Below are positions 1-64,000 of a stretch of DNA of 64,000 nucleotides, piece by piece. How positions within the stretch are numbered: position 1 is the first letter of the stretch; the number at the start of each line of letters is the position of its first letter. The notes beneath the pieces were generated by a model that ran no database searches, was not told the DNA's origin, and saw only the letters and a list, made by a program, of their open reading frames with translations. The stretch lies in NCBI GenBank assembly GCA_964106915.2, contig OZ066914.1. One strand, given 5' to 3'. The position numbers and the translations under genes are program-made. This DNA comes from Podarcis gaigeae. Taxonomy: Eukaryota.

Positions 1-1112
1 TCAAAGACATGTGTGTGTGCGCGTGTGTGTTGAAATTATGCCATCAAAACCAAGTGCATAGTAAAATTGCCAAAATAAAAAAATTAAGTCCTTAGCTGAA
101 TTCAATCTGTAAATGATAAGCATAAAAAATCAGTCCCTGAGCAGATGGGTTCGTTTTTGTTCTTTGTATTCCCATTCTGCTTTAAGCTGTTTATGGGAAG
201 AAATTGGGTGTCCTTGCCACATAATCTTTGTTAAATCAATCTTACAAAAAGCAAATTATAAAGACCTTGCAAAAGCCTGTTGATTATCAGAGAGCAGCTG
301 TTTGAGCTCCTTCTCCCCAGCTTTTATTATAAACTCTGTACTCCCTACCACCACCACCCATTCATAAATACGCAGGTAAATACATTAGCAAGAAAATAAG
401 CAGGTTAATCTACCTCTGAACCAAATAGTTGTATTAAAACAGAATGATCAAGTATCCACTGAATGATTACTGTATCAATAGAGTAAAGGAGGTAACTGTG
501 AAGAGGGAAAGAAAGGGGCAGGAAGCATCTTGAACAGTTTAGGCTGGAACCAGCATCTGTTATCCTGGAGGTTTATTCTAATCCATAATGATATTACGAG
601 TCTACCGGTCGTGTTACTGAGATTTAACAATAGTTGCAGGGTTGCCAGCCTGAAACTGTTGACTTAATATCTTATTCAGGGAAGATTCTGTTCTTCTGAC
701 ACTCTTTTGTACACTAGTGATATTTTTTACTATGTGTCCTCAGTCCTTCCTGAAGCCAGGAGGTATTCAAGTGTTTCATTGCCATGCATTAATATACTGA
801 GTTGTAAATGTTTCATTGTCAACACAATTTTGCCCCAGACAGGTAAGTGAAAAGTAAATCAAGAAGATGAGTATATGCATTGGCAGATGTTGAATTGGTC
901 CCCTTTGAACTTCATAACCTTAGAGTTTCATAAATAACCCAACAATCAGAGAGGTGTTTTTTTTAAAGCTGAACTTTGTTACATCCTTTATTTCACTTCA
1001 TCTTGTTAACTGTTTGTCGGCCAATTTTGCAGATGCTTTTGCTTTGTAACTCTACAGTGTCTCAGTCATTCCATTTTGTCATTTTATTTGCTCTCATGAC
1101 TGCCGTTAACAG

Positions 1113-1139
1113 AAGAGGGGCATTCTGAAGTGCCATGAA
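1113..1139 (+). other. SHANK2: Candidate 27-nt SHANK2 alternative microexon with in-frame stop
   Basis: TGCCGTTAACAG|AAGAGGGGCATTCTGAAGTGCCATGAA|GTAAGT; UGC at -12 from the acceptor; YCAY clusters on both sides. Confidence 0.5.
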
Positions 1140-1627
1140 GTAAGTGATGACCAAAGGGGGGTTATTTGGGGTTTGTTTCTTTTTTTAATCCATGCATTGG
1201 TTCACATTAGTTACTTTTTGTTTGTTTTTCATTCATAGTTTGGATTAGATATTTCTCCTATCCAGAAGTGGTAGCCATTCTTTAAAATTCACCATAGGTC
1301 TTCATCATTAGACCATTTCTTACATAACTTTCACCAGATAGTACTCCTGTTAGGTATCATTCATCAAGAAACAGGAAAAGGGTGCAGGTAACTTTAAGGA
1401 CATTTTCTATGAGTTCTGGGTGTGGTTTTCCAGGCTCATTAGCACAGCTGGTGACGTGTATAAAGAGAAGAAGTTGCAGTTTGCAACTGCCTGCAGAAAG
1501 AGAACACCCACATGCTTTGTGTTTGTTGTTTGTATAGCCATAATAAAACTCTTGTTTGAGTGTTTTACACCAGTCTTGTGGTTCTGTCATCTGCCACCAG
1601 GGAAAATTTGCCTCCAACAACTACAAC

Positions 1628-1810
1628 TCATTGATTTCAACAAGGCTTAGGCATGGCTGAATTTTATCCTTTGGCTCAATTCCTCATATTTTAATTTAAT
1701 TTTTTTTTAACTCTAGTTAGTGTGTAGTTAAAAAATAAATAAATAAAAATATGAGGAATTGAGCAAAAGGATAAAATTCAGCCATGTCTAAGCCTTGTTG
1801 AAATCAATGA
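1628..1810. repeat. Long inverted repeat (arms about 85 bp, short loop)
   Basis: TCATTGATTTCAACAAGGCTTAGGCATGGCTGAATTTTATCC... mirrored by ...GGATAAAATTCAGCCATGTCTAAGCCTTGTTGAAATCAATGA; two mismatches in the outer 65 bp or so. Confidence 0.95.
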
Positions 1811-1867
1811 CACAGTCAAATGCTTAATTTATATTGCATTGTACTTGTAAAGCCTCTTACCTAGTGT

Positions 1868-2056
1868 CAGTGATGACTGGTGCCCATTGGGAATGATAGG
1901 GCAGAAGGCCAGGTGACCAACAGTAGATAGAGCCAGAGCCAGTGATTGGCAGAGCCATCCCCTAACTGGTTAAAAGTTGAACGTCAAACAGGTGGCTGAG
2001 AGCAGAATGAGGTTGATGGGCAATGCCCATTAACCCCAATGGACCAACCTCCACTG
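1868..2056. mobile_element. hAT-type MITE
   Basis: CAGTG...CACTG imperfect TIRs; 8-bp TSD CCTAGTGT/CCTAGTAT. Confidence 0.75.
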
Positions 2057-3384
2057 CCTAGTATGGTGGCATGAACTATTGGCACAAACGATTAAGTTAT
2101 TGTTCAGGTTGCTGAAAGTTTCAGTTCAATTTCCGTGAGGGAAAGGGAGAGTGTCAGTTTGGTTGGGAGTAAGAAGTTGCACGGGGGCAGACTTAGGACT
2201 GAAAATAGGTCCTGGGTTGTAGAGAAATTAATGGACAGAAAATTTAGAGGCAAGGAATCCGAAGGAAGGCTCTGAGGAAGACAATCTTGAAAGTAAAGTA
2301 AGCGGAGAATGAGGTAAGGTGCAAAGATGACAGAACTGTGGCAAAAGTGGTCTCTGAAGAAACTTCACATAGCTTATGTCACTCCTGACATATGCTGTAG
2401 AAGGAGAGCTAGGTAGGCTAGTTAAGAAAAATGTAGGTTAACAAAGTAGCTGTGAGGTCTATAACAGCCTTCATCAAACTGGTGCCTTCCATATGTTTTG
2501 GACTACAGCTCCCATGAGCCCCAGCCAGCATGGGCAGGTTGGCAAAGACTTATCTAGAATCTAGATACACCAAGAAAATTCTGCCAGTTATTGCTTCTGC
2601 CTTTAGTGTAGCGTTGTGAACTGGCAACAAGTATCAATAAGCAGTGCAGGTGACTGTATTTCACATATTGAGATTTTCTAGGCAGCCATTTCTTCTAGTC
2701 TATGATTGTATCGCACATAATTACGATGACAGAGAAGCCTCTGGTATTTGTTGGCTGAGCTGGTGCAAACTCATGCACTTTCCCAACTGCCAAGGAAACA
2801 GTGTTGTCAGAATATTTTCTGAGGCAAGGAGGACCTCTGAAGAAATTGCATAATGCTTAAGAACTAGAAGGTCTATGGGGGAAGAGAGATGAATGTTGTG
2901 GAGAATCTGCACATGCAGCAGATTGGCTAAAGCAGTGGGACAAAGTAGGCAGTGCATTAAAAAGCAGAGGTCTGAGGAAACGATGGGTGGGGAAGGGATG
3001 GGAGTTTCAGAAAACAAGAGCCAATGAAAACTTCAGATGGGGCCTAGGAACAATAGTGGCAAGACAGAAGTCTGAGTGTCACTTCTGGAGGGCTGGAGAC
3101 TATGCTGGGTTGAAGAATATCAAAGGGGCACAGGTTTGCTAACCTATACTTCAGGTTGTAATGGAACTGCTATACATTTAAGACATACCGTACATAGATT
3201 GGAATTTGTGTTAGTGGTGGCATCTGCTGACTCCACCTCCCCACCTCCCACCAAAGCTGGGGTTGCATGGCTTACCAGGTTACATGTCTGTAGCGTTGGC
3301 TTCCAGGTTCCCCTCCCAGAGAAGTGGTCACAACCAGCTTCCACGAAAATCTCGCCAGAACTCAGAAGCCTACACTGCAGTTGC

Positions 3385-4235
3385 TTCTTCTGTGAGATGT
3401 TCTGGGTTCCAAGCACTCTTGGAGGAAACGGATTTTCTAGATCCATTTCAGTCAGCATTTAGGCCCAGCTTTGGCACAGAAACTACATTATGATCTCTGT
3501 CAGGAAAGAAATGTGTTCTGGTCAATTATCAACTTCTCAGTGGCTTTTGATACTATAAACCATGGTATCCTTCTGGAGTGGTTGTTTGAATTAGGGGTGT
3601 GTGGCACCGCTTTGTGGTGGTTCTGGTCTTACTTGGATGGTCATTTCCAGAGGGAGATGCCGGGGTTTGCTCTTTGGTCCTGTAGAATCTTCAGTGTAGA
3701 GTTCCTTGGGGTTCAATTTTATCCCCTATGCTGTTTAACATCTACATGAAACCCCTGAGTGAAGATACAGAATTTTGGAGTATGTCATCAGCAATATGCT
3801 GGTGACACATAGCTCTACTTCTCCTTTGCATCTGCAGGTGTGGCAGTGGATGTGCTGGACTGATGTCTTGCCTCAGTTATGGACTGGATGAGAGCCAATA
3901 AATCGAGGCTCAATCCAGATAAGACAGAGGCACTGTTAGTGGATAGTCCCTGGATCGGATGAATGGGAGATTTCCTGCTTTTGATGGGGTTACACTCCCT
4001 CTGAAAGAGTGGTCTCAGTGGTCTCAGTGGCGTGGAGTGCCTTCCATCAGCTTCAGCTTGAGGCCCAGCTACACCCCTATCTGGACAGGGATAGCCTAAC
4101 GTCTGTTGTATATGCTCTGGTAACCGCTAGGTTAGATTACTGCAACACATTATACGTAGGGCTGCCACTAAAGACTGTTTGGAAACTTCAGCAGGTGCAG
4201 AATTCGGCATCCAGCTTGCTCGCCAGAGCAAGACA
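3385..4235 (+). mobile_element. Degenerate L2-clade LINE, RT fragment
   Basis: Frameshifted motifs FLDPFQSAFR..GTET, FSVAFDTINHGILL, QYAGDT (YADD), [20 protein letters not shown]. Confidence 0.9.
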
Positions 4236-4727
4236 GCTTGAGCTGCAAAATGACAGCCACTTGAAAGGGGACTGATTGCAGAAGTTGGGGGAAGAGACCT
4301 TCAACACAAATTCAGGATTTCCTCCCAATGCAAACAGCCGCTTCAAATGTATTATTTTGGTCATGACTCCAGCAGGGAAATAATAATTTAATCTCTCACT
4401 CTCCCCACCCACCGACTGCTGCAATCTTGATCATTATAAGCCCCACACCAGGTGGCTATTATTTGAATTATTTAAAATGCATATTAAAATAAAGATGAGC
4501 ATCATGTACAGTTTGGCTCTACATCCTGTGGTCCTAAGTTCACTTACTAAATAGCAAATTCCATTGAATTCATGAGAACTTTCTTATGAGTAAACATACA
4601 TAGGATCACATTGTACATCTTATAAAGATGTTTGGGCAACAGTTTGGCATATAAATGACTCTTGTGTCCATGTAGTTCTTTGTAGCAGGAAAAAAAACCA
4701 CCTTGTATATTGAAGCTTTCTGCTATT

Positions 4728-5004
4728 TAGGGCTGGGCAGTGTCTGATTTTCAACATTGTGATATATCACAAGCTAAACATCACAATATACTGATATATC
4801 ACAATGTCTGAAACAAGGATGGAGCTATGTAGAGGCATTGGCTGGCTTCATGGTTTTTCCCATACTGTAATTTTTTCATAGCATGCATGCGCACACACAC
4901 ATATTGTGATTCACGATACACTGCCAGGTCAAAAATTATGAAACTGATATCACTATATGGATTTCAAACTGGTTTTGGGCATGTTGATATATCGCCCAGT
5001 CCTA
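4728..5004. mobile_element. hAT-type MITE
   Basis: TIRs TAGGGCTGGGC / GCCCAGTCCTA; TSD CTGCTATT/CTGCTAGT; internal GATATATC repeats. Confidence 0.85.
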
Positions 5005-6224
5005 CTGCTAGTAAACGTTTGTTTAAAATGTAGTACTATATTTAAATCCTATTAAAATGGCTCAAAATAACTTAATAGGAATTCATGCCTACAGACTGCT
5101 TTTCCTGGGAAAATTCAGTGATGTGACACAGTAATTACATATTGTGAAATAATCTAAGACAACATAATGTGTATTGCAATCAGAGAAATCAAAGTAAGTG
5201 AATATTTGCAACAAAATATCACTGTATGCTTATTCCTAATAGAGCCAGCTTTTCATATATATATATATTCCTGACAATATAAAAAGCCATATTAGAAAAG
5301 TAAATTTGGTTGGAAAGAATTGTCTCTAGTCTAATAGCCACTCATTGACAATTTACAGAAAAGGGTATAGTCCGAAGTTGCTAACAGATACTTTATTTCT
5401 CACAGCTATGGATGTGGATGTGTTTGATATTTCTAGAAGAAACTCTTTCCCCGCTTCTGACAATCAATATTTTAAACAGCTCAATTTAGTATTTTTTTAT
5501 TTCTGAAAGATTTTTTTAAAATCCCTAACTCCTCTGTGTTTAAAATGCACAGCTTTGGTCTGGATGTCATTTAATGTAATTTTTTTATATAAATCATTAT
5601 TTTGGGTAAATTTTCAGGTCCTTTGTGTTTGAATTACAAATCAATAACCTTTGACCAATGTTTCTCTCACTGTGATTCTAAAATAATTATCACAAATTCA
5701 AAGAAACTATTTAGACATGCTGGGAATTGTAAGCGCTGGTGATTCGTATTTGGCGTTTTTCCTGCAGCACTTCTGTCAAAGAGAGAAGCTACTTTTAAAA
5801 CTTAACAGATGTTTCCAACTTGGCAGTGGAAAGTGCAGCATTAAATACTTCCAAGTTGTCTTCTTCCTCCCATTCACCTAAATAGCTTCATGGGCAAAGT
5901 CTCCTCAGGCTACATTTTCAAGTCTGAGACATGTTTTCCTTTCTGCCAGAGAATGTGGTACATACCCCATTGTCCTGTTTGTTAGCATGCCATCAAAGGC
6001 ATGTTGTCACTATAGACATGTAGTATGGTGTGTCATAAGGCCAGAAGCAATGCACAGAAAGGAAGAAATGAGCCTGCATGTGCTGTGCACATTTTGACCC
6101 ATCTCCTTAGTCTTTTTATTCTCTGAGATAACAATCTGCTAAGAATGTAAAACAAGATGTTAGAGATTGAAGGCTTGTCCACAGTTCTGCTTGTTCCATG
6201 CCTAGAAAGCACAGGTCCCAGAGG

Positions 6225-6671
6225 CATAGCTGTCAACCATCCCTTATTTGGCAGGAAAGTCCCTTATCCCAGCAACATGTCCCACTGCTGTCCCTTATTG
6301 ATGATGTCCCTTAAATTTCCCGGGTTTCAAAGGAAGCAGCTCTTCTCCCTCCCTCCCTGCCGGCCAGGGAGGAGGGAGGCTCCAACTGTGTTGCTTGGCT
6401 GCATTGCTCACCTAATAAGGAGTCTAAGAATGACTGGGGGGTGGAGCTTGCATGCTTTGTGCCGATCAAATTGGCCGCGTTGCCTGGGACTCGCCTTTGC
6501 TCAGCGCTTCCCAGTGGAGAGGTGACGGTGGGTTTCCTTGCTGCACCCCCTTTGCCGGGTTGCTGCGTTGTGGGAACCACCACTTGAGGCTTCGTTTGGC
6601 TGCTGGTTGACTAAAATCCCTTATTTTGGCTGCTGATCCCTTATTTTCAAATCTGTAAATTGACAGCTATG
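6225..6671. mobile_element. hAT-type MITE
   Basis: TIRs CATAGCTGTCAA / TTGACAGCTATG; perfect 8-bp TSD CCCAGAGG; subterminal CCCTTAT repeats. Confidence 0.92.
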
Positions 6672-8183
6672 CCCAGAGGTTTTTCTCTTGCCCTGGAAAA
6701 ACAAATGGTTTACTACAAAATTGGAACACATGGCAATCTGCAGAAAGCCCAATTGCCACCTGTTCCAATTCAGCATTAAACCATGGGTTTTCCCAGGGGA
6801 AAGTGATGGGGAAATTGGAAGTGTGGACAAGCTCTAACAATCAACATTCTAGAATCCACAGTAATTTTTAAATTATTTTTTTACCCGCTGTAATTTACAG
6901 TGATTTCTGCAGAAATTGAATACTGACCTTAGAAAACCTTTTCTTTAGTTACAAATAACATTTTTTTCGTATTCTTGCTAATTCTTTACTACCATGTTGG
7001 GAAGATTCACTGTTTGAGTATTAATACTAGCCCACCCATGCTGCACTTTAAATCACTCCTTCTGCTTCTCTGTATAGGAATTTGACATTTCCGATGTCCC
7101 ATACATTAGTTGTTGTACTACTACTATGTAGGTTGTGCCACAAATGAACTTCTGAACTCTCTTTTATGACCACACCAGAGAGGGAAGGGGGAAGCATGCT
7201 AACCTGGGGGCAGGCAAGACTTGTTTCCGTCCACTGACCTGCATAATGCTAAGCCAAACTTTATCTCATTCCAGACAAAGTGTGATCTGTTATCAAAGAA
7301 TTATATGGTTTACCACACATGGTTTGTCTGGGGGAGATAAACTGTGACCAAGGCTGGCCCAAGACATTTTGACACCTGAGGTCTCATTCATCATTTTCTT
7401 CCTTTGAACATGGGAGACTAGCAGTGTTAGTCAGATTTCAGATTTCCCCAGGTTAAAAAGAGCCTTCAAATGAGCTGGATCTGTAATAGAATCTTGCTTT
7501 GACAAATAAAAACAGGGGCTGCTCTTCCTTATTTTTAGCCTTTAAAAAAATTAAAATGCATTATTTTGTATATTAATAAAACAGGATTCATGAGAAATGC
7601 CAAAAGTAAGGATGAATAAAAATCTATAGTCCATACACATTCATTTACTCTTAGTCCCAGAACTCTGCTAGACTGGTAAAGAAAAAGCGATTTATATGTG
7701 TTGCATGTGCGATTTAACATTGTGTCACCAGATGGCGATGTGGAGTCCCATTTTTCTTTACCTGTTTTCCCTGTTTAAATTTACAACGCTTTAAAGTGAA
7801 ACGCTTCTTTGATGTGTCTAGAGCCAGCCCTGATCATAACATTAAAACAGGCAGGCAGATCTTCAGAGCAATTGATACATATGTGTGTCTTTCATCCTTT
7901 AGTTACCTATTGATAAACCCCTCTTGCTTTCCACCCTGCCTAAGCATAGACCTTAGGGTTACTTGTCAGGAACCAAAGCATGTCAGCAAGACCATCTCCA
8001 AGATAAAACTCTCTCAAAACGTGTTTTTGAGTGCAGTATCTGTTCACCAAATTTGATTCACTGGGTGCAAAATGTATTTTCTCTGGATTTTTTGGAGATT
8101 TCAGCTCTCTTTTATTTGACTTACTATGTGGGTATGCAAATATCTGCCCCACCTCTGGTCCCTTAATATACTGTACATAGGAT

Positions 8184-8545
8184 CAGGGGCGAAGGAAGGG
8201 GTGTGTCCTGGGGGCGGGTCACCCCGGGTGTCACCACTAAGGGGGGGGGGCGACAAAATGCCGAGTGGCACTCACCGCGGGGCCTGCAGCACGCCCGAGC
8301 CACGCATCTCGTCTGGGAATGACGCGGTGACTTGGGCGGCCGCAGGCTTTGCGTGCCCCAAACAGTCCACCCACCGCCTTCCCCTCAGCTGTAGGGCAGC
8401 TAAGTGGGAGGAGGCAGGCAGATTTCTCGGAGGCCCCGCAGAGCGCCCTGCCCTGGCTCACCCCGCCCCGTAGGCGGCTGGCCCTGCCCCTGGGTGCAGG
8501 GCACACATGCCGCCCCAGGCGCCCAATTGGCTTGCTCTGGCAATG
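8184..8545. mobile_element. GC-rich hAT-type MITE
   Basis: Starts CAGGGGCG; GC/CpG-rich body within an AT-rich intron; TSD CATAGGAT/CGTAGGAC (6/8). Confidence 0.7.
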
Positions 8546-9144
8546 CGTAGGACTACCCCTGATGAGCCAGGTCAGTGTACTAAGAGCATTCAGCTAGTTC
8601 AAAACACAATGGTCTGCCTCCTGAAGGTAAAGTTCCCAAGCATCAGAACTGAGTTCTTCTAGGATTCTGGCCTATGCTTAGCAAGACTGGTTTCAGCATA
8701 TAACTTACCTTGGGAATTGCCTCCTCTTCTGTACCCTGCTGTGATCTCTTAGATGTACTTTCCTTAGTGCATCATCTGTGCAACAAATTAGAACAATGAC
8801 ACAGAAAAGCATCCTTGGTTGTTTTGTCCAGTTTTGGAACTGTCTTGTGAGATTCACCAAACTTAAACGCCTTTTGCTACCATAATGCTTTTGGGGCAAT
8901 GATTCAGTGGCTAGAGTTAATTTTTAGCAGCATATTTGAGATTGTCTTTGACTTTTAAAATATTTGTAAAGCTTGCTCATAGTTTTCTGCCACTATTGTT
9001 TTCATAAAGTCGTATGGTATCTCTTTGGCATTTATATATATATTTAATACGTAATTGTGTCATAAGTTAGCAATGAACTGATTTGTATTTTTAATACGTG
9101 GAGAGTCTGAATATTTCCTGTTCATTTTTATTTGTTTATTTCAG

Positions 9145-9718
9145 GGGCACAGAAGTCATGAGCACTGTCTCAGGTACTCGAAGTTCAACCATCACTTTTA
9201 CTGTCCGGCCTGGGACTAGCCAGCCAATCACACTGCAGAGCAGATCCCCAGACTATGATAGTAGGACACCAGGAGCAAGACATGCTCCAAGCCCAGTGGT
9301 TTCACCAACAGAAATAAGTAAGGACATCATGCCAGCTCCTCTGACTGCTGCTGCTCCAGTTGCATCTCCTTCTCCAACACTTTCTGATGTTTTTAGCCTA
9401 CCCAGCCAGCCTCCTTCGGGGGACCTCTTCGCTTTGAACACAGGGCGCAGCAGGTCTCCTTCTCCCTCAATCTTGCAACAGCCAATATCAAATAAGCCTT
9501 TTACAACTAAGCCTGTCCACCTGTGGACCAAGCCAGATGTGGCAGATTGGTTGGAGAGTTTAAACTTAGGTGAACATAAAGAGACCTTTATGGATAATGA
9601 AATAGATGGCACTCACTTACCAAACCTTCAGAAGGAAGACTTGATAGACCTTGGAGTGACTAGAGTTGGTCACAGAATGAACATAGAAAGAGCCTTGAAA
9701 CAGCTACTGGACAGATAA
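9145..9718 (+). CDS. SHANK2: SHANK2 terminal coding exon (Ser/Pro-rich linker + SAM domain)
   Basis: Acceptor TTTGTTTATTTCAG|G (AG 9143-9144), phase 2. Translation GTEVMSTVSGTRSSTITFTVRPGTSQPITLQSR...KPVHLWTKPDVADWLESLNLGEHKETFMDNEIDGTHLPNLQKEDLIDLGVTRVGHRMNIERALKQLLDR* matches the recognised SHANK2 C-terminus. Synteny with CTTN and PPFIA1 agrees. The ORF-track start at 9098 is intronic. Confidence 0.97.
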
Positions 9719-12700
9719 GAATGGCTGCGCTTGCCTCACATACCTTTGTTATAAATAGAGATGGGCTGGTACTGAAACACCCCAAATGCCTTGGCTCCCC
9801 AAGAGTACCACTAAATTGAAGCATCAGTTGATTGCTATAGTTTTTGATATGCAAGAGTGTAGATTGTAAGTTTGGTGCCCGGGAGCAGCCACAAGTAAAT
9901 GTACGTTATTAAAGAGACTATATATTTCAAAGAGGAAGGAAGAAAGGGGAGAGAATAAGGAAAGGGGGGAAATGCTAATTTTTAAATATGTGTGTGTGTG
10001 TAAGCTCTGGTCTTACTGAAATTATTTCTAAAATTATTACAGTATTTTTATTTATGGGGCATGGGAATAACATTCATGAATTATTTTCCTGCCCTTCAGA
10101 AATGCCCTTCTGCCTGAACAATACTGTGCCAGTTTCTTTTTGGTTTGAAACATATTGGTGTTTCTCCTTTCACAATAAAGTATTATGTCCAGCTCTTTTT
10201 GCAATTTCTGCTCTCCCCACCCCCCCCCCCAGTCATTCCACATGCCCATTGCACTCAGTTCCATGGCTCCTGTAGGTCCTCCTGTTTTGATTCTCACTTC
10301 TGCCAATTAGACACCATACTAACATGCACATTTTTTCATAGCACATTTACTGGTTTTAATTAAAAATCAATACATTCGTGGGGTTGTAGAAGCAGAGATT
10401 TCAAAAAACAAACAACTTTCTGACATCCTTTTGGCTTGTTTATTACATTCCTTGGTTTATCTCTAATGAATTTAGTTCTTGTCATCCTTTGTAACTAGTC
10501 ACACAGCTTTCATTAATTTTTGCCCTCCCACACAGTTAGATTCAGATCTGAATGAGCTGCTCATGCAAAGAAAAGTATTTTTATGCACCGATTGCTTTTG
10601 CTGTGTCAAAGTGATCACGTGTGGCGAGGGACTCAGTTACTGCTATGATCCAAAGTATAAATAAAGGAACAATATATATTGTTTCTACAGTTCTGCATGT
10701 GAATGCACAAACCTTTGCACAAGCTATGTTCACAACTGTGCATAGGGTGGGATTTTCCATCTCAAAAGATCATCTTTCTGCTCTTGCTGAATCCACGTGG
10801 CACAAAGCCTGTTTTTACATGCAGAAGTGTATCTTTATGTGTTGGCATTAGTCTTTTATGGCACCAGGAAGAGGAAAATCTAAAAGCGATTGCCTGCAGA
10901 AACTGAAACTATAAGCAAGATGCAGGGGTTTTTTCCCCAGAAACCTGGTGGGCACCTATTATAGATGCAAGGAACAATTTCTAAAAATTCAAGTTAGCTT
11001 CAGTTCAGAGGCGCCACGTTGCCCACCAGATTGAGGGGTTCTGGCATGCTTTGTACACGTGTGATGTCTTGCGTGGCACACACACATGTCGTGTCACAGG
11101 CAATGCGCACTATATCATGACACCTGGAGGAGGCCGAGTGCTGTGGAGGAGCCAGCCACTGATGCTGCAAAATGCGACCCACTCAACATTGAGAGGGCCC
11201 GACACCATTCCAACAAATATTCAGGGTGCCAAAAACACGTCAGCCGCCTAAAGTTGGCACACCTTCAGTTTGACTTGTTTGACTTTGGCTTCAGTTTGAC
11301 TGAAAATCAAAAATCCCAAAGTTCACTTCTGCATTGCTGCATGAACTAGAGCAGCATTGCAGGAGAATACATTTGTTCTCACAACTTGGGTTGAGTTTAT
11401 TTGACATTGAGTTGAAAACCAATGAAATGGCTATGAATTGGTTGGAATGCATACTTAGAATGATAGTCTTTATTGTGGGATATATATTTAGAGATTTTGT
11501 AGCCTATGGAGATTAGCAGTATTCCCCCAGCTTATTCTCTCTCCCGCTGTAAGTAATACACATTATGAATTTTGTGGTTCCCGCCTTCCTGAAGACTTCA
11601 GCCTATAACAGAAGGTTAAATCATAAGTGGTTACTCAGTCATCAAACTACTTAACTTTCAGAAGGCCTCATATTTTTGGAAGGCATCTAAATTCTTTCCT
11701 TAATACGTCCCAGCCTATCTCTAATTATATTTTCTCACAACGAAGTGTCTAATTAGGTCTAGAACTAGTACATAAAATTTAGCAATTTCAATATCTTTCT
11801 TTACTGCAAGTTTAAATAGTTGTACAGATAGTTTATAAGCACAATATTTTAAGAATATAAGTGGCTGGTCTACTGGGCAGCCTTTGTGCCACTTCAATGC
11901 TAGAAATTTAAAAAAATAAAATAAAACTTTTGTGGTTTACTACTATTTCTGTGGAATAATTATTAAGTCTTGACCTTTTTAAATCAACCTCATTTGGATG
12001 CATCTGAACCAGCAGAGCTGTGTTATATTTTCTATCTTTGCTAGAACTTCTTCAGAAGATGAGTGTTTCTTCAAACATGGTTACAATTAACAATGCAGTG
12101 GTTAATTATGAAAACTAATATTCATATCTCTCTTCTCCCCCCCACTTCACTTTGTGCAAAAACTGCTCTTTTGACTTAACATCTGTTGTTGTATCCTTCA
12201 CAGGTTCCTATTTGCATTTGAAAGTTCCAAGTAACCTTATAATTAAAATCTAGTTTAAATGCAAAAGTCCTGAAATTTCCATAATTATACGGATTATGTA
12301 GAGGATGACATTCATATATTCAGTGGCTACGAAAAGCCATCAAATACTTTTTTGTGGTGGTGGGGGTGTAAAAAAGAAAATGATAATTCAGCCATCATTG
12401 TCTTCCATTTGGTGATATTGCAGAATTCAGTAAATAAACCACGAACGCCATGCTCCTTTTTGCTTCTTTGAATGCAGTTGGTGTTACCTCTACAATATGT
12501 GCCAGGAAATACAACAGGACACATGGTAGGAAAAGAAAATAGAGAGAATTATTTCTAAGCTGCTGTTAATCATACCCTTTTACTGTTGAATATCTTATGA
12601 TGGTGTACACCGAAGTTACAAGTGATGGTAATCCCTTTCTTAAAAGGGGTCTCTTAGATACGTATCTCTTTCAGGCACGTACATAGTAGGTACAATAGAA

Positions 12701-13600
12701 TTAGTAGAAAAGAGATTTAAACATCAAAGAGCTAATGAAATAGTTTATTTTTACATTGTGTCTTATGATTGAAAGAGTAATAGGGCCTACAAGGAACTGC
12801 TTTTATCAATAAAATACACCTTTGCCAAGAGGAAATAGTCTTTAGTACTGTTTGATGGTTTTATCACAGAAAGCAATAGTAACAGATACAGTTGCCTCCT
12901 AGCATTTTTATCAGTTTCGAAAATGTTGGGAGCAGGAATGGCCCTTCTAATCTCCTGCTACTATGATGGTGCAAAATAAGGTGTTAGAGATAATCTTGTT
13001 AATGATATTCCAGGTTTTAGGAACAACTTTTGTTTATATACTGTAATTTAAATAAATTGCATTTACATGCCTAGTTTCTGTAATATTTGTGTATACAATA
13101 CCAAAATCACACAAGATGTAAATTGTGTATAACTGCACAGACTCTATTCCCTGGGTGTCTGGGAACATTTTAAGTTTTAATTCATATATTATAAAATGAC
13201 TATATGTGACTGTTGATTTACAGAATTTACATATCACAAAAGCTAACTATTTGTGGTACCTAAGTTAATAAAAGTAATTTTCTGATTCTGAGTTCCTTTA
13301 CAAACAAGCATTACCCAGTTGATCTGGCAATGACTCTGTGTATGAGCCTCTAATACTGATAATTTTTCCATTACATTTATTTTATTTTCTAGATAGTAAT
13401 GTTTCTCGCTATAGTTTGTGTAACAACTTGTGTTCATGTTATCTTTGTTGCTGTAATTTTTGTGCTTTAATTCCTCTTATTTCAAATTGATGACAACAAA
13501 TTCAAGCTCCTGTAACTTGCACTTTCCCTAATCCTTACTACTCATGTATGGCAACCAAAATTACTGTAAGAAATAAATATAATATTGCACTAAGGTTGTG
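9719..13600 (+). other. SHANK2: SHANK2 3' UTR (about 3.9 kb, end approximate)
   Basis: AT-rich stretch after the stop with no recognised interspersed repeats. AATAAA at 13572-13577 is followed by GT/T-rich sequence. Several miRNA seed matches are present. Confidence 0.6.
13572..13577 (+). terminator. Putative SHANK2 polyadenylation signal AATAAA
   Basis: TGTA motifs upstream, AATAAA, then GTTGTGGTT and TCTTTTGTTTTTG downstream. Confidence 0.5.
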
Positions 13601-14576
13601 GTTCTGATTACAAACAGTAAGAACAGTCTGAATCTTTTGTTTTTGAAAAGAGTTGCCAAAACTTGCTGTTTAATATTTCTTTTTTTAAAAACTGTTCCAG
13701 TTACCTTTAATTTAGCTCCCACAAGATATCTGACTACTTATTATTATTGTGGAGTCCAAATCCGAATTTCAGATGAGAAATGTGTGTTGTAGAAATATGA
13801 GAGAACACACGTTTGTGTGAGGGTGATTTGAGTTCTTGCTTTGATGGATGTTTTAGCAATCTTTTTTCTCCCCTGATTGTAGTGATTTCAGTGTTCTGAG
13901 CTTCCCAAAGGACAATTAGTTGTCATTTCAGATGTTAAATCGTTATAGTTTAGTGAAAGGCCCCCATGTTAAGGCACTTTACGAAAGAGACGCAAGGGCT
14001 GTGACTCAAAGGTTCTCACGTTCCTCACTGGGCTGCAAATAAGTAGCAGCGCCATTGCACAGAAGGCCCACCTCTGCTCTTCCCTCTCAGCGTGCTGACC
14101 GTGTGGAGGAGGAAGGGACTGCCTGCCCTATTGGACAAGAGATTTAACAGCAGACCATTTTGACGCCTTTATTCCAAGCATATCTCCTTTACCGTTTGCC
14201 TGATCCTCTTTAAAAGCCATTCAAGTTGGTGGCTGTCGCAGCCTCCTGCGCGAGAGTATTCCAAAGTTTAACTGTGTGCTGCATGAAGGCATTTTACTAA
14301 ATGTGAAGCTAAATGAAGGTCTTTCCTGCTCCCCTTTTGTTCAGCAACCGTTTGCATATAGAGAATTATAGTCAGAAAGGGGAATCGAGAAACAGAAGCT
14401 TATTTCCTAACGCAGTTCAGGTGTAAGTGCGTTATGCTTCCATCACTCGTATTCTGCAATTGGAGTTCATCAATTCCTATGGAAGGATTGCATTTCCCTT
14501 ATCATGGGAAGAATGTTGAATATTCTAAGCTTTCTGTTTCTTCATTTGATTCCCCCCACCTTTTTTCCCTTTAAGT

Positions 14577-14716
14577 CAGATGTGGGGAACCTGAGGCCCC
14601 CCAAAAGATGCTGAACGCCAGTTTTCATCATCCTTGACCGTGGCCCATGCAAGGTGGGGCTGGTGGAAGTTTGAGGACAAAAACACTTGGGAGGCCACAG
14701 GTTTTGCTGTCCTTGG
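14577..14716. mobile_element. Short palindromic squamate MITE; related copies at about 2465-2550, 50111-50250, 54340-54440, 55876-56120
   Basis: Shared core of the type GGACTACA.CTCCCATC...GGGAGTTGTAGT, seen in degenerate form several times in the window. Confidence 0.6.
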
Positions 14717-17700
14717 TTTAAATTCTGAAGATTCATGGAAGAAAATGCCTTAATGCAGTTATGAAATTTATGTTCCATAATAGATGGGATTTGGCTTTGT
14801 TTAGAGGTTTAGTTTTCTCCCATGCATGGGTTTCTGGTCTATGTCCATTGTGTCTGATATTCAAAGGATTCTGTAGCTTTGTTTTCTTCAGTGTTTAATT
14901 GTATTCAGTTATTCTAACTGCCAAGATACATGGATATCTTGATCTAGCTATAGATACGGTTATACCTGCAAACATTATTATTTTGTAATAATAATAATAA
15001 AACTAGCCTCGCACCATGCTATGGAATTACTAGTGCTGGGTATAGTTCCAGGTAGTAATTTACACATCTTTGTTAAAGCTTTTTCATTCAGGAAACTGGT
15101 TAATTTCAAACATATTGCATTGGCCACCTTACAGCACAGAGTGAAGACTTGCATCAACAGGATAATACTCAAGAACAGTACCAGCACTGACCATGAGTTG
15201 TATACTGAAATTGTACATCAGAACGCAGTAAATACAAGGATGAAGTGCGGGCCTCGGACACTTTGAACCTGACTTGTACAAATCATGTTACAAACTGTTG
15301 ATCTTTTGATGAGAAATACCATTTCAACATCCATGTATTGTAGTTACAGTGCCTTGTATTCTGGATCAAGAAGTCCATCAGTGCACAGCTTAACAAAAAA
15401 TTAAATTGCTAAATGTTGGGGGGGGGGATCAAAACATTATTTTGCAGCCCTCTCTAATAAAGCTGTGACTTGATGAGTCACCAAAATGAAATAAAAAATT
15501 CAAATAAAATTGTGTTTCAGTTGTTTCCCAATAACAAATATGTACAACATCTGTTCAGTACGTAGGGATATAATTTCTGTACTTTTATGCAGATCTTAAT
15601 TTAACAGTGTACACGTCGCTGTTACGTATCAAACTCAAGCTCTTTACAGATAGATACGCTGACTCCTAGTGGCAATTGTTTGACAAGTCAGGGAACAATT
15701 TATATAAAGTTTTCAAACAATAAATTATAAAGGAATCTGGTTTTTTAAAAGTAAAAAACACATTTATTTTACTAACCTATTATTTGAACATATATATTTT
15801 AAAATTCTGTATTTTAATATAGAATTGAAGTAGGTTTGGAGAATAGTGCCCTAAAAGGCAACAGGTGCATCTTTTAAATAAATATATTTACAAGTTACAG
15901 AGCTATCGAAAAGGGGGGAGAATTAAAGGCAGCCAAATCACCCAGGCAAAAGCCCAGGTGAGCTTGTGGCAACAGAGCAGAAGGTAGGTCCACATTTTGT
16001 CTTTTTTCCTTCCATCAGCTTTGTGGTTTCCATGTTGTTGTTTATAGTTTTTGTATTGCTCCCAATGGGAAAGGAAGTAAACCTGTTCCAGGGAAACTCT
16101 CTTCTGGGGGTCTGCTTGGGAGAAGGAAGGAGCTTTGGAAGGAGCAGATTAAAAGCCTTCCCTTACCCACTCCAGTAATGCATTCATTTTGCCCTCTCCA
16201 TTGTCAGCGTACTAGTAATGGTGGAGGGACAATTGCAAGAGCTGGAGGATATGTCTGGGGCAAGCCTGCTCAACTCAGGGCTTTCCATCCACGGAGGGAG
16301 AAATCCACAGTGTCCTATGGCCCCATGGGATGCTGTCCCAGAGACTAAGTTTGCAATTTAACTCTAATTGGTTTCAGTGGTAAGGTCCCAGCATGTGATT
16401 AAGAATCTCCTATTTAAATAAGTAGATGTGACATATTTAGAGCAAAATGCAGTTGGGAGCCTACTGATTTGGGTATATTTTTTTAAGAAAACAAGCTATG
16501 CATAGGAGTGTGTGTGTGTGTGTGTGTGTGACATTTCCTGTTTTATGTTGTGAAAGAGAAGGGATGCAAGTCTCATTTAATTTTTACGTGTGTGTTTTTT
16601 ATGTCAGTCTCCATTGTAGCAAGTTGGTATGCAGTAGGAAGGCCATTTTGTTTGTGGAAACATAATTTTCCAGAAGGTTGCTTAGGAGCATTATGGTGGA
16701 TGGATTTTTTAGTTGGTAATGGGGAATACTCAGTGGGATCTAGGTACTGCTTTGGGTAATTATGCAAGGGGCTTGTAATACGCTAGCCCAATGTTTGATA
16801 CTTTACTTTGAAGGGAGTTTCAAAACCAGCTTGCTATAGAACATGGGTGCATAGCAAACTGATTTTGAAACAGCTTGAGAGTCTATGGTTCAAAGCAAAA
16901 TAGCCTTTAAAAACTTCTGAGCAGCGTCATTGTTGTTTGTCAGATAAAGAATGTAGAGAAGGTGGCTTGGCTTAGGTAAGAATGTGTATGTTTATAACAC
17001 TCCACATACCCACTTCCACAGGATCAGATCCATTAATCCAGTATTCCATTTCAGATGCCATGCTTTCTTTAGGTTTGAAATGCTAGGAATATTTTCAGCA
17101 CTCCCAACCTATGTATGCACTTGATACCTTGCCCCTTTTCAATGGAGGGGGGAACATAGGAAAAAAGGGGATCTTCTTCTGGTGGTGAGCAGAACATGTT
17201 GCTTTCCCCTAAAGATTGAGAAAGAATGGATGAGGAAAAAACTAATGAGATTCTTAGTGGCGACCCTCGTGGTCATTTTGATTTATTTATTTCATTTATT
17301 GTATCCTGCCTTTCTTCCAAGAAGCTCAAGGTAGTAGACATTTTCTCTCCTCTCCACAGGAGAGAAACATTGTGAGAATATTGAGAAATATTCACAAATA
17401 TTGTGAGGTTGCTTAGGCTGAGAGTACAACTGACCCAAGGTACTGACCCAGGGGTGGTGGTGGTTGTTTTGCTTTGTTTTTGTTGTTTTGACTAGGACAT
17501 TATACTTAGTATCACTTATATTTTATAATATAGAATCATAATAAACACCAATGGAATATTAGTTTAAATTTAAACAATAAGTCAAATGTGTACATAACAT
17601 GTATTTGAACATGCAGTTCCTTTTCCACTGAACAGTTACAGTTAGAGCAAACTGCCTCAAGGAGCACACAGCCCTATCTGGAACAGCTCGTTTCCATATA

Positions 17701-17776
17701 TCTGTAACGTTGGGATATGATTATGCTGCAAAGTCTGTTTCTTTCTGCTTGTGTGTATTTTATAGGTGTGCATAGC

Positions 17777-18087
17777 CAGGGTTCAGCAAACTTTTTCAGC
17801 AGGGCACTGGTCCACTGTCCCTCCGACCTTGTGGGGGGCCGGACTATATTTTTTTCGGGGGGGGGGGAAATGAACGAATTCCCAAGCCCCACAAATACCC
17901 CCCAGAGGCATGCATTAAGGCACACATTCTACGCATGTAAAAACAGCAGGCCCCACAAATAACCCAGAGGTGCATTTTAAATAAAAGGACACATTCTACT
18001 CATGTAAAAACATGCTGATTCGCAAGCTGGATTTAGAAGGCGATTGGGCTGGATCTTTTCCCCCGGGCCTTAGTTTGCCTACCCATG
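17777..18087. mobile_element. hAT-type MITE with internal ~65-bp tandem duplication
   Basis: TIRs CAGGGTTCAGCAAACT / AGTTTGCCTACCCATG; flanks share CATAGC; duplicated unit CCCCACAAATA...CACATTCTAC.CATGTAAAAACA. Confidence 0.8.
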
Positions 18088-19199
18088 ACATAGCCTATAT
18101 TTATTTGCATGTGTAAGCACATTTGCTCTCCTGCATCTCACGCATTAGACTAGCAGGAGCAGAAACAATGTTCCAGAATTGTGATTCCCAAATAAGCACC
18201 ACTGCAGTACATAATTTTACATATAATCAAACTAACCCTATGCAGATTTAGATGTGCCCAAGCCTCCTGAAATTAAATGCCTGCACAGAACCAGGCAAAA
18301 GTATTCAACTTTTTATAAAAACATCAACAAAATGAATTGTAACTAATGCTAGAAGCAATAGCTAAAGAGGCCACAATCCATTAGTGAGAATTTGACTGAC
18401 AATGGGACGGATGAGCCAATCGCTACAGCAATTTGTTCTATCAAAGTACAAATTGTAGGGGAAAGTGGAAGAAAGTCTATGAAGTGCCATCCTTGTACTT
18501 TCTAGGAACCACTGGTCTGAGCATTTCAAAACACACCTGAAAAGGTGCTGGGCTATTTTTATTCTGCTCTAATTATACAAGGAGATTGGACTGGAACCCA
18601 TTACACTGTAATTTACAATGAGTTCCCCTCACTTATCCCATTCATGAACAAAATTAATCTGAGCTGTAAGCCTGACAGTTTGTTGGTGTTCTGGGTAGCC
18701 AATGAGCCTGCCCTGCAAGTTTACAAGGCTTCCAGTTACCTGAGAAAGGTTTGGCAGCACACCAAACCACAGGGAATGTAGCAACACCAGCTGCTCCCCC
18801 AGCAGCCATGCCAGTTGTTTGTTTATTTGCTACACCGATATCCTGTCTTTCCTCCAGAGAGCTCAAGGCTGCATACACGGTTCTCCCTCATCCATTGTAT
18901 CCTCAAACAAACAAACAAAACAAAAACCACCACAGTGAGGTAGGATAGATGAGACACAGCAGCTCAGGGAAGGATGCACCATGGGAGAATGCCTTCCCAC
19001 AGCTGTATATGGACAAAAAGAGCTGCACAACCAACCCTGCTGCTTTGAAACATGTGTTTTGCTTGCAGGAGAACCCAGGTGCAAAGCCTGGCTAAGATTT
19101 CCCACTAAGAAAAGGCTGGGAGGTGCTAGAGCACAGGGACCACTGATGGCCTGGTTCTCATATCCCCCGGGTTGGCTTTTAAGCATCATTCTAGCTACC

Positions 19200-19480
19200 G
19201 TACTTGCCTTGATGCCTGTGTCCTGCTCCCACTACCAGAGGCGATAGGCCTCTAAATATGAATTGCTAGGAATTACAACTGGGGAGAATGCTGCTGGGCG
19301 TGGTCTTCTGGTTGGCTGCTGGAAGAGCAGGAAGCTTGATTAGATGGGCCTTTGGCCTGATGTAGCAGAGCTCTTATGTTCTTATATAGTTTCTGTCCTA
19401 TGTTTCCTGCACTGCAGGAAGTTAGACAAGATGACCCTCAAGGTCCCTTCCAACTCTGCATTTCTATGATTCTGTGATGC
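19200..19480 (+). mobile_element. CR1-type 3'-end fragments (two adjacent)
   Basis: TAGATGGGCCTTTGGCCTGAT...CTTATGTTCTTAT tail, then GGTCCCTTCCAACTCT...TTCTATGATTCTGTG tail. Confidence 0.65.
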
Positions 19481-22093
19481 TATCCAGCCACACCTTTCCT
19501 TTCTGATTTGCCTGGACCTACTGGTCGTTGCCCAAACACTGCTGCCCACATTCCCCTTCCACCTCATGCTATCAGACTACATCATTCTGCACAGGAGTAG
19601 TAACAGATTTGTGAAATGTCAAGAGCCTTCTCCCCTACCCTTTTATTTGTGGGGTGTGTTGGCCATGCAGCCCTTTGGCAATCCATCAGCAGAGTCTCTG
19701 GCTGTTGCACATCCAAAATACTCCATCCCTGGAGACTTAGAGCAGATCCTAAAGCCCTCCAGACCATGCAACGGAAGCATTGGATTGCACTATAATTCAC
19801 TTGTCATATTAAATCATCTTAAACCATCTGCTGAGAAGTCACTGGTCACGTAGCTGTTGATTTAGACAATTCAAAAGCACTTTAACCAATTTTCATCCAT
19901 CAGTGCTGTTTATAAATTATTTACTCAACTGGTTAAAAGCATAACTGAAATCCGCTAATCATTTGCTATCATTGATTTTAAAAGAGGCCAACATAATCAC
20001 ATTATGGAAGCTCATGTTTCTGCTTGGAAAGGTAGTGGTGCCAACTATGGACTTCCCTTCTCTTCTGCTAGCCCTGTTTACACTGTTGATTAGTAACTTT
20101 CATGTTAAAATCCAGTTTGCTTAATGTGTCTATTTATTGAATTAGTTGAGTTTTTCTGAGTGAAACAAAATGGCTTTGAATATGAGCCTGCTTTAACAGG
20201 GAGTAATTACTTCTATCCACTGAAACAGAAACATCTAAAGCAGAAATGGTTGGCTTGGGAAACATTAGTTGCAGCCCAGTCTCCTGCTGACCAGCCTCAA
20301 GGGTTTCGCTTTTGAAATCTGAAATTTCTTATTTTTCCTGGAGGGAAAAGGAAGACTGCAAGGGAAAGAAAAGAATGGAGGAGCAAGATGTGCAAACCCA
20401 CCACTGAGGTAGGTGCAAGCAGTCTCCAAACCATGATTCCTTTCTCCCCAGTTCCAAACCACATTTGAAAATTAAACACATTGGGTAATGGATTCCCCAA
20501 CCCCCACCCCTTAACAATTCTCCTCAGCCTCAAGGCTTTATATAAAATAAATTGGATGCAAGAACATTCTTCACCATCCCCTTAAATCTTGCCATCTGTG
20601 CAAGCTAAAAATAAAGTAGCAGCTTAAAGAGGGGCTTTATAAAATGCAGCACAGAAATGCCTTAAGATTGGCTGGACTCTCTCAAGAAAAAAAATTATGC
20701 TAGGTTACTCCCAGTGTTGAGCACCACAGCCAAGATTGCGCTCTGTTTTTCTCCACAGGCTATTGAAACCTTCAGAATTTTATTCTGTTAATGTGTAAAG
20801 GAGGGTGGGTCAGACCGAGTTAGTGGTTGTACTGGAAGAACACAAACAGCAGAGGGAGTTGTATTCACTCTTAACATACAATGTAACAAAAACCTTTCCC
20901 CCAGGGAGTCTTTATTTTATTGGCAGTGCTAGCAAATAAAAGCAAGTTTGTGTTGAAACAGTTAAAAATTCCAGGGTCTTTACTAGTGAAGCCACATTTT
21001 TGGGATCTCAGCCTGCTACAATATGAGATTTATGTCTTCATAGCACTTTCTTCTATCAGCTAGGTTTTACAGGGTCTGGCTGTTTTCACTGACTATCCTT
21101 TCAAGTTTCAGGCTTCTGCAATCTTCAGAAGATACTATGTGTTTGTACATTTTAAAGGTAAGAAGAGGAACCTGTAATTGTAAAGATGCCTATCCTCAAA
21201 AATACCACCATCATGTCCCAAGAGATCATAATTACAGCCGTTCCTTTTCTACAGCAAACTCACTAGCTGGAATGCTGGCTAGGGCAAAAGTAACTCGTTA
21301 GGGGCCCATCCTGTTTGCCGCAAAAACTGCTCTCAGCCATGGCTGCTTTGAAGCAGAGAGTAGGAGCCAGAGCTTGAAAAGGTGACTTTGCATGTTAAAT
21401 GTGTTGTTCTTGGCTTTAAAAAGCTTCCTATCCAGGCAGAACTATGACAGACGCAACAAGGGAGCATTGTATGTAATGGGTTTATTCTGCACAGCAGCTG
21501 CCGCCAACTATCAGTAATACACCACAGACTTTCAAAAAATAGAGCAAGCTTTTTCAATACAATAATCAGAGGACACAAACACAATCATGTTGTTGGTGGG
21601 TGATTCATATTGATTAAGCTGTCTGTAAGCTACCCCGCTGGTTTCCAAATTATTTATTTTCTCTCTTTCTCCCCCTCCTATCATTAAATCTGACAGAGAT
21701 GAGGAATTCTCCCAAATAGGCAAAATGGACCCCAGGTTTTTCACAGAAGCAACCTAGGAAGCTTCATCAGGTAGAATAAATGTATTTACAGCTATACTGC
21801 CTTCATCCACCCCACAAAAAAGTATATACCTTTAAAATATATTTACACAGGGGGTCTTGAAAATGACTTGACTTTAAGCCAAGCACAAATCCTCCATATA
21901 TACCAGTTGTGAACCATTTCATAAATTACATAACATGAATGTGTGTGTGTGTGTGTGTGTGTCCTAGTCGTATCATCAAGTCCATCAATCCTAGCCCCCT
22001 GACAAGTGTACCAAAGTTATAGCTTGGAGGGGGTATCACACCAACTGGTCAGTTTGTTCAGCCCTTGAGGGCTCTAGGGCCTGCTTCTCCATT

Positions 22094-22474
22094 TAGGTAA
22101 GGTAAAGGTAAAGGACGGTCAAGTCCAGTCAAAGGCGACCATGGGGTTGTGACGATCATCTCGCTTTCAGGCCAAGGGAGCTGGCGTTTGTCCACAGACA
22201 GCTTTCTGGGTCATGTGGCCAGCATGAGTAAACCACTTCTAGTGCCATAGAATACCGTGATGGAAACCAGAGCACATGGAAATGCAGTTTACCTTCCCGC
22301 TGCAGCGGTACCTACTTATCTACTTACACTTGTGTGCTTTTGAACTGCTAGGTTGGCAGAAGCTGGGACAGAGCAATGGGCGCTCACTCCGTCGCGTGGA
22401 TGCAAACTGCCGACCTGCCGATCAGCAAGACCAAGAGGCTCAGTGGTTTAGACCACAGTCCCCTTCACCGTCCC
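22094..22474 (-). mobile_element. Sauria SINE (Squam1)
   Basis: (ACCTTT)n tail read as GGTAAAGGTAAAGG on +; diagnostic GGTACCTA.TTATCTACTT and GAACTGCTAGGTTGGCAG; head ends GTCCC. Confidence 0.92.
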
Positions 22475-22899
22475 CATGTCTACACCAAGGCCACTTGCCA
22501 TCTGAAAAAGCTCTGCTGGATAACACTGAGTCCTTTGATGTATTAGCTACACATTTTACAGAGAAAGCAGCTCATATCCAGGCCAATTTAGTTGCCCTAG
22601 TGAATACAGAGCTAGAGATGGGTGGAATTACCACATTGATTATGCTGTACCCAAGGATGCAGACAATGTGCTCAAAGGTGTAAGGGTCTGCTTTGTGCTC
22701 CTTTGACCTTAGAGTCCTTCCTGGATGGTGAAATCTGCTAGAATTGGGCTGTCCATGTGGCTTACCAATGGTTGTGGATGCCTCATTGAGAGTTGGAGTG
22801 ACCAAGGCTTTCTCACATACTCTGAGAGAGTTTTGTGTGTTTTTTTAAAACTAGCTCAGTATGTGATAAAGCCCTTTAAAACACACACAAAAACAGGCT

Positions 22900-24543
22900 C
22901 TGCAGATGGTTCCAAAATTTTATTTGAATATTTAATTTACAAAAAAGGAAAAAAGGAATAATGTACCCTATGAGGTGTCCTATGCAAAACTTGGTAAGAT
23001 TAACTGCATATAAAATCTGGCCCAACCCAATGTAATACTATTAATGCAATCAGGAGACAAATAGAAACCAGTGGGAAAGGAAACATCAGGTAAAAGCGAC
23101 ATTCTTCTTAAAGATTGTCCCAACTAGTTAATTCCACCACCACCCTCACGATCCCACCCCCGAGGCCGCCTTCCTAGATACACTGTACACTGCCATTTTA
23201 CATAAATATTGTTTTAATATTCCACTGGGCTTACTTACGAGACTTTTTCACTTTTTCTTGCTCAATCCGTTCCTCCCTGAATTCCTCCAGTCAAGTAGAA
23301 ATGGACAGGACACACACACTGAACACGTCTTTGGTAGGGATGCTCATGTGATCAAAATTAGTGACTAACCCAATATTTGACTTGTCCCATTGAAGTAGTA
23401 GCAAGAACTTCAGTTTAACATTTGGCAAGAGGCAGACACACTTTTACTGATTTGTGTTACTGGCAGTTTCAGCTGAACTTATAAAAAAGGTGGTAGTTTT
23501 CTACACATTGCTTAGTAGAGATTATCTGCAAGGTTTTAAGCTCCTCTTATTAACATTCCTTGAGTGAAATAAGGTTGCATAACCAGCTTACCACACAGCC
23601 GGCCTTCTCCCACTTCCAAATCATAAAAATCCAGTATGTATGTACACACCTATTGCCTCATTTTAACCTTCAAGGCAGCAGTGTTATGAACTGCATGCAG
23701 TAGATGGGTGTTATTTGCAAGACAATGACAACGGTCACTTCTTGGCAAGTCTCTCTGGACCAAAAAAATCTCACAGTGTTCTGGGCACAGGGAGAAGAAG
23801 AAAAGCAGGGTTTTCTTTTGCCAATATATTGGGAGGCTTCCACTGGAGGAGAACACAAGACAACAAATGCTTATGGCAATGGCATCAACCCTCTTTTGGA
23901 CTGAATGAATGGTGGCTGCACAAGGGAACTTTCCACTGGATTGCAGTCCTCAAGAAAATATTTTTTAAAAATGTATCTGCACTGGATCCTTCCTATTATC
24001 AATGTAAAAAGGTTTTTCCTATGGAGTAATTGCCATCAACTGCAACTCCTCTCAGGTCCTCCTGCTATGTTCCCTATATATGGAAATATGATATATAAAC
24101 TTGCACGGCTGAGCTCTGGGAAGCTGACAATGAGTAGCTGAGAGTACGGTGAGAGTACTAGAGCAGCTGGACATAATTACTTGGGAATTCAGCACACAAA
24201 CAGCTACAAAATGAGACATGCAGTTGCCATCAGAAAGAGCTAAAAATGCCTTGGAAATTGTCGGGAACACCATCACCAATTTGGCCAAAAGGAAAAGCCC
24301 CCATTTTCAAACCGCATTAGAAACCTATGACAACAGGCTGAAGTGGGGAACGCGAGAGTTACAATATATTAAGCGATTTCTGAGCCCATAAACATTTGTA
24401 AAAGCATCGGCAAAATATCTTAAATATAAAAGGAATATGTATAGACCCCCTCCATCCTCCGGAAGAAAAAGAACATGATTTGTAGTGTAATAAATCAGAT
24501 GAATGATCACGGTATTAAGGCATAAATGGTAGGACATTATTTC
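22900..24543 (-). other. CTTN: CTTN 3' UTR (about 1.6 kb) with AATAAA at 22919-22924
   Basis: Sequence after the stop with no recognised repeats; minus-strand AATAAA (plus TTTATT at 22919-22924) followed by TG/T-rich downstream sequence. Confidence 0.65.
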
Positions 24544-24680
24544 CTATTGCCTCAGCTCGACATAATTAGCTGGGAAGAGCCCGTATCTGCCTTTGCACAC
24601 TCCCCTCCACCAGCCATCATCGATCATTTCAATGTTTGTGATGATGTCGTCAGGATCAAAGGAAATTTCATCATCCCCAG
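24544..24680 (-). CDS. CTTN: CTTN last coding exon [45 protein letters not shown] (SH3)
   Basis: Acceptor CTTTCCACAG; TAG stop at 24544-24546. Confidence 0.97.
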
Positions 24681-26677
24681 CTGTGGAAAGAGCAGAAGCA
24701 ACTCTCCAGTTAGTATCTCATACAGATATAAAAGGGGGTGGGGTGGGGGAACGGGTAAGGTACTAAATAATAGTATTTGCAATTAGTTAATCTGTGTTCA
24801 AGCAGGGTTCTCATTGATGGTTATAAAGAGGGAAAGGGTCTTTCGTGTTATACCCAAGACATGGGAACACAACTCTAGATTGCCCGAGATCCCAAACTTC
24901 CATATGAAATACCTTAATTCTATGAGAAACGTGCAATTCTTTTGCCTAGGTGGTATACGAGAACAAGATTGAAACCACTGAAGATTGTTCCTGGCATGTG
25001 TGTGCCAGATCATGCCATCACCAAGGACTACTTCCAGATAGGATACTTGTTTTTTAATGGTCAGGCATGATGAATAAGTGTGTTTGGCCTTCACATGAGA
25101 ACTCTGCCAGACCCTTTGCTGATTTGCTGTGGCACTGGGGTCCTTGTCCTCCAGATCACCTAGCATGGCAATCCTGCAGTGGAATGCTTACCAAAAGGGA
25201 AATCCCTTTGAAGCAGATTGCAAAAGGGAGACTGTTTGGCAAGGATTCTCAGGGGAATATACTCAGCATACTGGAAAGTGAGTAAGGTGAGTGACACAAA
25301 CCTTGCAGAAGAAAGGGTAATCCAAATCCCAAGAGCAAAACAAAAATGCTTACGTAAAATCTTTCATAAAACTGGGAGAGTTACCAGTTATTTTTATCAT
25401 CTACTAACTCCTGCCACAGATGTGGAAATATATTTTTGAACCTAGAGGTGGAGCTAATAACCCTTTCCCCAAAAGACAATGTGGATTCTGCTTTGGAACG
25501 CTATGTGGCCAACTATTTGGTGTAACGAATTACCACAAACTGAAATTCAATGTCTCAATCAGAGTAAGTGATTTAAGCAGAAAATACTTCTCTGCCATAT
25601 AGCAAAGCTGTGAGATGTAGCCTCATCCTACCTTCTTGGCTTCTGAGATACCATTAGGTGTTGCCTACACACCTTTATAATAATAAATAAATAATAATAA
25701 TAATAATTTATTATTTATGCCCCTGCCCATCTGGCTGGGCTTCCCCAGCCACTCTGGGCGGCTTCCAACAAAATATTAATATACTGTAATCCATCAAACA
25801 TTAAAAGCTTCCCTAAACAGGGCTGCCTTCAGATGTCTTCTAAAAGTCTGGTAAGTTGTTGTTCTCTTTGACATCTGGTGGGAGGGTGTTCCACAGGGCG
25901 GGTGCCACTACCGAGAAGGCCCTCTGCCTGGTTCCCTGTAACTTGGCTTCTCGCAGTGAGGGAACCGCCAGAAGGCCCTTGGCGCTGGACCTCAGTGTCC
26001 AGGTAGAAAGATGGGGGTGGAGACGCTCCTTCAGATATACTGGACCGAGGCCATTTAGGGCTTTAAAGGTAAGCATCAACACTTTGAATTGTGCTCGGAA
26101 ACGTACTGGGAGCCAATGTAGGTCTTTCAAGACTGGTGTTATATGGTCTCAGCGGCCGCTCCCAGTCAGTCTAGTTACCACATTCTGGATTAGTTGTAGT
26201 TTCTGGGTCACTTTCAAAGGTAGCCCCACATAGAGCACATTGCAGTAGTCCAAGCGAGAGATAACCAGAGCATGCACCACTCTGGCGAGACAGTATGCGG
26301 GCAGGTAGGGTCTCGGCCTGCGTACCAGATGGAGCTGGTAAACAGCTGCCCTGAACACAGAATTGACCTCCACCTCCGTGGGCAGCTGTGAGTCCAAAAT
26401 GACTCCCAGTCTGTACACCTGGTCCTTCAGGGGCACAGTTACCCCATTCAGGACCAGGGAGTCCTCCACACCCACCTGCCTCCTGTCCCCCAAAAACAGT
26501 ACTTCTGTCTTGTCTTTAAAGCAGGTGCAAGGGTTAGAAACTTAGTCAATATTCTCACCTACTGAATTTCGCACCCACCATTCCTATGCTTGTGCACTGT
26601 GTTCAGAAAACTGCAAAATTTATGACACAGCTCTGAAAATGTTCTGCATTGTATGAGATAGTGCTTTTTGAAGAACA

Positions 26678-26714
<37 letters not shown>

Positions 26715-29700
26715 CGCGCGCGCGCTCAATATAACCCCATGCAAAATATATTTTTTTAAAAAAACCAGAATTGCAGAACTAAGAGTATGTATTGCTTACC
26801 AGCCTGGTAATCATATAAGGCTATCGCTGTTATTCCAAGGTCGTTTTCGTATTCGTAAGTACTTTCATCTAAAGGGAAAGGGACACATTACTACTATGCA
26901 TGACACAATAAAAGGATATGTGAATTTCTTAAACTCATGTACTAACATGTAGTTTGACACTTAAAGTTGGTCTCTCCCATATTCAGTTGCATCACCCAAC
27001 ATAGGTTCTAATCACCATTTAAGATCATTTTTATTGCCTGAAGCCAAGACCTAGTAGGCTGCAGTTGCAATCCTAGACATGCTTACTGGAGAATAAATCC
27101 CACCAAGAGCGACTTACTTTCAGATGCCTAGAATCATTAGATATCCCTGGCCCACCAAATGTCCTATATGTAACACCGTTAACACCTTACAAGTCAAGCT
27201 AGTATGCCTTTCCCCCAGCTTTGTTTTTCAGAAAGCACAGACCCCAAATATTTATAGTTTTGTATCTGATGCTACTCTAAGGAGCTCAATACAGCACAGA
27301 GAGGCTTCCCAGGTAAATCTCCTGCCCAGCATTAGCTACACACAGCCCTGCATAGCTTTAGGGAAAAAAAAGGAACCGTCTACTCAAAAGTATTACCTCC
27401 CAGCTCCTGTCACTTACTGAGTGTTTTCTAGCCTGAACATCTCAAACTACCAGATCTGAGAACAGTCTACCATTGCCTAAAGCCATGACCAAAGAGATCT
27501 CTCCTAGGTCAAAAGACAAGCTGACAAACCTGCTTGATACTGGTTTCCTGCCCCAGCCACTTCATACACCGTCTCAGATTCATACTCTGGCTCCCGCTTA
27601 CTGACTGCTTCTTGGTAGTCAGATTCTTCAACTTTGTTGTTGGTTTCCGGCTCGTGTGCGGCTGAGTAATTTGCATTTGAATTCTTGTAGCCAGACTCAA
27701 AGGAAACGGCATCCTAGAGGGAAGGAGAGGCAGCCAGAACATAACAGACAGAGAGAACTTCAAGTACATTGTTGTTACAGAAATGCAGTTGTTACTGCCT
27801 CCCTTAGGAGGAGGAAACCTCAACCCTGGGGGAAGGGTGGTGGGGAATGCAGGGACTCTTCAGGTCTGCTCCAATCCACAGCCTGGACTGGCATGTGTTC
27901 TTGTACTGCTGCTTGCCTGCACATAGGGTGGAGAGGAAAGTGCACACAGAGAGTGTGCACATGTGTACACAAGCACACACAGAGAAACCTCTTTTTTTGC
28001 ATATATGCTACAGTACAAAAGTAGAAGTTATATTCATAGCTCTGTCTGTTTTGCATCTGACCCCACCCACAGCTGGCATGAGGCTCTCAGAATGTCCCTG
28101 TTGGGCTAATAAAGGTGCCCCACCCCCGGTACACAGGACACAGTGCACACCACACCCACATTAATGCATATAGGGCTAAAGTGTGCAGGGGAAGGACACC
28201 CCTGTGCCAGCCCCCTGCACCCCCAAATGCTCATCTGCTCCACCTGACACAGAAGCCCCCTTTAGATCTTCCTCAGCGCTTTCAGCTGAACATGCTTAGA
28301 AGCCTCCCCATAACCAAGAACTCCTCCTTATCGGAGTTTTCAAAAATGAGGAGCACATGAAGACAGCCCATGGACTGCTTGCATTTTAGAGACTGCTGCA
28401 AGCTGACATTTTGCAAGTGCCCTTCCCGTGAAGATACACAGCAAGTGCCTTATGAGAGTCCGACAGATCAATTCCTTGGCAAAGTAATTTGGCAGACTCG
28501 AGGAGAAGCTGGGGTGGTGCACTGCAACAGCCACATCACAGTCATTGTGGGAATACAATTGCACAGCATGTTTGTTCATTATACAGCTGAAAGTCTGCTC
28601 CTCACTACGCCATGATAATTCATTCAAGCGTATTCTCATTTCTCCCCATGATCTCTCCCTTGTCGAATGTTCCAAATTTAGCATAGCAAATGTGATTAAA
28701 TTTATTACAATGTTATTGTCCTGAGTGGTATAAGGCAGCTTCTGGTGGCGCCCCTGTTGGACTACTTGTGCATATAGCACACCATTGTCTCCTCTGACAA
28801 GCAGAGGAGGAACAGACATCTTTCACAGCAGTTCCTACCTGACAGGTAGATGCCAATGATAGTACCTGGGAGCTTCAGCATGCAAAGCATTTGCCCTTCA
28901 GCTAAGGTTTTGCTTTTTTCCTGTTTGGCTAAATGACTATAGCTAGCAAACTAACCTCATAGACTGGACTTGATGGCAATTTTTCTTCCACAGGCTGCAG
29001 TGTGGGAGAAGGAACAGGAACAGGAACAGGAGCAGGAGATGGAGGTGGAGTTTGTTTCTTGGCTTTGGCCTGTTCCTTTAAAAGAGAGAGAGAGAAAACA
29101 GAGTGGGTGGGTGGGTGGGAGAAGAGATATGGATCAAAGCCAGATCTGTAGCACAGACATGACACAACAAGAGGAGCAGGAATTTTGTGACTTGCACTTA
29201 ACACGCAACACCACCACTAACTTGCCCCTCTATGAAAAAGTGAGAGAATTTGTAAGGAAGGTAACTTATTTTCTGCAGCAGTTTCACTTATGGAGTCACA
29301 CTGCAGGAGGCTAAAACAGAAAGCAGGCACAGTGAGGAGAATACTTAACAGTAAGACTATGATGAGGTCGTCCTTTAAATCCTCCACAAGTTACCCTGCA
29401 GTTACAGCTACAAGGAGCATGTGAGCCAGTGTGACCATGTTGAGAGCTTGCAACTCAACATAGTCAGTGGCAAACTGCATGAATATGGCAACCAAGTTAC
29501 CCCACTCATGGGCTGACTCTTATGCCATCACTGCTGCCCCATGGAGCAGCACCGTGGCAGTGTGAATGGGCTGGCAAGTATGCTATTTCCTTCACAGGAT
29601 CCACTTGCAAGGAGAATCCCACACCATAAAGCAAGACGCCTGTACTTCCTGTTAAGTTCTTCCTTCACCTGTTTTGTTGCTTTCTATGTATCCTTAAGGG

Positions 29701-32700
29701 ACGCAGGTGGCCTAGGACTTGCCAATCAGAAGGTTGGCGGTTTGAATCCCTGTGACGGGGTGAGCTCCTGTTGCTCGGTCCCTGCTCCTGCCCACCTAGC
29801 ATTTCGAAAGCATGTCAAAGTGCAAGTAGATAAATAGGTACCACTCCTGTGGGAAGGTAAACGGCGTTTCCGTGCGCTGCTCTGGTTCGCCAGAAGCAGC
29901 TTAGTCATGCAGGCCACACGACCCAGAAGCTGTACGCTGGCTCCCTCAGCCAATAAAGTGAGATGAGCGCCGCGACCCCAGAGTTGGCCACGACTGGACC
30001 TAATGGTCAGGGATTCCTTTACCTTTGTATCCTTAAGCATGGGGGGCTGGTTCCCTTGCATTAATTCACCAATCAGGCTTCAAGCTCCTATTTTTAAAAT
30101 GGCCTCAGAACATAATGACACCGCATTTTCCAATGCACCAAACATGACCTTTCTGACAAGCTGATTGGACTTAAGGGTAAAGGACAGGGAGATGAAAGAT
30201 GGCCCAAATGTGAATTGCCAGGTGGAGCACTGTCAGAGGCAGCAGCTGCCACCAAGACAGTGGGAGTCAGAAAGGAGTTTTTGCAGCCTCCTGTTCCCGA
30301 GACTCCCAGAAATAATGATGCCAATTAACAGCAACTGGTGTGAGGTGGAGCAACACAGGTGACACAGGTCACCATTTCTGGAGCAACAAGTGTGCAGCAC
30401 CCCTATGACAACTGCCAATGGGGTGGAGGAATCCCATAGTCAGAGTTAGGGAAGAAAGGCACTGCAGGATAGGAGATTGGATCAAATAATGCTTCCGGGT
30501 GAAAGCTGAAAGTGTCACAGAAGGCCCTCTTGTCCCTAGATACATACAGCGAGTACACTTGTGGTCAGCTGTTTAGTGTAAACAATTGTGGAAACGGCAA
30601 TAGTTAAATCTACTATATCCTACACATTTCACTTTATGTATCCCTATTTCCACACTGCTGCTGCTACTGAGGGAGGGAAGAGGGTATTGTGTGTTTTTGC
30701 TTTCTATTGTTAGTGTATTGTATTTGTTGTATTTTTATACTTTTCTATTAGCTGATTATTTCGCTGTATGTATCTTTATTTCTCTACCACGGCTGATTAG
30801 TGAAATTGCTGTAGGATTTATTAAGCACTGCACTTTTAAGTCTCAGTTGTTCACTTAAGTCAATATATGTCTGGGCAAAAAGTCATGGAGGAATGCTGTT
30901 TTTACAAGGAGACTATATATTTTTACACTGGCCAGGTGCTTATACAAAGAGGTAAACTATTTTTAGTTGCAGTTGTACTGATGAATTGTTGCTGCCATGA
31001 CTTTGTGGTTTAGATGATATATTACTGTGTACAGTTGTTTTATCTACTGGCCGCCAGGCGTCCTGAGTTCCACGTTGAAAGAAGAACAGGATATAAGATT
31101 TGTGAATACATAAAATTAGTAGCACTGGGTTATAAGTGATGTGTTCATTGTTCCTGCCATAAACATTTAGGTACTGTGCATTTCCCTGATGGTGAATTAC
31201 AACACACAAGAGCGATGACTATAACATTGATTACTACATCTCCCCACCCCCACCCACCCCCCCGCAAGTAAGCATTGATGGGAAACAAGTCTGTAAGTCT
31301 TCCCTTGTCTAGTTAACCCACTAACAAGACAAGACATACTACAAAGCTGGGAGAGGAACTTATTTTTCATTTGTAGTCCCAGGGCTGTGGTCTGACACAC
31401 TAAATTGTTACCAGGTGTTGTGAATGCAACCAGTACAGGACTGCTGCATTTCATTTCACGGAGCCCACATATTCTGTAGCAGACAGGCAATTTCTTTATT
31501 CATCAGAGTCTCAAAGGCAGGAGTCAGAGTGGGTGGCAGTAGGAAGACCCATGCTGGGTGCTGCTGCTAGTAATTTTCTCCAGATTAAGCTGCACAGCAC
31601 TTTCTAGGACTTAAAGATAGTCCAAAAGAGGTAGGCATTTAGGAGCAATAATCTAGTATCTTTGCTCATTAGAAATAAAAGTAAAAACTACCACCTTGCT
31701 TTTCTCTTTCTTAGATTTAAATGACATCATCAGGGACACAGATCATATGATGAAGAAAGGAATTGGTTGGGAGCAAGGATACAGCCAAGTTACATTTCTT
31801 TAACAGAGAACACTCAACAGAGGTTGACGCTTTCCAAGAGATGGGGGGGCGGGAGAAAGAAACCCTTCTAGTGTATTTATTCCAGCTGGCTCTACATATT
31901 TTACTGAGGAACTGCCTCTGCATTTTGCCAGCTACTTAACTCAAACCTTACAGGGTGAGAACATTTTAAAATTGCTCAGCCCCATGCAAACATCCTTCTC
32001 TATTGTCTAGTTGTGTGCCCCAGTCATAGGATCAAGCTTTAGGGTCATAAAGGAGGCGTGCCTGCCATCTTCAGGACCCAATCCTATCCCACTGCAGCTC
32101 AGAAATGCTCAGCAATGATTCTATTGCCAGCACCAGAGCAAGGAAATCAGGGAGCTGAATGTTTCTGCTACAAGTAAAGCTAGTGACCTATAGGATGCTA
32201 GCAATACAGAGTTAAACCAATAGGTTTCTTAACAATAAAAGGAGCAATTCAGATGGAGGTCCTAACAGTTTAGCTTCTAGAGGTTTCTGTGTCCAGTCCA
32301 GACACAAAGGGATTGGTTGACAACAGCTCACATTTTATCAGCAGAAACTTTCTTTTTGTGAGCTTCATCAGTTGGGCTGTACACTGCAGTGACAACCAGA
32401 GAGCAGGGATCCTAAGAATATCTAAAAATAGCTTCCTTCCCTCCTCATAGTTTTGAATCCATAGTTTTGATTACAGCCTAATTAATGAATCCTGGAACTA
32501 GGAAGACTTTAAGCAATCTATAACCAGACCTACTTATAATATGTATTCTAGTTTTGAATCGTAAAAGTTGACAGCTTTCTAGAAGTTTTAAAGTTAATTA
32601 TTTTCAAAAAACAAAACAAAACCAATTCTGACTTTTTTTCTCAAGGGTGAGGGAGGGTGAAAGAAAGAGGCAAAACAATGAAATTCACTGACTTCCAGCG

Positions 32701-35700
32701 TCCTCCTGGCTTCCTCTTGTTCTTGCTTGTCCTGTGCCATTCTTTGAGCTCTTTCGACTTCCGCCTTCCTTCTATCCTCCTGCTCTTTATCCTTAGCTAG
32801 GTTTTCAAAGTTAGCTCTGATGTTGCTGGTTTTGTTATTTGCTGTAATAGTAGAAATATTGAGACGTTCATTTTACAGGGCAGTTTCCTATGCAAACCTC
32901 CACAACATACAGATCCAGAGTTAACTGGTAACCAAAATTAAGACTAAGCAAATTCTTTATACTTAGGAAAAAGTAATGTAATCCCCTGAGAAGCCTGACT
33001 CATTCACCTTCCTACTAAAAACAGATGCTGCAAAAATTGGAACATATTGAAAGTTCAGGCCTAAATGACTGACTTAAAAGTTAGGAATTCGGGAGTCGTT
33101 CCAGCAACAAGGCCAAGGATTAGCTGACACGTTCAATTTAAAATGTTGACTCCCTTCCTGAGCAGACAAAAAAGAAAATACATTAGAAAGTCCATCCAAT
33201 TTTTATTTCACCATTCCAAGCATAGAAAGCTAAATACACCTAGGAGATTTAGTACTTATGCTGATGCAATGACTGCACTCCCATGTAATGCTTAAGCATG
33301 GCTTGGCATTATGAGGGTGAAATGCAGTAAACCTCAGGCTCACAAACCACCACCACCCCTGAAATGTTGCTACAAGGAGTTGAGAAGTTTTCCTTTCATT
33401 TAAAGATTAACTACATTTCATCTGCCATCGGAACTTGGGAGAAACTGTGGCTCGCCTTAGCTTAATAGAAACTAGTCACCTTCAAGCCATAATTTAAGAA
33501 GCTGTCTTGTTTTCATTCACCATAGTTAAGATTAACTTGGGATTCAGTTGCAACACTAAACCGTGGTTAATCCAAAACAAAAGCTGAAAGTTCAGGAATC
33601 TCCTTGTGGCTGTGTCACAGCCCCTCATCCTCATAATGCTAGGCACTTAGGCCATCAAGAACTTAAGATATTTCAGGTATAAGGGCAAGCTAAACCATAA
33701 ACAAGGAAAACATTGGAGAGAGATTTTCAGCATTTTAAAACATAGCCTTACCAGCTTCCACCGGCTTGGTCTTCTGGTACGTTGAAGACAATTTCTCAAT
33801 ATCTTCAAAAGCTGATGCATTCTATCAATAAAAGCCAGATGAGGTCACAAACATATTCAGGGACAAGATAACAAGCTATTAGAAATGCACACAACAGTTT
33901 TATTTGAAGAAGTCATTTTTATGCTCCAAAGTTGCTTTTCATGTACAAGCTGCAAGTTCTCAAAGGTGACATGTGCACTCAAAACAAATAAAAAGGCTGT
34001 GTGATTTTAATAAGTATCCAGACAAAGCAAAATGCCACCTGACACTTGCCAATCTAATGACAAATGCAAACTTGGATGCAAGAGGTTTGACATTTTTTTA
34101 TAAGTAAAATGAAACACAAAGCTAAATTTCAACTGAGCAGAGAACTCAAAAGAGCAACTCTCAATTTCAAAAAGCAGTAGAGAAGCTTTAAGTGCACAAT
34201 GATATGAGGCAGCAAAGCAAACAGATGTCTCTATCACAAATATATGAAGGTTCAATATATGAGTAGACATGGTTACAATTGCACTGAAGGTTGAGGATGC
34301 TTTTATGAACTGATCCCTGATACTTTTTATGTTGCAACACTCTTTTTTATGCATTTGGACATTTATATGCTACATTTTTGTAATGTTTTTCTACTTCTTG
34401 TGAGCTGCTAAAATTGCAGCTGATATGAATTTCCTCAGAATTTTTTTTTCTTAAAAACAAAACAACAAAAAAACACTTTCATCATCCACCAGCCACATGT
34501 GAGTATGTATATACACCGAAGAAAGTATCTCTTTTCCAGAACAGTATCTGTATTAGTCTGCTGTTCTAAAAAATAAAGTAAGAAGCTCCTTTGTATACTT
34601 ATTCATTGAATTCAGAGGGGATTATTTCTGAGCACCTCTGCATTAGACTGGAGATTCTAATCTGAGGCAGCCATTATAAAAACTGATGCCGGGGGGTATT
34701 TATTCCACATTATTTAATGCAGACAATTTATCTCTGGCTCTACCCATCATCAGTTCCCAGACAGAAATGAAAGGTTGCCCATCCTTGCCATAAGAAATAT
34801 TTGATTTACGGTCATACCTTATCCATTCGATCTTTCTGCACGCCATATTTTCCACCAAAGCCTTTCGAATAGTCTAAAAACAGGACACACACAAAAAATT
34901 GTAGGTGATGGTTTCTACCCCTCTTTTGAGTTTTCTCACCGAAAGGAGCTGCATGCTTAAGAGTTCCCAATGACTGCAGCCAAGCAAAAAACGGAAAAGA
35001 AGTAGATGCAATAGATGAAATATATATATACTTGTAAGATTTTGGAAGAAGTGTTGGCAGGTGTGCAAGCTGCAATGGGCCAGATTCATGCTTCCACATT
35101 CATTGGCTGAAATGACACTGGATGACCCTTGGCAGGAATCAAGCAAAGAAAAGGATGCTCTCCCTCTCTGGACCCAACACCTCTGCCTGCCACTCACCAC
35201 TTCTATAGAACAGCCTTGGATTACTCTACTTCTAGCATTTACTTATCGCCACTTCTGGCATTCACCATGTCAATGAATGAGCATTTCAAATGCCAAAAAG
35301 ACACAGATATATTGACCACAGAGGGCTTTGTATCCAACCAAGCCATAGTCTTCAGTAGATACAATGAAAAGCACTGAACTGACATCAGTCAGGCCCACTG
35401 ATTTCAGAGAGTCTACTTTGAGCAGGGCAATGTCTCATTTCAGATCGAAAACAGAAGTACAATTAAATGCTGGATAGACAAACTTCTACAAAACACACAC
35501 ACTGTGGGGGGAAACTGAAGGAATGAAATACTTCTTATTTATGGAAGGATCTCATGGGCTACCTTGCCTTATTTTCATCTAGGAGATTCTATGTAAAGAG
35601 AGTTTATATATATATTTATCTATCCACCCACAACACTGGAACCAAATCACCTTTGCCTAACGTTTCAATGAAGACATTATTTCACATGTTTTATATTGAA

Positions 35701-38700
35701 CTGATACACTGCATGAAGTGGTGATCACTAAAAACAAAATCTCAAACCTTCTAACAGCCAAATCAGGGCATATTTTATATTGGATGGATGGTGCATGACT
35801 TTAACATTGCAACATATGGAAACTACCCTACTAGTTCTAGAAAATGAATTGCACATGGGTTTTCCTTTGAAGAAAGAGGCAAGGGAGCTCTCTCTCTATA
35901 TATATATACAGTGGTACCTCTGGTTATGTACTTAATTCGTTCCAGAGGTCTGTTCTTAACCTGAAGCACCACTTTAGCTAATGGGGCCTCCCGCTGCTTC
36001 CGTGCCACCACCACGCAATTTCTGTTTTCATCCTGAAGCAAAGTTCTTAACCCGAGGCACAATTTCTGGGTTAGCGGAGTCTGTAACCTGAAGCGTATGT
36101 AACCTGAAGTGTATGTAACCTGAGGTACCACTGTATATTTCTATATAATGTTGGCTAGGTTGATTTCACAGCACATGGAGAAAAGAAGATAATCTCATAG
36201 TGGTGCCTGTTATGCTATTTCACCCATTGCATTTAAAGAAAAAGACATTGATGTCTGCATTTTTAAGCAGTATTATCAATTTCAGCATAAACCTAAAATG
36301 TTGGCTTCTTGTTATGACGGAAGCCATAACAAGGACGTGTTGTTCACAAGTGGGCATCACTTGTGACATTTCCTGAACAGAAGCAACCTTGCTATGGCAA
36401 AGACTCAGACTCTGTAAGCCAGAATCAAGAACCACACAAGGCATGGAAGAGGTCCACTCCTTATATATCATAGAGTCCACACTCAAGCAATACTATTGCA
36501 GACGACTGACCTGATGCGCACTTGCCAAAAATCATAATAATGAAGAATGGCTGCCATTAGCTTTAAAACATTCAACTAAAGATTGCAGCGATGTATTGGG
36601 ATGATATGATTCAGAGAGAAAGAAATGTTGCCGTGAAACTGCCCGAGGGAGGTGCAGGGCTTTTAAAGAGAGCAACTTAAGTCTGTGGTAGAAATGGCTG
36701 CACTGGGTAAGTTACAACTAGAAACTATGCCTTGTTGCGATTCGTGCTTCGCTAGTTTCTCCTTGTAGTCAAACCCCACAGCTGAGGAGTCCTGCCTCTC
36801 TGTTTGAACACCGAATTTCCCTCCGAAACCACTCTTATAGTCTGAGAAATCCAGGTTGTATCACGAGGAAAAAGAAGCAAGAGGAGAGAAGGAGAAGGAC
36901 AGGAGGAAGAGAAACATATTTAGATACAACATGGACAAACCAAAAAACAAACACTATTAAAAAGCCCCCATTTTTAAAAAATAAAGTATTAATTTATTAC
37001 CTGCCCTTAACCCTGTTACCAGGGCAGGTTGCAACAATTAAAACACAATGTTAAAAAACAGATTAAAACAACTTACAATAACAAAAAATAAAAAGTAAGG
37101 TGGGTCCTAAAAATATGCATCTCAAGTATCACAGAAGCTAAATAAAGAAGTTGCCAGACACCTCTATTGGGATGGAGAACCACAGCTTAGGGGCTGCCAG
37201 AGAGAATTTTCTTTCCTGGGCCAACCCCTCCCCATAGCATCTGAGGGTAGTGGAACAAACAAGAGTGCTCCCCTCTACCAATCTTAGAGCTCAAGGGGGT
37301 CCAGTAGGGAAAGAGCTGGTCCTTTAGGTATCTAGAGGCTGAGTCATTTAGGTCTTTAAACACTAATATGAGTATCTTGGAGCCAGAAACAAAATGGTAA
37401 CCAGTGCAGCTGTTTTAAAACAGGAGTTATGTGCTATCTAAATGGAGCCAGAGCCAGTAATCTGGCCACTGTATTTTCAACCAATTTAAGTTTCTGAGTT
37501 GTCTTCAAGGGCAGCCCCATTTAGAGCACATTGCAATAATCCAATCTGGAAGTTACCAATCGTGGAGTATAATGGCCAGGTCATTTTTGCCCCAAAGGGG
37601 CTGAGGCTGGTGAACCAGCAGGATCTGAAAAAGGCACTTCTAGCCTCTAAGCTTGCCTGAGCCTCCAGTAACAAACAGTGCTGAATCCAGGAACAGACCT
37701 GCTCCTCCCAGGGGAGTGTAACCCCACCCAGGACAGGCCATCTCCTCACTTCCTGGGTGTAAGAACTCAGAACACATAACACCTCTGTCTTTCCAAGATT
37801 CAGTCCATCACGGTCTCCAAGCAATTGCCTCTCCCAACTCAGGTGGTACAAAAAGAGAAAGGTAGGTGTCATCTGCATATTGATGGTACGTCAAATCTCC
37901 GGACGACGGCTCCCAGTGGATTCATATAGAGGTCAAATAGCATGGGGGACAAGATGAAACTCTGCAGGACACCACACGATGACTCCCATGGCGTTGAACA
38001 GTAGCCTCCCATAACTATTTTCAGGAACACATCATGCAATTCAGAACCAAAATACACATTGAGAAATCTTATGGTTTCAAGACTGTTTTACTTCAGATTG
38101 CAGCTGGGAGAAATCACAGCTTGGAATGCCACACGTTTGAAAGCCCATGCCAAAAATCGCCTGCATATACACAGCAATCACACCAAGGAGAAGAATGTGC
38201 TAAATCTTTCTCTGATATACTACTATTTCCCTTTCCACCTCACAATATACAAGTGAAATGGTGCAAACCCATGTAATATTTTTGAACATGTAATTTGAAG
38301 AATATTTTCACAAGTTTCCCAGTTCCATCAGCCTCAGCCAATGGTTAAGGATGCTGTAGTTTAAAATCTGGATCTGCTAGAGATCATGTGATGCATATAT
38401 CTTCCTTCTATGTGAACACAACAACAGTACAGTATACAGGATGGTAATCATTGTACCCCTTTATATGTACAGCCAAGAAATATGTATATACCTTTCTGAG
38501 ATTCGTGCAGTTGTACTTTTTCCTGGTGATCCCAGCCAAGGGCACATTTGTCCTGTCTGTCCGTCTGCACCCCAAACTTTCCACCAAAACCTTTTGTATA
38601 ATCTAGATAGATAAAATAACACAAGGTGTTACCGAGATAATGTTTTTGTCCTGGAGGAGGTTTAAAATGAATTTATATATTTAAGAGAGAGTAGCTAGAG

Positions 38701-41700
38701 GTCTTCTTTCCCTTGCCAACTCAATGTATGAGTAGGATTTTTTTTTAAATGGTGGGAAAATATTAGTACACAAAGCTGCAGTCATAAGGACTCATTAAAC
38801 TGAGATGAATTAAACTACATGTTTAGCACATTTATTTTGCAATTTCTACTCTGCTACTTGGTTCCACAGTGCCTTGAGAATGCTACTGTATAGAACTCAG
38901 CAGATATTCACTATAGTCCAATTTACACAAAACAGAAATGCACAAGAAGAAATACTGCTAATCTTATGAGGTGCAAACTTAAGAGTTAGCTGTTTATACC
39001 AAACAAAAAACAAACAAAAAATAGTAGTGTTTTGCCACATCAGCAGTTACTAGTTCTATCATCCAGATTTCCTGCTGGATGCAATAAATTGTCTGAGCCA
39101 AGGTATTCACAGGATATATTTGTGGGTTTTTTTATATTTTTAAGTTATGAACCACCTTGAGATCTACGGATGAAGGGCAATATATAAATTTAATAAATAA
39201 ACAAATAATCATAGGTAGCTAGTCATGTTAATGATTGTTCTATACTGCTTTTAATGGTTGTTACACTTCTAAATTGTACATATCTATATATTACAGAGGT
39301 ACTGTATTTATAGACATATATAAATACTTGTACAAATAAGATTATTTAGATGATTTATTGAAATGATTGATATACCACTGTTTGCACAAGCCACAGGTTT
39401 ACAGTAAAGAAAACAAATCAAAATCCATAACATTCATAAACACAACACAATCCTTATGAAGGAACTTGTGTGCTGTGAAGTTAGTTCAGAACTTTAATAC
39501 AACTGTGTATTCTCACACTGGCCTTCCTTAAGTAATCAACTTTAGGTTTATTTATTTCATAGGCGTCAGCTGCAGTGGGATTTTTTTTATTTGATTCTAA
39601 GGAAAGGAAGGATATAAAGTAACAAAATAAACCAAACAAAAAGACAGAATAAAGCGAAAGGGAAGAGGATTTTTTTACTTCTAAAAGTTGAAGGCTTCCG
39701 CTTATGCAGGTATACTGAAGTATACTAAAAGGCTCAGGCTTAAAGAAGGCCAACCCAAAACAATTTTATGGAATAAAATTTGAAATAAAAACCTTTCTGT
39801 GATTCATGTTTTTCAGTTTTGCCCTGGTATTCAAAGCCAACAGCACTTTTGTCCACTTTCTCCTTGTCCACGCCATATTTACCACCAAAACCTTTGGAAT
39901 AATCTGGAGATGGGAGGGGGGGGGAATAAAAAAATCATCATAGCAGTGCAAACTAAGACACTAAATTCTTTCTATTGATAGCTCTTTGGCTAGCAGTGGT
40001 CAGTTCACAAATTCTCTTGCTCATCACTCCAAATGAGTATTCAAGTGCTGACTTGCATGTGTGAAAGAGCCATCACTACCCAACCACCACAGAGGACACT
40101 TTCACATCACAAGACATCGAGTTCATCCGTATTTTTCAAAAAAAAAAATGGAGAAGGAAAAGAGAAGCGGTTTTTTATTCCCTGAAAAACGACCTTCTGG
40201 AGAACAAATGCTTGCAGTAGCTTCTCACTGCCTCCTGCAAAAACTGAACAGAAACAGAAAGAGACTGGTTTCTTCCACAGAGAATAAAAGTACATAATTC
40301 CTCTCATGGTTTTGCAGAAAGGAGCAGCAGCAGCAGCAGCAACAAAAATATGCAAATAAAAGCCTAACTACCTCTTATCCCTGGCAAACACCCCCCACCC
40401 CCCATAACAGAGAATTGGGAATAAGAGGTCATTTTCCACAAACAAGCAAATCAGGATTTGTTGGTTGGTTGATTTTTTTGGAAACCCATTACCAAGCTTT
40501 TGAAAAGAGACACTTTTTCTTGGTTTTCCACCACTGCAGCCGGAACTCAGAATTTAGAATCTGCAGGTATTAAGACTTTCTATCAAATCTACTAGATAAG
40601 CTTCTCACCTCCTCTAACGACAACTCTGGATTGAAGAGAACTCCTGTGTTAGCTAAACTGTGAGAATTCTCAAACACAAAAGGAATGTTATTTGTTGAGT
40701 TGATGCTATAAAAATGAGTTGCTGCCCTATTTTTTAAAGAGGGGATTTATTTATTTTTTTACAAATTTACCATCATAGCACAAGCTCCTGAAATTTTAAA
40801 AAATGCACAGAATATAATGTAAGTAATAAACCTTTCTGCGATTCATGCTTCTCTGTTTTCCCTTGGTAGTCAAATCCCAATGCGCTCTTGTCTACCCTGT
40901 CAGCCTGTACTCCATATTTCCCACCAAATCCACTTGAGTAGTCTGAAAAACAAGCACATTGAAATAATGTCAGAAACTGCATGGATGCCAGTTGAACCAG
41001 TGGCGTAGCGTGGGGGGTGCAGGGGGGGCCGGCCGCACTGGGCGCAACATCTGGAGGGGGCGCGTTCGCACTCGCAGCTCTCTGCCCCTACCTGGCTCCA
41101 CGGGTTAGGGGGCGCAAATTACTTGCCTTGCCCCGGGTGCTGACAACCCACGCTACGCCACTGAGTTGAACAATTCTGAAGATGATGCTAATTAGTGGCA
41201 CCTCCTTCAATAATTACCTCCCTGCCACCCTTATAACTATGAAAAGAGTAGTTTGAAGCATGCTAAAGAGTAAATATTTGGCATTTATGCAATAGTCACA
41301 GTTACAGTAACTTTACTGAAGGATATCTGATATGTTAGGGGTAAGGCCTAGACTGTATACCGCCACGCTCTTCACACGATTTTGACGTGTGAAGGAAATG
41401 AATGCCTTAATAAGGCTTCCATCTGAGTGGCTATTCAGTTAGGAAGAGTTAGGAATAGACTCAATACTTAGGTACTAAACACAAATGATATTCTGTAGAA
41501 AGTCTCTTGTAACAAAAGATCCTCTTGTTTAAAGGCTCCTTTACCTTTCTGAGAAGCATGTTTCTCGGTTTTCCCCTGGTATTCAAATCCCACAGCAGAC
41601 TGCAGAAATTAAAAAAAATGAAAATTATTTGAATAAAAATAAAAAGTATTACAATAGTATTCTAAATGAAGAAGCACCCCCAAATGACACTTACATGTGA

Positions 41701-44700
41701 ACCATCTTAATACAGCCACATCAACACCTACACTATAAAAATGTAGGAGGCAGCTATCAAACGCATTTCTAGAAATACAGGAAGTTGTTTACCTGGTCAA
41801 CCCTATCGACTTGCACACCAAACTTCCCACCAAAACCTTTCACCGAGTCCACCTGGGAACAGTGCTGAGAAAGCTTAGACTGATATTCATGACCAACAGC
41901 TGACTAGAAGAACAAGAAAAGACACATTTTATATAAACATATGCACCAATTAACTTCCACCTAGAGAAAGGAAAAACCTATTCATTCAACACGAAATTGA
42001 ACAAGTACTATGGTTACTGGGTCCTCCCTGTGGAAACTGAAGTTTGTATAAGCCAAATGACATCAGAAAGCTAAGGGCCTCAATGAACAATTAAGAGCGC
42101 TTTTAAGATTATTCAAACAAGTTAAACCACGGCTGCTCTGTATTTCTAAGAAAACACGTAACTTTAAAGGTTCGACCTTGGTTGCCTTTTCTACTTAAAT
42201 TGTACAAGACAAGCAAAGATTGCAGTCTTGTCTCCATGTATATTGGAGGGTGGGGGACCCTTTTGGCCAGATCTTTATCTCCCCCATGCCAGAAAGCCAC
42301 CTCTGACAGGTGGATGGGACCAGCTACTTGTCAGTCATCTGTTGTCATACTGAACTAGATGGGACTGAACTCCCTGCGGATCAGGTGATGAAGTTGGTGG
42401 TTCAGTCCTGCTTTGTGCAGCTTCATCTCTACCTGCTTCACACCTGACATCACATATGACATCAGGTGGGCTGGGTTTCAGAGAAACAGCCTCCTGGGCC
42501 AGTTGCTGGTGGGCCAAGTCTGGCTTGCGGCCTGGAGGTCCCCATCCAAGATATATATGAACATGATCTCTTCAGCTGATATGATTGTAAAAATCCAGCT
42601 TTCTTGTTATTTTTACTTTTCCAAATAAGGTTTAAATTTCAAATTCAAAATGTATTTATAGGTGCAAAGGTTCTTGAGCAAGTCACTGACAGGGAGGTAT
42701 TTGTTCATTTCATGGACTGGACTGTTATAGGATGTGTGATCTTTGTTGCATATTTTGTTGTTTCTTCAACTTGGTAAATTGCCTTGTGTACAGCAATATA
42801 GAAAGGCGGTATACAAATTAAAAGTGAACTGGGGGAGGGATTCCATTACCTCAGCTTATAAGAGTCAGTACTTCCATTTACCAAAATATATGCAGACTCA
42901 ATTGTAAATAGCAAAGGGGGAAAAGCCAATGCACTAGGAGTATCATGGTCTGGAGATGCAAGAAGGCCACAGGAAAGGGATAGCCCTTAACCACTACAAA
43001 CTTCGTTTTGAACTATCCTTGTGTGAATGTGGCCCACTTGGTATCTATGAGAAATCAAGCATTTAGTGTGGCTACCCCATCAGTGTGGAATGCCCTCCTG
43101 AAGGAATTCCACCAAGCATCTCTGCTTCTTATTTTTTTAGATGTCTTTCAAAGACTTACTTATGTCAATAGGTTTTTTCAGCTGGATAAGTTTTATGTGA
43201 CCAGTCAGACAGTTTCTGTTCTTTGATGCTTACCGTGACTGTATATGCGCTTTACACTACTTTTTCTATACAAGTCGTCAGTATATTAAATATTGTTACA
43301 AAGAAAAAGTATAAATAAAATAAAGGCTGCCATTACTGCGTCAGCAGTTATGGCAGCTATTTTACCAGAAAGCATCTTCCAACTGCAAGAGAATTCAGCT
43401 AAAATTGTGCCTTCAGTGTGCACTATGTTGTGTTGTGCTGCTATCCTACAGGAAGCCACCAGACACTCTCTTCCTTTCCCAAAGTCTCTATCAAGCATTA
43501 ACAACTTCCTCCACATTTGGTCTCCACATTTGTCTTCCTGCAGAGCAGGAGAGATGCTAAGCATGTGCCTTATCAAACAGGAGCTTTTCTAGCGCACAGT
43601 TTGCCATTTCTGAGTTTCAAAATAAAATAATAACAGAGTTTTCAGCATGGGAGGAGGTACAACAGGTTTCTATTCCAAACTGCAATGACCAGAAACAAAA
43701 TCTATTGGGACTGTGGGATAAACAATTTAATGATTGTACTAGGTTTGCATAAGTCAACCTGCAGATCAGATTTAAAGAGAAAGAGAGAGTTCTAGTAAAA
43801 TCATAGCCTCTTTCATCAGCTGAGGTAGTTTCAACTTGACCCAAGAGCTAGTTCCTCAAATCCTGTGTTCAGAATTAAGATACTTGGGGATTTTCCTCTT
43901 CATCATCTGTCTGCTGAGGTAAGAGCTTGTGGTTGCTGCAACCCACACTCAGATTTACTAACCACAATTCTCCTTCATGAATTGTAAGGATCAGAGGCCA
44001 TTTACCGCATGCCACAATGCAGGCTAGAGTATTGCAGTGTGTATATTCCACCTGGCACCACACTGACTCATCAAGTACGGAGGCAACATATCTCTTAGCA
44101 AATCTGGCCAATGGCTTTCTGCAATTCTTATTTTAGACTCCTACTACCTCTATGCCTTAATCAATAATAACTTTTTTTTCTTTTAAAGCCAATAATCCTC
44201 AGCATTCTCAATCAATTTCAGTTGTCATTCTAGCCCATTTGAGCACAGAAATGGTCTTGCCTTGCCCTCTGAGATCACCTTTCCCAGAAGGCAGTCGTGA
44301 GGGTTTCAATCCTGTGGGTTCTCCTAAACCTCTCAGCGGCTTTTAAGTCTATCAGCAGTATTACCCTTCTGTCATTTCAGCACCAGGCAGGAGGTTTTAT
44401 TTTTATTTATTTTTAATTCAATTTAGCTTCATATTCTTAATATGACTTCACCACCACCACTGTCATTATACTCTTAAGTGTTTTGTTATTGAATTTGTTT
44501 TAGTTCTTGTCGCGGGATGTCCTGAGAACTCTGCTACTGGGCAGTGATAGTGAGGGTCTGTAGAGAGAGGGAGAAGATGTCAAAGGCTTGATTCATGAAT
44601 GGAAGAGAAGTCAGCATGAATGTCAATTATGTATGTGAGTTAGACATTTCCTCAATTTAGAAAGTGTACTGGAAATATTAAGCACCTTCCCAGGAGCAGG

Positions 44701-47700
44701 ACATGACACAAGGTACTTTCACTTCCCTGCAGTTAGAAAGCAAAACTAAGAGCTGGACGGATTGCGAAGTCAAATCAGGCCAACTTTTCCACTATCCCAA
44801 GATCCCTGTCAAAGGAATGCAACAATAGCACCAGACACCCAGAAGCAGAAAGAGGGACAGGACATTTGAGCATGAGGCAGGGTCCAAGAAAGCCTGACGA
44901 GGCCCCTGTTTGGCAAATCATGCCTGTACACAGCACATCAGCCGTGCAAACCCTTCTACACTTACTTTGTCCATGCGGTCTTGTTCCACGCCAAATTTTC
45001 CTCCATAGCCATGGGAAGCTTTTGGTCCTGTTTGAAGTTCCTTCTCCTTGAGAGTCTGATGCTCTTGGGATACATTCTCCCTCAGCTTATGTATGCTTTT
45101 TGAGACAAAACCAATTAAAAACAAGAGAAATTGCAGTAAAAGATGCCACTTTGATCTAGCTCTCGCCTCCTGTGCCATTTTTGCCCTTCACATTTTTAAT
45201 TATCTTTAGGAAGAGAAAGAAACTACATCAACTCCTCCTGTAATTAAATAAAAATGACTATTTGCATACCCGTTTCAGAATCCTTCTACATTATTCCCAC
45301 CCCTCTGCACACACATACCTTGCTGCTTTAAACAGAGGAAGAAACCTAGGGGAGGAGTTCAATGTCGTACTAAGGTTTCAGCTTGCCAAACAAAGCAATC
45401 CCTCCTCTCCTTCCTCCATGCACTGTTCTTGAGGTTCACCCAATCCGCCCAGAGCTAATTTTGGGGAGCACACAGGGGGCAGGGGAGGACAACCCTGTTG
45501 TGCAAACAGAAGTCCTTGTGTGGGGCTTCTGCTGATGGGACTCATTAGCTGATTCCTGCCTGAGAAGTCTGCAGTAAGGAAATTCAAATGCTAATACTGC
45601 AGTGCATTACACATCCGAAATGCAAAATATTTCAGTGCTTTCACCATCCTGTCCAGATAGTTCATCAATCATCCAAGATTTTGCAGGGCAAAAATATGAT
45701 TTCTTGTGCTGACCGAAGTGTAAGAAGTCACAGGCTATACCCATCGTATCATTTATCTCACACTGTGTGGAGCTGCCTTTAAACTATCTGTCCCGCAAAT
45801 TGATATTGTTATAATTTGGCTATTATTGCGGAAACATTTGAAAACTAATAAAAAATTACTTATGAAAAAAATTAAATTAACTGTCCCTGTTTTATTGCTA
45901 CCTTCTTAGTAGCTCCTTTTTGCATCTTTTTTTCCACCTTGAACTCATCCTTCTTCACCATGGGTGACTAAAAATTAAGCACAGTACTCCAGATATGGCC
46001 CCAGTCACCTGTAATCCAAAGGGCCACCATTTTCTACTGCCCTATGTACCCTGTTTACAGCTCATGACATTTTTCAGAAAAGGGCCGTTCATCCAACGCT
46101 GTTCCTCCTAGCAATAAACATGCAGGTGCTGTCTGCCCTGCCACCTTACCTGATAGTGCAATCTGCATTCTTGTACTATTCCAGAGATGGAGCTACTTCA
46201 AGCATTAATGTACAATGTCAGAAGCTATGCTGCTATTATGGCTCACCATGTTTCTAACATGCCTTTAGGAACAGACAATTGTCGCAAAAATTTCCAAACT
46301 ATGTTTTGAAGCATACCACGGACCAAATAACCAGAGCTGAGTAGGAAAACTGGTTCCTCAACTGTGTCACATGCTCAAGAAACATTTGTTTTCAATATTT
46401 AGAGCAGAAGGCCATTACAGTCATACCTTGGTTTTCAAACAACTTAGTTCTCGAACATTTTGGCTCCTGAACGCTGCAAACGTGGAAATGAATGTGCCGG
46501 TTTGGAAACTATTTTTGAAAGCTGAACATCCAAACGGGGCTTCCACGGCTTCCGATTGGCTGCAGTAGCTTTCTGCAGCCAATCAGAAGCCATGCTTTGG
46601 TTTCCAAACATTTTGGACGTCAAATGGACTTCCAGAACGGATTCTGTACTGATGTCTTCATAACCTTCAGATTTCTTTACAGCAATACTATCTACCTTTC
46701 AAAACTGATCATTAGGTTACCATTCAGATAAGTTACATACGGCTATGTTTTTCGCCAACTGCAGGCCCAGCCTTAGACTGAACTCCCACCAGAGAAATAA
46801 GAATGGCTGCAATGCACAAGACTTAGGGCAGAAGATCTGAAATTTTGCCCTTCTATTTCTGAGACATTGTATGTAGCAATGAAGGTGGTAGCTGGAAGCA
46901 GTTTTTCACTTCCCTTTAGAACATATAAAAACATATGAGCCCTCACAGTGACAGCAGTGGGCTGGTGAGCATGCCATTCAATTAATATCTAAACCACAAT
47001 TAAGAGATTAAGAGTGAGCTGTCTGATAACATGCTTATACCCCACCCCCGTCTCTCCCTAAAGCAAACTCCTTATCCAAAGTTAAAGGGCATTTCGACAC
47101 CGATATTATCAGCAGCTAATGTTAACTACCTGTTTAGCCAAGGATTCTTGACCAGCTTCAAACTTTGGTTAAGAGCCCTGGGTTAAAAGATGAGGCCCAT
47201 TACGTGCACGCAGCCTCTGTTTGCTGTTTTTCTAGAGCAAGGCTCTTTTCAGGCTGAGGACCACATTCCCTTCAGGGCAATATTTGTGGTGGGTGGGGCC
47301 AGAGGCAATAATGAGAGGAGCAACAGATATGCATTTTAGCTTTGCACAGCAGGCTAGTTTCTATATATGCATACACTCCACCCTGCAAGAGACATGCTCA
47401 GTATTCACATTCTAGCCAGGCAAAAACACTTGAGGAAGGAAGGATGTGGCTGGGAAGAGACCCAAGGGCCAGATGGAGAGGGCTCAATGGCCATATTTGG
47501 TTCCCAGGGCCTAAGGTTCCCCACCTCTGCTCTAGAAATGGAATAACGTGCCAAAACTATCACCAGAATCACAGTTTTAAGACCATGAAAGAAGTGGCTT
47601 ACTTGATGTGTTCTTGGTGACCAGATCCCTGCACAGTTTTAGCACCCCAGCGCTGTTCTTTTTCACTCACATCATTCTGTAAAGTACACAGGAAAGAGAA

Positions 47701-48360
47701 ACAGGTTAAGCAGCAATTACAATTGAACCAGAGCGTTCAGAGGTGAAAGAGACTTTAAGGCCTGTAACGAAAGCAAATCCTACAACTGCATCCTCCCATC
47801 TGTCACTGGTCATTTTGGCTAATTTCAATTTCATATCCTGCCCTCTTCCAACAAGTCCTTCAGCAGGAGAAACATCCAGCTGCTAAAAAACCCCAGTTAA
47901 ATTCATTTATTTGTTGTGTACAAACATAAGCATGTCCCTCCCGATGACTCTCAGACTTTGACTTAAGATTCCACCTAAACATTAGGAAGAACTTCCTGAC
48001 AGTAAGAGCTGTTCGACAGTGGAATTTGCTGCCAAGGAGTGTGGTGGAGTCTCCTTCTTTGGAGGTCTTTAAGCAGAGGCTTGACAACCATATGTCAGGA
48101 GTGCTCTGATGGTGTTTCCTGCTTGGCAGGGGGTTGGACTCGATGGCCCTTGTGGTCTATTCCAACTCTATGATTCTGTGATTCTGTGATTCTATGACTT
48201 AGCAAGCCCTAAATTACTTGCTTTGCTCTGATTCTAACTAGCATGGCTAGTATTTAGAGAAAGTTTCTAACCATACCACAAAGTCAGGATCTGTTTCCCA
48301 GTCATCAGCACCATCATCTTGGCTGACACTGAGAGTGTGGCCTGCACTTGCTTTCCACAT
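24544..48360 (-). CDS. CTTN: Cortactin (Src substrate), spliced CDS of 16 coding exons, 560 aa
   Basis: Exon lengths 84,74,130,111,55,111,111,111,111,56,70,149,120,184,69,137 sum to 1683 nt with consistent phases. Contains the NTA DDW motif, 6.5 HS1/cortactin repeats, helical region, Pro-rich region and SH3 domain ending ANYVELRQ*. Confidence 0.97.
25677..26512 (-). mobile_element. Young 5'-truncated L2-clade LINE 3' end in the CTTN last intron
   Basis: ORF pieces [20 protein letters not shown] and [32 protein letters not shown]; 3' UTR and (TTA)n tail. Confidence 0.93.
26679..26725. repeat. Compound microsatellite (TG)14(CG)9
   Basis: Read directly from the sequence. Confidence 0.95.
26800..26868 (-). 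CDS. CTTN: CTTN exon [23 protein letters not shown] (start of SH3)
   Basis: 69 nt, AG/GT, ALYDY SH3 motif. Confidence 0.96.
27530..27713 (-). CDS. CTTN: CTTN Tyr-rich exon [61 protein letters not shown]
   Basis: 184 nt, AG/GT, phases fit the neighbouring exons. Confidence 0.93.
28956..29075 (-). CDS. CTTN: CTTN Pro-rich exon [40 protein letters not shown]
   Basis: 120 nt, AG/GT; carries the TP/SP and SPVYE phosphosite motifs. Confidence 0.95.
29698..30026 (+). mobile_element. Sauria SINE (Squam1, lacertid-like) with 12-bp TSD
   Basis: Head GGGACGCAGGTGGC, body GTGCAAGTAGATAAATAGGTACC, tail CCTTTACCTTT; TSD TGTATCCTTAAG at 29687-29698 and 30026-30037. Confidence 0.95.
32693..32841 (-). CDS. 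CTTN: CTTN helical-region exon [50 protein letters not shown]
   Basis: 149 nt, AG/GT (donor GTCAGT). Confidence 0.95.
33752..33821 (-). CDS. CTTN: CTTN exon [23 protein letters not shown]
   Basis: 70 nt, AG/GT. Confidence 0.95.
34818..34873 (-). CDS. CTTN: CTTN final half-repeat exon [19 protein letters not shown]
   Basis: 56 nt, AG/GT. Confidence 0.96.
35909..36133. mobile_element. Tc1/mariner-superfamily MITE
   Basis: TIRs CAGTGGTACCTC.GGTTA / TAACC.GAGGTACCACTG; TA TSD, inserted in a (TA)n run. Confidence 0.92.
36731..36841 (-). CDS. CTTN: CTTN repeat exon [37 protein letters not shown] (GC donor; equivalent of alternatively spliced mammalian exon 11)
   Basis: 111 nt, acceptor TTTCTCAG, non-canonical donor AAG|GCATAG. 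Confidence 0.93.
36975..38050 (-). mobile_element. Degenerate L2-clade LINE (RT C-terminus + 3' UTR)
   Basis: Minus-strand motifs [22 protein letters not shown]-like, LNLGKTEVL; tail near 36990. Confidence 0.88.
38492..38602 (-). CDS. CTTN: CTTN repeat exon [37 protein letters not shown]
   Basis: 111 nt, AG/GT. Confidence 0.96.
39793..39903 (-). CDS. CTTN: CTTN repeat exon [37 protein letters not shown]
   Basis: 111 nt, AG/GT. Confidence 0.96.
40832..40942 (-). CDS. CTTN: CTTN repeat exon [37 protein letters not shown]
   Basis: 111 nt, AG/GT. Confidence 0.96.
40998..41163. mobile_element. Young GC-rich hAT-type MITE
   Basis: Perfect 17-bp TIR CAGTGGCGTAGCGTGGG / CCCACGCTACGCCACTG; perfect 8-bp TSD AGTTGAAC. 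Confidence 0.95.
41545..41599 (-). CDS. CTTN: CTTN half-repeat exon [18 protein letters not shown]
   Basis: 55 nt, AG/GT; shifts the repeat exons to phase 1. Confidence 0.96.
41793..41903 (-). CDS. CTTN: CTTN repeat exon [37 protein letters not shown]
   Basis: 111 nt, AG/GT, phase 0-0. Confidence 0.96.
42245..42550. mobile_element. Degenerate hAT-type MITE
   Basis: Inverted ends GGGTGGGGGACC / GGTCCCCATCC; internal TGACATCA repeats. Confidence 0.55.
43010..43260 (+). mobile_element. Old L2 3'-end fragment
   Basis: [16 protein letters not shown] motif, same as the C-terminus of the other L2 copies. Confidence 0.7.
44966..45095 (-). CDS. CTTN: CTTN exon [43 protein letters not shown]
   Basis: AG/GT bounded, 130 nt, start of repeat 1. 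Confidence 0.96.
46417..46650. mobile_element. Degenerate Tc1/mariner-type MITE
   Basis: TA|CAGTCATACCT left end; internal palindrome GCTTCCGATTGGCTGCAG..CTGCAGCCAATCAGAAGC. Confidence 0.6.
47238..47529. mobile_element. Degenerate hAT-type MITE
   Basis: Right end GGTTCCCCACCTCTG; TCTAGA in both flanks, consistent with a hAT target site. Confidence 0.55.
47603..47676 (-). CDS. CTTN: CTTN exon [24 protein letters not shown](N)
   Basis: AG/GT bounded, 74 nt, cortactin translation. Confidence 0.96.
47963..48197 (+). mobile_element. CR1 LINE 3' end
   Basis: [40 protein letters not shown]; 3' hairpin region and (ATTCTRTG)n tail. Confidence 0.93.
48277..48360 (-). CDS. CTTN: CTTN first coding exon, [28 protein letters not shown] (NTA, Arp2/3-binding DDW)
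   Basis: AG|ATG at the exon start, donor GTATGG, 84 nt. Confidence 0.96.
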
Positions 48361-50848
48361 CTGAAATTTCAGAAGAAACAGTGACATTAGAATAAAAAAG
48401 GTTTCATACTTGCAGTAGAAAATAATTCTGCAAGAATCACATTATTATTGCCAGGAAAAATATATAGATTCCACCCAGTGAGAGGTTGGTTAATGGCTTT
48501 GCTATGGTTAGATACTGCCAACAACTGCAATTCTAAATGGGTGTACATTTAGCTAACCCCACATTGTTGCAAGCTGAATACTCTTGCCATTATTCCACAG
48601 CTAGGAATAGTTACTGGCACCATTTCAAAGGAAAAGGAGGAAATTCATTCCGGTAAGAGCCAACATTCATATGTTTGATTCATTCATTCATCTGAAACAC
48701 ATTGTGAACCAGCAACAGAAAGGGAGGCCTGTTCAGAGAAGGCAAGACACAAGCTGAACTGTTTAGCCAGCTCACCTCTGCACACTTACTGCAATACAAG
48801 GTAGTTTTTGCTTCTACTATTATTTATTGCAATTATGGAAATGGGTGATTTTAAAGGTAGCTTCTCTTTATATAAATGAGTTTCAACTGGGATAAAAATG
48901 GCCATGGGCATTAATTAAAGACATGTGGACAATCTGGAGCAATTTCTTGCAGTTTGAAGACCACCCCAGTTCCATATAGCTCCTCTCCCCACAAAACATA
49001 CCAGACCAAAAATAAGGCTGCAATGCTCTGCAAATCACGCTGATTTCAGCCAGGCTCACTTTAGAGTAAGTGTGCTTGGGATTACATACAGTTATCAACA
49101 TTCAGAGAGGATCAGAGGTACTGCACAACCGACAGCATTTCAGCCTCTCCTCTTTTGCAGACACAAGAGATATTGAGTTTTCCTTTCCAGCTCTAACCTT
49201 TCTAGTTTTCCACTGAACATGGTTAGCAGCTCAGTGGCTTTAAATTTCCTATGCAATTTGCTGTTCTGGCCAATTTCTTTCAAACCAGGCTGGAGAGAAA
49301 CGTTATCCATGAGTCATTGACTCACACAATTTCTGGAAAAGGGGTAAGGGGGTGGGGAATAGAGAACTCAGACAATCAGACACGCTGGCTACTTTGTTCT
49401 ACTGATTCTTCAGCAGCCAGAGAGGAATATTATTACTGTATCATTATTATATTTGTACCCCACACATCTGACTGGGTTCCCCCAGCCACCCTGGGTGGAT
49501 TTCAACATATCAAAACATAATAAAACATTTAAAAAAATTATCCAGACTGTAGTCAAGAAAGGAGGGTGGCATGCAGAGTGTATTTTATACAGCAGGAAAG
49601 TAAAAAGTGGTGTAGCAAGTCAACCCCAATTGCCTCAGAAGAATTTTTTCACATTAGCTACCCATCCTATAGGTCTGTGCTATAGAAGATAAGGTTACTG
49701 CATTTGTGTACATATCCTCCCTAAGTGAGCAAAGAGCAGGCCTCAAAATAATACCTTAAATTAACCATTGTCAGTAAACTCCCTTTCATGGGTATTTGGA
49801 GTTTCTTGACTTGTATACCACATTTCTGCAGGTATACTACATATACTGTATGTGCCATTTGGGTCAGAAAGTCAGATACATCCAGCATCTATTAATTTTA
49901 GGACTACAGGCTTCTCTGTGCCTTTAAAAACAGTCTGGCATGCAAATACTGGGCAAATGAAGCTTTTCATATCACTAGTTCAATATCAGGAAACTGGTTT
50001 GCCACCAACTAGTGTTGGGTAAAATATAAATACACTCTTTATCACTAAACCATGGTTTGGCCATCAGATAACATTTTGTCTGGACCCAACTTCTCACGTC
50101 GATTAGAAAAAGAGGAATGAGGGAATCTATGGTCAAACGAATGTTGGGCTCCGAACTCTCTCCAACCCCAGCCAGCATGACCAATGGTCAGGGTTGATAG
50201 AAACTGTAGCCCAGGAACATTTGGGGTGGGACACAGGCTTGCCAGCCCTGCTCTAGGAAGTGCAATGAAGTAGGAAATAAAACAGAGTGGGACATAGACA
50301 ATTAGATTCAAAGCTGAAAAGGCAAAGCAATGACCACAACAGAAATAAACATCTTCAATAAGCACTCTTCATTGAAACAGTGGATAGTCCAGTGGTATGT
50401 GGACTTCAGAATGAAAGAGTCCAACTTCTGCCTGCGCCATGAGTAACATTTTGTGTGACTGACTGAATCACAGGCAATGAACTACCACAGAATTACAAGC
50501 CGTTTCCAAATCCAGTTGAACAGTGCTCTTATCTGGATTCCGAAAGAACACTGTCTCACAGGATGACAAGGGTAGGCCCGGCACACATCAACATCCGTAG
50601 GATGAACATAACATGCAGTTAGGCAGTAGTTTTCAGACACATGATCTGAGGCAGTGCTCATGACCTGCTGCCTCCATAAACTATTGGTTCACGTGCCATG
50701 GCCTTTTGGTAATTATAAACATGGAAATGCATCTAACAAGCGCAAATAGGCATCCCCTCAATGCTCCAGGAAAATCATTGCGCATCTCCCTATTGCCTTA
50801 ATGGCTAAGAAGTGGGTGGGGGTGGGGTTCAATCACAGGACAAAGAGA

Positions 50849-51004
50849 AGGGCTATTAGCGTGGTGGCAGAGTGCCTATTTTGCACTCAGGTCTCCAGTT
50901 TCATCCCCAGCATCTTCAGGTAGCCTTGGAGAAATCTTGGAAGGCATGTAGACATGCTGAGCTAGATGGACCATTGCTGGGTGGGCCTGGCAGCTTCATA
51001 TCCT
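50849..51004 (+). mobile_element. Degenerate tRNA-derived SINE (Squam3-like); related copy at about 59283-59400
   Basis: A/B-box-like head and tail GAGCTAGATGGACCA...GCAGCTTC. Confidence 0.55.
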
Positions 51005-51199
51005 AGAGACACTTATGGGTAATTTTGATGGTCACCCTGCCAGAGTTCTTACCAGCTTTAAGCTTCTGGGGAGCAGCAACCCCAAGATGAAGCTGTCAAA
51101 TAACTTCCTTCTCCTGAGATCCAACACCACACACAATGATATTGTCCTGCTCCAGGCAAGCCCATCCAGTTTTCGCATCCACAGCCACTAGCCTGAATT

Positions 51200-52330
51200 G
51201 CAATCCATGCGCCCAGGAACATGCCAACTGCCCAAGGGGGCGGGCAGTCCTCTCTCCAGCACGATGCTGCCCCCACGAGCAGGCACGGAGCGCGGGCACG
51301 CAGGGCGAGCGGAAGAGCGAGCCAGGAAGGCGCTCCCCTCCCTTCGGGAACGAGCGTCCCAGACAAGGAAGCAAGAGCAGCTCAGCCCCCTTCGATCAGC
51401 TGCCTCCTCGCCACCGAAGAACAAAGGGCGATCAAAGCGAGGCAGCCCACCCAGCCAGCTACGGAGATGCCATGTGGCACCCCAGCCCCCACTTCCTCCC
51501 TCTCACTATACGACTCTTCTCCTTTCTCCTCCCCTCCCAAATCTCAATCTGGGCTGCTCCAGGTACGGGCCCCACCTTGCAGCGCCGATGCCCTAGTTAG
51601 ATCCCAGAGATGGCCATGCTGCGCGTGGCGCAGAAATCAGAGCCAAGGCACCCCCCCCCACCCACTTGATTATTTTTTTTAAGCCCCCACGCCTGGCTGC
51701 ACCTCCCCGCTCCAGCCAAGACCCGAGTCCCGCTACCAGCAAGCGGATCGCGGGCGGCAGGGACCCTCCCGGCTTGCGGATCTTGCTGCGCCGAGGAGCC
51801 TCCCCGTGGCTGGCGCAAAAGGCGAGCGGCGCGAGGGAGCACCTGGCCGGGCTCCTGCCACTTACTTTGTTCCCAGCCCACTTCCTGGCTGCCCAGGCGC
51901 CTTCCTCTCCCGATGCAGCGTCTTCTCGCTTTCCCCTGCTGGGGCTTCCTAACTCGGCTGGTGCTGCAATTTCCGCCTCTCCCAAGATCCCGTTTCCTGT
52001 TTTTCATCACAGCGCGTCATCAGGTGGGAGAGGACTAAAGCGAGCTGCCGGTGGTGGTAGCCACTCGGCTCCGGGCGGGCTTTGCAGCAAGTCTGCAGAA
52101 ACGGGGGTAGCCTATATTGGAAGCCCATCGATGCGCCCCTCGCTTCTCCTATGCAAAAGCTCCCGGACCCTCTCTCTGCGCCGCCTCTTTCTAAGGCGCT
52201 TGCTCGGATCCCCAGCCCGCTATCGGAGCATCGTTTCTTGTCAAAGCGTGCAATGGCTTTTGCCATTCAGAGGGTGGGAGTGGGGGAACCCAGGCGTTCA
52301 AGTCGGCCGGTGGGTGGGCGGGAAATTTTA
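51200..52330. promoter_or_regulatory. CpG island / CTTN promoter
   Basis: Sharp rise in GC and CpG content; GGGCGG boxes near 52074 and 52316; CCAAT on the minus strand at 52116-52120; ETS-like GGAA motifs; CRE-like CGTCA near 52015. Confidence 0.85.
51866..52000 (-). other. CTTN: Putative CTTN non-coding exon 1 (5' end uncertain)
   Basis: Consensus donor ACAAA|GTAAGT at 51866/51865 inside the CpG island. The coding exon begins AG|ATG, so an upstream UTR exon is required. Confidence 0.65.
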
Positions 52331-52424
52331 CTAGCAATTGGATCACAACGTCTACCCAAAAGCAAACCACGTCTCACTGATTTCAGTGGGGTTGGCTCCC
52401 AGCTAAAATGGGCATGGGGTTATT

Positions 52425-53560
52425 TAACAAAATTTGCATACCGCCACTAGTACAAAAGACCTCTAAACGGCTTACAGTAGATAGCCTAAAACAGTAATTA
52501 AAAAAAAAAAATCATTAAAAACAAGTCACATAAAAAATTCAGCTTTAAAATAACATCCGTAATTTTAAAACAGTTGTACTTGTAATGCAGTTGTAACGTA
52601 ACATGCATAAAAATTGCATATAGCCTTGCCTGGGTAGCATTGCTGGAACTAAAATAGTTTTTAGTAGGCATGGAAAAACCATTTGGAGAATGCACCTGCC
52701 TAATGTCAATGAGCAGAGAATTCCAAAGTGTAGGTGCTGCAACACTGAAAGGTTGGCTTCTTGCAAGTGTGGAATGAACATTGTATTGTACTTGTAAAAG
52801 CGCTAGTCCCACAGACTGAAGTGGCCGACTGGACACATATGAGGTGAGCCCCCCCCTTTAAGAAAACTGGCCCCAAGTTGTTGAGAGCCACATACTAACA
52901 GTAACACATTGACCTTGACCTGGTAACAAACCGGCAGCCACTGCAGATCTCTGAGCAAGATATGCTGAGAGGGTCTCACTCCTGTCAGCGATCCTGCTGC
53001 AGTTTCCAGGTCAAGCACAAGGGAAGTCCTGCATAGTAATCCAATACTGAAGTCATTAATGCCTGGACATTAATGTGCAACAAGCTATCCCGATCCTGTT
53101 GTTGCACCAGTCAAAGCAAACAGAAGCCACTCCTAGCCACTGAGGCCTCTAATCACAACCCCATCCAGGGACGGCAACTGGCCAATTTCTCAGACACAGG
53201 AAACCATTCACCCACAGCGCCTCCATCTTACTGGGATTCAAAGCTCAGTTTCTTTTTCCTCATCCAACCCACCACTGTGTCTGGGCACCAGTCCAGGTCC
53301 TGCACAGCCTCTCCTGATTGAGATGTTGTGGAGAAATAGAGCCGAGTATCACTAGTATACTGATGGCACTTTGCCCCCGAAATTACAGCCTCACATGACC
53401 GTTTGTGTAGGGCCATCACAAATGAGGAAGAAAGGAGCTGGAGGATCCAGGGCTTCAGCAGAGGGAGGACAAAAGCAACAGTCTTTGACCTGGAATAACG
53501 GGTCACTTCCACTTTTCTGCCTCAGGTTGTTTCCCTTCTCCCCAGCCAAGCTCCTGTAGA
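52425..53560 (-). mobile_element. Degenerate L2-clade LINE just upstream of the CTTN promoter
   Basis: HQYTSDTRLYFS (YADD region), LRDLQWLPVCYQV, FSVAAPTLWNSL on the minus strand. Confidence 0.88.
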
Positions 53561-53783
53561 AGAGCGAAGCGCACTAGCTTCTTTTGCCAGGCATGTGCAT
53601 GGGAAGAATAGGTAAACAGAACACTCTTTTTACCATCTGCAAGTCCAAACTTCAGAGATCCATGCTTTCAAAATGGCATTTCTATAGCTTAAAAAAATTG
53701 TCTATTGAACTCCAAATAATAGCAATGATGACTGTTGGAAATTCATGTTTGGGGCACAGAGCAGAGACCGATTGCTTAAAAAC

Positions 53784-53821
53784 ATGTATGTATGTATGTA
53801 TGTATGTATGTATGTATGTAT
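53784..53821. repeat. (TATG)n microsatellite; (TG)n tracts also at about 16508-16529 and 21940-21962
   Basis: Read directly from the sequence. Confidence 0.9.
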
Positions 53822-56224
53822 TGGAAACTGTTAAGGAACACTTTTCTACTCTTTGGAAACCTGCAACTTAAAAAAAATGTTCTAGGATAGATACAATTTC
53901 CTATAGACCTTTTTTAGGGTAAATGAGAGATGTTACACCACTGGGAAAGAACAGCAATGACTCACAAATATAGTTTAATGGTGTTAAAAATGTGAGGAAG
54001 AGTCTAGAAAAGCAACTTCATTCCATCTATGGAATTTATAGCTGAATGAAATTTGGAACATGACTGTTATATGCTAAAAAACAAGTTTCTAAAAGCATCT
54101 CTTTTACAACTGTTGTGGCTGACCTCAACAAGATTTCAAAGTATTAGCACCATCGCTTGCTTCATCGCATTGCTTCAAAATGTGCAAATCTAGTCCTGCT
54201 CCCTCTGTGTGTCTATCATTCTGCTGAATAGGGCCATTGACTTCTGCCAAGAGAGCATCACTGTTTTCACGAGAGAATATTCTACAAAACTGAAGCAGAA
54301 AACTTTTCTTATGGTATGGGGAGAGAAGAGCCAGCCAGATCTCAAGTGATGGAAAGGCTCATACAGATCTAAGTCAGTTCTCACCAGCCCTAGCTAACAT
54401 GGGCAATGGTCAGGGATGATGGGAAGAGTTATCTGGAGGACACTTATGGACACTGGGCCTTGGGTCAACCTCCTGGAGACCCAGAAGCCAATCAGGGCTG
54501 GGGGGGGGAGTGTTGACCAATCACGAGGGAGTGGAGAGTTAAAGAAGAGAACCTGACATAAATGGTCAGATAGCGCTTAGGTGGATTTTAGGCTTTTAAA
54601 GGCTTGGCTGGGTGGTTAGGGTTTCGCTAGGCTGGGCAACCCAGATTATTTCTCTGAAGGGAAGGAAAAGATTCTAGGAGGAGTCTGAAAGTGTTTTACT
54701 GGCTGAGTAAATAACCATTTTTGGAACAATCAGTTTAATTAGAAACAGGTTTAAAGTAAAGCTTTAAGTAAAGTTCTTAATTACTTCTGTAAAGTGATCT
54801 GACTGAAACAAAATGTTGTACCTTCCCAGAGTAATCACTGAGCTTTAACCCTCACTGAATGTGTATAAATAAAATTCCAGTCTTGTTTCCAACATGCCTC
54901 ATTCATACTTTGATCTAGTGGTTGAGGGATAAGTGAACTCAGGTTTTCCTTTATATAAAGAATCCTTGCTGTTGCATTAGTAAACACTACCATGTAGAGA
55001 ATCTCTGACCTCTCAAGAATTATTGTCAGGAGGTGTTTTAAATTTTAACGTGCCTTCAACCTGGTCATATTACCTTGCTCCCATCTTTACTGAGGGAGTT
55101 TGCCCCAGACACAACACTGACTACCCAAGGTCTAAGATACTGATACAGAATTAAAAGGGGAAACTGCTGGGAACATTAATCTTCCTCCTTTCCAGGGTTT
55201 GAGATGCAAGTATGGAAGGAGAAGAAGCTGTTAACTCCTTGCCTCTTGGGCAGCAAACAGCTGTTTCGTTTGATTCTGTGCTTGCACCTTAAAATGCGAG
55301 CGGCAAGTTGTGAACCGCTGAGATGGAAAGGAAAAGCTAGGGGAAATGTGTGATTCATCTGCATTGAAATAACTGCAGAGAGAACCGAGGCTGATTCCTG
55401 TTATCATTCAATAATGGGGAAAGCACATTCAACATAGAGTTGCTATAGCTACCAGAAATATTAATCTGTTTCTACACTAAAGTGCTAGAATAGCATAGAT
55501 GGGGGAAAGGGGGGGGTAATCCCCAGATTACATGACAATAGCTCCTGGTCACAGGGCTAAGCAGCCATTTAGAAAACAAGAGGATGGCAGAAGGCAACAG
55601 CAGTTTCATCAGTTCAACTGTGGGATGAACTTCAAAAGGTTTAAAAGCAACCCACTTACTGAAGCATTCTAGAAATGATTGTTTTATGTGGCACATTTTG
55701 AGACAAATTTTCATCAGCAGGGTTCCAATCCTGCACACAGCTGAGGTGCTCAGCCATGCATTGTTATGCAGGCTTACTGTAAAGTTGCACTGGAGTCCAA
55801 TGGAGTTAACCATCAAAGCCGCAATCTAATGTAGGGCTACACTTTAGGAACGTAAACAGACTGTGACACAGCACAGGCCGTGCTTTCCAGATGTTCTGGG
55901 TAATTCACATCAGTCTCCAGCAAGCATGGGCAATAGGAGAATGGGAGTTGTAGTGCAAAGCTACTCAAACACTACATTGTGCTACCCCATGGGTAGCTTA
56001 AGTGTCTTGAAGGTTATTGGACTTGCCTCAGTTTAAACCAGCCTCACCCAAGTTGTAGTCTAATTCTGGAAGTTGTGCTTCAAAATCATCTGGAGGGCAT
56101 CTGGGCTGGGGAAAGCTGGTTTCAGCAAAGGGGAACATGACTGGATGCTTCACAAGAAATCTCATCCACATCAATTAATTACTTGAAATCTCACTTCAAA
56201 ACACTTCAACCCCCATTGTTGGCA

Positions 56225-57598
56225 GTGGAAAAAATGCTTCAGTACTTTATTGAAAGAAAGCAATAAATAATACTGTGATAAAAATAGTTCAAAAGTACTT
56301 AGTCTGTACATATTTTGTTACATAATCAGAAGTACACATAAAAGATTAATAGAAAAAACAACAAAACAGTAACGATGAATTTCAGTCGTACAATTAAAAA
56401 GAGCCAAAACCAAAACAGAAAAAGACATGCTGTATATATTATTGCATAATAAATAATGCACCATAATCTGAACTCATTCCTCGCTGGCCTCTTAAAGATG
56501 CAATTTTTAAAAAAGAATGATGCATTTTTCTACTTATATTGGTTGAAATGGCTAACGCTATTAACAATTAATTTTTTGTCCAAAATTTAAAACAAGTTTA
56601 TAAATATATGCAAAAGATGGCGTAAGAAAAATAAGGCCTTTTTAATAGTTGCACTACTACACGCTTTAGCCTCATGGGCCATCAGCATTTTCGTCATGAG
56701 ACAGTTGCGCATCATGATTGGTCCACTTAGAAGAATTGCATCAGTATTTTTCCGAAAAACAGTTTCACATCAAAATACAGGAGAGCACTTCGTTGCCTGT
56801 TGAGTACTATTAGGAGCTATCCTCGGTTAAGAGAAAATATTTCCGCTTATGGCTTATGCTCAGTCAATGAACATAGACTGTACAAATATAGCCACAAAAA
56901 AGTAGTTATAAATGAGCTCACCAGGTCTCACACACATTTCATAGTATTCAAATAAATCCCACATTTTAGAATTTCATTTAAAGCAAGTTATATTGAACAG
57001 AAGACTTAAATAAATCCACATTAAAATCATATGCTAGGTGGAAAAAGTAGAGTTATGAACGGAAATAGAAGCAGGTACCATGCCCACTTTATTAATAAAC
57101 ATATGCTTCTCTGAAAAAAATGGGATTTATTTAACATTTTAGAGCTAGCTAGCATTTTCCAAATGCCAAAATATATATACTGCTTGAGTCAGGATACCTT
57201 TACAAAGATAGTAAAATCCTTTTCACCTGTGTTTATTATTAAAAACTTATTACTGATAATTACAATAACTGCATAATTTACAAAAACCCTACATTGCTTA
57301 TAGGGGTCGATACATACAAGCATTACAGTACATTCAGTTGAAGAGACTAAAATTAACAAATCGGCAGTAATTTGATTTATAGACTGAATACAAAGGTAAG
57401 TAATAAGACTCACATACACTTACATAAATATAAGAAACATTTAAGTCTAAAATACTTTCTCTATAGTACTCACAAATTCATCTAATTAAAAACTCTGTAA
57501 TAAAATATTTCAAAGTGTTGATTTAACAAGTATTAACAAGATTAAAGATTTGAATTGTTTCCAAAATACGGTCTTTGATTCAAAATGTTTCAGGTCAT
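56225..57598 (-). other. PPFIA1: PPFIA1 terminal 3'-UTR exon, AATAAA at 56246-56251
   Basis: Acceptor CTATTTCTACAG|ATG at 57598; AT-rich, TGTA-rich UTR-like sequence ending at a minus-strand AATAAA. Confidence 0.7.
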
Positions 57599-58119
57599 CT
57601 GTAGAAATAGTGGGGATAAACTGAAAATAAAGTAAGACTCAGTTAGTTGCAGAAGTCAAGTCAGGAAAAAGTATGCACCATCTCTCTGATCCAAGGAATG
57701 ACAAGCACAGAGGGGAGACTACATGCAGTTTTACTCTCTTTTCACAGCCTCAATCAAGGGAGGCAGTGAAAGCCTGTCACAGCGCCAACTGGCTGTTAGG
57801 CAAAGGAAGGGGGGAAACCAACTCTGCCCAGACTTCCCCTTTCCTCTACATCCAAAAGCTGATCAGTTGTATGGAATGACTTTACTCAGAAGTGTCACAG
57901 CACCAGTGGGATACTCCTCTCGGCCCCATGAGTGCAATTGCACCAGATGCACAACTAGCTGTAAAGCACTTCCTTTCGAAGAACAATAATAATTTATAAA
58001 TCGATCTTGTATACAATAAAATGTTCCGTATACCCATCCACTGTGTCTCCAAAGATATAATTAAGGCATACATATTTTAATCAATAAACAAACCATTTAC
58101 TTGTAGAGGCTGATCTAGC

Positions 58120-58168
58120 CATGGGCGTAGCCAGGCTGCCCCCCTGCCTTCCCTTGGTTACGCCCATG
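58120..58168. mobile_element. Minimal internally deleted hAT-type MITE
   Basis: TIRs CATGGGCGTAGCCA / TGGTTACGCCCATG about 20 bp apart. Confidence 0.6.
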
Positions 58169-58914
58169 AAGGCAGCCTTTATTCCTAAAAGCAGGATTAT
58201 AGCCCTTAAGGGTTGGACAGAATTTTAAAGGGTAAGGAGCAGCGTCCTGCATGGCTTTTTGTTCACTCACTTACCCAGTACAACAGAATAAATTTTTTGA
58301 AGTATACAGATGTATTTGTACTTACAATACTACAAACCCCAATACAAGTTATTTGCACATTACATAAAAGTTCCCCCTTTTCAATCTTCCAAAAACAAAC
58401 TAGAAAGCCTGGTGCTGAAAGTACAGTTATCAGCGCATGAAAATATTTATTTTTTTACATTTATCTAATGTAGATTTATTTAAAATATTTATACACTGCC
58501 CATTTCACAAAGACATACAGAAAGGGGTATGACTCCTGCGCACAGAGCCTTTCAAAAGGTGTCCCCACAGAACTCAAACTTATGTCTAAATTACGGAGTT
58601 TAAAAAGTAGTTTGAGGACTAGGTATGACAGCTGTTCAAAGGGGGATTATATACTGGTGCTGTATATGGACTATTTTCACCAACTTCCTTTTTACAGCTG
58701 CTTGGCTGAATCACAAAACTGCTTTCTAAATTCATAGGGCTGGACAGCAGTTTGTGGTTCTGGGGGACATCTTCCGAATCAATGTGGACTTCAGCATGCC
58801 ACAGACAGCAACCAGAATGATGTCAAGAATGTGTTCCTATATTTGTATACTGTAACTTTAAAAACATCAATGCACCCCAATGAGGCTATCACTGTTACTT
58901 ACCAATAAAAGGCT

Positions 58915-58973
58915 TTAACATGAATAAGTCCTTACTGTAGCAGAATCCAATCTTTGTGTTGCTGATACATTGC
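58915..58973 (-). CDS. PPFIA1: PPFIA1 last coding exon GNVSATQRLDSATVRTYSC* (exon continues 12 nt into the UTR, to 58903)
   Basis: Acceptor GGAATAG, TAA at 58915-58917, donor TTG|GTAAGT at 58903/58902; VRTYSC is the liprin-alpha PDZ ligand. Confidence 0.95.
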
Positions 58974-59620
58974 CTATTCCAACAATCAGGAAGACATGCA
59001 GAACACAGCATGCAGTTAGTATTAGAATCACATATCAATGCAGTTACAGTAACAACATAAAGTTACAAAATGTTAGCTACGCAGAATGTAAAGTAATTGG
59101 CTACATATTCACTACTTTGTATTTGTAAGCCACTTTATGAAAAGGATGGGAAAACCTTGTGCATATTGAGGGCCACCGTTAATTGTCAAATTGGCTGCAG
59201 CCCACCAAACTACACCAGCATATACTTTCCATTCTCCTAAGTAGGTCAAAACAACCACACGCCCCAATCACAAATTTTGAAAAGGTCTCACAGCTCAATA
59301 GCAAAAGACACGCTTTGTGTGCAGAGGGCCTCAGGAATTGGAAGCAATACTAATGGACCAACGCTCTGCATTGGTGTAAGACAGCTTCCTAGGTTCTTTA
59401 ACAGCTTTATCCCTAGAGCAGCATTCAATGTGGTGCCTGGGGTCATGAATTTATAAGCCTTCTACCAGCTATATTCACATGGCAGCTTCTCACTTAGGTG
59501 TTTAAGGTCAGGTGACTCCTAGCCCTATGCTCCTGTGCCAATACTGACATAGTTCCTCTCCATATACCTGACTAACATAGCCCATAAAAGAACTAACCAA
59601 AATGAAGAGAGGTCAAGGAA

Positions 59621-59755
59621 AGGGGACAACTCAGTCAGTAGAGTATGAGACTCTGAATTTCAGGATCATGGATTCGAGCCCCACATTGGGCGAAAGATTC
59701 CTGCATTGTAGAGAGTTGAGCTAGGTGACTCTCTTGGTAACTTACAACTCTATAA
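59621..59755 (+). mobile_element. SINE with tRNA(Lys)-like head and CR1-like tail
   Basis: CTCAGTCAGTAGAG.ATGAGACTCT.AAT.TCAGG.TCATGGATTCGAGCCCCACATTGGGCG followed by CR1-like TTCCTGCATTG...CAACTCTA. Confidence 0.75.
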
Positions 59756-60542
59756 AACATGAGAGATGGCACTATAGCAGGTGTCCCATCTGCCCTGAGG
59801 CAGGCAGCTGTGCATCCCTTCATTAAGACGACCTCCCTGGACCCAGAAGTATTAAAACTATTGCCCAGTGGCAAATATACCGTTTTGCAGCAAGGTGTTT
59901 GAGAAGGTGATGGTGGCCTAGCCTTAGGAATGCTTGGAGAAAGCTGATTACATGGATCCATTCCAATCTGACTTTAGCCCTGGTCACATCACTGAAACTG
60001 CCTTGGTTGTCTTGGCTAATGACATTTACTGAGAGAGCACATCTGGGTCAGAGACTCCCCACCTTTTGGTAAGGAATCAGGTTGTTTACTGGTAAGACCT
60101 GCATAGCTGGTAGAATCTACCACTTCCAGCTGCTGAATAATACCTATCCACCAAGAGCAGAGCATCATACAAGCTCAGCTGAAACTGGATTATGTACAGC
60201 AATAATACTTTGTGGATTGCATGCAACAATATTGCATTATGCGCTACATAGATTCAGATGTGTTCCATTACCACACAGATATTTTTTTAAAAAAAGATTT
60301 CTAAATCATTTGAAAACAATCCTAAAGTTTGCTTCATTAGGTCTCACAGAAAGTGAACAGTTATTAATGCTGAAATAGTATTACTAATGCTGCCATCATT
60401 CACTGACAAATTAAAGCATTACTGAAAGTCATGCACAGGGTTAAAGTCCTCCTCTCTCCCCATACAAAGAAAGCAGATGATTACACTTACAACCTCAGGC
60501 ATAAATCATCATCATGCTTAAAAAAAATAAGCACTACATTAC

Positions 60543-60708
60543 CATCAATTTGCATCTTCTTTGGCTGCATAGAAGGTGAAGACATTGAGGTGTTAACTCT
60601 GAAGTTTGCAGGGAGAGTCTCTGCTGATCCAGCTGCTAAGCCCCGTATGTCCTTTGGTCTGAACTTCTTCCTCCATGAAGGTGCTCGTCTAAAGCTTTTG
60701 TCATCATC
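60543..60708 (-). CDS. PPFIA1: PPFIA1 (liprin-alpha1) penultimate coding exon DDDKSFRRAPSWRKKFRPKDIRGLAAGSAETLPANFRVNTSMSSPSMQPKKMQID
   Basis: 166 nt, AG/GT, recognised liprin-alpha1 C-terminal sequence; synteny with CTTN. Confidence 0.95.
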
Positions 60709-62469
60709 CTATCAAGTTAACAAGTGTAACAAAGATTGAACATGAAAAAAAGAAAGACAATACACTTTAATATATGATTAATATACAACACAACCATAAT
60801 ATTCAAGAGGGCTCAGAACATTGTGCTTTGGTTTAGATTTTTAGATGCTTTGGAACCACATATTTTGCACGTTGCTGATCGTTTTATTGATGAAGTATAA
60901 AAATCCAACATTCATGCATCCTTTTCAAAGACTATCTACTCCCATGGCTGTCAGTCTCTGACAGTCTTCCCCCCATCTAATAGGAATATGAAACTATGCA
61001 ATACGATAAGCAATTTTAGCAGACATTACATTAGTTACAAAAATTCAGTACTGAATTCCAAATTAATGCAGAAAAGAAATGTTTCTGCAGCCTTTTGTGA
61101 GAAGGGCAATTCTGTTGCCATTTTGTGTACCTTGAACAGTTTCCTTTTTGCTTTGTTTGAGAAAATAAGCTAAGCAAAAATTTAGCTGGACAGACAAATC
61201 AAGCTGTGAGTTTCCCACAAAATTCTCATTGATGTGGACGAGAGAGTGATTCAAATAGCTTGAGATCTCCAGGACTACAGTTCTCCTCTGGTTCTAATTA
61301 AATCACTGTACTGCTTATTAATTGGCTACCTACAGCCCTGAGAAATAAAGAGTGATATCCAGGCAGTATTGTAAACTGAACTTCAAAAAAACAATGAAAA
61401 GCTTACTACTTTTTTGTTAAACAAGGACAAACAAGACAGTTGGCCTTCCTTTTTGTGTGCCTGCAAATTCTCTTTGCAGGGCTACCCGTTTGTTCACCAA
61501 GCCTCTTTCCACTCAGCCTTAACAGCTCTGGCATGCTGGAATTCCCTTGAATGTGAGTTCCCTTTTCTACTGACCACTCCCCTTTCCCCTGAGTATCCCT
61601 TGTCCCCCACCCAGTTTGCAAGTGCCCTCCTGGTCTGTCCTGCACCTCACTGAATCACCATCACCTTCGTTGGCATTTCCAACAGAATGTAAGGAAGGAA
61701 AAACAAGGTGATGTTATATTTCTCCTTTTTTAAGCCTTTTCCTTCTGTGAATTCCCCTCCGACCAGCTCTCTTATCAGAAGTAGAAAGCTACAGTGCACA
61801 GCTGTACCATTCATCCCACAACTCCTCCTCCTCACTCTCTTGTGCTCTCCCTATAGGAAGCCTTTCAATAGTTAATCATCCTTTTTGACATAAAAATCAA
61901 GAAACTATTTAAACTCATTGAGAAGGAGTACAATTTACAGAAACTCAGCTGTCTCATAAACAAAACAAGCCAGGGATAGCATCCACAGATCTCCAAGAGG
62001 GGTTGGAGGGTGTATATTGTACTCTGTTCTGTTGAGATACTGAACAAAAATGAACCAACACTTACAAAATTTGACCTTTCCATTTGCCCCTGTTCACTCT
62101 TATATGTTTAGTCTGCTTTTTTAAAATCAAGGCTTACTTGATTATATGACTGCTCAGTTCTTTCCAGTGCTGCATAACCATAATCAAACCTCAGTTTCTA
62201 GAAAAGCCCTGACTCACCTCCATTGCCCCCCATGGTAAGTGGGCACTTTGCCACCTAAACTAAATGATCCTAAAGTTATTCACGCCTGACCGCTTTTGTG
62301 TTTTGGTTAGTGTGCTACTTTGGGCCAGCTCTACTGGACTGAAAACAGCAGAAGACAGCCAGGGTTGCAGTGGGAAACAGATTCACTAGCACACATTTGA
62401 GATAAATTCCTCAAACTACTCTTATACTTGAAGGGCTTATTCCCTGAATACGTAGAAGTGGCATACATG

Positions 62470-62780
62470 TCCTGAGAATGTAAAAGACCTGCTTTATCAG
62501 GTCAAAAGCCCATCTAGTCCATCATCCTGTTCTCACAGCAGTCAACTAGATGCCTGAAGGCCAGAAGCAGAACCTGAGTTCAACAGCACTCTTTCCCACT
62601 TGTGCTTCCTAGCAACTTATATTCACTCCACAGTGAATTTCGTAGTTCAGCTGTGTGCTGTATGAAGAAGTACTTCGTTTTGCTTGTCCCGAATCTTCCA
62701 ATGTTTGGCTTTGTTGGATGACCCAGTTTTCTAATATTATGAGAGGCAGAAAAACATCTCTCTATCCACTTTCTCCCTAT
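62470..62780 (-). mobile_element. Old CR1-type LINE 3' fragment
   Basis: Reverse-orientation CR1 signature (CAGGTCAAAAGCCCATCTAGTCC..., CTGTGTGCTGTATGAAGAAGTACTTC); related fragment at about 14205-14290. Confidence 0.6.
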
Positions 62781-64000
62781 GCTTTAGCACAGCAAGTGTG
62801 GTGACAATTCCCACTAGGACAACACAGAGAGGAGGCATAGTTCTTACTCGCAGTTGCCTGACACTTATCCAAAGAACAAAACATGCCATGATCACTGCCC
62901 AACATGGTACAGCAAATGCAGAGCTATAACAAGAGGATGGAAAACTCTACTTAATGGAAAACGTCTTAAATCTCCTATGTTAAAATAGGGATCAACAAAT
63001 ATTGACGGCTTACCAAACTTCTATCTGTCCTCATTAACCTCAATTCCCTCCACAAACCAAATCTTCTGGCACATGCAGAGAGGACATTGGCAGAGGCATT
63101 TCCTCTCAGTTGCACTGTGGCATGAAAAGAAAAACGGAACCTACAGAAATTTCCCTGCTTCCCCCCTTTTTTCAAACTGCTATTCATGTCAGAAGGAGCT
63201 CCACTTTCACCCCCAAGCTTCCTAAATGCAGTGAGAACAAATGGCTTCAATGAGAGGTGGAGATTTTTGTCAGTTGCACGGAAATTTCAATAAGAAAACA
63301 GCTGGAGTCCTTCCTGTTCCTTAACTTACCCAAGCCTCCCTGCAAGTGAAACAAGATTCTGTCTCTCCTGAGACCTCCAGAATGTGCAGAGAGCTTAGAA
63401 GAGACACTGTTTTCTCTCACTTGTGGTGCAGTTTGCACAAGAATCTGCACGGCAGAGTTTGTGGAGCTTACTGGGAAGCCTCATTAGAGGACTAGAGTTA
63501 CTTGCTTCTAGTGAGAACAGAGCAAACCTATGTTAAAATGAAGCACAGCCAATACAGTACAGGACGTTCTGCACTAACTAGTGCAAGGATTAACAGGGGT
63601 CCCCCTCCCACTCCTCCTCCCTGCATGCCTCCTGTGCCATCCTTAAAATCTGCTTGCACTGGTGGGGTGGAGGTGGACAGGACATATTCTGCTGCACAAG
63701 AATAAATCCTTGCCCTGATGGAATGTTCACCGTAGTGCTATATTGAATACTGTACAACCATAAAGTGGGGAGTAGTGAAAGGTTCTTGGTGACTTATAAA
63801 CGCTGAACATCTAATAGTGAATAAATGGTTATACAGAACTCCGTTCCTAAAATTTAAAACAAAGAAACTGATCAATAGTGGAAATATCTTTGATCTCAGT
63901 GAGTCAGCTGCCTACACAGGAAAACTGTTCTTAATCTTAGGTGCTGTGACACCAGAGGCGGGGAGATTATCTTCTTACTTGTCTAGGAGCCCCTTGACTG

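Follow-up and report, generated by a model that had tools for sequence, protein, structure and literature searches.

The last intron of SHANK2 in the lizard Podarcis gaigeae contains a 27-nt exon with an in-frame stop codon (Table 1), which is almost certainly real and conserved in sauropsids. On balance this exon is likely a cassette that some of the transcripts in neurons include, and its inclusion, as read from the sequence, would give a SHANK2 protein without the SAM domain. The splice signals, the early stop and the matching tails of sauropsid proteins together suggest a switch that is probably old. The analysis was carried out on a contiguous stretch of 64,000 nt, hereafter the window (G000:C1:58342001-58406000).

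Comparison of the terminal exon and of the upstream proline-rich exon with SHANK2 proteins identified the gene as SHANK2. The large proline-rich penultimate exon is located ~6.4 to 4.0 kb upstream of the window, shares 99% identity with Podarcis SHANK2 proteins and ends in phase 2 at the donor AAG/GTAAAT of the same genome (the slash marks the splice junction). The last intron measures 13,165 nt, and the 27-nt exon sits inside it. A preliminary description of this DNA had named the gene and had deduced phase 2 from the terminal exon; both matches support the gene call, the upstream exon confirms the phase directly, and every coordinate given there proved correct on recheck.

Table 1. Features of the SHANK2 last intron and terminal exon (positions in the window).
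Feature	Position	Strand	Remark
Possible 4-nt exon or recursive splice site, CAG/ACAG/GTAAGT	839..842	+	Perfect donor; may be chance; absent from the preliminary description
AG-free zone, 45 nt	1066..1110	+	Pyrimidine-rich tract, four YCAY, CTCTC at 1091-1095
UGC (TGC)	1101..1103	+	Position -12, between pyrimidine tract and 3' splice site
3' splice site CAG	1110..1112	+	Seven of seven RefSeq tails fit the upstream AG
Stop-containing exon, 27 nt	1113..1139	+	After the phase-2 upstream exon reads R-RGAF and stop; matching tails in seven sauropsid predicted proteins
In-frame TGA	1126..1128	+	Its end lies 11 nt short of the last exon junction
Second TGA, offset-2 frame	1136..1138	+	Putative alligator stop, judged from a predicted protein; absent from the preliminary description
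5' splice site GAA/GTAAGT	1140..1145	+	Seven of nine matches to CAG/GTAAGT
YCAY cluster, 13 motifs	1190..1364	+	Densest such stretch in the window; predicted NOVA enhancer
SHANK2 terminal exon, coding part	9145..9718	+	190 codons: linker and SAM domain, then stop

The exon falls within the 3-27 nt range of microexons and is bounded by canonical splice sites (CAG / GTAAGT). A UGC at the position found here is the signature of SRRM3/4-type microexons, and its combination with an AG-free zone, although weakly discriminating, is present upstream of 1113-1139. A second AG at 1114-1115, followed by a third at 1116-1117, would create a 24-nt form reading R-GAF and stop. This tandem acceptor had been pointed out in the preliminary description and does exist in the DNA, but the 24-nt form is rejected, as it is used by none of the seven protein tails among the matches listed; all seven start with R-RG and hence point to the 27-nt acceptor.

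Given the phase 2 of the upstream exon, inclusion reads R-RGAF with a stop that ends 11 nt before the last junction, exactly as had been proposed. When the exon is skipped, 190 more residues including SAM are translated; when it is included, these 190 residues of the terminal exon are replaced by RGAF. The offset-2 frame ends at the second TGA (Table 1), and the offset-0 frame is open and can be reached only via the possible 4-nt exon, in which case the terminal exon is out of frame. Every modelled use of the exon thus removes SAM; the product retains the PDZ, Homer and cortactin motifs, all of them encoded upstream. Inclusion also turns 9145..9718 into 3' UTR, which becomes ~0.6 kb longer. 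With 11 nt between stop and junction, the exon stays below the 50 nt that delimit an NMD-escaping penultimate stop exon, following the 50-nt rule for junction-dependent NMD (PMC7392665; papers are cited here by their PMC identifiers, for the accessible sections of each). A poison exon acting through splicing-coupled NMD was rejected, since it would need a stop farther than 50-55 nt from the last junction.

Conservation was assessed on 541 proteins from three protein searches, one cluster-representative search and three cluster look-ups, with the best 120 of 628, the best 120 of 398, all 65 and 22 matches listed per search and at most 15 members per cluster. After 39 proteins without the anchor motif had been set aside, 502 span the junction. 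Among these listed matches, SAM is contained in 436, another 51 break off at the exon boundary (for the most part genomic frames continuing into the donor), 8 end or join in some other way and 7 carry a short RG tail. The tailed isoforms come from seven species, are all RefSeq-predicted and have the tail immediately behind the penultimate exon. The tail is RGAC and stop in Lacerta agilis (P0162, XP_033006178.1) and RGSC and stop in the turtle Pelodiscus sinensis (P0069, XP_075783814.1), the birds Athene cunicularia (P0188, XP_026706604.1) and Falco rusticolus (P0435, XP_037258129.1), the cordylid Hemicordylus capensis (P0536, XP_053141965.1) and the gecko Paroedura picta (P0541, XP_077178225.1); Alligator sinensis has RGRAEVL and stop (P0220, XP_025052907.1). 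No Podarcis isoform with the tail occurs among the matches listed. All seven isoforms are long (1642-1679 aa), lack SAM and contain PDZ, Homer and cortactin motifs as usually defined.

The Lacerta tail differs from the window exon by one base change, the best fit of all positions in window 1-9144, and the RGSC tail by two, tied with one other position (3216). Without a frame shift the whole alligator tail would require 12 changes; with RG read in frame, its RAEVL and stop match the offset-2 frame of the window from 1121 onwards at the cost of 3 changes over 18 nt, which 3 of 9126 positions equal. Judging from this predicted protein, the alligator exon appears to be 1 nt shorter and to stop at the second TGA, and the fit suggests that lizard and alligator have conserved bases past the first stop as well. 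On the same kind of evidence, selection would seem to keep the truncation and not the tail peptide. A terminal cysteine (RG[S/A]C) is shared by six of the seven tailed isoforms, and phenylalanine replaces it in the window (1122-1128), so that it is not strictly kept. The conservation across amniotes for which the preliminary description had called is therefore found at the protein level within sauropsids, in the form of seven predicted SAM-less isoforms among the matches listed. Such RefSeq models usually draw on at least some aligned RNA, and this is the sole, indirect sign of the exon's expression.

Apart from the 27-nt exon, the penultimate boundary may itself end translation, as read-through of its donor AG/GTAA (L002 5978-5982) meets a stop immediately. 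In birds, two long isoforms predicted by RefSeq (P0194 and P0449) end exactly at this donor, another route to SAM-less SHANK2.

What inclusion achieves can be read in a different way. The exon could be real and conserved and yet act as a dosage off-switch or arise as a low-level by-product, with an mRNA or a SAM-less protein that is unstable or inert. The stop persists although the tail varies by lineage (F, C or a change of frame), the tail occurs in just 7 of the 502 proteins among the matches listed, inclusion lengthens the 3' UTR as described above, and SAM loss impairs synaptic targeting (PMC3034012). On the other hand, a stop at 11 nt from the last junction is unlike that of a typical poison exon, the comparable exon of Cltc is NMD-insensitive (PMC13676984), and the conservation beyond the first stop implied by the alligator tail argues against pure noise. 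We regard this explanation as credible but rather unlikely.

The tails would look no different if the 1113 acceptor opened an alternative last exon closed by intronic polyadenylation, which would give the same protein and replace the long SHANK2 3' UTR; the RefSeq proteins fit a cassette and a last exon equally, and AATAAA occurs at 1542, 1734 and 1742. This is nevertheless improbable given the good donor GAA/GTAAGT 27 nt past the acceptor and the YCAY cluster just downstream. Furthermore, the intron is rich in AT and has many AATAAA/ATTAAA signals (14 in 1140-9144), and those at 1734 and 1742 fall within an inverted repeat. That repeat (1628-1810) is MITE-like, with 85-nt arms that are 94% complementary and 13 nt apart, lies ~490 nt downstream of the exon and could form a hairpin in the pre-mRNA.

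For NOVA, a YCAY cluster downstream of an exon acts as an enhancer, and YCAY upstream of or within an exon is usually silencing. Four YCAY motifs precede the exon (1066, 1071, 1079 and 1094), one lies inside it (1133, overlooked in the preliminary description) and 13 form the downstream cluster; the earlier counts of four upstream and more than ten downstream are confirmed. The arrangement expected of a NOVA-activated cassette, with YCAY motifs clustered downstream of its 5' splice site, is thereby present. Thirteen motifs per 176 nt are the maximum over the + strand of the 64 kb (fraction of windows with at least that many: 8e-5), and elsewhere in the intron at most 9 occur per 176-nt window. 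In dinucleotide shuffles, at least 13 motifs were reached in 21 of 5000 for 1146-1395 and at least 18 in 3 of 5000 for 1013-1395, both windows having been picked after seeing the data. Upstream of the exon there is no enrichment, since the four motifs were matched in 1651 of 5000 shuffles of 1013-1112. The UGC signature had likewise been put forward; it is indeed present at -12, but does not stand out from the background, as 506 of the 2217 YAG sites in the window have a TGC within -18..-4. UGC and upstream YCAY were accordingly rejected as evidence, neither exceeding background, and the motifs alone would not make the case. The literature search found no paper joining Shank2, Nova2, a cassette exon and CLIP.

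A further reading, which has little going for it, is a conserved cassette that is non-neural or free of NOVA/SRRM control, for instance in the epithelial SHANK2E. All seven tailed isoforms are long, as such a reading would have it, but automatic models are often joined to the longest form, whatever the tissue. Many tissues express SHANK2 (PMC3276563) and the UGC signal is weak; against this stand the strong downstream YCAY cluster and the brain specificity of the other short alternative SHANK2 exons (PMC3276563). That a chance pair of cryptic splice sites lies in the intron is very unlikely and largely refuted: the + strand of the window holds 162 YAG..GTRAG micro-candidates, seven of them with a pyrimidine fraction of at least 0.6 plus UGC, yet it is to this one that the tails of seven species of squamates, turtles, crocodilians and birds map.

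For the neuronal cassette, the following mechanism is proposed. NOVA bound to the downstream YCAY cluster would promote neuronal inclusion, if its general position rule applies here, and SRRM3/4 at the UGC might assist, by the usual rule for such sites. The included mRNA would be expected to escape junction-dependent NMD under the 50-nt rule. Its SAM-less product would still bind GKAP, Homer and cortactin, would form no Zn-dependent SAM polymers and would be targeted poorly to synapses. The short form may then compete without polymerising, so that less SHANK2 is effectively available to form the lattice. SAM is needed for the synaptic targeting and Zn-dependent polymerisation of Shank2 (PMC3034012, PMC11371640), so that the short form is predicted to bind partners and build no lattice. 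SHANK2 uses SAM to reach the synapse and build the postsynaptic lattice, and a single SAM missense change that disturbs nanoclusters has been linked to a neurodevelopmental disorder (PMC11371640). In its broadest version the proposal is a speculative one that we think unlikely to hold in full: an amniote-wide, neuron-type-specific NOVA/SRRM4 switch, also present, undescribed, in the last intron of human SHANK2, whose stable and Zn-insensitive SAM-less product would compete for GKAP, Homer and cortactin and loosen the postsynaptic lattice.

Outside sauropsids, none of the 106 junction-spanning, mostly mammalian and amphibian proteins among the matches listed has the tail; 69 contain SAM and 37 end at the exon end. 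As these 106 include no named human, mouse or rat isoform, the mammalian negative is weak. The 65 proteins of the search for a mammalian counterpart have lengths of 431-1372 only. A metagenome scan gave a single locus among the matches listed (38 of 64 parts), a teleost-like stretch of shank2 that includes ~5 kb of intron and has no similarity to the exon region (L011, score 25), a comparison that is uninformative on conservation.

In print, no stop exon was found described for the last SHANK2 intron, and Lim et al. 1999, which reportedly gives Shank2 splice sites, could still cover it, as could subscription journals, splicing databases and most supplements. The catalogue of annotated penultimate exons in the supplements to PMC7392665 (Ensembl 98) names SHANK2 three times, always in human and for other events, and lists no stop-bearing penultimate SHANK2 exon. 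Nor do the accessible sections of PMC11449796, PMC11328446, PMC12953806, PMC13240960 and PMC13247117 mention the exon, the long-read Shank2 tracks of PMC11328446 lying beyond those sections. The exon is thus apparently undescribed in print, though present in automatic annotation.

SAM-less SHANK2 forms are known from mammals, and the preliminary description had raised a possible link between them and the exon. One such form ends in exon 22b (PMC3276563, PMC6060255). SHANK2C / AF141901 (exon 22b) and human ENST00000357171 resemble the lizard product in lacking SAM, but they either stop ahead of the proline-rich exon or leave it out, and lose the Homer and cortactin sites, whereas the lizard exon drops the terminal exon only. 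As the source of AF141901 it was rejected, because the stop of exon 22b precedes the proline-rich exon and the lizard exon follows it. The link therefore finds no support: the mammalian forms found in print come from other events, and the lizard exon is not the source of these.

Late alternative stops and short forms are also known from other postsynaptic scaffolds. In SHANK3, exon 21b lies between the proline-rich exon and that of SAM. It carries an alternative stop (PMC4154644, PMC8421777), and absence of SAM is predicted for the Shank3 variants E21-22S III/IV (PMC4113141). As with the SHANK2 exon, the outcome is a late alternative stop or SAM loss, although in another paralog and, for E21-22S III/IV, by a stop within exon 22. 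The last intron of lizard SHANK3 (19,775 nt) is also in phase 2. Homology of the 27-nt exon to exon 21b nevertheless finds no support in the DNA, the local alignment of the exon region with this intron scoring 25 against a mean of 23.7 and a maximum of 29 in 30 shuffles, a result that old homology could also leave after decay. Homer1a is a short postsynaptic scaffold form without the oligomerisation module, as proposed here for SHANK2, and arises by activity-induced intronic termination. The likeness extends to the SAM-less Shank1 isoforms mentioned in PMC3034012; Shank1, however, targets synapses through PDZ, and SAM loss costs it less than SHANK2 (PMC3034012).

Within SHANK2, exons 19, 20 and 23 are brain-specific (PMC3276563), and a 9-nt Shank2 microexon responds to SRRM4 (PMC11283458). 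The brain-specific exons, this microexon included, are short and alternative like the lizard exon; exons 19, 20 and 23 are placed between PDZ and the proline-rich region, and the domains downstream are kept, whereas the lizard exon belongs to the last intron and brings translation to an end. A precedent for a penultimate stop microexon of the kind proposed is mouse Cltc microexon 33, whose stop is less than 50 nt from the last junction and which escapes NMD and shortens the C-terminus (PMC13676984). According to the same source it is muscle-specific, 38 nt long and confined to mice and rats, in contrast to the 27-nt, sauropsid-wide SHANK2 exon that removes a polymerisation domain.

Several other elements were noted along the locus. 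The 4-nt site (836-848 with its flanking signals) lies 270 nt upstream of the 27-nt exon, and either use of it, as exon or as recursive site, would also remove SAM. It has no protein support among the matches listed: one of the 541 proteins (P0106) has RQ at the junction, with a mismatched continuation. YAG/GTRAG occurs four times per window strand, so that chance is a plausible origin. In the last intron of lizard SHANK3, a candidate 35-nt frameshifting exon (G000:C21:2246546-2246512, minus strand, in L009) combines a pyrimidine fraction of 0.78, a TGC and a GTAAGT donor; it is one of 12 candidates, and its inclusion would drop SAM. The region 50001-52331 of the window is GC-rich (0.535 in 50001-52000), contains an open frame of 245 codons (51597-52331) and is likely the CpG-rich start of a neighbouring gene. 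A 287-codon open frame in a SHANK2 intron, ~20.5 to 19.7 kb upstream of the window (L004), is possibly transposon-derived and by eye unrelated to SHANK2.

The principle is known already from SAM-less SHANK1 and SHANK3 forms and from NMD-escaping penultimate microexons, and the isoform had gone unremarked in automatic annotations; the surprise is therefore limited. Removal of SAM is the only consistent effect of the exon across lizards, turtles, crocodilians and birds, which points to regulated production of a non-polymerising SHANK2. The finding would carry the greatest weight if a mammalian counterpart exists. Should the same hold in human, misregulation of the microexon or intronic variants would open a route by which SHANK2 function is lost in autism and which has gone unscreened.
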